DNA of 64,000 bases from positions 136,252 to 200,251 of IMG/VR virus record IMGVR_UViG_3300028549_000507, one strand, 5' to 3'. The notes under the pieces are model-generated. The model saw nothing but the letters and a program-made list of their open reading frames with translations. It was not told the DNA's origin and ran no database searches. The position numbers and the translations under genes were made by a program. This document shows, one piece after another, positions 1 through 64,000 of the stretch (position 1 is the stretch's first letter; each line of letters begins with the position of its first letter). Origin of the DNA: a virus (taxonomy: Duplodnaviria > Caudoviricetes).

Positions 1-221
1 TCTAATGCAGCCTTTACAATAAGTCTACTAAGCGGGTACTTATACGATCTCATAGCTTTTACCATGAAATCATAGTGTTTACTTTCTATAGTATATTTAT
101 CTACACTCTGAGATATGTCAACAAGGGTTCGCATGAGTGACCCTTTGAAGCTTGCGTCCGCTAATTTGAATAGCTCACATGAACTTAATTTATTCAAAAC
201 TTCCTCCAAATTTATTAACAT
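1..221 (-). CDS. Hypothetical protein, N-terminal part (runs off the window start)
   Basis: Open frame MLINLEEVLNKLSSCELFKLAD... from ATG at 221 to the window edge, read by hand; late-type motif at 228-239 directly upstream. Confidence 0.7.
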   Translation of the reverse strand, partial: MLINLEEVLNKLSSCELFKLADASFKGSLMRTLVDISQSVDKYTIESKHYDFMVKAMRSYKYPLSRLIVKAAL

Positions 222-227
222 TTAAAT

Positions 228-239
228 CATTCATATGTT
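228..239 (-). promoter_or_regulatory. Late-type promoter motif AACA-N6-TG
   Basis: Minus strand reads AACA TATGAA TG. Confidence 0.6.
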
Positions 240-260
240 CTTGGCGTCTATTTTATAAAA

Positions 261-295
261 AAAAATGGGTGAGGGTTGAACCCTCACCCATTTTT
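261..295 (-). terminator. Intrinsic terminator after the beta' gene
   Basis: AAAAATGGGTGAGGG-TTGAA-CCCTCACCCATTTTT perfect inverted repeat with T tract. Confidence 0.85.
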
Positions 296-313
296 CTCTT
301 TTCACATTCTCCC

Positions 314-2101
314 CTAAGCGCCTAGAAACTCATTAAGGTTCCAGATATCTTCAGGATCATAGTTGAATGTCTTATTATTTTTATCAAGAGAATCATAGAA
401 ATCTCTTGAAGTTATAATTTTGGTTTTATCAACTTTACTTTCATTAATATGTTCAATTCTATCATAATTAACTTCTGTATCATTGAAATATCCATCTACT
501 TTACATTTCTTATCGATTTCTCGAACAGTTTTGATAGCGATGAATTTCTTATAATTGAATGGAAACTTAATACTACTTTGAATCTCACTAAGAGGTTTGA
601 ACTTATGTTCACCAATAGCGATAGGCTTATACGCTTTATCAAAGAATGATCTTAAGAAACTGTATTCATCTTTAATAAGTGCCATATTAGAATTGTAATA
701 TCCACCAGATCTATCGAGGATAAGTTTAGAAGGTCTAAATCCTTCTTTAAATGCCTCGATAACACAGAGTTCTTTAGGAGCATATACATTCAATACGTCT
801 CCGTCAAAGTCTCCGTTAAATTCAACAAGTGAATTATGCTGGATAGTTAGAATATTATTTTTAGCATCTTTAAATACATCTGCTACTCTTAAGCACTGAA
901 TAGATCCTAGGTCGAAAGATGGGTTTCTGTTAACGATTACCCAGATTCCGTCATCTCGTCTATTATGTACAAGCTTATAAATAATATCAAAGATAAATGG
1001 ATCAACCTCTTCAGAATACTTACATTTATTAACATACACTCGACATTCGGGCGTAGTCATATTTGCAAATATAGGGTTACCAATACCTTTAAGCATACAA
1101 TTTATAATTTCAAGTTCAAACATTCCCATAAAACACTTATAAGACATTTTCACAGAATCAATGTCGTCTATATCTGTTTCGGAAACGATAACCATTCGAC
1201 TACTATACCAAACTCGACCAGAAATAATACTACTTCTAATCAACTTTTCCTTACCAATTAATCTAGAGATAGTCAACTCATAGATCTGCATAAGGTTTCT
1301 TTGGATAGTACCGAGTATCTCCATAGCTTTAATACCCACACGATCTCCTTTTTTAACCAATCTAATATTTGCAATAATCGATATAAGTATCGCATTAATA
1401 TTATGGAAATTGAAAGATACGTTTTTAGTGGAAATAAATCCTGGTCTATGGGCTGGACTCATTACATAAATCTTACTTGAAAAAGTAATATTACGTCTAT
1501 CCATAAGTATCTGATAAAGCTCTGGTTTGGTTGTTGACTGTTTGAAGTATTCCAATACTTCAACATATCGACGTTCAAATTCCATCATACCAATCCCTTT
1601 AAAAGGATTCGCGACATCCTTTTTGAATGTGTCGGGATCTGAAGTATCAAGGTGAATAATCTCATCGATTATAAATGAACGTTTTCTCTTACCAATGTAA
1701 GCTTTAATCTTGTGATAAATTGATGGAATGATTATTTTATATTCCAACAAGTCAATCCACCCTCTACGGAGTAACTCAACGGAATATTTAATCTCAACTA
1801 CAGAAGAACAATCAGGGCACGTCTGACCTTCGTTATATCTTCCTATAAGTTTCCCACAATCACAAGAGTATTCGATAATTTTATTATCAGTTTCAACTGG
1901 AATATTGAATCTTGGGTCAAATACACTATTGTTATTCGGCTTCATGACGTTCTCTCGGATAACATCCGAACTTTCCATCATGATCGGATTGCCCAATTCC
2001 AAGTCTTTTTGATATTCTCTTTCCCAGTCAGAATGATCCATTCTATAAACTGTTCGCGCTATAGAATAGTCGCGTCTAGTTAATTTACTTAAGTCAATCA
2101 A
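314..2101 (-). CDS. rpoC: Phage multisubunit RNA polymerase beta' N-terminal subunit (non-virion type, phiKZ gp55 / AR9 gp270-like)
   Basis: Zn finger SCDCG...CPDC; GRVWYSSRMVIV; NRNPSFDLGSIQ; catalytic FNGDFDGD motif; TTG start after GGAGGG. Confidence 0.93.
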   Translation of the reverse strand: MIDLSKLTRRDYSIARTVYRMDHSDWEREYQKDLELGNPIMMESSDVIRENVMKPNNNSVFDPRFNIPVETDNKIIEYSCDCGKLIGRYNEGQTCPDCSSVVEIKYSVELLRRGWIDLLEYKIIIPSIYHKIKAYIGKRKRSFIIDEIIHLDTSDPDTFKKDVANPFKGIGMMEFERRYVEVLEYFKQSTTKPELYQILMDRRNITFSSKIYVMSPAHRPGFISTKNVSFNFHNINAILISIIANIRLVKKGDRVGIKAMEILGTIQRNLMQIYELTISRLIGKEKLIRSSIISGRVWYSSRMVIVSETDIDDIDSVKMSYKCFMGMFELEIINCMLKGIGNPIFANMTTPECRVYVNKCKYSEEVDPFIFDIIYKLVHNRRDDGIWVIVNRNPSFDLGSIQCLRVADVFKDAKNNILTIQHNSLVEFNGDFDGDVLNVYAPKELCVIEAFKEGFRPSKLILDRSGGYYNSNMALIKDEYSFLRSFFDKAYKPIAIGEHKFKPLSEIQSSIKFPFNYKKFIAIKTVREIDKKCKVDGYFNDTEVNYDRIEHINESKVDKTKIITSRDFYDSLDKNNKTFNYDPEDIWNLNEFLGA

Positions 2102-2129
2102 ACTGCCCTCCGTTTATATAAAAAGAAAA

Positions 2130-2154
2130 AGAGGTTCCCATAAAGGGAACCTCT
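2130..2154 (-). terminator. Hairpin / intrinsic terminator
   Basis: AGAGGTTCCC-ATAAA-GGGAACCTCT followed on the minus strand by a T-rich tract. Confidence 0.75.
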
Positions 2155-2180
2155 CTAAAATAGTAATGGTATCTAGGAAC

Positions 2181-2906
2181 TTAGATAGAACCGAAGCCCA
2201 TACCCATAGGCATTCCCATTCCCATACCCATTCCAGGCATTCCCATTCCCATACCCATGCCGAACTGCTGTGGAGCACCGAATGGACTGAATCCGCCCTG
2301 AGCCTGTTGTGGTTTAGCATTAGGATCTTTCTTAGCGAACGGACTAGTTGGAGCCTGCTGCTGACCGAATCCCATACCCATACCAGGCATTCCCATACCC
2401 ATACCCGGCATTCCCATACCGAACTGAGCGCCACCCATACCCATAGGCATTCCCATTCCCATTCCCATACCCATACCGAACTGAGCACCAAAACCCATAC
2501 CCATCCCCATACCAGAATTCTGCATGATCTGCATTACACGTTCCTGAGGAAGTGCGCCAGAATAAATTGCAACCTGAGGGCTTGTACGTACGATAGCAGA
2601 TTCAAAGATAGCGTTAAGCTCTTTGATTGTTGCTTCATCTTCAGTCACTTCGATACCCTGAGATTTGTAACCTGCAGCAAGGAAGGTTTTGATGTCTTCG
2701 ATCATATAGTGACGACCATATGCACCCTGCTGGGAAGCTGGCTCATACTTGATACCCTTCTGTTGAAGTTGAAGGATGATCCAAGTAGGATCAATCAGAC
2801 TATTGAACTTGCTTTCAGTAATGAGAGCAGAGAGTTCAGTTCCGACTTTTTTAGCAGAAGCATTGGTACCATTTGTTGCCGTACCGGCAGAAGTTTGCTG
2901 AGACAT
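2181..2906 (-). CDS. Protein with small N-terminal globular region and Met/Gly/Phe/Gln-rich prion-like C-terminal half
   Basis: 241 aa; GGAGG RBS; C-terminal MGMGMGMPGMGMGFG, QFGMG and GGFSPFG repeats. Confidence 0.85.
   Translation of the reverse strand: MSQQTSAGTATNGTNASAKKVGTELSALITESKFNSLIDPTWIILQLQQKGIKYEPASQQGAYGRHYMIEDIKTFLAAGYKSQGIEVTEDEATIKELNAIFESAIVRTSPQVAIYSGALPQERVMQIMQNSGMGMGMGFGAQFGMGMGMGMGMPMGMGGAQFGMGMPGMGMGMPGMGMGFGQQQAPTSPFAKKDPNAKPQQAQGGFSPFGAPQQFGMGMGMGMPGMGMGMGMPMGMGFGSI
2198..2515. repeat. Coding hexamer-based tandem repeats (CCCATA/CCCATT) encoding Met-Gly runs
   Basis: Repeated cccatacccat / ggcattcccattccc blocks. Confidence 0.9.
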
Positions 2907-2963
2907 AAACGTCCTCCAAAAGATTTGTTAAAAGAAACTAGAAAAGAGTTATTTTTCTTCCAT

Positions 2964-2975
2964 CAGTATTTTGTT
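2964..2975 (-). promoter_or_regulatory. Late-type promoter motif
   Basis: AACA AAATAC TG upstream of 2906. Confidence 0.5.
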
Positions 2976-3008
2976 ATAATAACAATATTTTTTTATTTAC
3001 TGATAGGA

Positions 3009-3041
3009 GATTGTGACATCTATAAACTAGAAGTCACAATC
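3009..3041. other. Leader stem-loop just downstream of an early-type promoter
   Basis: GATTGTGAC...GTCACAATC 9-bp perfect stem plus inner TCTA/TAGA. Confidence 0.7.
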
Positions 3042-3057
3042 TTATATATAATTGAAA
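3042..3057 (-). promoter_or_regulatory. Early-type AT-rich promoter motif
   Basis: Minus strand TTTCAATTATATATAA; near-identical copy at 5717-5732. Confidence 0.6.
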
Positions 3058-3078
3058 TGTAGGTTTGAATAAATCAAA

Positions 3079-5637
3079 TTACATCATAGGTCCGAATCCG
3101 AAGCCCTGTTGTTGTTGATTAAACCCACCACCGAAACCACCACCGAAACCACCAAACATCTGTTGCTGTTGAGATGCCATCTGTTGCTGTTGCATCATCT
3201 GTTGTTGCATCATTAACTGTTGATCAGGTGTAATGTATTGTCCATTGAAGAACGTTGGGGAATTAAATCCATTTTCCATGTAGTTATTCCCAACTACTTT
3301 ACTCTGATTAGCTTCGATATACTGACGGATACTGCATGGTCCCGAGCACGTAGCAACTACGGTCTGTAATGCTTTAAGTGCGAAAGCGACTTCAACCTTG
3401 GTTCGATAAACCTGAGGCTGTATCACAGTAATATATCCTTCTTTATCCAAGATAGACAATCTAACTCGACGATCGTCCAAGTTCATATTTCTATAATCTT
3501 TGAATTTATCTCCAAGGAACTTTGGAAGAGACTTCTTACCAACAGCACGTCTCCAGTCAATACGGTCACCATCCTTGTTGGTTTTCCGATATTCAGGAGA
3601 TAGTACGAATGTAGGCCAGAAATCACCATTGTACTCAGGAGATCCTTCAAATGGTTCACCTTCCACATAGAACTGTGCAGTAGGTGCTACACCATTCTGT
3701 TCCGATACCGTTTTAATGATTTCATTGAACTGCGCCATGTCTTTATTGACATTTACAGGACGAATACTATCATTCTTAAAGTAACGGGATACAGTAGGAG
3801 ATGGAATCATAGTTCTATTGAATTCATAGTAGATATGAAGTTGTGATTGTGGGAATTCGGATTTAATATTGTGTACAAGTACACCAATAAGAGATCCAAG
3901 ACCATCACGAACGAAAATATCCAATGATTCAATATAGTCTGTAATCGTAACATTGATAGTTCCGTCCGCTTTAGGAGGAATCATAATGAAACGAATTGCC
4001 GCTGTCATATGCATAGACAGATCTTCATACCCGATACTCGCACCTTTGGCAAGAGCGATTCTGTTAGAAATTTCTTTACGATATTTCCATTCATTATCGA
4101 GATTTGGATTATCCCAACGAGAGATAAGAGCAATACTCTTCGTTGCAGCAACATCAACATTACCTGAACAGTTATCAAACGTAAATCTGTCGATTGTCGG
4201 TTTGTCTTTCTCACTTGTAGTGTAGAAATACTGATCACTGTCTTCAATAATGGAAATAGGTTTAAAGATACCTATAACTTTGAGATTAAATGCAATCTGT
4301 TTAGAGATCGATTTAACAACACGGTTAAGGCGTTCGTCACGAATCATATCGGAATAAACGATATACGTCATAACGTCATATTCACAATCACTCTGATCAA
4401 ACGTATAACGTAGACGAGAATTTATCTCATTTTCCGCATGGTAAGATCCACCAGGAATATCTGTATTGATGAAAATCACACGGATAGATCCTTCGAAATC
4501 AACTACAGGACACTCATGTGTTCTTTCATCGATATATAGTTTGTACTTAAGGTCACGAGCTCCGCGTTTCTTAAACAACTTAAGAATACGATCTACAACC
4601 TTTTTAGCATTTGAATCATCATAATCTTCGATAAGATCTGTAAATCTTGAACGAGAAACGATGTTATAGATATGCTCTTCACGTCCATCAATTTTGAATA
4701 CATCGTCTTCAGAAGCTTCTTTGTTCTGATTGATCATATCCTCAATTACAGCATCACGAGTAACCTTAACATCAGCGATTCCACTAAAATCATTAGCTTG
4801 AGATGAGAAGTCTTCATTCTTCTCTTCGACAACTGATTTAGGTTGAGACGCCCAGAAATCTTCACCAAGATCTTCATCGAGATCATCGATAGGATTGGAT
4901 GGAAGATCTTCATTAAGTTCTTCTTCTTCAATCTCATCATCGACAACATCATTTTCATCAACTTCTACATCATCCCCGAATAATCCATCAAGATCATCTT
5001 CATCATCGAAGAATGAACCATACGCTTCACCGGCATTATCCGGAACTTCATCTTGTTTAGCCATTTCCTCTTCCTCTGGTTCGGTGGGGGCTTCGTCCTC
5101 ATCGATTTCAGGTTCATCAACTTGATCAGCAGCAATTTCATCCTCAATAACTTCTTCTACAAGCGATTCTTGAGAAGTTTCTTCAGAATCATTCATCATA
5201 GATGCTCCAGGAGCCATTCCGAGATTGCTACGGAGTTCTTGAAGAGCTTCAACCAATTCCTCTTCAGACAGTCTACATTCAGAATCAGTTTCAGGTACGT
5301 AGAATCTGTACTGATCTAGTGGTTTGAGGTATGAGTTTTTGAACTTAGGAATATCAAATTCCATAAGATCTAACTCTTTGCGATAATCGGAGATACGTTT
5401 CTTAAGAGGAAGATTAGCCCCTTGTACGTATTTACATCCCCCACAAACGTGAACAGATGTTGGATCACCGTCCCGATTCTTGACGGTTTTAGTTCTCTTA
5501 AGCTCTTCAATAGAAGAGCTACTTCTATCCGCAAGACAGCACTTGCAGATAACTTTACCTTCTTCAAGAAAGTACGGTTCAAACCCCACAATCGTGGAGA
5601 GCTCCGAATTCAGTTCTTGTAGGGTGTTGGATTCCAT
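3079..5637 (-). CDS. Multidomain protein: N-terminal Zn finger, long acidic linker, degenerate Hef/Vsr-like plus GNAT-like region, Q/M/FG-rich tail
   Basis: CKCC...CGGC; D/E-rich aa ~125-320; C-terminal QQQMFGGFGGGFGGGFNQQQQGFGFG; start moved to the ATG after GGAGG (track start 5649). Confidence 0.85.
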   Translation of the reverse strand: MESNTLQELNSELSTIVGFEPYFLEEGKVICKCCLADRSSSSIEELKRTKTVKNRDGDPTSVHVCGGCKYVQGANLPLKKRISDYRKELDLMEFDIPKFKNSYLKPLDQYRFYVPETDSECRLSEEELVEALQELRSNLGMAPGASMMNDSEETSQESLVEEVIEDEIAADQVDEPEIDEDEAPTEPEEEEMAKQDEVPDNAGEAYGSFFDDEDDLDGLFGDDVEVDENDVVDDEIEEEELNEDLPSNPIDDLDEDLGEDFWASQPKSVVEEKNEDFSSQANDFSGIADVKVTRDAVIEDMINQNKEASEDDVFKIDGREEHIYNIVSRSRFTDLIEDYDDSNAKKVVDRILKLFKKRGARDLKYKLYIDERTHECPVVDFEGSIRVIFINTDIPGGSYHAENEINSRLRYTFDQSDCEYDVMTYIVYSDMIRDERLNRVVKSISKQIAFNLKVIGIFKPISIIEDSDQYFYTTSEKDKPTIDRFTFDNCSGNVDVAATKSIALISRWDNPNLDNEWKYRKEISNRIALAKGASIGYEDLSMHMTAAIRFIMIPPKADGTINVTITDYIESLDIFVRDGLGSLIGVLVHNIKSEFPQSQLHIYYEFNRTMIPSPTVSRYFKNDSIRPVNVNKDMAQFNEIIKTVSEQNGVAPTAQFYVEGEPFEGSPEYNGDFWPTFVLSPEYRKTNKDGDRIDWRRAVGKKSLPKFLGDKFKDYRNMNLDDRRVRLSILDKEGYITVIQPQVYRTKVEVAFALKALQTVVATCSGPCSIRQYIEANQSKVVGNNYMENGFNSPTFFNGQYITPDQQLMMQQQMMQQQQMASQQQQMFGGFGGGFGGGFNQQQQGFGFGPMM

Positions 5638-5716
5638 ACTAACCTCCATTTAAAACACTTTTTTACACATTAATATATTGACAGTTTAATTAATAATTAT
5701 TTTATAGATCATCACG

Positions 5717-5732
5717 ATATATATAATTGAAA
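5717..5732 (-). promoter_or_regulatory. Early-type promoter motif
   Basis: Minus strand TTTCAATTATATATAT. Confidence 0.6.
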
Positions 5733-5750
5733 GTATGATTTAAATAAAGA

Positions 5751-5776
5751 AAAGAGAGGGATTTCTCCCTCTCTTT
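5751..5776 (-). terminator. Intrinsic terminator (GAAA loop on minus strand)
   Basis: AAAGAGAGGGA-TTTC-TCCCTCTCTTT. Confidence 0.85.
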
Positions 5777-5788
5777 ATAATACAAAGA

Positions 5789-7123
5789 TTAAACTTCTTT
5801 GGTATCTCCAACGAATTTACCATTACCGCCACGACCAAAATCTTTAGAACTAGTACCAGAAGCATCAACTTTAATGTCGATAATTCCTTCTGAAACAGCT
5901 TTCTTAAGAGCTGACTCAACGATAGACAAGATATCACCTTGATCTTTAGTAATTTTGATAGACTCGTTATTGAGGGTGATAGTAAGATTAGATATTTCAG
6001 AAACTTCTTTAGTAAGTTTCACGATGATATCTCTAACGCCATTCAACGATTTAAGACGTTCCGCACTGATACCGCCATCAGCAGTTCCTTCATTACTGTC
6101 AACAAATTTAGCAATACTCTCTGAAACTTTTTCAAGAGTATTGTAAATAGCTTTAACTTTAGTATTTTGATTTTTACCAGACTGTTTTACGAGGTTGGTG
6201 GTAATACTCTGAACAGTTCTAAGCTCAGTACTAAATCCAGAATTAGACCCTTGACGGAGGAAACGTTCACATTGTTTTGTAACTTTAACGTTAACTAGTT
6301 CAGGATCTTTTCTAACAACACTACACGCTTCAGCAAGAACAAGTGCATTTTCAAGATCACCAGAAACTTCATTATCAGCAATAGCACCAGTAATTTCTGT
6401 TTTAAGTTTAGAAATTGCTGTTTCTGTGCCATCTCCGACAGAATCCGCTTTAGAAGTCATGATACTATTAGCTACAGAACCAAGATTGTTAGAGATTTTT
6501 CCTCTATAATCTAGTGATGCATTTGCAGATTCTTGTGCTTTATTGATAGCTTTAGCATGTTCAACTACATTAGCAGAATTAGCAATACGTTTAGCTTCAT
6601 CTTCAGCTTTTTTGGCCAATTTTGCATTTCTCGCTTCGATTCTATTTTTATTGCGCTGAAGATTGTCGGCGTGAGCTGTACTTTTTCTCTTTGCAATAAT
6701 CTCTTCAACAACTTTTTCAACTTTAGGCGCATCGCCTGATTTAAGCTGAGCAACCATCGCTGTTACAACTGTTGCCTTTGCATTGGTTTTTCCAAAAAGA
6801 CCACCAATAATACCACCAATCCATTTAAAGAATCTGGTAAGCAGTTCAATGATTTTGTTGAAAATTTTTTTAACGAATTCAACTACACCTTTGAAAACAT
6901 TTCCAACACCCTCAGTAGAGGTTGTAAAATTTTCAAATCCATAGTTTTCCATAACAAAGAATGCACTTTCGATAGCCATCTGATCACGCACGATCATACC
7001 GTACGATTCAGCAGAATCAAGTCCATCAAGTTCTTCTTCTTCCTGAAGCCCGATTCCATCATATTCTTCTTCAAGACCCATGATAGCAGTTAATTCAGAT
7101 TCAAATGAATTGTAAATACTCAT
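5789..7123 (-). CDS. Putative inner head (ejection) protein with acidic cleavable propeptide
   Basis: Propeptide with many S/A/G-x-E sites ending STE|GVGNVFKGVVEFVKKIFNKIIELLTRFFKW (amphipathic helix), as in phiKZ/SPN3US inner-head families. Confidence 0.7.
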   Translation of the reverse strand: MSIYNSFESELTAIMGLEEEYDGIGLQEEEELDGLDSAESYGMIVRDQMAIESAFFVMENYGFENFTTSTEGVGNVFKGVVEFVKKIFNKIIELLTRFFKWIGGIIGGLFGKTNAKATVVTAMVAQLKSGDAPKVEKVVEEIIAKRKSTAHADNLQRNKNRIEARNAKLAKKAEDEAKRIANSANVVEHAKAINKAQESANASLDYRGKISNNLGSVANSIMTSKADSVGDGTETAISKLKTEITGAIADNEVSGDLENALVLAEACSVVRKDPELVNVKVTKQCERFLRQGSNSGFSTELRTVQSITTNLVKQSGKNQNTKVKAIYNTLEKVSESIAKFVDSNEGTADGGISAERLKSLNGVRDIIVKLTKEVSEISNLTITLNNESIKITKDQGDILSIVESALKKAVSEGIIDIKVDASGTSSKDFGRGGNGKFVGDTKEV

Positions 7124-7185
7124 TATGATTCTCCTTAATAAGTTGTATAAGTTTCAAATTATTTATCTTCGGAAATTTTAAGATT

Positions 7186-8193
7186 TCAATTGTTGATAGA
7201 CTTGATGATTTTCACCATCTCAGCATCTGATTGATTCTGAAGTTTTTCACAATCAATAATCGTTCTACCGAGTTGGATGTTAGCTCCGGTGGCTTTTGAC
7301 ATAACTTTAAGCATATAATTAACTTCTCTGATAACAAACTGTGACGTTTCTTTGTCAGATGGATCCATTTTAGCAATGTCATATTCCAACTCATCCATCA
7401 ATTTGAGAACAGATGTGATGATTTTTTCATTCTCACCAGAACTAAGAAGTTGTGAAGCACGTTTATTGCGTTCTTCGCGTTTGTTATCAATTCTAGACTG
7501 AGTATATGATTTTTTGAGAGTGCTAAATACATCTTTAGCTTTACCAAAGATATTCTTTTTCTTAATCTCTCCAGATACCTGAGTTTCGATAACGGTTTCA
7601 AGCTCTGTACAATCCGTAGAAAGGTCAGGCTTCTCAGTCTTCCCTTTACTTTTCACAAATCCAGAGAACTTTGGAAGTTTAGATTGAATTTTCTTAAGAA
7701 CTTTACCAATTTCAGCTTTACTTGTAGCAATAATCCCGACAACTTCATCCGCTTTCGCAGGGTCAGCTACTTCTTTTTCAGGATCAATATTCTTACCAAG
7801 TTTAGCAGCAGCTTCCGATACAGTTTCTTTATCAGTCTCAGCAATAGTCTTACTATTCTGTCTCCACTCACCTTTTCCAAAGATCCAAAGGAAAGCATTC
7901 TTAATCCATCTGAAAAAACCACGAATGCCATCAAGGATTTTCTTTACTACTTTTTTGATAAAGTTACCAATATCTTTAAGTAAATTACCTTCCATTGAGA
8001 AATTGTCAGATTCGATAGACAAAGTCATAAATGATAATTGTGCTTCAGTAGTAAGTTGGAGTTCGATAAGACTCATAGATTCTTCTATAATATTCAAAGA
8101 ATTACCGTCCACATCCCCATCAAGAAATTCAGCATCTGGATCGTTTTCAATCCCAAATATACTCGTGAGTGCGGCTTCGAGTGAATTGTCCAT
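7186..8193 (-). CDS. Putative inner head protein, paralog-like to 5789-7123
   Basis: MDNSLEAALTSIFGIE... SME|GNLLKDIGNFIKKVVKKILDGIRGFFRWIK; start at the ATG after GAGGAG (track start 8232). Confidence 0.7.
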   Translation of the reverse strand: MDNSLEAALTSIFGIENDPDAEFLDGDVDGNSLNIIEESMSLIELQLTTEAQLSFMTLSIESDNFSMEGNLLKDIGNFIKKVVKKILDGIRGFFRWIKNAFLWIFGKGEWRQNSKTIAETDKETVSEAAAKLGKNIDPEKEVADPAKADEVVGIIATSKAEIGKVLKKIQSKLPKFSGFVKSKGKTEKPDLSTDCTELETVIETQVSGEIKKKNIFGKAKDVFSTLKKSYTQSRIDNKREERNKRASQLLSSGENEKIITSVLKLMDELEYDIAKMDPSDKETSQFVIREVNYMLKVMSKATGANIQLGRTIIDCEKLQNQSDAEMVKIIKSINN

Positions 8194-8229
8194 ATATGGC
8201 TCCTCGGCTATATATTGATTTATTATTAC

Positions 8230-8256
8230 CACTTATTTGTTCAAAACATAATATTG
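8230..8256. promoter_or_regulatory. Back-to-back divergent late-type promoters
   Basis: Minus AACA AATAAG TG (8230-8241); plus AACA TAATAT TG (8245-8256). Confidence 0.65.
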
Positions 8257-8286
8257 ATAACGATAATTCAATAGAAGGGTTTTACA

Positions 8287-9609
8287 ATGAGTAATTACAT
8301 CAATAAGAGTAATGGAAGCTACCTGACAAAATTTGGAAATGTTGATGAGATTTCTTTTAAAAATACTAAGACAGATGATGCTAAAGTATCATCCCTTATA
8401 AGAAATATCTCAGCATCTTCTGATTCACGGAGAAGAGCATTCTCTATATATCAAACAATGGCATCGATTGCTATAACAAAACCCGATTCAACGGGAACCG
8501 TATATCATACTTATAGTGATATCGCTGATATCATTTTCACTCCATTTATCAATGGGTATGGTAAATTTGATAAGAACTTCAACGTGTTTAAAATCACAAA
8601 TGATATTAGAATTAAACTGATTACTCAGTTTAAAAATCTTACAAAATGTCATAGATTGAACGTTGTATTTACTAAATCAACATCAACATATCTCTCAGAA
8701 GAAATCGAATTCTTCTTCAATGATTCAAATATTTCTGCTGGCGATAGCTTTAAATTTAAATTCGGCGCAACAGGGATTACATTATCCGATAAATCGACTA
8801 TTACGATGGTAATACCTATCAGATATATCGAAAATATCATTGAACAAACTTGCAAAAGAGTAATCTCAGACTTCCATGGTAAAGATGTTAAGTTGGAATC
8901 TATGGATCTTCGAGTTAAAAATGCAGTAAGTTCTAAAATTCAAGATAAAGTTGGAAAACGTATCTATGAAAATATGATTGCAGCATTATATAAAGAATTC
9001 ATCTTTAATAACTTTGCGACAAGTACAGTTCGTCTTTGTAAACAGGTCGGAACCGTAAATATCGATACAGCTACAACTGTTGCTATCCAAGGTGAACATG
9101 CGTCATGCTCAAATCTTAGACTCGATCAGATTTCTAACATGTTGAATTCGAGCGATATTAGTGAAATTAATCCATATATGCTTCTTGATATGTTTGAGAT
9201 TTCTGATAAAGAGACTGATTTCTTTGTAAGGAACTTCCTTAGAAGTGAAGATTATGAAAATATTTTGACTCCGAATTATTACAGACTTTCTCTTAAGAAA
9301 GAAGACTATTTGGATGAAGAATCTTGGATCAGTGCTAGTGTAATCCATAATACAAAATTGAACTATATGATTTTGGCACTTATGATTATTACAAAATCTA
9401 GTATAAAAGAGATTGATAGAGCGATATATGTAGATAGAATTCAAGCTGCGGTTAAAACTGCTCTTTCATATTCAACTACATCTGTCGTTACAAATAATAA
9501 AGATGATATTGCTAAAGAAATCTTTGAACAATTGAATCTTATGAATCTATTGTCTAGCAACATTATCAAGCTCAAAAAGATAAATGAATTAATCTCGAAA
9601 GCGATCTAA
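8287..9609 (+). CDS. Hypothetical protein, probably virion-associated (late-type promoter)
   Basis: 440-aa ORF at the head of a plus-strand operon; no family recognised. Confidence 0.8.
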   Translation: MSNYINKSNGSYLTKFGNVDEISFKNTKTDDAKVSSLIRNISASSDSRRRAFSIYQTMASIAITKPDSTGTVYHTYSDIADIIFTPFINGYGKFDKNFNVFKITNDIRIKLITQFKNLTKCHRLNVVFTKSTSTYLSEEIEFFFNDSNISAGDSFKFKFGATGITLSDKSTITMVIPIRYIENIIEQTCKRVISDFHGKDVKLESMDLRVKNAVSSKIQDKVGKRIYENMIAALYKEFIFNNFATSTVRLCKQVGTVNIDTATTVAIQGEHASCSNLRLDQISNMLNSSDISEINPYMLLDMFEISDKETDFFVRNFLRSEDYENILTPNYYRLSLKKEDYLDEESWISASVIHNTKLNYMILALMIITKSSIKEIDRAIYVDRIQAAVKTALSYSTTSVVTNNKDDIAKEIFEQLNLMNLLSSNIIKLKKINELISKAI

Positions 9610-9611
9610 TA

Positions 9612-12600
9612 ATGAGTCATAAAATATCACAAGAAGTTTACTTTGGAGAAAAACACCCATTTAGCCAAGGGATGTTGATCGCTGTAAGAGATCTAAGAAA
9701 TGCGGTTGTATCTAGTATTGGTGCGGAATGGTCTGAAACTGATAAGCGTTCCAATATTAAAACTGCAAATGATATGTGTAATAATATTGATGGATTTGCC
9801 AAAGTTAAAGAATGTTTGTTAGCTATGGAATTGTTAATTGCAAAGCATTGTAATGTGGAGCGTGTATATGTAGGACTTTCGTCCGACTTTAATGCATATA
9901 CATACCCTCCACTATATTATGATGATGCAATTCTCGATGAAGCATTCCCCAGATCTAAAATGGTAACGAAGAGTCCTGAGGAGTTGGATAAATTCTATAA
10001 TGATATCGACTCTATTATTCTTGATAGAGCAAATGGGTATAGATTCAAGAGTAGTAAAAATAAAGTTATGATAATAAATATCGGACTAAATTTATTACTA
10101 CCTACTCAATACTCAAAATTCAATTTCAGACAAGTGAATATGACTGATGAGGATGTTTGTTCTATAATATTCCATGAGATTGGACATAACTTCCAACACA
10201 TCCTTGGCGGATGTAAGAGAATGATTGCCAATTATGATATGAGAATGGCCATAGCTCTTTCAGATGTGTTAGGTATGCTATTTTTTCCAGGTTGGTCATT
10301 TTTAACATATGCAATAATTAATATATTCCTTTCAGATACTATTGGAGTTATCAAAGGTGGCGATAAGGGTGCCGCTAGAGATCATATTACAAAAATACTA
10401 AAAGCTCATCTAAATACAACTGTTAATGGTGAGAAAGTTAATCGCGATGTTTTGGGTAAAGCTATAACAAAGGATATTCTTGGAGTCATCCAAAGATATA
10501 ACTCTGAACAGAAGCCGATACCTCAGTTTATAGGCGCGGTAGTTGGTCTACTTATCAGAGGACTTATAATGTGGTGGACCACAACAATGATCATGGGTAA
10601 GAAGTTACTTATACCATTCATTGTAACTGATACTCTCGTTAATGGTATTATTGCCGATTTGATTGGTACAAGTAAATATGTTGATAAATATAAGCAATAC
10701 GAACAGTTCGCAGATGCATTTGCCCTTGCATACGGATTCCCTTTCCCTAAGAATTTCACAAAAGCAATACTTAATCTACGAGCTGGCGGTGATGTAACAT
10801 CTGACTATCTTCCGATATTCAAGTGGGTACCGATTTTAGGCGATCTATCAATGGTTACAAGTGATGCGTATAATGAAAGAATGATAAATATCGGAGGATA
10901 TGATACTGACATTGATAGATTCCAAAATAGTCACAGATTATTGTTGAAAGAATTGGAAAAGAATAATATCCCTAAAGAATTAAGAGATGAAATCTTAGTT
11001 AAAATTGAGAAGCTTGAAAAAGAAAATGATCAATTAATGAAAGATAATGAAAATTCAAAAGGATTGATCTTTACAAATTTCATCTATAAATTGATATCAA
11101 GAAACCACACTAATAATATCGACAAAGTTGGCGAACGAACAGATATCGATAGATTATTTGATCAGGTTGAAGGGTATGCGAATACAAATGATATAAATTC
11201 TGCTATAAATACTAATGATGGTATAAAACAGTATACAACTATTAGTAAACTTATAGCCGGATCATTCAATAAACTCGGTGACTTTATGAAAAAACTTCCA
11301 AAGTTTAAAGATCTCGAGTTTGTAAATAAGTTCGATTTACAACCGGTAGGGGGTACAAGTTTTGAAAATGAACTTACCAGCATGATGGGAATTGAATCTG
11401 ATAATGCGTCATTTGGCGAAAGAATTGTTAAATCTTTGGAATCCGGCGATAGTAATCCGTCATATTCCGAAGAAGCTTATTTCGGTTCAACCCACCCATT
11501 CAGTCAACAGATGATTAATCATGTTAAGAATCTTAGAGAAGAACTTCGTAAACTTCTTGGAGCTAGTTGGAAAGATGTAAATAAGAGAAATCTTATCATC
11601 CGTAAAACTCTAGAACCTAAGGATAATATTACAGATCTTCAAAAGATACTTGAAAATATGGGTAAGTGTATTGCATTCCATTGTAATATCGAGAATGCTC
11701 ATATAGGATTATTCCCTGAGTTGAATGCTTATACGATTCCTTTATCTTGGGATAGTTCTATACTATTTAAAGATATGAGTAAAGGAGTATATAAGAAAGC
11801 TGGTATGTATTATATCAATGAAAGAGAGTTAAGAACCAATTCTGATATAGAGTCGCAACTTATAAAACTTGATGATATCGTTCTTAATAAAGATGGTTGG
11901 AAGTTTAGAAATAAAGATGGTAAAGTATTCATAATTTCATTAGGAATACCATTACTTCTTGACGATAACTTCGAAACAAGTGATGAAGATGTTTGTTCTG
12001 TAATATTTCACGAAATAGGACATAACTTCCAGCAGATTCTCCATGGAACTAACCAAATGTTTATCGATTATTATATAAGAAGTTGTATACAATTCTTATA
12101 TAGTGGACCATTCATAAGTATACTTATGTATTTTGATAATCTTATTGTTGGAGAAATTCTTAAGTCAGTAGTTGATGGGAGTGGTAAGAGTAGCAATATA
12201 CGGTATGATATTATAAGAGAAATGCTTATGGGAAATATAACCGTAAATCGTGATGGAACTATTACTACCAGAGATGATATCGGTAATGAGATGAAGGATT
12301 ATCTGTATAAGGTGATTAAGTATGCTCGTGAACATGGTGCATTTGAAAAGCTTCATGCTATATTTAAAGTTGGTAGATTCATATTTACTAATATAAGTAG
12401 AGTTATTGAAATTGGAATGGCACCTCTTACAGGTATTGCTAATACACTATATAGAAATGGTTTCAATTCTAAATATGAAACTCTCATAAAAGATAATAAG
12501 AAGTATGAACAGTTTGCGGATATGTTTGCTGTTTCATATGGATTTGGTTCAAGTAGTGCTAAACTATATCTAAATACTAGTAAATTCATTGGAGAAGAGT

Positions 12601-13166
12601 ATCCTAGCGTAGCTATTGAACCTCTTAATCATATTCCGATCTTATCAGTTATTGTTGCTGAAAATCGGTTGAGAAACTTGAAGATGATGTACAATGTAAA
12701 CGGATATGATGAACACTATGTGAGAATTGCTCAAGCACATAGAGCATTAGAATATGAGCTAAAGAATAACAAAGGTATCACTTCTAAACAAAGAAGTGAA
12801 ATCGAAGAGCATATGAAAATAATAAAATCCGACTACGATGAATATCGTAAACTCGAGATGGAAAACTTTAGAGGCAAAGGAAGTCTTTCTAAACGACTAA
12901 TGGACAAATTCCGGTCAGGGGATATTACATCGGTTGCAGATGAAAGTGGGATTGTCGATCAAGTTTTGGAAGTAATCAAAAACTATGAGGAGAATGGTAA
13001 CAAAGTTGTCGGACCTAAAATTGTAGAAGATTTTAAATCGGTGAACGGTTTATCTAAATTTAAGGAAAGAATGACATCAATGTTGTCTAAAAATATCTCA
13101 GAGTTGAATGATAAATTCAAAATAAAGTTACCATTCTCAAAGAATGAATCGGATTTATTACTATAA
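9612..13166 (+). CDS. Tandem gluzincin (M48-like) metallopeptidase, two paralogous halves
   Basis: Two copies each of CSIIFHEIGHNFQ (HExxH, nt ~10173 and ~12009), EQFADxFAxxYG and E(V/A)YFGxxHPFSQ. Confidence 0.85.
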   Translation: MSHKISQEVYFGEKHPFSQGMLIAVRDLRNAVVSSIGAEWSETDKRSNIKTANDMCNNIDGFAKVKECLLAMELLIAKHCNVERVYVGLSSDFNAYTYPPLYYDDAILDEAFPRSKMVTKSPEELDKFYNDIDSIILDRANGYRFKSSKNKVMIINIGLNLLLPTQYSKFNFRQVNMTDEDVCSIIFHEIGHNFQHILGGCKRMIANYDMRMAIALSDVLGMLFFPGWSFLTYAIINIFLSDTIGVIKGGDKGAARDHITKILKAHLNTTVNGEKVNRDVLGKAITKDILGVIQRYNSEQKPIPQFIGAVVGLLIRGLIMWWTTTMIMGKKLLIPFIVTDTLVNGIIADLIGTSKYVDKYKQYEQFADAFALAYGFPFPKNFTKAILNLRAGGDVTSDYLPIFKWVPILGDLSMVTSDAYNERMINIGGYDTDIDRFQNSHRLLLKELEKNNIPKELRDEILVKIEKLEKENDQLMKDNENSKGLIFTNFIYKLISRNHTNNIDKVGERTDIDRLFDQVEGYANTNDINSAINTNDGIKQYTTISKLIAGSFNKLGDFMKKLPKFKDLEFVNKFDLQPVGGTSFENELTSMMGIESDNASFGERIVKSLESGDSNPSYSEEAYFGSTHPFSQQMINHVKNLREELRKLLGASWKDVNKRNLIIRKTLEPKDNITDLQKILENMGKCIAFHCNIENAHIGLFPELNAYTIPLSWDSSILFKDMSKGVYKKAGMYYINERELRTNSDIESQLIKLDDIVLNKDGWKFRNKDGKVFIISLGIPLLLDDNFETSDEDVCSVIFHEIGHNFQQILHGTNQMFIDYYIRSCIQFLYSGPFISILMYFDNLIVGEILKSVVDGSGKSSNIRYDIIREMLMGNITVNRDGTITTRDDIGNEMKDYLYKVIKYAREHGAFEKLHAIFKVGRFIFTNISRVIEIGMAPLTGIANTLYRNGFNSKYETLIKDNKKYEQFADMFAVSYGFGSSSAKLYLNTSKFIGEEYPSVAIEPLNHIPILSVIVAENRLRNLKMMYNVNGYDEHYVRIAQAHRALEYELKNNKGITSKQRSEIEEHMKIIKSDYDEYRKLEMENFRGKGSLSKRLMDKFRSGDITSVADESGIVDQVLEVIKNYEENGNKVVGPKIVEDFKSVNGLSKFKERMTSMLSKNISELNDKFKIKLPFSKNESDLLL

Positions 13167-13181
13167 GATTTTATTATTTTA

Positions 13182-13209
13182 AATAAGAGGGGATTACTCC
13201 CCTCTTATT
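13182..13209. terminator. Bidirectional terminator between convergent genes
   Basis: AATAAGAGGGGA-TTAC-TCCCCTCTTATT. Confidence 0.85.
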
Positions 13210-13212
13210 AAT

Positions 13213-15702
13213 TTATACTATTGGAGCTTCTTCAACAACTCTACCATACAATATTACATCAGTATCTCGTTTACCAGAAGATCCTCTAGTACCTTGAAGA
13301 GGACTAGTTATCTTCTTAAAATTCTTAAAGTCTGCACATATAGGGTTAACTATAATAGAATCAACCTTAAATGTACTAGAATTACTACCATTAGAAAATA
13401 TCTTCATAGAAATATTTTTACCATAATCTTCATATACACCACTATTTATAGCAGATCTATTGATAGAATGAGTTCCTTCTGTTTTAAATTCCGAAGGCCC
13501 ATCTACATTATCAGTGTTGAAAGTTAAACCACTTCCACCCTTTAAAGTAAATGTATTATCCATTCTTGGTATATTTTTAAGAGTCATAGTTGTAATCCTA
13601 TCACACATCATAACTGTATCACTGGCGCTGAATTTACCGGATATATCATGGATATCAAGTATACCAGATGCTATATTATTATATCTAAAGATCGCTTGTG
13701 ATATACTATGGATTGTTAAACTCTTACCAAATACAGTACCATTTATAAACTCGGCTACAGTATTCTTCGATGTTTTAGAACTAATCTCCATAGAACCAGT
13801 ATCAAATGAAGAATCTTCAAACATAAATTTAGAATCATCTAACATATCACAAACGAATGACTCACTAACAACTTCAGTATCTTTCATTTTAACACTTGTA
13901 CTACAGATAACCGTAAGACTATCGGAACACTTTATAGACGATTTAGCAGTACTAACTTCCCCTGCATCTAATATCAATTTCTTAGATGTAATTTTGGAAT
14001 CAGCACTAATATCTATAATGTTTGGACGTTTTGCCATAGTTTTATATAATGTATCTATATCAATAGTTGATCCAGATATATTAAAAGTTCCAAGATCCCC
14101 ACCAGAATTGACCAATGTACCACATTTAATATTACAATCGGAAAGCTCAACCTCAGCCAGATCATTGAGATCTAATATGTTGAGGAATGTACCATTTCCA
14201 GTATAATTAAACTTCTTAAAAGTTAGATCGCTGAATTTCGTAACCATTACAAATTTAGGATTATCAGAAGTAACAGATCCTTCAGTTAAAGTAACTGTTT
14301 TACACAGGTCAATCTTTAAAGGTATTCCTTTAACACCTGCGGATGAACTAAATTTAGTAATATCAACTTCCTCAAATCCTGCAAGTGAGAATTTTGCTCC
14401 ATCATCTTTACCATTATAGTTCAATGTCACATCACTAAGATCAATCTTTGATAGATTTTCTATAGCACTAGATATCATGACTTTGAAATCGGAATCAATA
14501 TACATTCTATCAACTTTAAGATCTTCACCTTTAACATCTATAGATAGAGTTCCATTATCTATGCTAGATTTGAATCTAGTATTCTCAATGGAGAACTTAC
14601 CCGTAACGGTTATCTTATTATTCGCAACTTTTACACTACAATCTTTAAAGAGTAACTCATCAAAATTAGATACAGGAGGAAGGTTTATCATCATGAATCT
14701 ATTTTTTATATGTACTTTCTTAAATCGTTTTATAAATTTCTCAAATATTGGAAGAGATACTTCACAATCTAATATATCGATCTTATTGTCAGGTTTATCT
14801 ATATGATTTTCAATTATAACTTTTTCAAATTTATAATCTTTTAATCTAATATCCTTAGTAAGTATCTTTAAACCGGCTTCCATACACCCAACCATAGGTA
14901 AAATATACCGTATAAATGGAGTTTTCTCAGCGTATACTTCTGATAAGAAGTTTTTAGTATAATGATTATTAGGGAGTTCGTAATCATAATCTTTATCTAA
15001 TACGACTTTATCATTAACAAAGTATCCATCGGAAAATGATAAGAAAGTTATAACTCCACCAGTAGTAGGATCTGTATCCGGTATATTATACTCAATTCTA
15101 GTTATAGTTGGTGGAATTGTACTTGAATCAGTTGTAACCTGTTCAGTCTTTTTGCTAGTCTGAAATTCCATACGAGTATCCATATGGCTCTCTCGCAATT
15201 TATAATCTTTACTTATAGTAATTCTATCCAAAGCTACAGGTGTTGATTTATATAATAATTTTGGATTACCAATTTTTCTAAAACTTTGTACCTTTTTAGC
15301 AATTAGAGTATAAGTTCTATCTTTCTTTCCTTCTTTATACAATGACATAGAAGGAACGCTCGGTATACTATCATCGACTCTACCACCGATTCCATCATTA
15401 TATTCATCATTCGAATTATACGTTGTGGAGTTATCTACAGCAATATTAGTATATACTGAGTTTGGTGGTTTTGAATATATATCATCCGACGTTTTACCAA
15501 AGAATCGTCTACCACCAGGACCAGTCCCTATCTCCCTAGGAATCTCTTCAGTTTTAACTATAAGAGTCTTTGTTTCTTTTCTCTTATCAAAGTCGAGGAT
15601 AGTACCTTCGGCATCTGCAAGATGGATGGCGAAGCATATAAATTTCTCTACTTTAAATTGTTGAGAATCGAAGTTGTTAAGTTCAACTACTTCTTCTGCC
15701 AT
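13213..15702 (-). CDS. Hypothetical protein with probable C-terminal beta-solenoid
   Basis: 829 aa; C-terminal ~500 aa shows short-period alternating hydrophobic / S,D,K,T strands (e.g. VELSDCNIKCGTL). Confidence 0.75.
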   Translation of the reverse strand: MAEEVVELNNFDSQQFKVEKFICFAIHLADAEGTILDFDKRKETKTLIVKTEEIPREIGTGPGGRRFFGKTSDDIYSKPPNSVYTNIAVDNSTTYNSNDEYNDGIGGRVDDSIPSVPSMSLYKEGKKDRTYTLIAKKVQSFRKIGNPKLLYKSTPVALDRITISKDYKLRESHMDTRMEFQTSKKTEQVTTDSSTIPPTITRIEYNIPDTDPTTGGVITFLSFSDGYFVNDKVVLDKDYDYELPNNHYTKNFLSEVYAEKTPFIRYILPMVGCMEAGLKILTKDIRLKDYKFEKVIIENHIDKPDNKIDILDCEVSLPIFEKFIKRFKKVHIKNRFMMINLPPVSNFDELLFKDCSVKVANNKITVTGKFSIENTRFKSSIDNGTLSIDVKGEDLKVDRMYIDSDFKVMISSAIENLSKIDLSDVTLNYNGKDDGAKFSLAGFEEVDITKFSSSAGVKGIPLKIDLCKTVTLTEGSVTSDNPKFVMVTKFSDLTFKKFNYTGNGTFLNILDLNDLAEVELSDCNIKCGTLVNSGGDLGTFNISGSTIDIDTLYKTMAKRPNIIDISADSKITSKKLILDAGEVSTAKSSIKCSDSLTVICSTSVKMKDTEVVSESFVCDMLDDSKFMFEDSSFDTGSMEISSKTSKNTVAEFINGTVFGKSLTIHSISQAIFRYNNIASGILDIHDISGKFSASDTVMMCDRITTMTLKNIPRMDNTFTLKGGSGLTFNTDNVDGPSEFKTEGTHSINRSAINSGVYEDYGKNISMKIFSNGSNSSTFKVDSIIVNPICADFKNFKKITSPLQGTRGSSGKRDTDVILYGRVVEEAPIV

Positions 15703-15703
15703 T

Positions 15704-16387
15704 TTAACCTACATAAGCTTTAATTTCTAACCCTCTGTTATCAATAGGAACACCATTCTCAACACGATTGAATCGCATTTGTTCAGGTATTCTTTCAACA
15801 TTGTACCCTTCGATTTTATTACCACTAGAATCTAATGCAACCATAGTTGAATTAGAATCATCATATCTATAGTTTACTCCACCAAAATCATATTTCATAT
15901 TAGTTTCATTACTATTAACCTTCAAGTTCCCAGTAGTCATCTCAGACTTCAATCGATTTTTAAGTTCTTCCGAACCATCAGATACAATAGTACCTCTAAC
16001 ATCATTTGCTCTATTAACTTTTCTATCCTCAAAAGATTGTTTCTGAATAGTCTCTGTAAGTTGGCGCATAAGCATTGCAGTAGAGTTAACATCTTCATCA
16101 CCCTTATCAATACGCTCTTTCTTAAGTTTCAATTCTTCAACTTTCATACGAGCATTAAACGCATGACTTGTAGCCATAATCGCATCCCCACGGATACTAC
16201 TCATAGATTTCGCAGCTTCAGAAATATCCCGCAATCCGCCTGATATAGTGATACTCTGTTTAGCTTTGGATATAACTACATCAACGATACTTTTTACATT
16301 ATCATATAACTCTTGAGCCTGTCTATCGTGCTCTTTAAAGCGTCTAATACCTTCTTCAAAATCGTCAAAAGCTTCTTCATTAGTCAT
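15704..16387 (-). CDS. Hypothetical coiled-coil protein
   Basis: 227 aa, helical and charged; coupled to the downstream gene. Confidence 0.8.
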   Translation of the reverse strand: MTNEEAFDDFEEGIRRFKEHDRQAQELYDNVKSIVDVVISKAKQSITISGGLRDISEAAKSMSSIRGDAIMATSHAFNARMKVEELKLKKERIDKGDEDVNSTAMLMRQLTETIQKQSFEDRKVNRANDVRGTIVSDGSEELKNRLKSEMTTGNLKVNSNETNMKYDFGGVNYRYDDSNSTMVALDSSGNKIEGYNVERIPEQMRFNRVENGVPIDNRGLEIKAYVG

Positions 16388-16416
16388 ATTTATTTCCTTA
16401 TTGATTGTTTATATAC

Positions 16417-16428
16417 CAATGAAATGTT
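16417..16428 (-). promoter_or_regulatory. Late-type promoter motif
   Basis: AACA TTTCAT TG. Confidence 0.6.
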
Positions 16429-16453
16429 TCCATCAAACTTAAATATAAAAAAA

Positions 16454-16475
16454 AAAGAGGGATTGCTCCCTCTTT
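16454..16475 (-). terminator. Intrinsic terminator (GCAA loop on minus strand)
   Basis: AAAGAGGGA-TTGC-TCCCTCTTT followed by a long T tract on the minus strand. Confidence 0.85.
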
Positions 16476-17993
16476 CTAATCATCTAACGATATGATCTTA
16501 TTGAAACCAAGTGTATCTGGATCAATGTCACAGTTCGGTAGAATATTAAGAGTTACGCCAGGGCTATTTACGGAAGTACTGATTAGATCAGTTCTACCTG
16601 TCATAGAGTGGTGTAATCTTTTAAATTCTCTTGGAAGGAAACTCGATTTCCCACTACCTGGAGCTCCGGGTCCAATCTGAGTAGTCTTGGTTATAGCATG
16701 CATTAGACTCAAGTCATTCACATTACTTGTAAACTTACCAATATTTAATCCAGATGTTTTACCATTGATGGCATCCAATATAATGGAAGGACTAGGTCTA
16801 AACACATTCTCTAAAGCTTTGATATCTTTGTAACTACCACGAATCTTAGTAAAACGATTAGCTTTATTTTTCAATTCACTCTTGAGAGGTTCGATAATAT
16901 ACTCGGATAATCTAAGTCGTTTGTTTACAAGAGATACATCTTTGGATACGTTAGTTGAATAATTGAAAAACATCCAACGAACTACGTCATATGTACTATT
17001 GATATTTTCTTTACCAATAAACGATTTAATAATGTCACTAGTTCTAGGATCTAGCGCACTCATAAATGTAAAACGTATGCCAGCACCTTTAGTTAAACAA
17101 TTAGTTTTATCCAACATAAATCCGAGATTATAAATCCAAAAGTTTACGTCAGAAATATTTGTTTCATTAATAGTACGTTTATCCATAAGGAGTATTGTAG
17201 CAACAAGATCTCGAGTATGAACACTATTTTCAAAAATATATTTTCTAACAAGGATATACAGAGATCCAAATTTGAAGAATAGATAATCATTGTATATAAC
17301 ATCATCCGGTTCCGGTAATTCTGTAATCACTCTGAGATATAATCCGAAGTATTTCATTGTGGTATGAAATCCAAAGGTTGCAAAATAGAATAATAGGAAT
17401 GGTACATTCTTTAATTTAGAGTGAAGTTTTATAACGAATGAATTCACATTATAAACAACTCCCTTTACATCGCGAATAGTACTCTTGTATCGTTGCATTT
17501 GAATAGGCTGGGTTGCAGTTCTGAGGATAACCTCATCATACTTACCCTTCGGATCAGTTCTATTAAATGTAACAGCGTCAACCATTTGGAATGGCACACA
17601 ATATTTATTACCCTTAATAAGATAATTTACACCGTCATCGGAAATCAATGGAATGTATATAAGCATATCTACTTTACTTATAGATCCATCATAACTTAGT
17701 TTAAATTTAAACTTATAAGCTCTAGAATAAGTTTCTTCAGTGGAATAAATTTGACCATTGAATGATTTCTTAAATTTAGATTTAGCCTTATTCATTTCTC
17801 TAATTTGATTGAGATTATCGCTTGGTTCAAAGCCATCATATACGACATGATCTCTAAGTTTCTTAGCAATTTCCTTACACAAATCGTCAACAAATTCGAC
17901 CATATTGATATCCATATTTCGTCTAGCATTAACTAGATTCATATTAACCAACCGTTCTATGGTGTCGGAATAATATGCAACAAAATCGACCAT
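16476..17993 (-). CDS. rpoB: Phage RNA polymerase beta N-terminal subunit (non-virion type, AR9 gp105-like)
   Basis: YLIKGNKYCVPFQMVD; TKTTQIGPGAPG...KRLHHSMTGRTDLISTSVNSPGV aligns with the beta GPGG...DVHPTHYGRVCPIETPEG region; 505 aa. Confidence 0.85.
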   Translation of the reverse strand: MVDFVAYYSDTIERLVNMNLVNARRNMDINMVEFVDDLCKEIAKKLRDHVVYDGFEPSDNLNQIREMNKAKSKFKKSFNGQIYSTEETYSRAYKFKFKLSYDGSISKVDMLIYIPLISDDGVNYLIKGNKYCVPFQMVDAVTFNRTDPKGKYDEVILRTATQPIQMQRYKSTIRDVKGVVYNVNSFVIKLHSKLKNVPFLLFYFATFGFHTTMKYFGLYLRVITELPEPDDVIYNDYLFFKFGSLYILVRKYIFENSVHTRDLVATILLMDKRTINETNISDVNFWIYNLGFMLDKTNCLTKGAGIRFTFMSALDPRTSDIIKSFIGKENINSTYDVVRWMFFNYSTNVSKDVSLVNKRLRLSEYIIEPLKSELKNKANRFTKIRGSYKDIKALENVFRPSPSIILDAINGKTSGLNIGKFTSNVNDLSLMHAITKTTQIGPGAPGSGKSSFLPREFKRLHHSMTGRTDLISTSVNSPGVTLNILPNCDIDPDTLGFNKIISLDD

Positions 17994-18030
17994 CTGAAAC
18001 TCCCTTATTTACAGACATTACTACTCTTGC

Positions 18031-18048
18031 TATTATATATATTTGAAA
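18031..18048 (-). promoter_or_regulatory. Early-type promoter motif
   Basis: Minus strand TTTCAAATATATATAATA upstream of the nvRNAP beta gene. Confidence 0.6.
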
Positions 18049-18066
18049 AATAAATTTGAAAATATA

Positions 18067-18078
18067 CATTAACTTGTT
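18067..18078 (-). promoter_or_regulatory. Late-type promoter motif
   Basis: AACA AGTTAA TG. Confidence 0.5.
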
Positions 18079-18092
18079 TCATGTTAAATAAA

Positions 18093-18125
18093 ATATAATG
18101 GTAGGAATTACTCCTACCATTATAT
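18093..18125 (-). terminator. Intrinsic terminator
   Basis: ATATAATGGTAGGA-ATTAC-TCCTACCATTATAT. Confidence 0.8.
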
Positions 18126-18133
18126 AAATATAA

Positions 18134-19354
18134 TTAACCACCGGCAGTAATATCACTTATCAATTTACTCTTAAGTTGAGCATAAGTTATAGCTCCTCTA
18201 TCATTTCCATTCTTACAATAAATTATAGTATTATCATTTATAGTTAAAGAATTTCCATTTCCAAGAATTTTATCTCTAACGGTAATAAATGATACATTTT
18301 TAATATCTGTAGCATTTGAACCTTCTCCACTACCGGTTGAGTAGAACAATATGCTATCGCCATCATTAATATTGTTTTCCGAATTAGAAGAATTTATAGA
18401 GTATTTCTCATCGACCTTCTCCATAATATTTGCAGAAATCAATGACATAGTCACAGTTCCTTCTTCACAATAGAAATTAGCAGAATCAAGTTCTATGGCC
18501 TGCAATACTGTTGTATTCAATATTGATGATTTAAGATCTGGTCCATGGATAGCACCGTATTTTCCAGGAAGAGCACTAGATTTAAATAGGATAAAATCAT
18601 CTGCGGGATTAAATTTATCAACACCGAGAGTAAACTCTGGAATGGTAATGCTCTCCAATACGAAATCGGCAATATCACCAATAGTAGCCCAACCATCTCC
18701 AAGACTATCCTTAGAATATATTGAAAGACTATCAGTAACTCTATTAGATTCTATACCAATATTTGATACAATACTCTCAGACAGTTTTGCAAAAGAAACC
18801 TTACCAGCAGAAGAGTTTCCTCTAGTAATAGTAATATTATCTATCAGTTCCAGCTCTTCATATACTTGATTTCCAAACAGCGAACTTCTAAATACACTAT
18901 AATCGATCTTAGAATTTTCACCCGCAACAATGAGTCTAACAGAAGTTTCATCAAGATTATCAAGAGATAATACTTCAGCATCACCTTTGATTATAAACTT
19001 AGATATATTTTCTAAGGTTACAAATCCTCTAGCAGTACCTTTAATAGCTCTGATTTTTATCTCTTTAACAACGTCCGTAAAGTCAGTCTTTCCAAGCAAA
19101 TATTCATCAATTGCTGCAACGGTAAATTGTTTGTTAAAACTAGCGTTAGAATTTCTCATAGAAAATACGAGATCAGGTTTTATTTCCTGAGTAGTACCCA
19201 TATCTGTTCCGAGAATTTTATTCATTAAAGTGCCAAATTTTAAACGTCTATCACCATTTAAACCGCCAGCAATAGGTTCTATAGCATAAAATAATACATC
19301 AGAATTCAACTTATCAAGTTGCATTTCTGTAAAATTTACAACATCATTACTCAT
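18134..19354 (-). CDS. Tail-fibre-related repeat protein (~35-aa repeats)
   Basis: Repeats such as NDGDSILFY...KNVSFITVRDKILG, similar to the N-terminus of 38217-41861. Confidence 0.7.
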   Translation of the reverse strand: MSNDVVNFTEMQLDKLNSDVLFYAIEPIAGGLNGDRRLKFGTLMNKILGTDMGTTQEIKPDLVFSMRNSNASFNKQFTVAAIDEYLLGKTDFTDVVKEIKIRAIKGTARGFVTLENISKFIIKGDAEVLSLDNLDETSVRLIVAGENSKIDYSVFRSSLFGNQVYEELELIDNITITRGNSSAGKVSFAKLSESIVSNIGIESNRVTDSLSIYSKDSLGDGWATIGDIADFVLESITIPEFTLGVDKFNPADDFILFKSSALPGKYGAIHGPDLKSSILNTTVLQAIELDSANFYCEEGTVTMSLISANIMEKVDEKYSINSSNSENNINDGDSILFYSTGSGEGSNATDIKNVSFITVRDKILGNGNSLTINDNTIIYCKNGNDRGAITYAQLKSKLISDITAGG

Positions 19355-19365
19355 ATCATTTCTCC

Positions 19366-22300
19366 TTAATATACCAATTTACCAGAATCAACTATAGGAA
19401 TTCCTTCACAACTAACAAGAGGTTCATTCTCAGCACCACATAAAGTTATAACCTCAGTAGATACTCTAGGAATTGCCTCTTTCTTAATTCTTTCGAACTC
19501 ATTAACAAATGAACCACCACGTTTAACGGTTAGTAATTTGAAACTAGTATTTTCAGAATATCCAACATCACCATAATCAATTCCAAAATATTTTATTTTG
19601 TTAAGTCGACCAGCTATAAGTTTTGTGAAGTCTCTATTTATCTCATAAGATACAATATCTCCATCATAAGTTCCAACCAAAGCTTTAAGATTATCTTTAT
19701 CAAAATCTCTAATAAAAGATAATATCTTACCATCGTCAGAATTCACAACACCCATAGCTTCGAATATAAACAAATCCAAATCTTTATCGTCAGAGAATGA
19801 TATATTAGTCACAATTCCAAAGAACTTGTTAAATATACTAACACTATGCGTTTTTGAATGTACCAATTCACCATTAACTCCGCCATGAAATCTTAACAAT
19901 TCAACTCCGGTAGAGTTCTTTAAAACCACATCATATCTTAAAGTATCCTTATTATATGATACGATAAGTGTTAAAAATTCAGTAGATCCTATCTCATAAT
20001 TCCAACTAGGATTAATATCATAACTTTCACTAAAGTCTCCATTATTTATATCTGTTATCAAACTTAAATTTCCACTACTAGTTATTAGTGCATCTATTTT
20101 AAATCCATAGAACTCAATAAGTGTAGCCCTGAAATTTTTATGAATCATAGACATAGAAAATTCTAGTTTAAAAAATAATCTAGATGATGTTAGATCCATA
20201 TCTATAATTCTTTTCAAATACTTACCAGACGTTTCATAATTGATATGAGTAATAGGTAACTCATTGTACGAATTGTGATGTCGATTATATCCATTCAATA
20301 CTATAGGATGATCTATAGCCATAGGAACTGTTTCAGTTATATCTCTCTCAATTATAGAATGAGTTATAGCTAATTTACAATTAAATGGTATCCCACTTGT
20401 AGCATCGAAAACCGATATTACATGTAGATTTGTAATAGTGTCACCGATATTGAGCGCATCATCAACAATACTACCAATATCTATAATCGCCGTTTTAGAA
20501 TTTGTAAATTTATCATTATCAATTCCATAAAGAGAATAACTAGATAGATCCACTTTGACTTCTTGAACCCCTCCGGAATTCAGTGAAGTTTCAATATAAA
20601 GATATAAGCTTCTCAAGAAATGACCAAGATCTTCACCATTATCATGCGGTTCAATATTCAAAACTAAATATCTGCAAAAGTTTATCTTATCATAATCCAG
20701 TTTCAATAAAGGTATACCCATATCAGTACCAATTGAATAAGAACTATTATCCATAGATATATTTGAAACGTAATTGAATATACCAACTTCACCATCAACA
20801 GGGAATACATTTACGCTGGTTGATTCTATGTTCTCGCCAGGTAGCACTAATCCGTTATAAGGAGTAACTCCGATCTTATCTCTAAAAATAAGACCTCTCT
20901 CACCCTCAACACAACCCGGAGCACTTTTCATATATCTGTGTAGGTTATTTATTCCAAATCGTTTAGAATATGCAACCTTAAGAGTGTTATGTATTCCTGA
21001 ATTATTATGTATGGTTCCATCAAATATATTTAGAAACGAAATTCCACTAGATTCAATCATACCAACAAGAGGACCATAACTCTCACTATAGAAATAGCAA
21101 ATATTATCAGAAGGAGTTTTATGATTAATTCCTGACTCAAAGAATAGTATATCCTTATCAAGGGAAATCCCGCCAGCATCTACCATGAATTGAACTTTAT
21201 TATTCAAATAAATAAATTTGGAAACAGTATTAACTACTAAACCATTTACTTTATTAAAAATAACTCCAACTATAGAATTATGATTTTCGCAAACAAACCA
21301 TTTATGAACCAGATGATATTGATCATCTCCGGGGGATGGTGTTCCAATATTTAATGCAAAAGGAATCTTAACAATATCTCTATTATTAGTGACATACTTT
21401 TGACATATATGAGGAATTCCATCAATTCTAGCATACTCTATCAAACAATCTTCTTTACCAAATCCTATAAAATTAGGATTACTAGCATTAAATTGTGAAT
21501 TTGTAATTCTATCAATATAATTATCAGTTCTATGCTGTATAAAGTCGTCATTTCTAGTTACGATGAATGACAATGTTGATCTATGACACTTATCATTTTC
21601 AAAAACAACACTACCACCAAAGTCGGTTATAGAATTATCTCCAGATATACAACTTTCATTGATTATAACATTACTCTTTGAAACGGATCTTGAAACATTT
21701 GTATTATACAGTAATGGACTTATATCCAATTTTGTATTTTTCAAAATATTAAGATCAAAATCAAGTGTATAAAAATTATCAAGATCATTATTAATTACAA
21801 GTATCAAATTGTTATTATAAGCACTCAATTTTATATTAACAATATTCTTGTAGTCTGGTATAACTAATGTACGGATAGGGGCAACATCGTTATCACACTG
21901 TTTGATTAGTATAGTAAATTCACTTAATAAGCTCGCGGTAAATACTTTATTACCAAGTTTACAAAAGTCTCCAACAAAACCTTTTGCATCTTTACTCTGA
22001 CAGAGTATCGTTTTACGACTAGCATCATTATTTTGAATAGCATACATATTTGGAGTTTCAACACTCGAATAATTGGAACTTATTGTAAATTCGAATAGAC
22101 TTCCGGCATAATAAAATATAGTTATACCATTACTGTTAGTCATTATCGTTTTTATACCCATAGTTCCTACAAGACTAGGAACGTGACTATTTCTCAACTC
22201 ATAGTATGCACCAGTCGTCGAAATTAATGTTGGACTAATTGACACATAGTTGGCGCTAAGATTTAACTTGAGTCTTCTACACATTGTAGTCGGTTTATTC

Positions 22301-23763
22301 TTTTCCAAAACAATAAATGCTGTAGACGTTTGTTCAACAAACGATTCTACTAATAGATAATTTCCATGAGAATAAACTCTATCGGAAATAAGATCAATAT
22401 TAATAACCTTCAATGTATCAGTAGATGAATCATATTCAAACAATCCGCGTTTTCGAGATGTCAATGTCGAATATTCAATATCATGATAACCGCTACATGA
22501 GAAGTAAACTTTATTTCCATCAGATGCAACATTTGATGCTACGGTATTTATATCATTCTGGAAGTCCTGTACATCGTATCTATCAAATAGATCTTTAAAA
22601 ATATTATAATTTCCTTTATAGATATTTTTAACAATATACCCTTTATTTTTTAGAGATATATAGAGGAAACCATCATCTCCATAAATGGCATCATGAATAA
22701 ATGTTCCGGATATAAATCCGGAAATCCTATCATTGATAGTAGTTAGGATCCCACCTTTTTCAATAAGATATATAGTCCCATTATTATTTACAATAACTAC
22801 ATTTTCACCATCATTACTGAAATTTATTTTGCAAGTTTCTTCATCTATGTATGGGATTACTGTTGGGTTTTTGATATCATAAAGATTATCGCTATCATAT
22901 ATTATACAAATATCATTAGTTGATGGATTTTTAATATTTAAAACTACCTTAAACCCTCCGCCAGGTTTAAATGATAATCCTATAACATTGTCGACAATCA
23001 AGTTATCTCTACATCCACTATAGTATACTAGAAAGTTTGAATCAGAAATATTAACATTCATATTTCTACTCATTATTCCACTTCTAAAACCTTCACGCAC
23101 AAGATTAAATAGTACACTTTTTTCAAAACCAACACTCATAAGAGAATCCGACAATTGTATACCATTCATATACATGAAATAAATAGCACTTACAGTTATA
23201 ATATTTCCATTATCTATATACAATGCAATTAGTTTTAAAGATTTATGTAGTTCATCTCTAACAAAGTATCTATAAGAATCACTCTTATAACTACTAGATG
23301 ATGAGTCAGTTTTATATAATCTATATTCATTTACAATATAATTATAACCGTGTCTATTATAAGTTTGATTGCTAGAATAATCTACCAAGATAGAGTCTCC
23401 GAGTAAACAATAAAATTCATAACCATCAAAACAAACACAATTCTTTTTAACAAATTGCCCAAGAGATGGGAGTGTTAATGTCGTTTTATCTCCATCATAC
23501 ATTCTAACTATATCCAAATAATTATCATGCTGGTAGAAAATTCTAAGAATACCGTCATCAGATTTAACAAATCCAATAACTATTCCGTCAACCATATCAA
23601 ATGATTTTGATACAGAAACATCTCCATCAGTATAATTTACTAACCCATTTTCATAAATAATACTACTATATGAATCAGTAATTATAGTATCCAATATTTT
23701 AACATCATTACTTATATGAGAATCTAAGAGTTGAGTGTAATCTACAATCTTCTTAATATCCAT
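19366..23763 (-). CDS. Large beta-rich structural (tail/baseplate-associated) protein
   Basis: 1465 aa, N/S/I/D/Y-rich, propeller-like strand pattern, late-type promoter. Confidence 0.7.
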   Translation of the reverse strand: MDIKKIVDYTQLLDSHISNDVKILDTIITDSYSSIIYENGLVNYTDGDVSVSKSFDMVDGIVIGFVKSDDGILRIFYQHDNYLDIVRMYDGDKTTLTLPSLGQFVKKNCVCFDGYEFYCLLGDSILVDYSSNQTYNRHGYNYIVNEYRLYKTDSSSSSYKSDSYRYFVRDELHKSLKLIALYIDNGNIITVSAIYFMYMNGIQLSDSLMSVGFEKSVLFNLVREGFRSGIMSRNMNVNISDSNFLVYYSGCRDNLIVDNVIGLSFKPGGGFKVVLNIKNPSTNDICIIYDSDNLYDIKNPTVIPYIDEETCKINFSNDGENVVIVNNNGTIYLIEKGGILTTINDRISGFISGTFIHDAIYGDDGFLYISLKNKGYIVKNIYKGNYNIFKDLFDRYDVQDFQNDINTVASNVASDGNKVYFSCSGYHDIEYSTLTSRKRGLFEYDSSTDTLKVINIDLISDRVYSHGNYLLVESFVEQTSTAFIVLEKNKPTTMCRRLKLNLSANYVSISPTLISTTGAYYELRNSHVPSLVGTMGIKTIMTNSNGITIFYYAGSLFEFTISSNYSSVETPNMYAIQNNDASRKTILCQSKDAKGFVGDFCKLGNKVFTASLLSEFTILIKQCDNDVAPIRTLVIPDYKNIVNIKLSAYNNNLILVINNDLDNFYTLDFDLNILKNTKLDISPLLYNTNVSRSVSKSNVIINESCISGDNSITDFGGSVVFENDKCHRSTLSFIVTRNDDFIQHRTDNYIDRITNSQFNASNPNFIGFGKEDCLIEYARIDGIPHICQKYVTNNRDIVKIPFALNIGTPSPGDDQYHLVHKWFVCENHNSIVGVIFNKVNGLVVNTVSKFIYLNNKVQFMVDAGGISLDKDILFFESGINHKTPSDNICYFYSESYGPLVGMIESSGISFLNIFDGTIHNNSGIHNTLKVAYSKRFGINNLHRYMKSAPGCVEGERGLIFRDKIGVTPYNGLVLPGENIESTSVNVFPVDGEVGIFNYVSNISMDNSSYSIGTDMGIPLLKLDYDKINFCRYLVLNIEPHDNGEDLGHFLRSLYLYIETSLNSGGVQEVKVDLSSYSLYGIDNDKFTNSKTAIIDIGSIVDDALNIGDTITNLHVISVFDATSGIPFNCKLAITHSIIERDITETVPMAIDHPIVLNGYNRHHNSYNELPITHINYETSGKYLKRIIDMDLTSSRLFFKLEFSMSMIHKNFRATLIEFYGFKIDALITSSGNLSLITDINNGDFSESYDINPSWNYEIGSTEFLTLIVSYNKDTLRYDVVLKNSTGVELLRFHGGVNGELVHSKTHSVSIFNKFFGIVTNISFSDDKDLDLFIFEAMGVVNSDDGKILSFIRDFDKDNLKALVGTYDGDIVSYEINRDFTKLIAGRLNKIKYFGIDYGDVGYSENTSFKLLTVKRGGSFVNEFERIKKEAIPRVSTEVITLCGAENEPLVSCEGIPIVDSGKLVY

Positions 23764-23790
23764 TATTGAACTCCTTAAGTATTTATAATC

Positions 23791-23802
23791 TATTAATATG
23801 TT
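23791..23802 (-). promoter_or_regulatory. Late-type promoter motif
   Basis: AACA TATTAA TA. Confidence 0.65.
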
Positions 23803-23812
23803 TGAGTATATA

Positions 23813-23843
23813 ATAATGGACGGGAGATAATCCCGTCCATTAT
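23813..23843 (-). terminator. Intrinsic terminator
   Basis: ATAATGGACGGGA-GATAA-TCCCGTCCATTAT. Confidence 0.8.
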
Positions 23844-23847
23844 TTAT

Positions 23848-26800
23848 CTATCGATCATATATATGAGTATATGCAATACCCTCTTGACCAAATGAACTTA
23901 ACATATCGTCTATAAATTTAGAAAATTTAACACTGTAGATAATGTCATAATCTCCTAATGCAACTCTATCCATCTGAGTTGGCGTAGATGATTTCAACTG
24001 TATACATTTTCTTCCAGTAGCTTCATCTATTATAGTCGAATATTCTCCGCCCAAATCTACTTTCAATAAAATATCATTAAAGAAGTTTCTTATAAATATA
24101 GATTTATCAGGCATAGTTCTACCGCTAGAAATAACTCTCTTGGAAGAATTATCCACAGTATCACTATCACAGAACATTCTAAATACATTATTAACAGACA
24201 TACTAGAAGGGTTAACCAATGTAGTATTTATTGTAAAAGTATTATTATTAGAATCACATACACACAATGTATCATCAATGATATCCAAGAAATAACCGTA
24301 TGGCCCAACACCACCTAAGGATACTCTTAGAGTATCTTTTATAACATAAACGTCAAAGGTATCTGACTTTGATTTTTTCAAAACACCAGTAATATTATGT
24401 CTAACATCCGCCCCTCCTGCAGATATGGAGAATGTTCCGTACAATACTCCACAATATTGTTTGAGTTGAACAATATTAATCCCAGTGATATAACCAAGAA
24501 AATCAATTCCGTATACACTGTTTATTGTATTAGAAATCGCAACTCTATTGATAGAATCATCCCATTTAAATTGAACAACTCTATCCAAGTATGGTATAGC
24601 ATAACCATCATCAAACCAAGATATACTTTCTTTTGGAAATATAATATCATTTAGGTTATAATGAGATTGTACCGGTAGTATCATATCATCATCTTTACCA
24701 AGCGTAAAGATTTTAATATCAAAATTATCTTTATAAATTATCGAAGGCCCACTATCAGCTCTAACCATTACTACTTTAGGATCCTGATTAATATTGAATC
24801 TCATATTGGTATATTGACTGATAGACACTATCGGTGTAAGGTTTACACACTCGGTATAATAGTTACTCATTGCAACTATAAATTTACCAAATTTACCACA
24901 ATCAACAAGTTCAAGTCTAACATTATCAGAACTATTATCCACGTTTACATATTTAAATCTTAAAAAATTACTATTTTGTATCATTTCAAAATAGCCACTT
25001 TTAGATTCTTTTAATAGTATATACTTCTTATTGTGTAAAAATACATATAAGGTATAATCTCCAACATCCAATTTAGACTTTAGAACCGAAAGAGTAGTTA
25101 TTGAATTGTCAGATGATTTAAGATGTGTCACCGCCGAATTCGGAGCAGATGATACTTCATGAATAATACCTAACGAGTTCGAAACAAACATTCCCGGATT
25201 TTCAGCACGTAAATCTCCCTCAGAAAGCATTTCTCCAAATTTAACTAAATCAGTTCCATCGAAGTTGTATATTTCAAATTTATTAGACACATGTACAATA
25301 TATACTTTATTTCTGAATACGTCACACTTTATGTCAGCAATATACTCGGTATCTAAATCGATACGTTTAAGACTATCAAAATTTTTACCATAGTATACGT
25401 GGTCATCTGTCATAACGTTAGAAAAAGAATCTCTAACTTTAAGTCCTATACTTTTTCTAATATCACTACGCCTAACTGTTATGAAATATGATCCATTAAG
25501 GTAATCAACCCTTGTAACAATTCCTTTTAAATTAGGAATTTCAAGCTTACCCATAAACTTCATATCAGAATTATACATATAAACACCGGCATCGGAATTT
25601 ATATATACTACTCCATTTATAATACTAACATCAACTTTCTTAGATCTATTGAAAGGAAGGTTTTCATCTGCAGATTGTGTTAAAATATATTCATTAAACG
25701 AATTTTCCAAAGGAATAGTTGTAACTTTAAATATATTATCACTCTCAGTTATATCATATATATTCGAATACGAATTCTTACTATATACATTTGTAGTTAG
25801 ATCATCCATATCATCAAATGATATAACATAATGTCGATCATTAACAATAAAATATGCTGAAGGGTTTAATTTTATCCCTATAACTCGAGTATTGATAATG
25901 TCGGATGTATTATTGATTGTTATAATTTTGAAATTATCATCACTATTCATAGCAAATAATTCTACATCATTCTCAACATCATAGAAATATGATGTAAATG
26001 AAACTAGATTATCATATATAGGAGATATACAATCTGATCTAAGTTTGTAATGTTTTTGAGAATAATTTCCAGTTATAATAGTAGACATACTCTTATTTTC
26101 AACATCATTCCCACTTAATACAGTACTCAATACATATCCGACACCATACTGATCTAGGCTTGATGTATTTAATGTAACACAAGTTTTATTCACATTCATC
26201 TCTAAATAATCTTTTACATTTATAGTGGTTTTATAATTATATCCGAACAAAATTGTATCAAAAAATAATCTATCAGTAAATGATATATTATATATATGGT
26301 TATCAGAAATAATACTATAAACTTTTCCAAACGATAGGGATACGTGAGAATCATCATATAACGACAGTATTATATGTTGATCCAGTACATTGTATTCTGG
26401 CGAATTTAGTAGTGTAAGATTTTGCACTGCAACCGAATTAGGATTAGTTACAAAATCTTTATCAATAACAACCCCAACTCCACCAATATCATCAATGTAT
26501 ATTTGTCTATAATAAAGTCTACCATCCGATTCCACATACATTACAAACAATTTATTATCAATATAAAAAAGCTCATACTTAGTTGTAGAATCACCAAATG
26601 CAAATAACGATTCATTCAGTAATCCAAAAGTTCTTGTCAAGACATTGAACCAAACTACTTTACGATTAACTCTATCTCTATTGTATATCAATATTAAATT
26701 TTTGGAAGCATAATATACTACCGAAAGATTTTCGAATGGTTGAGCAACAGTATCATATTGGTAAATGATATCAAAATCATTACTATCAACTAATTTTATA

Positions 26801-27399
26801 GTATTGGAATTTGTCAAATATACAAAGATTGATCTAGTTTCAGTTATATCGATATTTTTAACTAAGGTCAATCCTGTGCCACCGATCCAACTAATCATTC
26901 CATCAGGAGTTGAAACGTGTCCGGATCTAGTTACATATAGATTTGACAATTGTGATACATTTGCATTTTTCGTAGTAGAAGGAATCGTGCTATGGCTAAG
27001 TAAAAATTTCAAAGTCTTAAATAGATCTGTAGTTTTGGCTAGTACTAGTCCCGTCGGATCAATGTATTCTACAAAAAATGATTCTTTTCCAAATCTCTTA
27101 AAACTTATAACAAATACTCCTCGTAGTACATCGATTACCCAATTTTTACCAAAATCAAATGATATCGATAGCATTTTAGTAGGTTCATCCAAATGTACAA
27201 ACAACCCATCATCAAATTCACAATACAATTTATCAGATACAGTGGCAGTTTCCTCTGAAATTTCCGAAAGAATCCCAGATCTATTCTGACGATTATTGGT
27301 GTATTGGAATGGGCTCTTCCCAGAATTACAATTGAAATCCTTGAGGATATTTGTAGTGTATGGTATATCTTTATATGATCTAATCACCGTAAACCTCAC
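23848..27399 (-). CDS. Large beta-rich structural protein
   Basis: 1183 aa, propeller-like pattern; overlaps the upstream gene's stop. Confidence 0.7.
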   Translation of the reverse strand: MRFTVIRSYKDIPYTTNILKDFNCNSGKSPFQYTNNRQNRSGILSEISEETATVSDKLYCEFDDGLFVHLDEPTKMLSISFDFGKNWVIDVLRGVFVISFKRFGKESFFVEYIDPTGLVLAKTTDLFKTLKFLLSHSTIPSTTKNANVSQLSNLYVTRSGHVSTPDGMISWIGGTGLTLVKNIDITETRSIFVYLTNSNTIKLVDSNDFDIIYQYDTVAQPFENLSVVYYASKNLILIYNRDRVNRKVVWFNVLTRTFGLLNESLFAFGDSTTKYELFYIDNKLFVMYVESDGRLYYRQIYIDDIGGVGVVIDKDFVTNPNSVAVQNLTLLNSPEYNVLDQHIILSLYDDSHVSLSFGKVYSIISDNHIYNISFTDRLFFDTILFGYNYKTTINVKDYLEMNVNKTCVTLNTSSLDQYGVGYVLSTVLSGNDVENKSMSTIITGNYSQKHYKLRSDCISPIYDNLVSFTSYFYDVENDVELFAMNSDDNFKIITINNTSDIINTRVIGIKLNPSAYFIVNDRHYVISFDDMDDLTTNVYSKNSYSNIYDITESDNIFKVTTIPLENSFNEYILTQSADENLPFNRSKKVDVSIINGVVYINSDAGVYMYNSDMKFMGKLEIPNLKGIVTRVDYLNGSYFITVRRSDIRKSIGLKVRDSFSNVMTDDHVYYGKNFDSLKRIDLDTEYIADIKCDVFRNKVYIVHVSNKFEIYNFDGTDLVKFGEMLSEGDLRAENPGMFVSNSLGIIHEVSSAPNSAVTHLKSSDNSITTLSVLKSKLDVGDYTLYVFLHNKKYILLKESKSGYFEMIQNSNFLRFKYVNVDNSSDNVRLELVDCGKFGKFIVAMSNYYTECVNLTPIVSISQYTNMRFNINQDPKVVMVRADSGPSIIYKDNFDIKIFTLGKDDDMILPVQSHYNLNDIIFPKESISWFDDGYAIPYLDRVVQFKWDDSINRVAISNTINSVYGIDFLGYITGINIVQLKQYCGVLYGTFSISAGGADVRHNITGVLKKSKSDTFDVYVIKDTLRVSLGGVGPYGYFLDIIDDTLCVCDSNNNTFTINTTLVNPSSMSVNNVFRMFCDSDTVDNSSKRVISSGRTMPDKSIFIRNFFNDILLKVDLGGEYSTIIDEATGRKCIQLKSSTPTQMDRVALGDYDIIYSVKFSKFIDDMLSSFGQEGIAYTHIYDR

Positions 27400-29044
27400 T
27401 ATGACTTAAAATTTTATACTTAATTTCATCTATAGTTGTATCACCTATAGAACCATTCTCATTGATAAATACCCGACAATCGGAAGAATTTTTCAATCTA
27501 AATTTAGAATTAATTCCATCAATAAAATCGATCTCAATGACATCGTCATTTTGAGATATAATATTATAAATTGTCTTATTAAATGTATCTATAGTCATTA
27601 CTGCTGGCCGATCTCTAACTACAACGAGATCTAATACGACACCTCTATCTGACAATTTTCTATAGCTATCAGTTTCACCATCTAATTCATTTTTCATGAT
27701 GATTTCAAATTCAACACCATATCCAATATCATCTCCAACAAGATCTAATCGTTTCCAAGTATTAAAATTACTAGGCAAAACATGATTGCTACTATCTATA
27801 ATATTTTTAACAATAGAATCATCAACCAATGCAATTTTCATAGCATTCGGGAGAGTATTGTATATATTATTACCAATAAGATACACTGTTCCAACAATAT
27901 TCACTGGGATATTTTTTAAAGATATTGTCAATTTTGAAGATGAATCCATACTGAATGACCCGATGTATACACGATCATCCGTACCTATAAACAATATCTT
28001 ATCTTCATAAAAGTTGATACTTTTACAATTCATAGGAAGAGTTCTTGTATCAATATATACTGATTGGGTGGTATTTTTATCGACAATTATAGTTGTTATA
28101 GAATTATACTTAACAGTATGGGTATAGAAAATTCCATCTTTATAACTAAATTTGATATATTCATATGATACTCTAGATGCCAGAAGTATCAATTGACCTG
28201 ATGGTTTTAAGTTATATACTCCGGTAGGATCACTATATACAATATTTTCTAAATCTTCAGTGATTTGTAAAATTTCTTTGTTTATAAATGATGAGTAATT
28301 GATATTGACGAGCTCGGCGTTCATTGTAGTTTTAGTAATCTTAACAATATTAGGAATAACGTCCGAACCAGTCAGTGTACGCATAATACTTACATAGATA
28401 AAATCATTATCTATATATACAACTCTAGATCCAGCGATTACAAACGATCCAGAAAGCCCTAATGATGATGGTGTTATATATTTAAATTTTACAATAGAAT
28501 CTATATTATGAATGATAAGTTGATTATCTTTAACATATATACTAAATGTTCCATCCTGTCCAATATGGCTATCTAACATTGTTGGAGTTGGAACTTTTGT
28601 AGAATAATCTTCTCCGGAAATTATATCATATATAGAATTAATTATAGAATCTAATCTATATTTTATAACCGATGGATTAGAAATCACGAGAGCAGTAGAA
28701 GTATTCGATCTAATTGTTTCATAACTCGTTTTCAGGAAACTATACATAAATTTTATATATGAATCAATTTTAACCAAGTGTGCAGTATATTCCGAATTAT
28801 AAATATCCAAGGCGGTATTTACGCCATTTAACTTCGTATTAATCTCAGTAATAATAGAATCATTACTAATCTCATTTATCATTTCATAAACCGAATTACA
28901 TCTAGAAAGTATTATATCACTAGTATACTTACCACTAATGGGGTCTATAGTTTCAAGTAAATCTTTCAACTGGTCAAATACTACTCGGGATAGGTATACC
29001 ATATCCATCAGAGCTCTAACTTTTAGATTTATAGTTGTATCCAT
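27380..29044 (-). CDS. Structural protein (N-terminal helical region, C-terminal beta domains)
   Basis: 554 aa; GGAG RBS; late-type promoter. Confidence 0.7.
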   Translation of the reverse strand: MDTTINLKVRALMDMVYLSRVVFDQLKDLLETIDPISGKYTSDIILSRCNSVYEMINEISNDSIITEINTKLNGVNTALDIYNSEYTAHLVKIDSYIKFMYSFLKTSYETIRSNTSTALVISNPSVIKYRLDSIINSIYDIISGEDYSTKVPTPTMLDSHIGQDGTFSIYVKDNQLIIHNIDSIVKFKYITPSSLGLSGSFVIAGSRVVYIDNDFIYVSIMRTLTGSDVIPNIVKITKTTMNAELVNINYSSFINKEILQITEDLENIVYSDPTGVYNLKPSGQLILLASRVSYEYIKFSYKDGIFYTHTVKYNSITTIIVDKNTTQSVYIDTRTLPMNCKSINFYEDKILFIGTDDRVYIGSFSMDSSSKLTISLKNIPVNIVGTVYLIGNNIYNTLPNAMKIALVDDSIVKNIIDSSNHVLPSNFNTWKRLDLVGDDIGYGVEFEIIMKNELDGETDSYRKLSDRGVVLDLVVVRDRPAVMTIDTFNKTIYNIISQNDDVIEIDFIDGINSKFRLKNSSDCRVFINENGSIGDTTIDEIKYKILSHSEVYGD

Positions 29045-29070
29045 TGGATCTCCTTTTTATTTTTTAACAT

Positions 29071-29082
29071 CATTAATATGTT
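29071..29082 (-). promoter_or_regulatory. Late-type promoter motif
   Basis: AACA TATTAA TG. Confidence 0.65.
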
Positions 29083-29098
29083 TTGAGATAAAATAAAC

Positions 29099-29117
29099 GG
29101 AGGGAATAATTCCCTCC
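29099..29117 (-). terminator. Hairpin terminator
   Basis: GGAGGGAA-TAA-TTCCCTCC. Confidence 0.7.
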
Positions 29118-29126
29118 ACATATAAC

Positions 29127-29873
29127 TTATCTGTCATGAATTTCCATAGATACACTATTTTCAAATAGAACTCTTTTAGCAAGTTTAAATCTATACCTGT
29201 TTTTTATATCATAAGTAGAATAAAAAAATGTATCAAATTTAGGACACCATTTTTTGAAACTAGGAGAGCTATGAACTATCTTAACATTTGATTTGTTAGA
29301 TTTAATTTTAAACATTATGATTCTATTGACAAATATATCTAGATCATCATTATCTATAAACATTTCATACATCATCTTGCCGCCATAAACGACAATATTG
29401 ATGTCGGAAGGCTCATTTATAGGGGCTCTAGATGTCAACTTTAATGCTTCTAAAAGATCACAAGCATCACTTATAAATGTAATACGATGTCCACTCTTTA
29501 AAATATGACTATATATTCTATTTTCTACAAATATACCTTCATTAATGTCCAACTGCATCTTGGTTATTACTTTAGGAATATCCGTTACAAATACTATCAT
29601 GTTTCTATTTTCAAATGGAGTATATCCATTTGAGTAGAATGTATTATGTCCGCAAATTATAATAGAATCCTTAGGAGTCTTATTTTTATTCGCATTAAAA
29701 TTTCTAGACTTAGTTTCAAGTGAAAATGTAGATTCTGGAGACATTATTCTCCACGGGAATGCTCCTTCAAACCCGATACCCATAGTATCCTCATCAACGG
29801 TTACAACCATTGTTGCTTTATATTTAGTAACTGGGTTATATTTCTTTTTACCACAAAATATAGAAAACATCAT
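29127..29873 (-). CDS. folA: Divergent dihydrofolate reductase-like protein
   Basis: VVTVDEDTMGIGFEGAFPW, IIICGHNTF, ENRNMIVF and VYGGKMMY match DHFR motifs (GIG...PW, MGRKTF, R.NIV, IGG..Y). Confidence 0.75.
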   Translation of the reverse strand: MMFSIFCGKKKYNPVTKYKATMVVTVDEDTMGIGFEGAFPWRIMSPESTFSLETKSRNFNANKNKTPKDSIIICGHNTFYSNGYTPFENRNMIVFVTDIPKVITKMQLDINEGIFVENRIYSHILKSGHRITFISDACDLLEALKLTSRAPINEPSDINIVVYGGKMMYEMFIDNDDLDIFVNRIIMFKIKSNKSNVKIVHSSPSFKKWCPKFDTFFYSTYDIKNRYRFKLAKRVLFENSVSMEIHDR

Positions 29874-29905
29874 TCCTCCATTATAATTTATAAATAAAAC
29901 TTATA

Positions 29906-29917
29906 CAATATAATGTT
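29906..29917 (-). promoter_or_regulatory. Late-type promoter motif
   Basis: AACA TTATAT TG. Confidence 0.6.
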
Positions 29918-29937
29918 TAACCGTTGATTAATAAAAA

Positions 29938-29961
29938 AGAAGAGGGATTACTCCCTCTTCT
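29938..29961 (-). terminator. Intrinsic terminator (GTAA loop on minus strand)
   Basis: AGAAGAGGGA-TTAC-TCCCTCTTCT. Confidence 0.85.
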
Positions 29962-29975
29962 TCTATAATATAATA

Positions 29976-32900
29976 CTACACCAATCGACCAATCAAACTC
30001 CATTCCTTAGAGTTATCGCCAGATACATTAGCGACATCATTCGGATCTTTGTTAAGACTTGTTTTATTTGCAATAAATACATACGTATTTACTCCATTAT
30101 GTCTAATAACGTTATTACCAATATAATATGTCACAGTAGAACTCCATGTTGAAGGCGTACCTTTAACATTCCAGTCAGCACCTAACCCCATTCTAACATT
30201 GTTATACACAGATGGATCTTTAATTGTCCAGAAATTGGCAGTATACCAAACCCCGTTATAGAAAACCGTGTCACCAAGGTTGTATGGAGCACCTGCAATA
30301 TAGTTAGATGTATACTTATAATTAGGAGTAAGAATACGTTCCCAGTCAGGACTTAAAGTAGATCCAACTTGCGGAATATTTCTAGTCCAATATTTAGCTC
30401 TATACACACCAAGAACTCCATCAACAATATGGAATACAATATATCTAAATCCATCAGCATATTGATACTCCACGTACTGAGTATTATTAGTTCCAGATAT
30501 GGATGCCGTATTGAAATTAAAGTTAACCTGAACATTTCCAGAATTAGTTCCATTCGGAGTATATATTCCGGTAGAAATATTATGAGGAATCATTGGTCCT
30601 ATCTTAGTATATGTATTAGTGGTTGTACCACTCAATATTGTATCAAAATTTGTTTCAGGATCAATCCCTATAATATTATTTACATTTATTCTGTATAGCC
30701 AATATCGTCCATCCCCCCCTTTTTTAATAACAAGTCCATCTGTTATCGAGTAGGTCTTGGAAGATAAATATTGGAAATCATATAATAACTTATCATCAGT
30801 TATAACATTTACGGTAATATTTGACGTAATCGACGTTAACGTATAATCACTAACAGATCCCAAATCAATATTTGTACCATTAATATTAAGTCTAACATTC
30901 AAAATCGCTTTAGTAGTTGATACTGTTATTCTAAAATTATAATCCGAACCAGGGGTCACATTTACAGTTGTACCTGTAACTAGTACATTTGATATATTTT
31001 TAATAGAGTAATCAGATCCACTACTACTAAATGTTATCGACACAGTCGATACCTCAAATACAACAACATATGTTACATTTGCCGTTATATTTGTCAAATT
31101 ATCAGTATGCCCAGCAGTATTTATACCAGTCATAGCAACACCATCTTTAGTAATAGATGCAATTTTATATCCGGAATTCGGTGTAAATACTACACTATTA
31201 CTACTACCGTGATTAACAGATCCTGTACCGGTAACTGTTCCATTTGTCAACGTTCCCGCCGAAATAGTATAAGTAGTAAGTTTAGTATCCATACTAATAC
31301 CAACGTCACCGGAAATATTAGAAAAAGTGTTATCAATAGTAGCACTTGCTAATTGGGTACCCTTGGGATTTCCATTAGCCCCCATCAAGAATAAACCTTT
31401 GGTAGACGTAACGTGATCCTTAATGTATCCGGTATTAAATTTAAACTTAGCATAGAAACTACCGCCAGCATACACTGGAATAACTCTACAGTCATAATTT
31501 ACAGAATTATAAACATGAACTCCTAATGCTCCAGAAGTTATATCAACATCGGAAGCGTCAGTCCATACTCCATTAGGATTTGTAAATAATTTTACATTAT
31601 ATTTTATCTTTTCTTTAAATGCTATAGTGACTCTAAATTGACTAGAGTTTCTATAGTATATAGTATTACCGATCATATAAACGTCTCTAGTATTAGTAGA
31701 GTCGATAATTGTACCGGTAGATCCAACTCTGGCAGGGTCGGTAGAGTATTGTCTAGTCGGGGTATACTGGTGATACATTGTCACATGATCTAACTCATAA
31801 TTTGCATTAGGAGTTATTGTAAATGAAAAATAATCAATCAGATTATAATGTCTCGTAGTCTGAACCAGGCTAGTAGTTCCATTGATAACTGAATCTGGGT
31901 AGATTGTATAATCGATACGAGCGGAAGTTGCATCTATTCTATATAAATCGTTAGTTCCTACAACAAACGTATAAGTCTTAACTCCCCAAGAATCACCAAC
32001 GCTTACATCAGCAAACGCAGGACCTGACGCATCAATTGTATTTGTAATTTTTACATTTGTTACACTATAATAATCCAAATGAACAAACGAGGGTGTCAAT
32101 GTTACAGTTACAGAAGTTCCCTCTTCTATCATAATATCTTTAACAGACGGATCTTGTCCGTTAATTGTGATAGTATGCTTTTGAGTAGAATTCTCATCAA
32201 TCAACAATACTCTTCGTTTAGGTATAGGAATTAATTCTTGGTTAACCGTAACGGATTCATCGGAGGTTACATTTGTAAAATCAAATGTATATGCAGTAGT
32301 TCTTCCTCCAACAAAATCAACACGAGTTCTATTTGAAAATACTATAGATGTCATTCTAGATCCAGGAGTTGGAGCAAATGACGCAGAAAATGTATTACCA
32401 AATCTAACCGTATGAGCACCATTACTAGTACCAACACTATTTCCAGACACATTTATCGAATAATTAACTATTGCAACATCATCAGTTTCAACTAAGAACT
32501 TGCAATCTTCAATAATATTATCAACCGTAACTTTTACAAGTTTACCCGATATAGGAACTGTTTCATTCACAGGGGTATTATTCGAGTACAATATTCTTAT
32601 AACCGAATCATCCGGCCTTAACAATTTTACAGTTTTAACATATTTTGTAATCGCCGGAGAAATCGTCATCTCAGGACTATCTTCTCCATAAAACAAATCA
32701 TAGTATAGATTCGTGGGAGAAATAGAATGAGATGTAGGTGATCCCGAAACCATAGTAAGTCTAACAGGAATTTTCTCACATAATGGCATTATAGTTTTGT
32801 TTGTAGTAATATTTATTATAGTGTGGTATATATTAGAAGTACTTACCACAATCGATCCGTCTATAAGATATCCGGTAAGTCTATACCCAAGAGTCATAGT

Positions 32901-35900
32901 TACATCAAATGTTAACGAATTACCATATTCAACAATATTATTTCCCAATGGAGATATTGTACAACCCTCATTATTTTGAGAATTAACCGTAAATACCCTG
33001 GTCACATATGATACAGTTATATTATAATTGGATCTAACATTTGTTATTGTTATAGTTTTACTAGCTTCATCAAAAACGTAAGTTCCACCTGTAACCGAGA
33101 TAGTATCATATCGATATTTATCAATAGCACTTATCTGAAATGATAGATTGCTACCTTCATCTATTTCAAATGATCCTTCACCGTTATTCAATTCATCCAC
33201 AGTACAATTGATAGCACTTACACTTATATAATGCTTTTCGGGCGGTATAATAACAAATGATGCGGTAATAGTTATCGCAGAAATTACATTTGGAATAGTA
33301 ATATTACCATTTGTAATTGCCTGAGATACTCCATTTATAACTATAGTGTTAAGTTTGTACCCAGCATCAGGAACAAGATTCAAATCAATACTATCACCAT
33401 GCTCAACAGTAATTTTACCAGAAGAAATTGTATGCGAGTTAACATTGATAGTTCCAAGTGGTACAGTAGGGATAGTTATCTCATATGTTTTCTTTGCACA
33501 CGTCACTTCTAGGTAGATATTAGTATCACTTATAGTATAATCTTTATCGACATTATAAAATGATATATCATTACCTTGTCTTATAATTCTACCATATATA
33601 GGATTTCTAAAATCCGAACCATCAATAAGACTAAGGTATCCCAACCCAGTCTGAGCTCTTACTGTATATTCTGGTTTAAAACCTTCCAATACTTGTATAT
33701 TAAATGATTTAAAACTATCTTTATTTATAACAAATTCGCCAACTTCCATATTATAACCAACACCAGAGAATGTTGTTACTTTATATGGAGTTAATGGAAT
33801 TTCTTCAATATTGAAGATTATATTATAAGCCATCTTGATATCTGATATTATAAGTCTATTTGTCAAAATAGTTATATTCCCAGAACTGGCTGTGTATATC
33901 GTTCCATTTATACTTATATTCTTTACAGCATTTCCGAATTTAGGATCCAAATATATCTCTATACTAGAATCTTCTGTAAGACGATTGTTACTCAGTCCGG
34001 TTGGTTCTGAAATATAGTTTAGCATCAGTATATCAGAAACACTCAATGTCAGATCATATTTAGCTTTAGGGATTACTATTAAATCTATGGAAATATGAGT
34101 ATCTTCCATTATATTCTCTAATATAAATAGATCAGTAATGAAATTTATTTTAGAGTTATCTAAAAGTTGACCATTTACATAAATTTTTTCAAGATAATAT
34201 CCGTCGTCAGGAATTACCTTATAAGTCAAATTTTGACCAGGCAATACATATCTTGTAACAAAGTTTTCAATACTACCATTAGAAACACTAGCAGTAACTT
34301 CATACATTGAAACATTATCAACCTCCGTAACGATATCTATGATAATATCAGACGTAACATTTTCAAGATATATATTGTCGGATATAGGTTTATTAAAACC
34401 ATTAACCATTATTGACGTTATAGAATATCCAAGTTCAACCTGTACCTTTACATCCATATTCCCACCATCAATGACATTGAATTCATTTTTTGGGAATACT
34501 ATGAAATTGGAACCATTAACTTTAACATTCCAATATTTAAACTCATCAACAGATATCGATGCTTGATTAAATAATGATGTTTGGTTATCATATTCTTTAA
34601 CTACACTTCCGAAAATATTCTCAGAGTCAGCCTTTGACACGTGTTTTATAGTCAATTCGTCAAATTCAAAATTATCAAGTATCTCAGTTTCAATTGTGAT
34701 AATTCCGGAGAAATCATCAGGAATACTAAAGAATGTGCCATTTATACTCAATAATGAATTAGTGGACGGTTGAACATTCACATTATTCAGAAGTAAAGAT
34801 AATGCATTAGGAATAATTTTACTTTGAATAGAACCATTTGTATCTACATTATCATAACAGAATGGTATAATTGCTCTATCGAGTATACTCAAATCCTTAG
34901 ATTTTGTTATAGAGTAATCTTCCATATCATTGTATTCAAGATTACTTCTCATATAGAATATATTATTACCCGAATACATCCCACATTTTCCAATTTCACG
35001 TATAATGTAATCAGGAATTTTCATAGTATTCAATCTAAACTCTACATCATTTACTTTAGAGTAAATATATACAGTAGTCTTATAACAGGCTGTAGAATTA
35101 TCTAGCTTACAATATGATTTTATAAACGCATCATTTTCAGCTATAAGCTCATTTATTGTATATTTTCTAACGAGAGAAGAATCTCTTAATTCAACATTAC
35201 TTATATTCAATTTAGTAGATTCATTTGAAGTTATCCGAATATCATTACCATCGGTTAGTCTTGAATTTTTCAATTTCATATTAGTATTTTCAACTGTCGA
35301 AATATCAAACCCAACGTGATCTATAATATTTGACACATTTGAATAATCTACAAGTTCAAAACTATCTCTAAATGTTATAGAGTTATCTCTAAACGAAGCA
35401 TATATCTCAGTATCAACAACAAACTTCAATATAGAATCTGTTGCAATTCCCGGGATAGAACTATCTCTGCCAAATGAATTAGTAACTTCAAATAAACCAG
35501 ACTCACTAGGTATTATTCCTGAATATGAGAAGTCTATTATATCATGTATTTCAGAGTTTTTACCATAGAATGTATCAATAGAAATATCTTCTACATAAAG
35601 ATATATGAAATCTTTATCATATTTCAATCCGAGTTTAATAGATGGTTCAAATTTACCATTATCAGAACTCTTCAATATATATGACACATCGATAGTATTT
35701 ATAAGATCATCAGTTATACATATAGTACCGTAAAATCTCTTAGTGAAATTTGAAAAGTTACCAGATGAAATTACCAATGTATTTCCATCGTAAACTTTCA
35801 ACGATTGGTCTTTGGAATTTATCTTAAAAGAAAAATCTAAAGAGTATACATATTTGTCTCTTTCGATTTTTAAACATTTGGAGTAATTCAACTCTTTATC

Positions 35901-36437
35901 AAACATCTTTAACATTATCCCCTTAGTTCCACCGGAGATACTATGTATATTCAAACTATTTATAGAGGATAAGTTTAGAGATACCATATTAGAAAAATCT
36001 CTTATAGAACTTCTAAGAATAGAATCATCATCTATGAAATTAAAATTTGGAAGATTCTCCGAAACAATGATAGGTTGATCTATATTTGATAGATACCCCA
36101 TAACTCTATCTTTGTTTCTACTTGCAAATGCGGGACTATCACCACGATATCTATCCATCAATACCGAGAGACCTTCGAGTGCTGAGAAACTATTTACAAA
36201 TATATTTATAGCATCCGTATTTAGGGATTTGTGATTATTTATAAATGATATAGTGTCTGCTACTATAGAATTTATATCAAAATTTATAAGATCTCCGAGG
36301 ATATTTGACTTATAATTACCTATGCGATTTAGAGCATCATCGAACTTCTGCTCTATCACATCTATCTCGTGACTAATACGAGTTCCAGAATGGATTAACT
36401 CGGATTCTTCACTTTTGAGTTGAAGATTTGTACTCAT
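29976..36437 (-). CDS. Giant tail fibre / adhesin with about 14 divergent InlB B-like repeats and C-terminal CBM5/12-like modules
   Basis: Repeats like YTISAGTLTNGTVTGTGSVNHGSSNSVVFTPNSGYKIASITKDG; C-terminal YNLGDTVFYNGVWYTANFWT and WSSTVTYYIGNNV; start moved to the ATG after GAGG (track start 36449). Confidence 0.8.
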   Translation of the reverse strand: MSTNLQLKSEESELIHSGTRISHEIDVIEQKFDDALNRIGNYKSNILGDLINFDINSIVADTISFINNHKSLNTDAINIFVNSFSALEGLSVLMDRYRGDSPAFASRNKDRVMGYLSNIDQPIIVSENLPNFNFIDDDSILRSSIRDFSNMVSLNLSSINSLNIHSISGGTKGIMLKMFDKELNYSKCLKIERDKYVYSLDFSFKINSKDQSLKVYDGNTLVISSGNFSNFTKRFYGTICITDDLINTIDVSYILKSSDNGKFEPSIKLGLKYDKDFIYLYVEDISIDTFYGKNSEIHDIIDFSYSGIIPSESGLFEVTNSFGRDSSIPGIATDSILKFVVDTEIYASFRDNSITFRDSFELVDYSNVSNIIDHVGFDISTVENTNMKLKNSRLTDGNDIRITSNESTKLNISNVELRDSSLVRKYTINELIAENDAFIKSYCKLDNSTACYKTTVYIYSKVNDVEFRLNTMKIPDYIIREIGKCGMYSGNNIFYMRSNLEYNDMEDYSITKSKDLSILDRAIIPFCYDNVDTNGSIQSKIIPNALSLLLNNVNVQPSTNSLLSINGTFFSIPDDFSGIITIETEILDNFEFDELTIKHVSKADSENIFGSVVKEYDNQTSLFNQASISVDEFKYWNVKVNGSNFIVFPKNEFNVIDGGNMDVKVQVELGYSITSIMVNGFNKPISDNIYLENVTSDIIIDIVTEVDNVSMYEVTASVSNGSIENFVTRYVLPGQNLTYKVIPDDGYYLEKIYVNGQLLDNSKINFITDLFILENIMEDTHISIDLIVIPKAKYDLTLSVSDILMLNYISEPTGLSNNRLTEDSSIEIYLDPKFGNAVKNISINGTIYTASSGNITILTNRLIISDIKMAYNIIFNIEEIPLTPYKVTTFSGVGYNMEVGEFVINKDSFKSFNIQVLEGFKPEYTVRAQTGLGYLSLIDGSDFRNPIYGRIIRQGNDISFYNVDKDYTISDTNIYLEVTCAKKTYEITIPTVPLGTINVNSHTISSGKITVEHGDSIDLNLVPDAGYKLNTIVINGVSQAITNGNITIPNVISAITITASFVIIPPEKHYISVSAINCTVDELNNGEGSFEIDEGSNLSFQISAIDKYRYDTISVTGGTYVFDEASKTITITNVRSNYNITVSYVTRVFTVNSQNNEGCTISPLGNNIVEYGNSLTFDVTMTLGYRLTGYLIDGSIVVSTSNIYHTIINITTNKTIMPLCEKIPVRLTMVSGSPTSHSISPTNLYYDLFYGEDSPEMTISPAITKYVKTVKLLRPDDSVIRILYSNNTPVNETVPISGKLVKVTVDNIIEDCKFLVETDDVAIVNYSINVSGNSVGTSNGAHTVRFGNTFSASFAPTPGSRMTSIVFSNRTRVDFVGGRTTAYTFDFTNVTSDESVTVNQELIPIPKRRVLLIDENSTQKHTITINGQDPSVKDIMIEEGTSVTVTLTPSFVHLDYYSVTNVKITNTIDASGPAFADVSVGDSWGVKTYTFVVGTNDLYRIDATSARIDYTIYPDSVINGTTSLVQTTRHYNLIDYFSFTITPNANYELDHVTMYHQYTPTRQYSTDPARVGSTGTIIDSTNTRDVYMIGNTIYYRNSSQFRVTIAFKEKIKYNVKLFTNPNGVWTDASDVDITSGALGVHVYNSVNYDCRVIPVYAGGSFYAKFKFNTGYIKDHVTSTKGLFLMGANGNPKGTQLASATIDNTFSNISGDVGISMDTKLTTYTISAGTLTNGTVTGTGSVNHGSSNSVVFTPNSGYKIASITKDGVAMTGINTAGHTDNLTNITANVTYVVVFEVSTVSITFSSSGSDYSIKNISNVLVTGTTVNVTPGSDYNFRITVSTTKAILNVRLNINGTNIDLGSVSDYTLTSITSNITVNVITDDKLLYDFQYLSSKTYSITDGLVIKKGGDGRYWLYRINVNNIIGIDPETNFDTILSGTTTNTYTKIGPMIPHNISTGIYTPNGTNSGNVQVNFNFNTASISGTNNTQYVEYQYADGFRYIVFHIVDGVLGVYRAKYWTRNIPQVGSTLSPDWERILTPNYKYTSNYIAGAPYNLGDTVFYNGVWYTANFWTIKDPSVYNNVRMGLGADWNVKGTPSTWSSTVTYYIGNNVIRHNGVNTYVFIANKTSLNKDPNDVANVSGDNSKEWSLIGRLV

Positions 36438-36469
36438 TAACAACCTCACGATTCATTTAATAATGTTAC

Positions 36470-36503
36470 CATTTAAATGTTTCGATATCAAAACATCTTA
36501 TTG
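36470..36503. promoter_or_regulatory. Back-to-back divergent late-type promoters
   Basis: Minus AACA TTTAAA TG (36470-36481); plus AACA TCTTAT TG (36492-36503). Confidence 0.65.
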
Positions 36504-36532
36504 ATAACAATTATAATCAATAGGCGGATAAT

Positions 36533-38206
36533 ATGGAATATGAAAGATATGAAGGATTGCAAGATAACGGCTCCTATGTATTTGAAGAAGAAGTTAAATT
36601 ACGTTTAAAAAATCTAGAACTATCAATCCCCTCCTCCGACAGTATTATAGATGATTTAAATGATATTAAAAAGTATACAAAAGATAAACATGAGGAATTG
36701 CTAACTTTACTTAGTAACTTTCCAAAATCAAAAATGCATGTTAGAAGAATTATAAAAGAAGGTCTAACTGCATCATCAAGATTATATATACACGATGCAA
36801 AATTAAACTCCGACTTGGAGTTTAAAAATTCTAGTTCAGGAATCATGAAAACAAATGATGGATCCGCAATTATTACAGGTGGCCGGTTTGTATTTGCAAG
36901 TGATACTAAGATATATAATTTATTCGATGTAATAGAAAATTCAACATTCAAATTGACGATTTCTACCCCAATGAGTACATTCAAAGGAATAGTTTCAGTA
37001 GGAATTACAAATGGACAATATCTTTCACAAATATTCTTTGCAGATAGTAATGAATGTTCTATAAAAGTTCCTTTTAAGATATATGCATATTTTAAAAATT
37101 ATGCAAGTGAGCCTGATAGAGTAACTATTGGAGTATCATATAATACAAATCAGATGCTCGACAATGAATCTGTCACATACTCGTCAATACTTCCATTATA
37201 TTATGAGGTTCAACCGATATTCGGAAGAGTTAATGGTTTACACTTATCATTTGATAATTCAAAACAAGTCGTATATAGGGAAGATTTATACCTCATTGGT
37301 ATGGGTGATTTGACAAATTGCGGTCACGGTCCTATAGATATAGACTATATCACAGAGAAACCTATATCTCCTCAATACTATAGATCTGGATATACTGATG
37401 AGGCTGTCACCGATCTAAAGAAATATAGAAGTAATACAAATTCTAAAGTTTTGAGATTTAAAGTTGTTCCACAAGATATGAATTCCGAGTTAGCTGACTC
37501 TCATGTATTAAGAGCTACATTCGGAAATTCTAATTTTGATATGTATAACTTAATGAAAAGCGTATATGATTTTTCCACAAATGTATATTACAAATGTACA
37601 GGAATCATTGTTGTTGATGGAAATATAATACCCGTAATAGGGTTTAAGTTATCACATTCATTGGGTAAAGTTTCATTTAAAATTTCGGAAACTTATAAAT
37701 TAAAAGTGAAAACTTTAAATATAAGTAACGGACTTACTCAAGGGAAAATTCAACCAAACATAGATTTTAGAACAAATATAAAATCACCAGTATCATTAGA
37801 TCCGGGTGGGATGTTTGGTGACGTGAATATTAATGCGATTGGTAAGTCTTTCCTTCATAGAAATTATAGAAATAGCTTAGAGTACAATCTTTCTCTAGTA
37901 GATATTAATATAATACTAGAGGATTCAGGTAGTCTTCTTTCTAAGTTTGGAAATCGTAAAGGTGCCAACTTTAGATATAGTGGAGATTTTGATAGATATA
38001 ATTATAATTTCGACATGCATGATCACGACTCATATCCATATCCAGGAAGTGATAGAGATATAAATGATGACCTTAATGCATATGTTGAAATTCCATCATT
38101 AAATCCAGAAGCACTAACCCTTTCAGATATAGATTCTGATGGGTATCTTACATGGACTGATGATGAGGATGATTTTATAACATTTACTAGTAACAAAGTT
38201 AAATAG
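36533..38206 (+). CDS. Putative tail-associated structural protein
   Basis: 557 aa; N-terminal helical segment; first gene of the plus-strand tail operon. Confidence 0.7.
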   Translation: MEYERYEGLQDNGSYVFEEEVKLRLKNLELSIPSSDSIIDDLNDIKKYTKDKHEELLTLLSNFPKSKMHVRRIIKEGLTASSRLYIHDAKLNSDLEFKNSSSGIMKTNDGSAIITGGRFVFASDTKIYNLFDVIENSTFKLTISTPMSTFKGIVSVGITNGQYLSQIFFADSNECSIKVPFKIYAYFKNYASEPDRVTIGVSYNTNQMLDNESVTYSSILPLYYEVQPIFGRVNGLHLSFDNSKQVVYREDLYLIGMGDLTNCGHGPIDIDYITEKPISPQYYRSGYTDEAVTDLKKYRSNTNSKVLRFKVVPQDMNSELADSHVLRATFGNSNFDMYNLMKSVYDFSTNVYYKCTGIIVVDGNIIPVIGFKLSHSLGKVSFKISETYKLKVKTLNISNGLTQGKIQPNIDFRTNIKSPVSLDPGGMFGDVNINAIGKSFLHRNYRNSLEYNLSLVDINIILEDSGSLLSKFGNRKGANFRYSGDFDRYNYNFDMHDHDSYPYPGSDRDINDDLNAYVEIPSLNPEALTLSDIDSDGYLTWTDDEDDFITFTSNKVK

Positions 38207-38216
38207 GAGATATCTA

Positions 38217-41200
38217 ATGATTAAAAGTAATTTAATGAGTAAAGCTATAGCTTCCTCAATTGGTTTGGAAGATTGGCTATACGTTGTGTTGGGAGATGAT
38301 AATCTCGCAACAAGAGATAAACGTATACAGTTTAAAGATATAGAAAAATCTATCCTCGGAGAAGGTTCGGTTACTTTAACCGAACTTAAAAACGATGATA
38401 TGTTTTATATTGTAAAAACTTCTGACAATAATCTTAGAACCAAGGTTAATGTTGGAACTATTATCGAAAAAGCAATTTCAAAGTATGATGCTGCAAATAA
38501 AGCTTTCGATGATGCAGATACGATAATCGTTGTAGATAAAGATCTTGCGGAAGATAGAAGATTCCAAATTAAAATAGGAGATCTTAGAAAGAGTTTCGAA
38601 GATGGAATGGCAAATCCACATTTTAGAACATTGGCTGTTGGGGCTGTTGAAGATACTCTTGTAAAATTCTTACAGGTAGATATCGATGGTAACCTTACTA
38701 TTGGAGAGGGGAGTGCTGGATCTCCGTATATGAAATTTATTCGGGATGATGGAATAAATATTAATGATTTCGAAATGTTCAAGGGTAATCTTATTATCAA
38801 ATCCGGATCTACTACAGGCACGAAACCGTCTGGCTTTTTCCAAATCGATACAGCTAGTACAAATGCTACAACAATGTATCTTGAAAATGAAACCGATTTT
38901 TCTAAAACAACCGCAGTTGTCAATGATTATGGATTTAACGTCACAAATATTACCAACTCTGGCACATTTATTACGAAGGGACACTCTAAACTTGGAGCAT
39001 ATTCATTGACGTTCTCTTCATTTGATGTTTTGAACTCAAATAATAGTGTTAGTAATAATTTTATCATAAGTAATACTCCAAAATTCATATCCATATCGGT
39101 TGGATCAAATGATCCATTGAGATATAAAGGTGAGTATAATTCGATAGCAAATGGAACACAACTCTATGCTGGTGACGTTGTTCGCTATAACGGACATTAC
39201 AGATGTGCAAGAATAGACCTAATTAGAAATGGTTCAGCAACATTGCCCGGAACTAGTATGGATACATATTGGTATGGGTATGAGCAATTTGTATATTTCC
39301 AAACAGCTTCCCCGAAGTTTACGGTTGATAATTTTGGAGTTGCAAAATTTCAAAACTTCACAATTGACAATTATAAAGTTCCTAATGAATTTTCCATAAT
39401 TGAATTGGATTCTACTGACAATCTCGAAGGATATCAGTTGGCAGATTGGAATTCTATCCTTGTGGGTGATAATTTCTATAAATATAATGTTTTTCTTTCT
39501 AATAATTCATATTGGCAATCGACGAATGCGAATGTAGGATTATATGGATCAATACAGAAATTACCATCTACACCTGCCCCAGGGATGGGTTCTGGGGTAT
39601 GGGCTCGAATCGAAGTTACTAATAAAAGATCTTTTGTAGTTACAAAAACCGATGTTAGAACTGGTATGAAGTTTACTGCTATAGAGGGTATACCGTTTGA
39701 TCAGTATAATGTCAGTACTTCAGGATTCGCATCAACATTGTCTCCTAGATCATTGGAAATAATTTCCGGATCGCGTTGGATGGGAAATTTTGATTTAACT
39801 AAAATTACATCAAATAGTATCGAGATGAAACAATTCATCGGGAATGCTACTGTTGAGACTCGTAGTTCTGGAATACTTTCTATAGGTAGAACTCTAATAA
39901 AACTGGAGTCTGAGGGTGATTTTTATGGAACTGGTGGAATATCGTATCACATTTCTTCAAAAACTGATAACGTTATTGATGGAAAAAAATATAGTAGCGG
40001 ATTCGTTGCTAGATCCGGATTCTATGATGGTGTAGATAGTAATGGGGTGCGTAGAGTATTTGGTGAAGTTCAACATGATAGCAGCGGAATTCGTTTTAGA
40101 CATAGTAATACATCCGGAACAACATTTGTCATGGATGCACTGCTTCACTATGGTGGATTTACATTATATAATGATAATACAAATGTTAAAATTTTAGACA
40201 TTCTTAACAAATATAATTGTGGTAATGTTGGAATATTCAACTCGGATGGTAAATCATTTGGTGAATTTGGTGGGGATGAGTATGCTGGAGGATTCTTAGT
40301 TCTATCATCTAAGAAAGCTGCTGAGGATTTTAGTAGAACATTCTTAGATACTCGAATATATACTATAACTGACAATGAGGATGCGTCCGGTGCCGCGATT
40401 AGAATGTTTGGCGGAATAGGAACTAAAAATACAGACGCACTAGTACCATATAAAACATCTAAAGAATATTTTAAAGATGACCTTGTTGCAGGATATGATG
40501 AATACGGCGAACCTACATATGCTATTTGTACGGCCACAAGTCTTCAATCTTCTACAGATGATATTAATGAAGCCGGATGGTCTATCGTAACAATTGTTGA
40601 TTATAATACCAAATTTATCGGAATAGGCGAGGATGGTCAGGTTTTACCAGGAAATTATGGTCCTACAGCTAATAAACTTTACTTATATAATGGTAAATTG
40701 TATAGAGCATTACTCCCAGCAGGTACAACTTATGGATATACGAGAGTTGTAGATAATACATACACTGTTATGAATGAATGGTGGTATCTGCAAAATCTAC
40801 CGGGGAATAGTCCACTTTCTTGGGAAACTCTTGCTAAATGGGAAATTGAAGAATATCCTTCCATAGTATTAACTACTAGAAAAAATGATGTATTAACAAA
40901 TATACCATATGATAATGAGTCTGAGTCGGATGGTACTGGTTATGGTGGAAATGGTATATTTAAAATATACGCATCGAATAATGGTGGTAAAACTTCTAAA
41001 CGATTGGCATTTAGTATTCATAAAAATACATTAGCATTGTATGATTACAGTATGCCTGTTGATGGTTATAGACAAAATCTTATAACTATCTCAGGAATGT
41101 ATAGATATGGAAGTAATGGATTAGAAGGTGATACTACTACTCGTGATAAAGAGATTTTTTCCGGTATAAGTGTTTATTCTAGAGGTATGGAAGAACATGT

Positions 41201-41861
41201 GACTTTTAGAGTTCCATTATATGATAAAGTTCATAATCCTAAAGCAGATCCGGTATTATATATCGAACCCGAAAGTTATAATTGGGAACAGGGCGCGTTT
41301 GGCGGATATAAGAATGGAGAATCAGTAGTTTTACAAATCAAACGAAATGCAACTTCTCAATACGATGGTGTCGATGGAACATGTAATCTAACTGTTGATG
41401 ATTTTTTCCGTATCGAATCGGTTTCCAAAATAACTGAAAATTATATTAAAATCTACACTATATCAGATTTTACAGCAAGAACAGATAATGGTAAGGCGTT
41501 TAGTAACATAAGTGAATTTAGATGTAATATTAGAAAGGATCTAGGTCAACGTTATTTTCAAATGGAGATCGAATTCAATTATAATACCATTTCAGGATTC
41601 TTAGCCCCTGCTACAGGTTATGGTACATTTATAAATTTGATGAGATTTGATAAGGTTAATGAAATGATTAAAACTAGCGATAGTATACTAGGATCATGGG
41701 CGGTTTTGGATAGTGTAAACCATTCGACCCCATATGGAAACGGGTGTAATCTATCTGGGATTGCTGTTATGGATAACAGTGGTCACATTGTATTAACTTC
41801 AAGTTCTGCCATACCCGGCTTCCCTAATTACGGAACGTTGGTTGTACAATTTAACACATAA
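38217..41861 (+). CDS. Tail fibre protein with N-terminal ~35-aa repeats and CBM-like modules
   Basis: N-terminal repeats shared with 18134-19354; YAGDVVRYNGHYRCAR, LYLYNGKLYRAL; Gly/Ser/Thr-rich beta shaft. Confidence 0.75.
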   Translation: MIKSNLMSKAIASSIGLEDWLYVVLGDDNLATRDKRIQFKDIEKSILGEGSVTLTELKNDDMFYIVKTSDNNLRTKVNVGTIIEKAISKYDAANKAFDDADTIIVVDKDLAEDRRFQIKIGDLRKSFEDGMANPHFRTLAVGAVEDTLVKFLQVDIDGNLTIGEGSAGSPYMKFIRDDGININDFEMFKGNLIIKSGSTTGTKPSGFFQIDTASTNATTMYLENETDFSKTTAVVNDYGFNVTNITNSGTFITKGHSKLGAYSLTFSSFDVLNSNNSVSNNFIISNTPKFISISVGSNDPLRYKGEYNSIANGTQLYAGDVVRYNGHYRCARIDLIRNGSATLPGTSMDTYWYGYEQFVYFQTASPKFTVDNFGVAKFQNFTIDNYKVPNEFSIIELDSTDNLEGYQLADWNSILVGDNFYKYNVFLSNNSYWQSTNANVGLYGSIQKLPSTPAPGMGSGVWARIEVTNKRSFVVTKTDVRTGMKFTAIEGIPFDQYNVSTSGFASTLSPRSLEIISGSRWMGNFDLTKITSNSIEMKQFIGNATVETRSSGILSIGRTLIKLESEGDFYGTGGISYHISSKTDNVIDGKKYSSGFVARSGFYDGVDSNGVRRVFGEVQHDSSGIRFRHSNTSGTTFVMDALLHYGGFTLYNDNTNVKILDILNKYNCGNVGIFNSDGKSFGEFGGDEYAGGFLVLSSKKAAEDFSRTFLDTRIYTITDNEDASGAAIRMFGGIGTKNTDALVPYKTSKEYFKDDLVAGYDEYGEPTYAICTATSLQSSTDDINEAGWSIVTIVDYNTKFIGIGEDGQVLPGNYGPTANKLYLYNGKLYRALLPAGTTYGYTRVVDNTYTVMNEWWYLQNLPGNSPLSWETLAKWEIEEYPSIVLTTRKNDVLTNIPYDNESESDGTGYGGNGIFKIYASNNGGKTSKRLAFSIHKNTLALYDYSMPVDGYRQNLITISGMYRYGSNGLEGDTTTRDKEIFSGISVYSRGMEEHVTFRVPLYDKVHNPKADPVLYIEPESYNWEQGAFGGYKNGESVVLQIKRNATSQYDGVDGTCNLTVDDFFRIESVSKITENYIKIYTISDFTARTDNGKAFSNISEFRCNIRKDLGQRYFQMEIEFNYNTISGFLAPATGYGTFINLMRFDKVNEMIKTSDSILGSWAVLDSVNHSTPYGNGCNLSGIAVMDNSGHIVLTSSSAIPGFPNYGTLVVQFNT

Positions 41862-41932
41862 TATTGAATTTTTAAGTAAACAAGTTATTGGAATATATAA
41901 CTTGTTTACCTATTTATTTTATGGAGGGCATT

Positions 41933-42340
41933 ATGTCTAAAGAAAAAACGTTTCAGTTGGGAGCACTCGTCCAAGTTGAAGGACTTCTTCAGAAAGTAAG
42001 AAGTTCATCAAAATCTCTTCCAGGCTCTGTAGTTTTGGATCTCAGAGACTCAGTTGAGGTTATTGAAAAACTTATCAATAACTTCAAAACTCTTAGAGAA
42101 GAAAAGATTACAGAACTTGGAAAAACTAATGAGGAAGATGGAAGTATCTCTATTGATAAAGAGTCTCCAGAGTTCCAGGTTATGGTTGAATTCGTTGCGG
42201 AAACTCTTAACAAAGAAGTTACTTATACTATCGTTAATCCGGTAAATATTCGTGCACTCGCTGTTGCAAAAGAGCTTCCTTTCGATATCGATGAACTCGA
42301 TGCGCTTGTTGATCTTGGAATCCTTTCGGACGACAAGTAA
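41933..42340 (+). CDS. Small helical protein after the tail fibre (possible fibre chaperone, DUF1617-like)
   Basis: GGAGGG RBS before MSKEKTF; position and helical pattern only. Confidence 0.6.
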   Translation: MSKEKTFQLGALVQVEGLLQKVRSSSKSLPGSVVLDLRDSVEVIEKLINNFKTLREEKITELGKTNEEDGSISIDKESPEFQVMVEFVAETLNKEVTYTIVNPVNIRALAVAKELPFDIDELDALVDLGILSDDK

Positions 42341-42348
42341 TTGTAATT

Positions 42349-42368
42349 GAGAGGGAGTAATCCCTCTC
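42349..42368 (+). terminator. Intrinsic terminator (GTAA loop on plus strand)
   Basis: GAGAGGGA-GTAA-TCCCTCTC followed by TTTCTTT. Confidence 0.85.
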
Positions 42369-42390
42369 TTTCTTTATTGGAGAAAATACT

Positions 42391-43128
42391 ATGTATAAAG
42401 ACAAACTTAAAGTTCTTGTAGATTTAACTACTAAGATCTATGAACATTGTGAAAAGAATAACCTAATCTGCGACATGGTGTATGTTGATGGCGGCGAGTG
42501 TACGGGTACTACTACGGCAGTTGCGAAGATTTGTGAGAAACTTCCTAAGTCATCAAAAAGAAGAGAGCCATCTCAAGAGTGTAAAGATACTACTCTTAAA
42601 GAGTTCTTTGAAAATGGTTCAATCGTCAACCCATCAGAATATTTGCACACACTCCTAAATATATTCCTAACAGATAGAAAAGCTAACCAAGCTAATACTA
42701 AAAAAGGTACTATTACTGTAAGTGATAGGGGTATATTCTCTACAATAATATACCAGTCAGGTATTCTGGATACTGAGATTAGTATAGAAGATGTTATAGC
42801 GAATTGTGATGTTATCTTTGATGAGTTTGTTAAAATGGGAATTAAAATACCTAAATTAGCAATTAATTTGATTTCAGTGGATGGCGATCATGCTTTGGAT
42901 ACTGCCGAATTCAAACGTCGTTTAGATAAACGTACAAAGAATAATGAACAAGATCTAGATAATATGGATAACGTTATCATGATGAATATAGTTAACAAGG
43001 TATATTCTGATTTAAGTTTGGATCTCAAAAAGAATACTAATATTCAAAATCTTATAGTTATTGATTTTAAATGTAGTATTGATGATGTCGTGAAATATTC
43101 ACTAGCCGAGATTAATTCTAGATTTTAA
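42391..43128 (+). CDS. tmk: Thymidylate / dNMP kinase-like protein with variant P-loop
   Basis: VYVDGGECTGTTTAV (P-loop) and VSDRGIFSTIIYQ (TMK DRY/F motif). Confidence 0.75.
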   Translation: MYKDKLKVLVDLTTKIYEHCEKNNLICDMVYVDGGECTGTTTAVAKICEKLPKSSKRREPSQECKDTTLKEFFENGSIVNPSEYLHTLLNIFLTDRKANQANTKKGTITVSDRGIFSTIIYQSGILDTEISIEDVIANCDVIFDEFVKMGIKIPKLAINLISVDGDHALDTAEFKRRLDKRTKNNEQDLDNMDNVIMMNIVNKVYSDLSLDLKKNTNIQNLIVIDFKCSIDDVVKYSLAEINSRF

Positions 43129-43132
43129 ATAA

Positions 43133-43163
43133 TAATGTAGGAGGGTATATCCCTCCTACATTA
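43133..43163. terminator. Bidirectional terminator between convergent genes
   Basis: TAATGTAGGAGGG-TATAT-CCCTCCTACATTA. Confidence 0.85.
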
Positions 43164-43167
43164 CTTA

Positions 43168-46100
43168 TCATTTTACTTTATACGGATATATTAGAGCTTT
43201 ATAGTTTTCACCAAACTCATCATCGATATCTAACTTATACAAATGATGCAAATTATCATTTGTATAAAAATGTAATCCATTTTTACAAACTACACATATA
43301 CTATTGAAGCTAGAAACATCTAATCCTAATATGACATTTACACTATCAAAATTTTTAATAGCAGTATATAAGTTATCTTCACAATCTATATAACCAAACT
43401 CATTAGTATCTGTAACTGTGTATAGTCTACTATTAAGTGAGTCACATTTTACAAATCTAACATTTGTTTTAAGTATATGAAATCCCGACGATTGTGGTGC
43501 ATAATTATACAACACATTCCCAGATATACCATACACATACCCAATATCAGTTATAAATACCTCATCAAATATAATACTAGAAGAATTATATCTTGTACAA
43601 TTGGATAGTCCAGAATCGACTTTTCCATACATATTATCGCCCAAGTAAATAGAAGCGATTACATTATTCTCAAATACAAACAATATATGATTACCAGAAG
43701 TTTTAACATCTTTAAGTATCCAGAATATATTAAGATCTATGATCTTATACAATATAGATAATGATTCATCATATATAATTATACTATTTGAAATTTGTAT
43801 AATATTAAAAGAACTTCTATGGAAATGTACTGGTTGGGCGACATTCTTTGGAACTTTAATACCAAGTTTATAACTCTTATCATCTATATCAGCGATGGTC
43901 GTATCTTGATTAAATTTCCCAATCATCACATCATATTGAATAGAGTCTACACTATTGATATTGTTTTCTATAGAAGCACCCATACATATCCCAAACACCT
44001 CATCGGAATAATAATCTCTAACAATACTAGATTCAATTATATCCTCAGATACGACCAATCTAAATATATCATCTCCACGTATATCAATTTCTTCTACAAA
44101 TTTACAATTTGGAAGTAAATATTCAACGCCGTCCTTAGATACTATAATATCAATATAAAATCTTGACATTTTTTCGAATCTTACAAAACTATAATCTAAA
44201 GGTATACCTTCAATATTGGATTCGTCCAGTATATTTATATTGTTATTATTTGAATGATTTGATATAAAGATAGAATCGTCAGTCATATTCATAAACCTTA
44301 TAGAGTTATTTATATATGAGAATTCAATACACTCTTTGACATAATTTTCAAAATAACCCAATATAACAATACTAGAATCCACTAAAGATCTATATTCAAG
44401 TCTACAATTAGAATGATCAATATGATCCTGTATAAACAAGTATACGTGATCATAGATAAATTTTACAGGCGTTATACTATATCTCGAATCGGAATATGAA
44501 ATAGTATTCATAGATCCGGTTTGTGGATTGTATAAAGAAATCTCACTATAACCTAATTTATTGAATGTTTCTTTCGTATAATATATCTGATAAACTCCAT
44601 CGTGTTCATCATAGTCAAAAGCAGAAGTATTCCCATATATAATAATATTTGATCCAGTTGTCTCAAACATAACCTTATCGGTTAGTATTATATGATTATT
44701 CTCTTCATTGACTTTAATCGATATCATCTTTGGAATAGTAATGAACTTATATCTAGTAATTGTAGAAGAACCTTTAGATGCAGTAAATACTTCACTAGAG
44801 GACAATAGATTATATTTATTAATCTTATACTCTATACACTTAGAATCCTCAGTATATATAATATCTGACAATCCTCGAATAGTTGTGAATTCAAGTTCAT
44901 TATACAATCCGCCATTGGAATTACCAATAATAGTTCCACAAGTTTTAGCAATAAAAAGAGAACTATCATTATGTCTAACATTATTAGAATAATTATATTC
45001 CGGTTGACTAAATTCAACAGATAGTGTAATCATATTAAATAAAACAATATATGTACTTGTTTTATATATTATAACATTACCCTTATGAGTCATAGTTATC
45101 TTACCAACTCCTGCAACTATAGGAGATATATTTTTAACAATAGTATTATTCTTATATATACTTATATTATTTGCAAATCTACGAATAGTATATAGATCAT
45201 TTCCAATAGTCAATGAATCTATGCAAGATTTATCAGAAACGTATGCAGCCACTCCAACTATTAGACTTGTATTAAGTATAACATCTATCGAAGTTGTTAA
45301 TATCTTAATATCAGATCCGCTTCTATAGAATCTAATAAACTTAGTATTGTTTGCAATATTATATATCGGTTTCAACTTCTCAATCATTACAGAATCTATC
45401 AATAAGAATTTATAAACAACACCTCTGTTATATATGAGAATGTTATCTATATTTGATCCGCTCTTATTAGGAATTGATCTAGGATTAGTACTAAGTAGAT
45501 CATATTCATCATTAATATCAATCTTCTCAAATGTAACACTTCCTCCGGAAATACGAAGTATATAAATCGCAGAGATCTTAACAGAGTCTATCGAATGGAT
45601 TCCGATATATATATCGCTACCGGATCTTTCTACAAAATCTAATCTAAATGAAGGTATACTCACACCGATATTATTTAAAATATCATGGTAAACTACATCA
45701 TTCTCAATATCATTCACAGTAAGAGTACTTGAATCATATATCGCAAGTATATCATTATTAATACTAGATTTGTAACTAGCATTAATATCTGCATATCCCA
45801 ATCTACTATTAGTATTAGTAAGTATATCCACAAGATCAATTACAATCGTAGATTCCGATGTACTAATATATGCAACATCGTTATACATTTCTATATTTTT
45901 TATATACTTATGTTTTATATTAGAAACAATTGTCAAAACTTCAATATCACCATTATAAAACTTAGTAAACTTATCATTCAACATGATAGATAAGTTTCCG
46001 AATTTCAAATATTTGTTAGATCCATATAATATATTGGAATTCTTTTGGAGAAGTTGTTGCGTCAAATTGAAGTTAGTATCATTACCTATGACAATTGACG

Positions 46101-47904
46101 TATTTGTAAAATTACAAATATAACTTTTTATAGTAGAATTATCCATTACAAAGAATTTAACACTATTGGAATCGGTATAGTATTTACTTCCTAGAAAGTT
46201 ATTAAACGAAAGTGGTATCTGGATACTGCACTGCGTTCTATCTAAAGATGTGATCACTATCCCAGTTTTAGATATAAAATTCGATCTAACGAATCTGGTT
46301 GATCCAACCTTAAACTCGCTTAATAAACATGCTTTATAATCTACTCCGGTATCGAATACATGTATATTCAAGAATGTTTCAATATCATCAGACAATGTAA
46401 CATCATCAGATTCCATCTGAGAGAAGTCTCCTAATGGTAATCTTATAATGTGATCATTAGTAAATATAAATATATTACCCATATCGGTTTTTGTTTGGAG
46501 CTTATTCATAACTTTAGTATTTGTATTTATACACAAACCTACAGATGTAAACAAACCTACAAATTTAACAAAATTAATATACTCAGAAGTACTATCGCTA
46601 AATGTTATAGTGATATAATCGCCTATAATCTTTATATTAGTGATATATTTACCAGAATCTCTATTTGAAACAATATTCTTTCTAGAAGATTTTTCAATTT
46701 TAGAACCATTATACCCTATGATATGAATAGATTCATTATCGTAAGATATATTGATTTTATCAGAAGATACTTCATTGTCACCGATAATAGTATCTGTGTA
46801 ACTAATATCATATTTCAGAGTAGTACCATCACAATATACGATTGATCCGCCAAATATAGGATCATTTTTAATACCTATAAAGTAATTAGTTACACTACTC
46901 CCGAATATAGAACTTATATAAAATTCAAAATCTATAAGATTGGAATTTTGTGAACTAAGTATAGCATAACTCTTATTACATATCAGTACAGGAGTATTCC
47001 CAATACAAGATATTTTTTCATAAGTTTTTCCAACGTTACCAGTAATAGTATACTCTGTTTGTACATTATTATGAAATTTGGAAACACTATAACTACCGTT
47101 AAGATTTGTAGTAATAAATATAAATGAATCATTTACACATTTAATATAAGTTACAACTTTATTTGAAGAAGCTATAGCTAATTTACTGGTTGCCATACTA
47201 AGTAAATTAAAGTAATACAGTCCATTTGTAGTACTAAATAAAATATTACCAGAAGAATCTACATCTATAAAAGTTATAACCTTTGCAGTATTAAACTCAT
47301 CATATACGATTGCAGATTTATTAGATATTTTATCAGTATATTTTTCAAGATCATTCATACTATGTACTGTAGACGTTTTTGATTCAACATTGTATACAGT
47401 AATATAACAGCCTCTGTGAATATTATAGAGAATACCATTCTTATAGAATGACATTATTACAGATGAATTTGAATATTGGTGAAACGGATTAAAGTTATCA
47501 GACACTCTATCCATTTCATACTCAATATTTAAACACAAATCATTAGATACTCCAGTCAATCCTACTTCCGAATTTCTATCGGAATCATCGGAATCAAGTA
47601 TCATTATACTTGAATCATTCATAGAGAATTTTTTATCATTTACAGAGGAATCGATAGTGGATTCCCCTGTACTGAGGTTTATTCTTTTGAAAGTATTCTC
47701 GCCCACATTATACATAATATCGGTAGGAGCATTTCCAAAATCCAACCCAACTATATCAGATATAAGTTTAGATTTATCAAATATTACATCGGATAAATCT
47801 AAGTTTATATCACGTACTTCACTAGCATTTACAAATTGTTCCTGAACCTGCTCATAGTTAAAATGAGTTGGTTTAGGAAAATTGTTTCTATTAATAAATC
47901 CCAT
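43168..47904 (-). CDS. Large beta-rich structural protein
   Basis: 1578 aa, propeller-like pattern; coupled to the upstream virion gene. Confidence 0.7.
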   Translation of the reverse strand: MGFINRNNFPKPTHFNYEQVQEQFVNASEVRDINLDLSDVIFDKSKLISDIVGLDFGNAPTDIMYNVGENTFKRINLSTGESTIDSSVNDKKFSMNDSSIMILDSDDSDRNSEVGLTGVSNDLCLNIEYEMDRVSDNFNPFHQYSNSSVIMSFYKNGILYNIHRGCYITVYNVESKTSTVHSMNDLEKYTDKISNKSAIVYDEFNTAKVITFIDVDSSGNILFSTTNGLYYFNLLSMATSKLAIASSNKVVTYIKCVNDSFIFITTNLNGSYSVSKFHNNVQTEYTITGNVGKTYEKISCIGNTPVLICNKSYAILSSQNSNLIDFEFYISSIFGSSVTNYFIGIKNDPIFGGSIVYCDGTTLKYDISYTDTIIGDNEVSSDKINISYDNESIHIIGYNGSKIEKSSRKNIVSNRDSGKYITNIKIIGDYITITFSDSTSEYINFVKFVGLFTSVGLCINTNTKVMNKLQTKTDMGNIFIFTNDHIIRLPLGDFSQMESDDVTLSDDIETFLNIHVFDTGVDYKACLLSEFKVGSTRFVRSNFISKTGIVITSLDRTQCSIQIPLSFNNFLGSKYYTDSNSVKFFVMDNSTIKSYICNFTNTSIVIGNDTNFNLTQQLLQKNSNILYGSNKYLKFGNLSIMLNDKFTKFYNGDIEVLTIVSNIKHKYIKNIEMYNDVAYISTSESTIVIDLVDILTNTNSRLGYADINASYKSSINNDILAIYDSSTLTVNDIENDVVYHDILNNIGVSIPSFRLDFVERSGSDIYIGIHSIDSVKISAIYILRISGGSVTFEKIDINDEYDLLSTNPRSIPNKSGSNIDNILIYNRGVVYKFLLIDSVMIEKLKPIYNIANNTKFIRFYRSGSDIKILTTSIDVILNTSLIVGVAAYVSDKSCIDSLTIGNDLYTIRRFANNISIYKNNTIVKNISPIVAGVGKITMTHKGNVIIYKTSTYIVLFNMITLSVEFSQPEYNYSNNVRHNDSSLFIAKTCGTIIGNSNGGLYNELEFTTIRGLSDIIYTEDSKCIEYKINKYNLLSSSEVFTASKGSSTITRYKFITIPKMISIKVNEENNHIILTDKVMFETTGSNIIIYGNTSAFDYDEHDGVYQIYYTKETFNKLGYSEISLYNPQTGSMNTISYSDSRYSITPVKFIYDHVYLFIQDHIDHSNCRLEYRSLVDSSIVILGYFENYVKECIEFSYINNSIRFMNMTDDSIFISNHSNNNNINILDESNIEGIPLDYSFVRFEKMSRFYIDIIVSKDGVEYLLPNCKFVEEIDIRGDDIFRLVVSEDIIESSIVRDYYSDEVFGICMGASIENNINSVDSIQYDVMIGKFNQDTTIADIDDKSYKLGIKVPKNVAQPVHFHRSSFNIIQISNSIIIYDESLSILYKIIDLNIFWILKDVKTSGNHILFVFENNVIASIYLGDNMYGKVDSGLSNCTRYNSSSIIFDEVFITDIGYVYGISGNVLYNYAPQSSGFHILKTNVRFVKCDSLNSRLYTVTDTNEFGYIDCEDNLYTAIKNFDSVNVILGLDVSSFNSICVVCKNGLHFYTNDNLHHLYKLDIDDEFGENYKALIYPYKVK

Positions 47905-49736
47905 TATTTAGTCCTATATGAAGTTATGTTTGCATCCCACGACTCTACAATACCCGCATCAACGTTTCTAGTAAGTCTTAGTCCAATTTTAGATCCTTCT
48001 AGATTTCTATCACCAAGAGTAGGAACTTTAGTTACATCACTATAATCAGAATCCTTAACGTTTACAGGAGTTCCGATTGTACCAATATATCCCCACCCGT
48101 CTCCTCCAGGTATAACTCCGGTTATACTCGGAACTGCTGTAACAACCCAAAATCTACCATTATAATATACGATATCACCTGTTTTATATGTAGCATTTAT
48201 ATCAAATATATAAAACATAAGTTTCCAATATTCTTCATTTATTGGAAATATGCCCTTACAATTTTTTAAACAAAGCCATATTGCAGAGTTATACATATAG
48301 TATTTCCCAGCAATACAATCCATGTCTGCCGTTATGGTTGGGAATTTACTAAAATCTATTTCAATAGATCTTGTAGGTTTCGATCCTATTATAAAATTAT
48401 GAGTAAAGATATTGTTTTTAATTCTACTAATTATAAGATCAATTAGTTTATTAAATTTAACTCTATCTATATACAAATATAGCGTATACACTTTATTAGA
48501 ATCACAACCTTTAACAGTATATATCAGATCGGAAATGATATCAGAAAATATAACAGAACTATCTTCTATATATTCACCGTTTTCATACACATGTGCAACA
48601 AATAAATCAGCACGTTCTTTTGGATATAGTCTATCGAATATATTATATTCAAAAGAGTTTGGATTCATAAATTGAGATAATTGCAATTCTTCATCAATTT
48701 CCTCAACAAAGAATTCTTCTCGAATAAGCAACTCAACTCCCTGCATAACTGATTTAATATACGATCTGTCTTCGATCCATACATTGTTACTATATTTAAC
48801 AGGAACGTTACACCATTTATCATATTCAACATTCTTAAAATAAGTTTCATCTATGATTGCTTTATTTGGAATATTGAATGTTTTATAGTTGAATATGTAC
48901 GAGTTTGGTAATTTAAAATCGAGAACAGCATTGAATTCATAAGTAAACTTATCATAAACTTCACTATTCTTATCAGAATTCTCACCATCTTTAGATTCCG
49001 CTTCCTGTAGGAAGTAGTGTAGTCTAAACACCCTCTCCATAACCATCCATATATTATCATTCACACCTTCGGTTCTTATGCCGAAATCAGTAGTTCCTTT
49101 TTCATTCATATAATCAATGACTTTTTTAACATCATCGTAATCGCTCATTGTTATAGTACCATCTTCAAATGCTAATCTCGCCAAATCATATATCATCATA
49201 TTAGGCATGATTATATTGGTCTTAAACCCATTTAAAACATTATGCTTTCTAAACGGAAGAGTGTTAAATATGAAACTTTTGAACGTATTTAAGTCCGCTT
49301 TAGTATCAAAGTCAATCTTAAATGTAAGTTCCAATTTTCTACGAATCTCAATAGTATCAAGCATCAATCCTGCGAATCCATCTCTAAGCATAGGGAGTCT
49401 ATGATTGTTTACAAGGTTCCTATCAGTCGTAGTCCCGGGAAACATACTATACTGGCGAGTATCAGGACCACCATCATCCTTAGACCATAGATCAGTGATA
49501 CCGCCATTAGTAGTAACTGTTAGTGTCGGCTTCATAACTTTCGCAGGATTTTCTAAACCATTCTCTCTACGTTTATGATCATTAACCATACCTAAAGTAT
49601 CTATATAAACAGATCCTTCTTGAAACGTTTTATCTGGGAGATGGTTTAAAAGGTATCTAACGAACGTATGCGTTATATCCGATACACACATATCAAGTCC
49701 TGATACGGCGTATGTATTTGTATTCCACGTACTCAT
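47904..49736 (-). CDS. Virion structural protein with C-terminal CBM5/12-like repeats
   Basis: C-terminal ATYKTGDIVYYNGRFWVV and GKYYMYNSAIWLC; late-type promoter; start at the ATG after GAGG (track start 49751). Confidence 0.7.
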   Translation of the reverse strand: MSTWNTNTYAVSGLDMCVSDITHTFVRYLLNHLPDKTFQEGSVYIDTLGMVNDHKRRENGLENPAKVMKPTLTVTTNGGITDLWSKDDGGPDTRQYSMFPGTTTDRNLVNNHRLPMLRDGFAGLMLDTIEIRRKLELTFKIDFDTKADLNTFKSFIFNTLPFRKHNVLNGFKTNIIMPNMMIYDLARLAFEDGTITMSDYDDVKKVIDYMNEKGTTDFGIRTEGVNDNIWMVMERVFRLHYFLQEAESKDGENSDKNSEVYDKFTYEFNAVLDFKLPNSYIFNYKTFNIPNKAIIDETYFKNVEYDKWCNVPVKYSNNVWIEDRSYIKSVMQGVELLIREEFFVEEIDEELQLSQFMNPNSFEYNIFDRLYPKERADLFVAHVYENGEYIEDSSVIFSDIISDLIYTVKGCDSNKVYTLYLYIDRVKFNKLIDLIISRIKNNIFTHNFIIGSKPTRSIEIDFSKFPTITADMDCIAGKYYMYNSAIWLCLKNCKGIFPINEEYWKLMFYIFDINATYKTGDIVYYNGRFWVVTAVPSITGVIPGGDGWGYIGTIGTPVNVKDSDYSDVTKVPTLGDRNLEGSKIGLRLTRNVDAGIVESWDANITSYRTK

Positions 49737-49764
49737 AATTACCTCAAACATTTATATTTATTAT

Positions 49765-49776
49765 CATTATAATGTT
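49765..49776 (-). promoter_or_regulatory. Late-type promoter motif
   Basis: AACA TTATAA TG. Confidence 0.65.
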
Positions 49777-49790
49777 TTTGATAAAAAAAA

Positions 49791-49810
49791 AAGAGGTATT
49801 TCTACCTCTT
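49791..49810. terminator. Intrinsic terminator (GAAA loop on minus strand), T tracts on both sides
   Basis: AAGAGGTA-TTTC-TACCTCTT. Confidence 0.85.
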
Positions 49811-49814
49811 TTTT

Positions 49815-50003
49815 TTATTTTCTTTTGGAAGCCTCAACAGCGTCCTCCGCTTTTGTGAGCTCCTCAAGGAGCTCACTACTTCTTTGACTGCACTTCTGTG
49901 CAGTCAAAATATTTCCCTCTGCAAGGTTTTTATCCCTTGCAGAGGTCATGATGCTCAGGTCATTTTGAAGCGATGCAATATGCATTTGTGCCGAATACGT
50001 CAT
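49815..50003 (-). CDS. Small early coiled-coil protein
   Basis: 62 aa, AAGGAG RBS, own early-type promoter. Confidence 0.75.
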   Translation of the reverse strand: MTYSAQMHIASLQNDLSIMTSARDKNLAEGNILTAQKCSQRSSELLEELTKAEDAVEASKRK

Positions 50004-50061
50004 GGTAATCTCCTTTATAGAATTTTATAGGATTCGAATCAGTCAATCCGAATCCCTTGTA

Positions 50062-50084
50062 CACTATTAGATATATACATCAAA
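50062..50084 (-). promoter_or_regulatory. Early-type promoter motif
   Basis: Minus strand TTGATGTATATATCTAATAGTG; followed by hairpin GGATTCG/CGAATCC (50030-50055). Confidence 0.55.
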
Positions 50085-50093
50085 AATCGGTTA

Positions 50094-50447
50094 TTACGAT
50101 TTAACACCATATATGTAATTTGTAATATCTCGCACATCATTCTGGAAATCATTAAGATCGAAATACATCAATTCATGAGTAATAGTCTTCATACTAGCAG
50201 ACTTCTTTGATGGAGCTGTAACGATTTGAATGATTTTGCATTTTGGAAAATAACCATTATAAGCTTTAAATGTATTCATCCACTTCTTATATTTCTCATC
50301 ACGAGGATCATGAATATGTACAGACGATATCAATCTATCATCAGTATTAATGATAAGTTTTTCCGAGATATTACCAAATCCAACCAACGGTTGTATCTCA
50401 ATAAAATGAGAGTTTTCAATTTTTTGAAACATAAGTTCTCCTAACAA
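50094..50447 (-). CDS. Hypothetical protein
   Basis: 117-aa ORF overlapping the upstream gene. Confidence 0.6.
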   Translation of the reverse strand: MLGELMFQKIENSHFIEIQPLVGFGNISEKLIINTDDRLISSVHIHDPRDEKYKKWMNTFKAYNGYFPKCKIIQIVTAPSKKSASMKTITHELMYFDLNDFQNDVRDITNYIYGVKS

Positions 50448-50887
50448 ACTACTACATGATTAAGTACTTCTAAACACTCTTTACCTTTATACAACTTGAT
50501 GATATCATAAGGTCTACTACCATAGAGTCTTATATATTCTATGAGATGAACTATCATTTCATCAGTCATATCATCCATCAATTCGAAAGAATCTTTCCAA
50601 ATTCCATCAGAATCTCGTTCATATGAATCATATAACTCATCGTCTGGATCCGAACTAATGTTTTCAAACTTATCATAATCTTTAATACAAATTACTGGGG
50701 CTGGTGGTGATATAAAGGTCATAGTGTCATGTAATGTCATTATACTACAACTATACCTATCGAATATAATCTGGTCAAATTCTCCATCTTCATTTAACGG
50801 AATCACATCTTTAGATAGAGATTTCAATAAATCTAATCTGTAATCACTTTCATCTGGCTCAAAGTACTCATTAGTTACACCCATCAT
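50441..50887 (-). CDS. Hypothetical acidic protein
   Basis: 148 aa, AAGGAG RBS. Confidence 0.75.
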   Translation of the reverse strand: MMGVTNEYFEPDESDYRLDLLKSLSKDVIPLNEDGEFDQIIFDRYSCSIMTLHDTMTFISPPAPVICIKDYDKFENISSDPDDELYDSYERDSDGIWKDSFELMDDMTDEMIVHLIEYIRLYGSRPYDIIKLYKGKECLEVLNHVVVC

Positions 50888-51041
50888 CAGTCTCCTTTAA
50901 AATTTTCAAATAGATTATCCAATTAACTATATAGTTAAATGGTAAATAAAATAAATACTCAACTAAATCCCAACCCGTAGGACGTTCTTTCCACTCTATG
51001 ACATCTTTAATAACCGTAAATATTGACGGGAACTTATACAT
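50871..51041 (-). CDS. Small hypothetical protein, possibly membrane-associated (not in the ORF track)
   Basis: 56 aa MYKFPSIFTVIKDVIEWKERPTGWDLVEYLFYLPFNYIVNWIIYLKILKETDDGCN; AGGAG RBS. Confidence 0.65.
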   Translation of the reverse strand: MYKFPSIFTVIKDVIEWKERPTGWDLVEYLFYLPFNYIVNWIIYLKILKETDDGCN

Positions 51042-51052
51042 GATACTCTCCT

Positions 51053-51068
51053 AATAATATATATTCAA
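51053..51068 (-). promoter_or_regulatory. Early-type promoter motif
   Basis: Minus strand ATTGAATATATATTATT. Confidence 0.5.
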
Positions 51069-51131
51069 TACACGACTTTAAAACATACCCAGGAACCCTT
51101 TTTGGGCTCCCAGATATATTTTTCATTAAAT

Positions 51132-51205
51132 TATCCCAAATATGACTCGAACATATACTCCCCGACTTAGAAGGTCGGTGCTTTATCCAATTAAGCTATT
51201 GGGAC
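51132..51205 (-). tRNA. tRNA-Arg (anticodon UCU), no encoded CCA
   Basis: Acceptor GTCCCAA/TTGGGAT, D stem GCTT/AAGC, anticodon stem CCGAC/GTCGG with loop CTTCTAA, T stem ATATG/CATAT with TTCGAGT. Confidence 0.92.
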
Positions 51206-51882
51206 TTACGTTTTAATATAACTCTATTACTTTCATCTATATAGATTATATTCTTTTTAGAATATCTGAAATTAAGCTTATTCTTAAATCCTATAAATAA
51301 ATAGCTAACTCCATCAGAATGAGTATAATTATCAAATAGATTTATAGTTGTAGACTTATTATGTATTTTCAACGAGTATGATAGTGTATTTTGAAATGAG
51401 AGTAATTCTTTTGAAAATCCCAAACCTCTACACAATTGAGTTACTCTATATTCACCAACCCCATAAATTTCTACAAGCGTTTTTGTATGATGATTTTGTA
51501 CAAATTTTCCAAAATATATACCCAATAAAGTAGGTACACTAATTTTACAATTAGTAGATAAAAGACCTGAATTTTCTCTATTTGAATTTGATTTTTTAGA
51601 GTTTTCACTTCTAGATATAATTTTTAAATTTGATATGTCATCATTTTTAAAATCTTCATCAATATGATCCACAGTATCATCATTCTGATTTCCCCTACTT
51701 GTGCTCATTATCTTCATATAATGAGCTTCAACTCTCCATGCTGCAGTTTGTCTAAATCGTTGTTTAAGTCTTTCAAAACGCAACAATGAAAATTTTCTAC
51801 CACGATTCAAATACTCTCTACAAAACACAACCTTATCAGAATAAAGTATTTCTATATTCCTAATTTCTTCTTGTGTCAACAT
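51196..51882 (-). CDS. HNH homing endonuclease
   Basis: TVDHIDEDFKNDDISNLKIISRSENSKK (HNH_3-type); its stop codon lies inside the 5' end of tRNA-Arg. Confidence 0.85.
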   Translation of the reverse strand: MLTQEEIRNIEILYSDKVVFCREYLNRGRKFSLLRFERLKQRFRQTAAWRVEAHYMKIMSTSRGNQNDDTVDHIDEDFKNDDISNLKIISRSENSKKSNSNRENSGLLSTNCKISVPTLLGIYFGKFVQNHHTKTLVEIYGVGEYRVTQLCRGLGFSKELLSFQNTLSYSLKIHNKSTTINLFDNYTHSDGVSYLFIGFKNKLNFRYSKKNIIYIDESNRVILKRKSQ

Positions 51883-51906
51883 ATTAACCTCGATTGTTTA
51901 ACCAAA

Positions 51907-51926
51907 ATTATATATATATTCTCAAA
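51907..51926 (-). promoter_or_regulatory. Early-type promoter motif
   Basis: Minus strand TTTTGAGAATATATATATAAT. Confidence 0.5.
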
Positions 51927-51947
51927 ATGAAATTAAAAAAAAAGGTA

Positions 51948-52021
51948 TGGGCTGTCCGGAACTCGAATCCGGAACATACCGCTTATGAGACGGATTTTCT
52001 AACCGATTGAAATAACAGCCC
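51948..52021 (-). tRNA. tRNA with CAU anticodon (Met or Ile2), no encoded CCA
   Basis: Acceptor GGGCTGT/ACAGCCC, D stem TTTC/GAAA, loop CTCATAA, T stem CCGGA/TCCGG with TTCGAGT. Confidence 0.88.
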
Positions 52022-52037
52022 ATATTAAATTATTTTA

Positions 52038-52067
52038 AGGGAATATAACCAACTGAGTTACTTCCCC
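52038..52067 (-). pseudogene. Internally deleted tRNA remnant
   Basis: Minus strand GGGGAAGTAACTCAGTTGGTTA-TATTCCCT: tRNA-like 5' acceptor strand and D arm joined directly to a 3' acceptor strand. Confidence 0.6.
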
Positions 52068-52083
52068 ATTAAACTTCTTTCTA

Positions 52084-52095
52084 CAATAAAATGTC
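52084..52095 (-). promoter_or_regulatory. Late-type promoter motif for the tRNA cluster
   Basis: GACA TTTTAT TG. Confidence 0.5.
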
Positions 52096-52112
52096 TTTCG
52101 ATAAATTATTTT

Positions 52113-52646
52113 TTATTTATCTAAACATTCATTGTCTATATAATTATAAATGAATTCACGTTCTAAACTATCCATTGTAAGATTCCACTCACTCTTTATA
52201 GTTATCCACTTAAAAAGATACTCACATCCATTATACTTAGGCATCCATTGCGATGGATCTTTAGAACCCTTAGATCTATTTGCAGATATACTTGTTACAA
52301 TAAGATGATAATCTCTTTTGGTATAATTAAAATATCGTTTCTTAAGCTCTTTGCCCCAATTATCCCCACCAGATACATACGCCTCGTATAATGGAACAGT
52401 ATGATCTATATCAACTTTTGTCGGATCGGTAATAACTTTTCCAGTATATGGACAAACCCATTCACCAGAAATAACCTTATTATCTTTAATAACCAACTTT
52501 TCAGGATTTGATTCTTTTATAAGAACTTCTGTTCTTACGTTAACTCCATCCTTATCATCATCACTCCAAGTTCCCCAAGTATTTCTATCATAGTCAGAAG
52601 CAATAATGATAGTCATAATGAGTAATAAATAAATAACACTTTTCAC
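52113..52646 (-). CDS. Secreted HNH-family (DUF1524 / GmrSD C-terminal-like) nuclease
   Basis: DIDHTVPL...HLIVTSISANRSKGSKDPSQWMP; GTG start after GAAAGG gives signal peptide MKSVIYLLLIMTIIIA (track start 52697). Confidence 0.82.
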   Translation of the reverse strand: MKSVIYLLLIMTIIIASDYDRNTWGTWSDDDKDGVNVRTEVLIKESNPEKLVIKDNKVISGEWVCPYTGKVITDPTKVDIDHTVPLYEAYVSGGDNWGKELKKRYFNYTKRDYHLIVTSISANRSKGSKDPSQWMPKYNGCEYLFKWITIKSEWNLTMDSLEREFIYNYIDNECLDK

Positions 52647-52700
52647 AATAAAACCTTTCAATAAAAAAAAGTAGACCACATAATGTAGTCTACTCAAAAT

Positions 52701-52961
52701 TTAATACTTAATAACTGATTCCTGTAGTAATTCGAAGTCATCAAAATCATTATACATATACCCATCAGCATCGAATGTTTGTTCCAATTGATCGTATGGT
52801 TGATGACGTAAACAATCACAAACCTCCATCAATGATTCATTGAATATAGGGTAATCTCTTAGATCTTTATAACATAGAGTATTGTGAGAGATTTCTACAG
52901 CTCTATCAAACTCTTCTGCCGTTAAGTCTCCTGGTTTCCAATTTTTAAAATGCGCTTCCAT
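52701..52961 (-). CDS. Hypothetical acidic protein
   Basis: 86 aa, GAGGAG RBS. Confidence 0.75.
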   Translation of the reverse strand: MEAHFKNWKPGDLTAEEFDRAVEISHNTLCYKDLRDYPIFNESLMEVCDCLRHQPYDQLEQTFDADGYMYNDFDDFELLQESVIKY

Positions 52962-52997
52962 ATAAGTTCTCCTCGTAATGTCTAATATCGATCAATA

Positions 52998-53774
52998 CTA
53001 GACTCTGGTTTTTGATAAATAGTTTTTAACTTTTACTAAATCTGCGGCAACAGTCGGGTCAACCATTATAACATTTGATAAGAAATCACTCAATTGATCA
53101 GGAGCCTGGTTATTAAATTCCGAATCGGAAACGATATTGTAAAAATCGATACTATTCAATTTTGACTTATCAGTTATATATTTCCAATATGTATATATAA
53201 TACTTTCAGAAGCACCCATTCTACGAAGATTCTCATTCATCCTAATACCAAAGACTTTCTTACAATCACCAGATCTAATCTTAGATAACTGATGTTCATT
53301 ATACCATCCTTGTATATTTTTCATGATCTCATTTTCCATACTAGAAAAGTCGACATCAATACATATCGCAGTATGATTATGCTCAACAGTATGTAGTATA
53401 AATCTACCATCAATATCATGAGAATATACAAGTTTATATTTCAAGTAGAATCTATTATTAAACTGATTGTAGGTTTCGTAAGTTAACCTGTCAAATTTCC
53501 CAAGATATGATACGAGCATATCATAATCATCGAGATCTTCTTTAGTAACCATTACGATGTCATCAAAAATAACACCTTCCGGTGAGATTTTTCCAAATAA
53601 AATACCGACTTCAGTAAGAATCGATACGTTATGATGGATATCGAACAATCTAATTTTACAAGTATCACCATGTAGCGAAATACCATAATTAGACAATATC
53701 GATCGGAACTCTCCATGTGAGTTTGCACTTAAGAACTCACATATTGGATTTGATTTAAATGTTAAGTATTGCAT
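52998..53774 (-). CDS. Hypothetical early protein
   Basis: 258 aa, GGAGGAG RBS, early-type promoter upstream. Confidence 0.8.
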   Translation of the reverse strand: MQYLTFKSNPICEFLSANSHGEFRSILSNYGISLHGDTCKIRLFDIHHNVSILTEVGILFGKISPEGVIFDDIVMVTKEDLDDYDMLVSYLGKFDRLTYETYNQFNNRFYLKYKLVYSHDIDGRFILHTVEHNHTAICIDVDFSSMENEIMKNIQGWYNEHQLSKIRSGDCKKVFGIRMNENLRRMGASESIIYTYWKYITDKSKLNSIDFYNIVSDSEFNNQAPDQLSDFLSNVIMVDPTVAADLVKVKNYLSKTRV

Positions 53775-53825
53775 TGAATACTCTCCTCCTGTTAGGTTTA
53801 GTGAAGAAATCTACTCAGATAACCT

Positions 53826-53846
53826 CAGTATTATATATATAATTAA
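53826..53846 (-). promoter_or_regulatory. Early-type promoter motif
   Basis: Minus strand TTTAATTATATATATAATACTG. Confidence 0.6.
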
Positions 53847-53854
53847 AATAAACA

Positions 53855-53890
53855 TTAAATATCTAGGGAAATTAATCCCCAGATATTTAA
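53855..53890. terminator. Hairpin terminator downstream of the helicase
   Basis: TTAAATATCTAGGGA...TCCCCAGATATTTAA, imperfect inverted repeat. Confidence 0.65.
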
Positions 53891-53994
53891 TATAGGAGAG
53901 CAACAGTTAAGATGTCTTACAATAAACGGAGGGAAAATTGTAAGACAAATTTGATAGGTAAAATAAGGGCAGTCTACTTATCATTATTATGTTA

Positions 53995-55668
53995 TTATAC
54001 AAGATCGTCGCTCGAGAATATAGCATTAGCTTGAACAGATTCAGTATTAGATCTAAGATTATTCTTAGTTCCACCTCTATTAAAACGAATCTCTTTACTT
54101 CTAACAGTATTATTATCATTACTCACACCGGCAGTTTCAGCAATAGAATCTACTGATAGAGATTTATTTCCTAGTAAATCATCTGTAAGATAGAATCTAT
54201 TTACCAATTGGTGAGCAAAGTATTCTACAGGAGTTCTTTTATATCGACATTTACCTTTCTTAAATCCTAAGAAAGATTCTCCAGTATATATAGAAACTTC
54301 TGGAGCAATATATAGCGAGAAGTCAATAGCGTCTTCAACACCATGTGCTTCTGTTAAATGCTGTCTACCAAGTCCTTTAACTTTATCAACACCACCACGT
54401 TCTTCAACATCTGTAAGTAATTTATCACCATCTCTGTTTGTATGGTGAGCCGTAACAAGAACCATCTCAGGTCTCATTGCAACAATCTCATGCAAATCGG
54501 TAGCGATATTAATAGTTTTAACACGAGGATCTGGATTTGCCAAATCATCTCGCATAATTCTCATATAGTCAACAATAGTAGCAATAACAACACACCCTCT
54601 TGATTCCAACTCATCGATTCGATACTCTAAATCAGATGGACTAAATCTTCCGGCTTTACCATAGATCATACAAATATCTACAATAGAATTTGTACTATAT
54701 ACAGATTGTTTCCATAGATCTTCGGCTTCTTCAAGAGTATTTATCTCGCCCATATTTTTCTTAACATACATAGAGAAAAGGCGCTCAGTATTTTCATCCC
54801 AAGTATTTTCAAGAGATACCACTAATACGGTAGGTCTCTTACCATTCTCCTTATATTTTTCAAGATACAGATGACCGTTATACAATTGTATCCATTTTGC
54901 AATGTACAATAGTAGACCAGTTTTAAATGAGTTAGTAGGTGCATTTACGACATACATCTTACCAGTTAAGAATCCACCCTCATCACTCAGAAATTCATTA
55001 AATTTCTTCAACCCAGTCCTTAGTGCTCTAGTTTTTCTTTTAGACATTTTAAATACCGTCTTAAAGAATTTTGTACTAAAGTCAGGATCATTAATGGATA
55101 CCGGTTCAGATGTATTCAATCCATCATTACTCAATGTCTTATGGAGCTTCATATGTAGTTCGGCAATTTGTTTTTCAAACTCATCAACTACAGTATTGAT
55201 ACCATTAACACTTCCAGATTCAATATTTCTAAATGACTCAACAATAGAATCCTGATAGTCCAAAATAAAACCGATTTTAGAATACGTAGAAACCACGTTC
55301 AGTATCATAGAAATCTCTTGATCCGGCATCAAAACTTTACCGATAATTATAGGTTCTATCATACCTTTGATAGTTTCTTCATTATCAGCATTAGATATAC
55401 TCGCTTCGATTAGACTTGTTATAAGATGATTATCTTTCACATCATCAAATTTACAATTTATAGTCATCTCAAGAGCTTTTAAGATAGAGAATACTTCTGG
55501 ATCTTTTGAATAATATTGAATGTCAATCATTTTCAAAAGAGTATGAATCATCGTTAACTTAGAAGAACTAAGTTCTCCATGAACAATAATCTTCAATAAA
55601 GCTAGTAGGAATCTACTATTTACAACTGTCGGGATTTTAAGAAGCTTCTTTTTAGGTTTCTTAAACAT
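53995..55668 (-). CDS. dnaB: DnaB-like replicative helicase (phiKZ family type)
   Basis: Walker A variant NAPTNSFKT, SLENT, Walker B IVDYMRIM, VTAH, GKCRYKR. Confidence 0.88.
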   Translation of the reverse strand: MFKKPKKKLLKIPTVVNSRFLLALLKIIVHGELSSSKLTMIHTLLKMIDIQYYSKDPEVFSILKALEMTINCKFDDVKDNHLITSLIEASISNADNEETIKGMIEPIIIGKVLMPDQEISMILNVVSTYSKIGFILDYQDSIVESFRNIESGSVNGINTVVDEFEKQIAELHMKLHKTLSNDGLNTSEPVSINDPDFSTKFFKTVFKMSKRKTRALRTGLKKFNEFLSDEGGFLTGKMYVVNAPTNSFKTGLLLYIAKWIQLYNGHLYLEKYKENGKRPTVLVVSLENTWDENTERLFSMYVKKNMGEINTLEEAEDLWKQSVYSTNSIVDICMIYGKAGRFSPSDLEYRIDELESRGCVVIATIVDYMRIMRDDLANPDPRVKTINIATDLHEIVAMRPEMVLVTAHHTNRDGDKLLTDVEERGGVDKVKGLGRQHLTEAHGVEDAIDFSLYIAPEVSIYTGESFLGFKKGKCRYKRTPVEYFAHQLVNRFYLTDDLLGNKSLSVDSIAETAGVSNDNNTVRSKEIRFNRGGTKNNLRSNTESVQANAIFSSDDLV

Positions 55669-55683
55669 ACTTTACCACCGTGG

Positions 55684-56754
55684 TTAATTATTATTTAAGT
55701 CATCACCTACAAGATACTTCTCTATCACTTTTCCAGTTATAACTTTCCCAATTATATGGGAAATATTCATATTAACTTTTCTACTAACTTTAGAATTAAG
55801 TTGAATAAACTCCATAACTACTTCATCCAAAAGTTTAGTTTCTTTCGGATTCTCTTTCATAGATACTCCGAGTTTGCCAATAATAATTTTCCCACCTTTA
55901 TTACTTATTAGTGGGGAATCTTTTTCAACTTTATACACATTGATTGTTCTACTCACAAATGATGGGATAATTAATCCTTCACCTTTGTCAATAAATTTTT
56001 GTACAACCAATTCAACAATCTTAAATCTATCATCGAACAAAGATTCTTCAACAGTTCCCAAAGCACCATCATCATTAAACTTCTTACTATAATCAACACT
56101 CAACCCTGAATTAGTTGTTATATCTCGTACAACAATACCCTTTGGCTGAATGATTTTTATATTGGAATGAGATGAATAGTTATTAAAGTTCTGGTAATTT
56201 GCAGACATTCTTATTGAATATAAGTTATCCGGATGGATTTGAGATTCAAATACAGAAGATTTTAGTTTAGCTATTACAAAAATATCCTCAAATTCGAGTT
56301 TCGCTTCCTTACAAATATCCTTATAAGCCTTAGAAATAAGATTTACAAGTTCATTAGTCTCTTCCAGCTTATCTGGAACATAGCAAACATTGATATTAAC
56401 CCAGTGACTTACCTTAATATTAGATACATAAGGCCCTTTAATCTCTATAGGATTATAGATATTAATAAATTCAGGATGTTCCATTGTAAACTCTGGTAAG
56501 ATTACATTTTCAACTCTATCGCTGAGCAATTGTACGTGTTTAGATGAAAGCTGTTGAACGTTCATTATAACACTTACAAAGAAGTGAATAGATCTTACAG
56601 TATCTGTCACCTTGTAATTTGGCAATTTAGATACTTTACCATTTACTGTTGGTACTAAAACATTTGAATTTTTATCAAAAGTAACTCCAATAACATTCAG
56701 TCCAGATCCTCCTTTATTCATAATTGATTGATGAATAGTTGAACCTTTTAACAT
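55684..56754 (-). CDS. Hypothetical protein upstream of the helicase
   Basis: GAGGAGG RBS before MLKGSTIH (track start 56775); no family recognised with confidence. Confidence 0.8.
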   Translation of the reverse strand: MLKGSTIHQSIMNKGGSGLNVIGVTFDKNSNVLVPTVNGKVSKLPNYKVTDTVRSIHFFVSVIMNVQQLSSKHVQLLSDRVENVILPEFTMEHPEFINIYNPIEIKGPYVSNIKVSHWVNINVCYVPDKLEETNELVNLISKAYKDICKEAKLEFEDIFVIAKLKSSVFESQIHPDNLYSIRMSANYQNFNNYSSHSNIKIIQPKGIVVRDITTNSGLSVDYSKKFNDDGALGTVEESLFDDRFKIVELVVQKFIDKGEGLIIPSFVSRTINVYKVEKDSPLISNKGGKIIIGKLGVSMKENPKETKLLDEVVMEFIQLNSKVSRKVNMNISHIIGKVITGKVIEKYLVGDDLNNN

Positions 56755-56800
56755 GCTTTCCTCCTCTGGAAACATTTAAATTTAATTTAAGATTTCTTAA

Positions 56801-56812
56801 CATTACTATGTT
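56801..56812 (-). promoter_or_regulatory. Late-type promoter motif
   Basis: AACA TAGTAA TG. Confidence 0.6.
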
Positions 56813-56974
56813 TTGCCAGTAATGTTTTTATATATCTTCTGTGGAATCTTATTTTTATTATTTACTGTGATATATTGCTTTTATGCATATCCCCCGTAAT
56901 TTTTTATATTATCCACCCTAGGAGATATATATATCCTATTTTACATATTAAAAATAAAAAAAATATGGGCCTTT

Positions 56975-57188
56975 GTTTTCTCACGATAGTTAGAATACTA
57001 TTAGTATCATCTTACGACGATCGTCGTTATACAGATAGTACTATTTACAGTGACTATCATATCGGCCCTGCGGGCGGTGTTCATATGTGCCCCTTCGGGG
57101 TTTCAACTAGTACCATTGTTCCGACCCCAGTCGATCGGTGGTTGATCGTCGCAAGCTAGATCAACCGTATCGATTTTGGAGAGAAAGC
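56975..57188 (-). ncRNA. Candidate structured non-coding RNA (~215 nt), family unknown
   Basis: GC-rich non-coding island; ends pair (GCTTTCTC/GAGAAAAC); internal stems GGTTGATC/GATCAACC, CCCC-GAA-GGGG, GCCC-GCA-GGGC, GATAGT..ACTATC, ACGACG-AT-CGTCGT; early-type promoter just upstream and U-rich tract downstream. Confidence 0.6.
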
Positions 57189-57190
57189 TA

Positions 57191-57204
57191 ATATTATATA
57201 TGTA
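57191..57204 (-). promoter_or_regulatory. Early-type promoter motif in front of the ncRNA candidate
   Basis: Minus strand TACATATATAATAT. Confidence 0.55.
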
Positions 57205-57230
57205 TACAAGGGTATAAAACCAATGTATAA

Positions 57231-57767
57231 TTACAAATAACTCCAGTAAAAACCGAAGGATTTAGAGCCACTATATATGGCATTTTGTATAACTCTATCA
57301 TTATAAAACATATCATGAACGCTTGTATACAACTGTAACAGGTTTCCATTGTCATCAAACCTTCCTACAAGTCCTTTGGGTATGTAATCTTGTATAATAG
57401 ACAGTTCTCTATAGTATTTATAGATATTACTTGATGGATTATTAATGAAATCCTTTTCAATATCAAAGAATGTATTCTCATTATCCATTATAGTACTTAA
57501 TACTGACGATTCATTTGATGTAGTGTATACTCTTCCTAATCCGCATATGTATGTGGGGAAATCAAAATTAGGTTTTAAGTAAGCCATGTCATTTAGATAT
57601 CGCCAGATACAACCATCTATGGAGTATTTCCCTCCATATGCGTAAATCTTACCTTTGCAGCATTCTAAAACCTTCTTATAATCGAATTCTTCAGAATCTA
57701 TATCTGTTAATGAGTTATAGATTCTCTCAATAGTTCTGGTATATGTGTTAATTCTAAGTATTCTCAT
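57231..57767 (-). CDS. NUMOD1-like tandem DNA-binding repeat protein with no evident nuclease domain
   Basis: RIYNSLTD...LECCKGK...GCIWRY and RFDDNGNLLQLYTSVHD...GFYWSY resemble NUMOD1 / IENR1 modules. Confidence 0.7.
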   Translation of the reverse strand: MRILRINTYTRTIERIYNSLTDIDSEEFDYKKVLECCKGKIYAYGGKYSIDGCIWRYLNDMAYLKPNFDFPTYICGLGRVYTTSNESSVLSTIMDNENTFFDIEKDFINNPSSNIYKYYRELSIIQDYIPKGLVGRFDDNGNLLQLYTSVHDMFYNDRVIQNAIYSGSKSFGFYWSYL

Positions 57768-57790
57768 ACTAACTCCTTTTAATTATTCAG

Positions 57791-57810
57791 TAGTTAATAT
57801 ATATTTTAAA
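57791..57810 (-). promoter_or_regulatory. Early-type promoter motif
   Basis: Minus strand TTTAAAATATATATTAACTA. Confidence 0.5.
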
Positions 57811-57827
57811 CTATATTTAGATAAAAA

Positions 57828-57846
57828 AAAGGGTGGTTAGCCCTTT
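57828..57846 (-). terminator. Intrinsic terminator
   Basis: AAAGGG-TGGTTAG-CCCTTT followed by a T8 tract on the minus strand. Confidence 0.7.
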
Positions 57847-57852
57847 ATAACT

Positions 57853-58086
57853 TTAGTTAGATCTAACAGGTTTGAATCTGTTAAAATCGTCACAAAGTTT
57901 GATTACTTCCATTGTTGGAAGTCCTGTGACTGATGACATATTTACACTATGACCGTGTAAATATTGTAGAACAGCATCTTCAGCAGAATACGCCTGCGGA
58001 GCATTCGACCCGTAGATCGAATGCTCAATAGCTGTGGAAAGAACCCACTGTGAAATGTGATTCTTTCCTGAAATGTTAATACCCAT
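57853..58086 (-). CDS. Small early hypothetical protein
   Basis: 77 aa; AAGGAGATTACC-ATG leader identical to that of 49815-50003. Confidence 0.75.
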   Translation of the reverse strand: MGINISGKNHISQWVLSTAIEHSIYGSNAPQAYSAEDAVLQYLHGHSVNMSSVTGLPTMEVIKLCDDFNRFKPVRSN

Positions 58087-58112
58087 GGTAATCTCCTTAA
58101 TAATTGTTTATA

Positions 58113-58196
58113 TTACTCACTACTAAATACAGATGTATAAATGTCTTTATTACATATTATCTATACACCCTTACTCACAATTAAATATACACATCA
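58113..58196 (-). promoter_or_regulatory. Tandem early-type promoter-like direct repeats
   Basis: TTACTCACTACTAAATA (58113) and TTACTCACAATTAAATA (58171); the second reads TGATGTGTATATTTAATTGTG on the minus strand, like the motif at 50062. Confidence 0.5.
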
Positions 58197-58223
58197 GTTA
58201 AGGTTTAAAAAAACCATTTTAAA

Positions 58224-58253
58224 TAATAGAGAGGGATTTCTCCCTCTCTATTA
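58224..58253 (-). terminator. Intrinsic terminator (GAAA loop on minus strand)
   Basis: TAATAGAGAGGGA-TTTC-TCCCTCTCTATTA. Confidence 0.85.
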
Positions 58254-58258
58254 CTAAC

Positions 58259-61200
58259 TTATAATCCTAAGAATTCTTTAGCAATTGCTTTAGATCTCTC
58301 CACTAAACAGTGAGCTAATACGCCCTGCATCAATGGAGAATAACACATACGAGCAGAAAGAGATCCTAATCCCATAACTCCATCCAAAATAACCCCATCT
58401 TCAGTCATAGGTTCACTACCTTCTGGTATAACCTGTGCTACAACGGATTTAATCTGTGCGGAGAATGTCATTTTATCACCAACACCCATACCTGTTTCAT
58501 GAGCTATATAATACTCAATTAAAACTCCACCTTCACCACTAATAATAGCCCCATTTATTCTAGCATCTCTACCAGCTTGAATAGGTTTAGTAGGTTTAAT
58601 CATCATTTCATGATTTTTACTCTCTACACCATTGGCTTTAGCGAATTTTAATTTAGCTTTAGTAGATTTAGACCAATTATCAATGAATTTAAATAATGAA
58701 TCACTATATTCTTCCAAAGGTCTTGTGAAATATACCTTAATGTCAACGATTTCTCCTGTAGCATTTGCTTTAGGGGATTGTTTAGCCATCGCAAGTATCT
58801 CTTCACTAACATCTCCGAGAGAGTTCATCAATTCATTAGTAGCATCATCACCAGAATCTTCAAATATAATAAGAGAATCACCTTTTAATACGTGATCTCC
58901 GATATTTTTATATGATATTAAGTTTGCATCTTTAGATAACGATATTTGTTTTCTCAAAACTACTGTTGTAGTAAGTTTCTCACCAAACCTAGAAGTTATT
59001 ACAGAACTATCTTCTTCAGTAGAAGATTTTTCATGCAATGCTAATTTAGCAAGTACACTTTGAGAACCTCTAACATTACCAAATACATCCTTTTTATAGA
59101 ATTCTGCTTCATACGCGAGTATGTCACCAGCTTTAAACTTCTGATTAAGCTTAACATTCAATACCAACTCATGTTGGAAGAATATTGCGCTATTTCGTAT
59201 AAGCTTTTTACCGAATTCTAGAATAGTCTTAGTTCCATCATCATGTCTCAATATTGCTATATTTTTAGCCATATCAACAGATTCAACTACTCCATCTTTC
59301 TTAGCCTTTGGTACATATGAATTACCAACCATAAATGCAGAAGTCTTTTCGATTCCTGATCCTATGACTGGAGATGTTGCACCTCTAACCTTGATAATGT
59401 GTTTAGTTTGTCCTGATACGAAACCGATACGTTTTGGGTCATCATGGTAGTTTGCAAATGGAGCATCTGCTTCTTCCGGAGAAGCCATCTGTCCTAATCC
59501 CATTTTATTAGCTTCATCCGAATTTTTACAAGTTTTAAGATATCCTCTTGTACTCATAATATTTGGATTAGTTGTTATCTGTTTAACGATACCGACCCCA
59601 CCATTATCAACGGAACTTATCGCAATAATACCAATAGCACTCTTACCATATGCTCTCTTTTCAAGAGTAAATACTCTATCATTATTAACACCACCGGGAC
59701 CTTTGAATGTAACAATTGATTTAGTTTTCAATTCATTCATCGGATTGGTATCGTCATGGTTTTCAAGAATGAATGATTTATGTAATCCGACCATTACTTG
59801 ATCTTGTTGTAACGAGATTCTACCAGTACCAGCACTGTTTTGCTTATATAATCTATACTGAGAAGCCATTGCCTTGTATAGTATCACAGAAATATTTTCA
59901 TATCCTCTGATACGATAGTTACTAAGGTCTGTTTCACTAGTATAACTATTATCCGCTAACAATGAGTTTGCATATAGGAATAATTCCAAGAAATCCGTAG
60001 GTAGATCTAAGTCTCTAAGAACTTCTTCTGTAATCTTATCAATGAATAGGTCTTTAAACGCAGTATGACCTTTATATACGTTTCTACTTTTCGCGATGCT
60101 AAAGAAGTATTCGATATAAGGTTTTTCTGTATCAAAGTCTGCTATAGAGTAATCTTCACAATTCATATATGAAAGACCATTCATAAGTAGAGAAGCCGCA
60201 ATATTAGTATCTTTATAATAAAGATACCCGTCTTTAAACTTCACATATAATCTATGATCATTTCTAAGTCTAACATCCGAGAATTCTACAGGAATCTTTT
60301 CAGTATTAATTACCTTAGTCAATGTATATAAACCACCAAGGAATGCAATAGTAGCATAGTCTCTACTTTGTAATTCTAATTTAGAATACATTCTTCTTTT
60401 AGACAATACATATGAATCTACAAGATTATAGATATCTTCTACAACGTTAAACTCATCGATCATATCGAAGATCGTTTCCGTTACACTTTTACCATCACCT
60501 TTAAGACTGATAGTTATAACTGTATTGGTTTTCCAATTTATACCGATAGGAAGTTGGTCTTCCTGAATCTTATATGTTGGAAATTTCTCTTCAATAGTCT
60601 TTCTAAGTTCATCTTGTGAGAATGTTATCTCACAATTATTAGGTTTATTACCACCGATAATAAATCTATGGTACTTAGCTGAGAATACGTCATATTCGAT
60701 ATTTGTTAGGTACTTTGAGTTACTTTTCTCATTACTACCTTTAAAACTCTTAAACTTATCATTAGCACTAAGTTCTCTATTGAGAAGCTTCAGTAAAGAA
60801 GATACGCCTTTTGTTATAACGTCTCCATGTCTAAACATGAAACATTTGTTATAGTTAGATGATATCATTACTAAATCAGGTTTAGTTTTTACGATAGGAA
60901 GTAATGTTAATTGTTTTTTCAAAACTTTTCTATTACCACCAATAAAAAGGAAACCATCTTCATCAACTTTAGGGATATCAACTTTAATATGGTGAGTCTT
61001 ATCTTTATCATCCACAAACTTAAATGTATAGGTAAATTTACCAGTAATAAGGTCAGATGTATCTTCTTTAACCATATCAACGAGGTGTAGATTAATACTC
61101 TTATCATTTGCAAATGAAACCATAGTATTGATAATATCATATTCCATAGTTTTACTTACATATGAATTTTCCATATCAACAAGAGATGATCCTTTTATAG

Positions 61201-62683
61201 ATTTATCCATAACTTTGATATTAGGTATAAAGTTATCAATTTCTCTAACCTTTTTATCTGCAAGTATCTGCTCGATAGATCGCCCATCTACAACTATACT
61301 TTTATATTTATCTTTTATAAGATTCAATCGTTTGATTTGTGCTTCGGTTTTGGTAGGTTTGTTATCTCGTTCAATAGTCGCAATGAGATCTTTTATATCA
61401 TTCGCACTATTATCGATATTACCTTCTCCATCTTCCGGATCAAGCATATCCGTATCGATTTCATCTTCCTCTTCTTCTTCTGGAATATCGTCGATAATAT
61501 CATCCTCGATAATATCTTCAACTATTTCATCTTCATCATCGTCGAATTCAATAGTATCATCCGGATCTTCTACTTTAGACATCTTCATCAATTTAGCATC
61601 TAATGGATTATTTTTAGATAATTCTAGAGGTCTATCGCTATTTACAAGAGTATCTATAACATCATCGAGTTCTTTATCTTCTGAAAGAATATCCTGGTGT
61701 AGATCATTATTACTTAGGATAACTTCATCTTCCTCAAGGATATCGAATTCGGAGTTATCAATCTGTGAGTCATTCATTGATGTAAGAGCTTTGTACATCA
61801 TTCTCAAACGAGTTATAAGTGTTGTACCCTTATAGTTTGCTAATTCAGGATCGTCCATTGTATTTATAATGAACCCTAAACCAGTATCATTATAAAAAAC
61901 AAAAGTAAGATCTTTAATAAGATTATATAATTCCAATTCTTTAGAATACTCTTTTATATTAAGCTTTCCACAAATAATGGATCTAAGTATATGCAATGGT
62001 ATAAAATTATCAAGATTAACTTTAGTAGTTCTTAATATATTTAATGTAGGATCGACGAATTTTGTCAAGTTTGAAGACTTTCCGCTTATTCTTATTCCAA
62101 CAATAATCTTATCATGCATAGGCTTAATTGTACCATCATACATAGCCATATCACATTTAATAACTTCACTTTTACTAGGATTATTATCTTCTACTATAAA
62201 TCTAAGCCATTGTTCAATGAATGATTCGATGTGTTTATATGCTCTAGATGTATTCCATTTCATTGTATCGTTGAAACTTGGGAATAACATATTTAGAATT
62301 TCTGTATGGTCATATATGAAATTCTTCTTAACTCTTTTTCTAAATGTACTAGTTTTAGCACGAAGAGCTGGGAGAATTATCGACATGTCCTTAGTTTCTG
62401 TATTCTTCAAGATTAGTGATTTTCTTAAAAAAAGAAATTCTCTAATCTTATAATACTTTGGAGACCAATAACTAAAAACTTTTCTACCATAAGTATAACC
62501 AAGTATAGTTTTAATCCCCTCAGCAATGTCTTCAGGAGTTCTTTCGAATGGGAATGTTATACCCACATCCAGATTACTAGTAAGCTTTAGTCCATCTTTA
62601 TAGCTATCTTTATTCTTAAGCCTTCTAAGTCGTAAGCTCTTAAAGATTGGCTGAATAGCGCCCTTAGTAGTTATGGTTGACAT
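58259..62683 (-). CDS. rpoB: Phage RNA polymerase beta subunit, virion type (phiKZ gp178-like), with long N-terminal extension
   Basis: LFIGGNRKVLKKQL, TFKGPGG, HDDPKRIGFVSGQTKH, EDSSVIT, VGDKMTFSAQIKSVV and DGVMGLGSLSARM match beta regions; late-type promoter. Confidence 0.9.
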   Translation of the reverse strand: MSTITTKGAIQPIFKSLRLRRLKNKDSYKDGLKLTSNLDVGITFPFERTPEDIAEGIKTILGYTYGRKVFSYWSPKYYKIREFLFLRKSLILKNTETKDMSIILPALRAKTSTFRKRVKKNFIYDHTEILNMLFPSFNDTMKWNTSRAYKHIESFIEQWLRFIVEDNNPSKSEVIKCDMAMYDGTIKPMHDKIIVGIRISGKSSNLTKFVDPTLNILRTTKVNLDNFIPLHILRSIICGKLNIKEYSKELELYNLIKDLTFVFYNDTGLGFIINTMDDPELANYKGTTLITRLRMMYKALTSMNDSQIDNSEFDILEEDEVILSNNDLHQDILSEDKELDDVIDTLVNSDRPLELSKNNPLDAKLMKMSKVEDPDDTIEFDDDEDEIVEDIIEDDIIDDIPEEEEEDEIDTDMLDPEDGEGNIDNSANDIKDLIATIERDNKPTKTEAQIKRLNLIKDKYKSIVVDGRSIEQILADKKVREIDNFIPNIKVMDKSIKGSSLVDMENSYVSKTMEYDIINTMVSFANDKSINLHLVDMVKEDTSDLITGKFTYTFKFVDDKDKTHHIKVDIPKVDEDGFLFIGGNRKVLKKQLTLLPIVKTKPDLVMISSNYNKCFMFRHGDVITKGVSSLLKLLNRELSANDKFKSFKGSNEKSNSKYLTNIEYDVFSAKYHRFIIGGNKPNNCEITFSQDELRKTIEEKFPTYKIQEDQLPIGINWKTNTVITISLKGDGKSVTETIFDMIDEFNVVEDIYNLVDSYVLSKRRMYSKLELQSRDYATIAFLGGLYTLTKVINTEKIPVEFSDVRLRNDHRLYVKFKDGYLYYKDTNIAASLLMNGLSYMNCEDYSIADFDTEKPYIEYFFSIAKSRNVYKGHTAFKDLFIDKITEEVLRDLDLPTDFLELFLYANSLLADNSYTSETDLSNYRIRGYENISVILYKAMASQYRLYKQNSAGTGRISLQQDQVMVGLHKSFILENHDDTNPMNELKTKSIVTFKGPGGVNNDRVFTLEKRAYGKSAIGIIAISSVDNGGVGIVKQITTNPNIMSTRGYLKTCKNSDEANKMGLGQMASPEEADAPFANYHDDPKRIGFVSGQTKHIIKVRGATSPVIGSGIEKTSAFMVGNSYVPKAKKDGVVESVDMAKNIAILRHDDGTKTILEFGKKLIRNSAIFFQHELVLNVKLNQKFKAGDILAYEAEFYKKDVFGNVRGSQSVLAKLALHEKSSTEEDSSVITSRFGEKLTTTVVLRKQISLSKDANLISYKNIGDHVLKGDSLIIFEDSGDDATNELMNSLGDVSEEILAMAKQSPKANATGEIVDIKVYFTRPLEEYSDSLFKFIDNWSKSTKAKLKFAKANGVESKNHEMMIKPTKPIQAGRDARINGAIISGEGGVLIEYYIAHETGMGVGDKMTFSAQIKSVVAQVIPEGSEPMTEDGVILDGVMGLGSLSARMCYSPLMQGVLAHCLVERSKAIAKEFLGL

Positions 62684-62711
62684 ATTTGTACCTTTCCTAT
62701 AAATTCATTTT

Positions 62712-62723
62712 CATTAGGATGTC
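62712..62723 (-). promoter_or_regulatory. Late-type promoter motif
   Basis: GACA TCCTAA TG. Confidence 0.55.
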
Positions 62724-62740
62724 CTTTAATGAAAAAAAAA

Positions 62741-62760
62741 GAAGAGGGTTACCCCTCTTC
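62741..62760 (-). terminator. Intrinsic terminator (GTAA loop on minus strand) overlapping a stop codon
   Basis: GAAGAGGG-TTAC-CCCTCTTC followed by T9. Confidence 0.85.
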
Positions 62761-63012
62761 TTCATCCCCATTGTCAACCGGAACTGTTAGTAACCATCCC
62801 TTATCAACACACAGTTTGATAAAATGATACTGGTCGCCAATTTGGGCTGACACGTGATACATCTCCTCAGGAGTGTACACTGTTCCATTCTTAGGGGATG
62901 GGCACCCCGTCATATCCGGGAGGAGACTAATCTCCCCCTCAGACAGACTCATCATCTGGTGGATCAGTGTCGCTTCCGACATGCTGGTCCACTCTTCTCG
63001 ATATTTGATCAT
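62749..63012 (-). CDS. Small hypothetical protein
   Basis: MIKYREEW... after AAAGGA RBS (track start 63081). Confidence 0.7.
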   Translation of the reverse strand: MIKYREEWTSMSEATLIHQMMSLSEGEISLLPDMTGCPSPKNGTVYTPEEMYHVSAQIGDQYHFIKLCVDKGWLLTVPVDNGDEEEG

Positions 63013-63135
63013 ATTATATCCTTTAAAAAAAGTGATATTAGGAGGGGAATACTCGCTGCTACGAGTATTTAAATTCCCCAAATTAGTCTAGCTACAGCCA
63101 ACCAGTCAACGACTCCGATTGCTATCCCGAAAGAA

Positions 63136-63543
63136 TCACTCCTCATGAACGAGAGCGTGAGTCGCCCAGAATGATTCAGGATTTGCCTGAACCCATTCTT
63201 GACATTCTTCAACGCTCCACTCAGGTTGGAAAGGTTCCATATCGGCTACTACTCTACCGAAGTAGGCTGTAGCCAATACGATTGAACCTTCATGAGGAAC
63301 TTCTATCGTAACAATCTTATTTGTTACAACAGGAGAAACCCCATGTACCATCCGAGAAAAGTTCCCGCGCGGACCACGTTTAGCCCAGTAGATATCGCTA
63401 TCTGCCGACGTGGTCACACAGTGATCAAGTCCTTCGAAATTACTTTCGAGAACTTGGATCTTGAACTCTTCAGAAGCAGGAAGGCTTTCCAACCACTGAG
63501 AAGTGATTCCTGCATGAATATGACTCTCGTCAATAAGCTTCAT
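63136..63543 (-). CDS. Conserved-looking phage hypothetical protein
   Basis: IYWAKRGPRGNFSR...LATAYFG...FWATHAL; start at MKLIDES after GAAAGGA (track start 63564). Confidence 0.75.
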   Translation of the reverse strand: MKLIDESHIHAGITSQWLESLPASEEFKIQVLESNFEGLDHCVTTSADSDIYWAKRGPRGNFSRMVHGVSPVVTNKIVTIEVPHEGSIVLATAYFGRVVADMEPFQPEWSVEECQEWVQANPESFWATHALVHEE

Positions 63544-63659
63544 GCTGAATCCTTTCTTAAACATTTTGTATAGATTTACGGAGGGTTATCCGACTACACG
63601 ATCCTGTTAACTACCCTAATGAATATTCGTTAGATATTCATTCCCCTGGACACCCGACG

Positions 63660-63956
63660 TTACCACTTAGGGGTAACATCGTATGTTGGGGCCGACGAAA
63701 GCCCCCATTCCTCGAGGATTTTACTCCACTTGGAATCCTCCGGAGAGGAATCTTCATCGTCAATAACTTCTTTCACCGAAATGGAAGAGTCTGATACATC
63801 CCACACATACGTGTGGTAGTCGTCCTCATTTATGAGGACGAATGGACAGCTATCGTTTGCCACGATAACTGTCGTGTTGCCGAAGTCATCACACACTACT
63901 ACTGTCCAATTCGAGATGGTTCCGATAACAGTTGAAGGAACAGTCACTTTAATCAT
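63660..63956 (-). CDS. Small acidic hypothetical protein
   Basis: 98 aa, AGGAG RBS. Confidence 0.75.
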   Translation of the reverse strand: MIKVTVPSTVIGTISNWTVVVCDDFGNTTVIVANDSCPFVLINEDDYHTYVWDVSDSSISVKEVIDDEDSSPEDSKWSKILEEWGLSSAPTYDVTPKW

Positions 63957-64000
63957 AATGAACTCCTAGAAGAAAATATTGTACCATAGAAAAACTTGTA

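Follow-up and report, generated by a model that had tools for sequence, protein, structure and literature searches.

A GC-rich non-coding island beside the DnaB-like helicase gene of a phiKZ-like jumbo phage: a candidate gene for a folded RNA

What does a short GC-rich island with no credible reading frame do in the AT-rich genome of a giant phage, and from which strand would it be read? The locus that raises this question lies in a window of 64,000 nucleotides, by which we mean the whole stretch of DNA that was analysed, corresponding to bases 136252-200251 of a 200,251-bp IMG/VR virus record that is 72% complete and has a GC content of 33.1%. The phage is an uncultured phiKZ-like jumbo phage, an assignment that follows from the gene content around the island (RNA polymerase [RNAP] beta and a DnaB-like helicase). 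The genes here are all on the minus strand, in the order RNAP beta subunit (1474 aa; phrog_3148, E 9e-168), 77-aa ORF, 178-aa ORF, gap, 356-aa ORF and a divergent DnaB-like helicase of 557 aa (PF20307). The gap between the 178-aa and 356-aa genes measures 455 nt and houses the island, which occupies 56975-57188 and in 100-nt windows across 57000-57199 has a GC content of 0.46-0.55, compared to 0.24-0.33 in the flanks and 0.331 in the genome. A stretch of 24% GC lies directly after it. The features discussed below are listed here in the order in which they would be transcribed; the domains are those of the comparative structure model, and L004 is the diverged relative described in the next paragraph.

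57190-57205, minus strand: promoter-like box, with the 13-mer CATATATAATATT at 57202-57190 and the 14-mer ATACATATATAATA at 57205-57192
57118-57188 (RNA 1-71), minus strand: Domain 1, a predicted long imperfect hairpin with an 11-nt loop
57035-57116 (RNA 73-154), minus strand: Domain 2, a predicted helix 73-81/146-154 enclosing Hc, Hd and a short helix
57009-57062 (RNA ~127-180), minus strand: hypervariable segment, including a local hairpin at 131-155 and hairpin Hf
56965-57008 (RNA 181-224), minus strand: Domain 3 and tail, the predicted hairpin Hg (GAUACU-AAU-AGUAUU) and a conserved A-rich tail, 95.3% identical to L004
56956-56963, minus strand: T8 run, the presumed 3' boundary as read from the sequence

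Relatives of the locus fall into two groups. L003 is an identical copy from another sample. L004 and L005, which were reached via RNAP beta (98% protein identity over the C-terminal residues 800-1474, with the same gene order), both carry the island. A more distant group, L006-L012, has RNAP-beta identities of 60-68% and keeps the neighbourhood, with a 178-aa homologue, a gap of 500-650 nt, a 356-aa homologue and DnaB; no homologous island was found in this group's gap by eye, by blast or with a covariance model. A search with the covariance model R1 through our own record and the relatives' retrieved stretches (which for L006-L010 are not whole records) returned the two known copies only, and no other copy of the island was found in the 200-kb record. 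INPHARED phages gave no match, either to a distant blastn search with 56800-57300 or to a megablast search with 10 kb. Pattern scans of IMG/VR with three different conserved blocks, and of GTDB genomes, each gave 0 matches, and the one match in a 20-mer scan of JGI metagenomes is a chance match in a GC-rich bacterial contig. IMG/VR scans guided by the 356-aa protein, DnaB and the RNAP-beta C-terminus found no close relatives, and in a set of 5.8 billion proteins the 356-aa protein fell in its own cluster only. Because neither the distant relatives nor the collection scans gave a further copy, the number of distinct island sequences is only two.

The gaps of the distant relatives have contents of their own, and no GC-containing 9-mer of note is common to them. 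In L006 the same gap (L006:5472-6125, minus strand) contains a promoter-like AAATTATATATATAG box, after which come ~270 nt of non-coding sequence rich in purines and a canonical terminator made of a hairpin and T9; by its position, though not by its sequence, this stretch may be a counterpart of the island. The equivalent gap of L009 holds a perfect 13-bp G/C-rich hairpin, CTCAAGGGGGGAG...CTCCCCCCTTGAG (L009:1090-1140).

The neighbouring genes were also inspected. The 356-aa gene probably starts at the ATG at 56754, and not at the mechanical ORF start, 56775; this ATG lies 5 nt behind GGAGGAAAG and yields the 356-aa product as in public gene calls. Between the T8 run and this gene, the AT-rich DNA includes a conserved palindrome, AGGAGATATATATATCCT, at 56900-56957, with three GGATA(T/A)-type boxes after it on the minus strand, spaced ~22-23 nt apart; the 56900-56957 stretch is ~95% identical to L004, well above the silent-site identity. 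The 178-aa protein (57231-57767, minus strand) was given features of a NUMOD1/I-HmuI-type DNA-binding module by a protein language model, with a score of 0.92 that we treat as a lead only. Its first ~70 residues are 36-61% identical in all relatives, where the gene lies beside the same gap in either orientation, and from these sequences a conserved DNA-binding protein seems a better description than a mobile homing endonuclease. The 77-aa ORF (57853-58086, minus strand) coincides with a second, weaker GC-rich patch (0.41-0.47); it is full-length in L004, with 89.6% amino acid identity, and among the 60-nt windows of a 9.8-kb alignment of the window with L004, the third most diverged lies within it.

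A first-pass annotation, made by a model from the sequence, had described the locus as a GC-rich island without a credible ORF, and this description held: the island reaches 55% GC against 33% for the genome, and all three of its minus-strand frames are full of stops. Its only ORF is on the plus strand at 56875-57159 and would encode 94 aa, or 64 aa counted from the ATG at 56965. A plus-strand gene for a small protein of 64-94 aa could be argued from this open frame and from the 6-nt length difference of L004, which is in frame, and is nonetheless extremely improbable: the 94-aa frame is interrupted by an in-frame stop in L004, where there is no downstream ATG, the ORF has no Shine-Dalgarno (SD) sequence, it is convergent with every neighbouring gene, and no plus-strand promoter or terminator was seen. 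No ORF remnant is common to the two variants. Since the minus frames are closed and the plus frame is stopped in L004, the island is, judged by its reading frames, non-coding. The 200-kb record contains 38 GC-rich islands, of which 7 have no ORF of at least 100 aa; five of the seven resemble, by eye, short genes with an SD, an ATG and a terminator, one (63577-63930) was left out, and the seventh is the island described here.

Searches for known RNA families were negative, those with Rfam in both variants, in agreement with the first-pass annotation, which had been unable to match the island by eye to tRNA, tmRNA, RNase P, SRP or the common ribozymes. None of the 4227 models of Rfam 15 matched the island at its gathering threshold; with the cutoff relaxed to E ≤ 10 there were chance-level matches only (E ≥ 0.7, 14-22 bits against thresholds of 46-140). 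Neither ARAGORN nor Rfam found a tRNA or tmRNA in the island, the two tRNAs of the record being at 51132-51205 and 51948-52021. The 6S RNA model gave no match at E ≤ 10, and the folds are multi-branched, not a rod with a large central bubble. The Rfam models for pRNA, for CRISPR direct repeats and for ToxI-type RNAs (type III antitoxin RNAs) had no match in the island. Its one internal repeat has two copies of 12 nt with a spacing of 24 nt, and the GTTGAAAC octamer before Hc amounts to a resemblance only. The 200-kb record, which is 72% complete, has no RVT_1 match of the kind expected beside a retron msr/msd or a DGR template, and RtcB is absent from it. A T-box reading, prompted by a downstream AGGGUGGAU, was rejected: the box is situated after the T-run, and no Rfam T-box model matched. 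Antisense targets in the phage genome were limited to matches of 10-18 nt, which is chance level, the 18-nt one, which falls in the RNAP beta' gene, being same-sense.

The island is framed by signals that read on the minus strand. The suggestion that an early-type promoter lies immediately 5' of it was borne out as a pattern match: CATATATAATATT fits [TC]ATAT[AT]TAATA[GT]T, the pattern of a box family that is found 12 times in the record, with 11 occurrences on the minus strand. The remaining copies sit behind T-rich stretches, and ten of them appear by eye to precede short leaders and genes with an SD and an ATG. The island's own box has a T-rich stretch ~20 nt upstream. This layout, an extended -10-like box with a T-rich element ~20 nt upstream, resembles the one described for early promoters of phiKZ (PMC8244752), and it is by this analogy only that the island's box may be called "early". 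The 14-mer ATACATATATAATA has exactly two occurrences in 200 kb, one at the island and one before a tRNA-shaped small RNA (C1:70903-70916, minus strand); among 30 Markov-shuffled genomes, three had it once and none had it twice. This distribution suggests that a sub-variant of the promoter is reserved for RNA genes, or that a promoter module has been duplicated.

At the other end, the U-rich tract that had been noted after the island corresponds to the T8 run at 56963-56956. The form TAT(8-9)ATT ends both the island unit and the tRNA-shaped RNA unit. No canonical intrinsic terminator was found before the T8 run, which sits 11 nt past the last possible helix. Because the 14-mer and the T8-9 end are common to both units, the promoter/T-run frame of the island resembles what a second stand-alone RNA unit would have, with an insecure 3' end. 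The minus strand is favoured for an RNA from the island because both the box and the T-run are on it and the neighbouring genes are all minus, and because no plus-strand promoter or terminator signals were seen and the G-U pairs of the model become A-C on the plus strand. A count by eye found 88 of 92 model cells paired in the minus reading and 80 of 92 in the plus reading, a comparison biased towards the minus strand, for which the model was drawn up. The plus-strand UUCG and GCAA loops are kept in L004 too, and on that account we assign an RNA from the plus strand a low, though not negligible, probability.

Variation between the window and L004 is distributed very unevenly. Four-fold degenerate sites in five flanking genes differ at 19.7% of positions (92/468), corresponding to ~80% identity, and provide the yardstick for the following segments.

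RNA positions 1-71: 5.6% different between the window and L004 (94.4% identical)
RNA positions 72-187: 43% different (56.9% identical)
RNA positions 188-230: 4.7% different
Downstream intergenic DNA: 4.8% different

The ends of the RNA are more conserved than four-fold sites, and the middle diverges twice as fast as silent sites. The lowest 60-nt windows of the 9.8-kb alignment, with identities of 45-62% against a mean of 92.6%, fall in the middle, at the hypervariable segment, which makes this the most diverged stretch; the middle of L004 is also 6 nt longer. Though largely rewritten, it is still GC-rich and hairpin-forming in L004. Conservation of the ends is not specific to the RNA, because the downstream intergenic DNA is also ~95% identical. 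Ends under purifying selection and a middle that changes at twice the silent rate fit the picture of a conserved handle with a specificity module, proposed below, better than simple decay.

A structure model was derived by comparing the two sequences. Domain 1 is built from four helices, S1 (1-5/67-71), S2 (8-12/60-64), S3 (16-21/53-58) and S4 (23-30/42-49). All four substitutions in this domain (C2U, U5C, A21C and C71U) keep or create pairs in the 71-nt hairpin, and two of them break the alternative helix that would close the 5' end on the 3' end; the 71-nt 5' hairpin is also contained in the minimum free energy (MFE) fold of L004. The comparison thus favours pairing of the 5' end inside the 71-nt hairpin over pairing with the 3' end. 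This bears on the end pairing that the first-pass annotation had drawn between GCTTTCTC and GAGAAAAC, which exists, with 7 of 8 pairs, and is displaced in the model by another 5' partner.

Domain 2 would be closed by the long-range helix 73-81/146-154, which RNAalifold also chose. It contains the GGTACTA/TAGTACT pairing that had been proposed as a possible pseudoknot, which proved real, and is the best-covarying long-range helix, with one GC to AU double change, three wobble-compatible changes and 2 of its 9 pairs lost in L004. It encloses Hc (89-99, CCCC-GAA-GGGG), Hd (114-124, GCCC-GCA-GGGC) and the short helix 102-106/127-131. The stem of Hc changes from CCCC/GGGG to CUCC/GGAG in L004 (CG to UA, both sides), and the helix flanking it changes from CAUAU/AUAUG to UAUA-CA/UGUAUA (by eye). 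In the hypervariable segment, the stem of Hf (RNA 163-174, window 57026-57015) changes from CGAC/GUCG to CGCC/GGCG, an AU to CG change seen by eye, and a different hairpin takes the place of the local hairpin 131-155. Hg, being invariant between the window and L004, is uninformative on structure. The GNA-triloop hairpins (57057-57092) have similar tails, ATATGA after each of them in the window and GTATAA after each in L004; this parallel change fits either mutual pairing or a common binding partner. In the window's MFE fold, the loop of Domain 1 pairs with the Hf region over 12 bp; this pairing was not adopted, being poorly kept in L004.

Support for the model is best described as suggestive. 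The changes include three double compensatory ones in total (Hc, the long-range helix and Hf), two of which fall in the scored alignment, where Hf is misaligned. Cells paired in the model amount to 95.7%, versus 26-54% when partners are slid, in a model drawn from the same sequences; the slid-partner and strand counts are biased for the reason that the structure was derived from these two sequences. In a shuffle control with the two sequences, which has no power at n = 2, 137 of 500 shuffles reached the observed covariation, and with only two distinct sequences the covariation is suggestive, not significant. The check for homologues and covariation that had been proposed at the outset came out in part: a diverged homologue with compensatory changes exists in L004/L005, and with n = 2 some shuffles score as high. 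Fold z-scores against shuffles are -2.1 (minus) and -2.7 (plus) for the window and -1.9 and -1.8 for L004, and do not separate the strands. Fold energy alone is weak evidence, since the gain over shuffles is modest on either strand. The comparative model lies ~15 kcal/mol above each MFE, and we regard the common architecture as a working model.

What, then, is the island? We consider it probable that it is a structured element under selection and that it is read from the minus strand. That this element is a stand-alone RNA is an evenly balanced proposition, and the same weight attaches to the fuller reading we prefer, in which the island would be a lineage-specific minus-strand gene for a folded non-coding RNA of ~230 nt belonging to an orphan family. 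The transcript would run from ~57189 down to the T8 run at 56963-56956 and would consist of a constant 71-nt 5' hairpin, a three-armed middle closed by the long-range helix, and two small 3' hairpins. In the mechanism that we put forward, with low confidence, it would be made as a discrete early transcript and act in trans, as a protein-binding scaffold or decoy, with the conserved 5' and 3' parts forming a constant handle and the fast-changing middle a specificity module. The idea of a novel structured phage RNA, with which the analysis began, is thus upheld in part, in that the island is non-coding, belongs to no Rfam family, has a promoter-like box and carries compensatory changes, and is amended in that the closing helix is disfavoured. 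The functions proposed with it, an RNAP decoy, sponge or scaffold, are another matter, as nothing points specifically to any of them, and we hold a scaffold or decoy mechanism to be rather unlikely.

The preferred reading competes with one in which the RNA is a cis-acting leader or attenuator. The box would then be the promoter of the 356-aa/DnaB operon, the island would start a 435-nt 5' UTR, and the T8 run would be a site of partial, possibly regulated, termination. Giant phage 201phi2-1 is reported to make small RNAs from 5' UTRs through premature termination (PMC11512511), which speaks for this reading. Between the island and the 356-aa start, the promoter family has no further member; in the relatives, too, long non-coding stretches follow a promoter-like TATATATA box ahead of the homologous gene, and the one in L006, of ~270 nt, is closed by a canonical terminator. 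RNA positions 1-21 have two possible partners, in the 5' hairpin or at 200-214, as attenuator-style alternatives; however, the substitutions disfavour the 5'/3' pairing that would be the switch helix, and the T8 run has no terminator hairpin for an alternative pairing to control. The promoter and T-run frame is also the same as that of the clearly stand-alone tRNA-shaped RNA, and 200 nt of separately conserved AT-rich DNA intervene between the T-run and the start codon. With evidence of this kind on both sides, we judge the leader to be fairly unlikely. The island could also act as DNA, as a replication-origin element by the helicase operon that supplies single-stranded hairpins, protein sites, or transcription activating an AT-rich unwinding region. 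The gap between the 178-aa gene and the 356-aa and DnaB genes is kept, at 500-650 nt, in all relatives examined, and in L010 (L010:8959-9014) it has three iteron-like tandem repeats of 18-22 nt beside a stretch of ~16% GC. Directly behind a promoter-like TATATATA box, the gap of L010 (RNAP beta 61% identical) also has a pair of GCGAAGC mini-hairpins, and this architecture, which lies upstream of the helicase operon, can be described from its sequence as origin-like. Triloop hairpins of the C-GAA-G and C-GCA-G types are very stable as DNA also. This applies to those of the island, and similar mini-hairpins occur in the relatives' gaps, GCGAAGC twice in L010 and CCGCAGG in L006; the 24%-GC stretch after the island is a further point in favour. 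Against an origin, the gap in the window itself yielded no family of direct repeats, and cumulative GC skew has no inflection here, tracking gene strand only. Moreover, several of the pairs retained are G-U and would turn into A-C mismatches on the opposite strand of the DNA, the island is framed by box and T-run in the manner of an RNA unit, and the rewritten middle is left without explanation, so that an origin seems distinctly unlikely.

A non-functional or selfish insert, in the sense of a GC-rich foreign or mobile fragment (MITE-like, or the remnant of a lost gene) decaying in a tolerant gap, would account for a different set of facts: the island is lineage-restricted, being absent from relatives at 60-68% RNAP-beta identity, its composition is atypical for the genome, and its middle is highly diverged and carries an indel. 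Imperfect inverted repeats of 19-26 nt flank it, but these are low-complexity TATATA. Decay is difficult to reconcile with ends that are more conserved than four-fold sites and with changes in Hc, Hf and the long-range helix that are compensatory, not random; neither the 200-kb record nor any of the collections scanned gave a further copy, and no ORF remnant is common to both variants. We find this explanation very unlikely.

Returning to the reading as a gene for a folded RNA, one elaboration is a modular early decoy or anti-defence RNA, in which a constant scaffold, made of the 5' hairpin and the 3' hairpins, carries a middle under diversifying selection that mimics or traps a variable factor of the host or of a rival phage. 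This would account for a middle that is twice as diverged as silent sites and is folded all the same, and such an RNA might work together with the tRNA-shaped RNA that has the same special promoter; as a specific mechanism it is unlikely. Giant nucleus-forming phages are known to make small RNAs, but to our knowledge hardly any of these has been given a function or placed in a defined family. In the present phage, two folded RNAs that are unrelated to each other appear to share a dedicated promoter variant. If the island is expressed, the combination of strongly conserved ends with a fast, structured middle would mark an arms-race RNA or a swappable specificity module, and the phiKZ-like group would gain in it a concrete candidate for the manipulation of hosts through RNA. 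Should it act as DNA instead, it would help to locate the replication origin of these phages.

Several known systems invite comparison. ColE1 RNA II and the T4 oriF/oriG R-loop RNAs are origin transcripts, and in them as in the island a promoter, a structured transcript and an AT-rich region follow one another beside replication genes; in the island, however, no persistent-hybrid motif was seen, and the U-run at the end of the transcript would weaken an RNA-DNA hybrid. We know of no origin that has been mapped in any phiKZ-like phage. 6S RNA is of the same ~180-230-nt class as the island model and is likewise a stand-alone, structured, trans-acting RNA, but it forms a single long rod with a central bubble resembling an open promoter, whereas the island RNA would be multi-branched. 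The phi29 pRNA, like the RNA proposed here, is phage-encoded and structured, has an early promoter and is a protein-bound scaffold. It comes from another phage group, and the island has no link to packaging genes and does not match the Rfam pRNA model.

The nearest parallel within the genome is the tRNA-shaped (YrlA-like) RNA unit ~122.5 kb upstream (~70.9 kb, minus strand), which has the 14-nt promoter core, the T8-9 end and the strand in common with the island. Both have a GC-rich folded body with no ORF, although the bodies are dissimilar: the tRNA-shaped RNA is ~92 nt and tRNA-like, whereas the island RNA would be ~230 nt, multi-domain and not tRNA-like. Among giant phages more widely, small RNAs derived from intergenic regions and 5' UTRs are reported (PMC11512511, PMC8244752), and 201phi2-1 has 11 sRNAs, one of which is conserved in phiKZ, EL and phiPA3 (PMC11512511). 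Like the unit predicted for the island, these are short non-coding units of phiKZ-like phages in which a start site is closely followed by a stop (PMC11512511). They are less than 250 nt long and come from transcript mapping, whereas the island is a prediction from sequence; it has no relation to them in sequence or position, and it is set apart by being GC-rich in an AT-rich genome and by its rewritten middle. By this comparison the predicted island RNA is of the same kind as the small RNAs of giant phages, without a common sequence.
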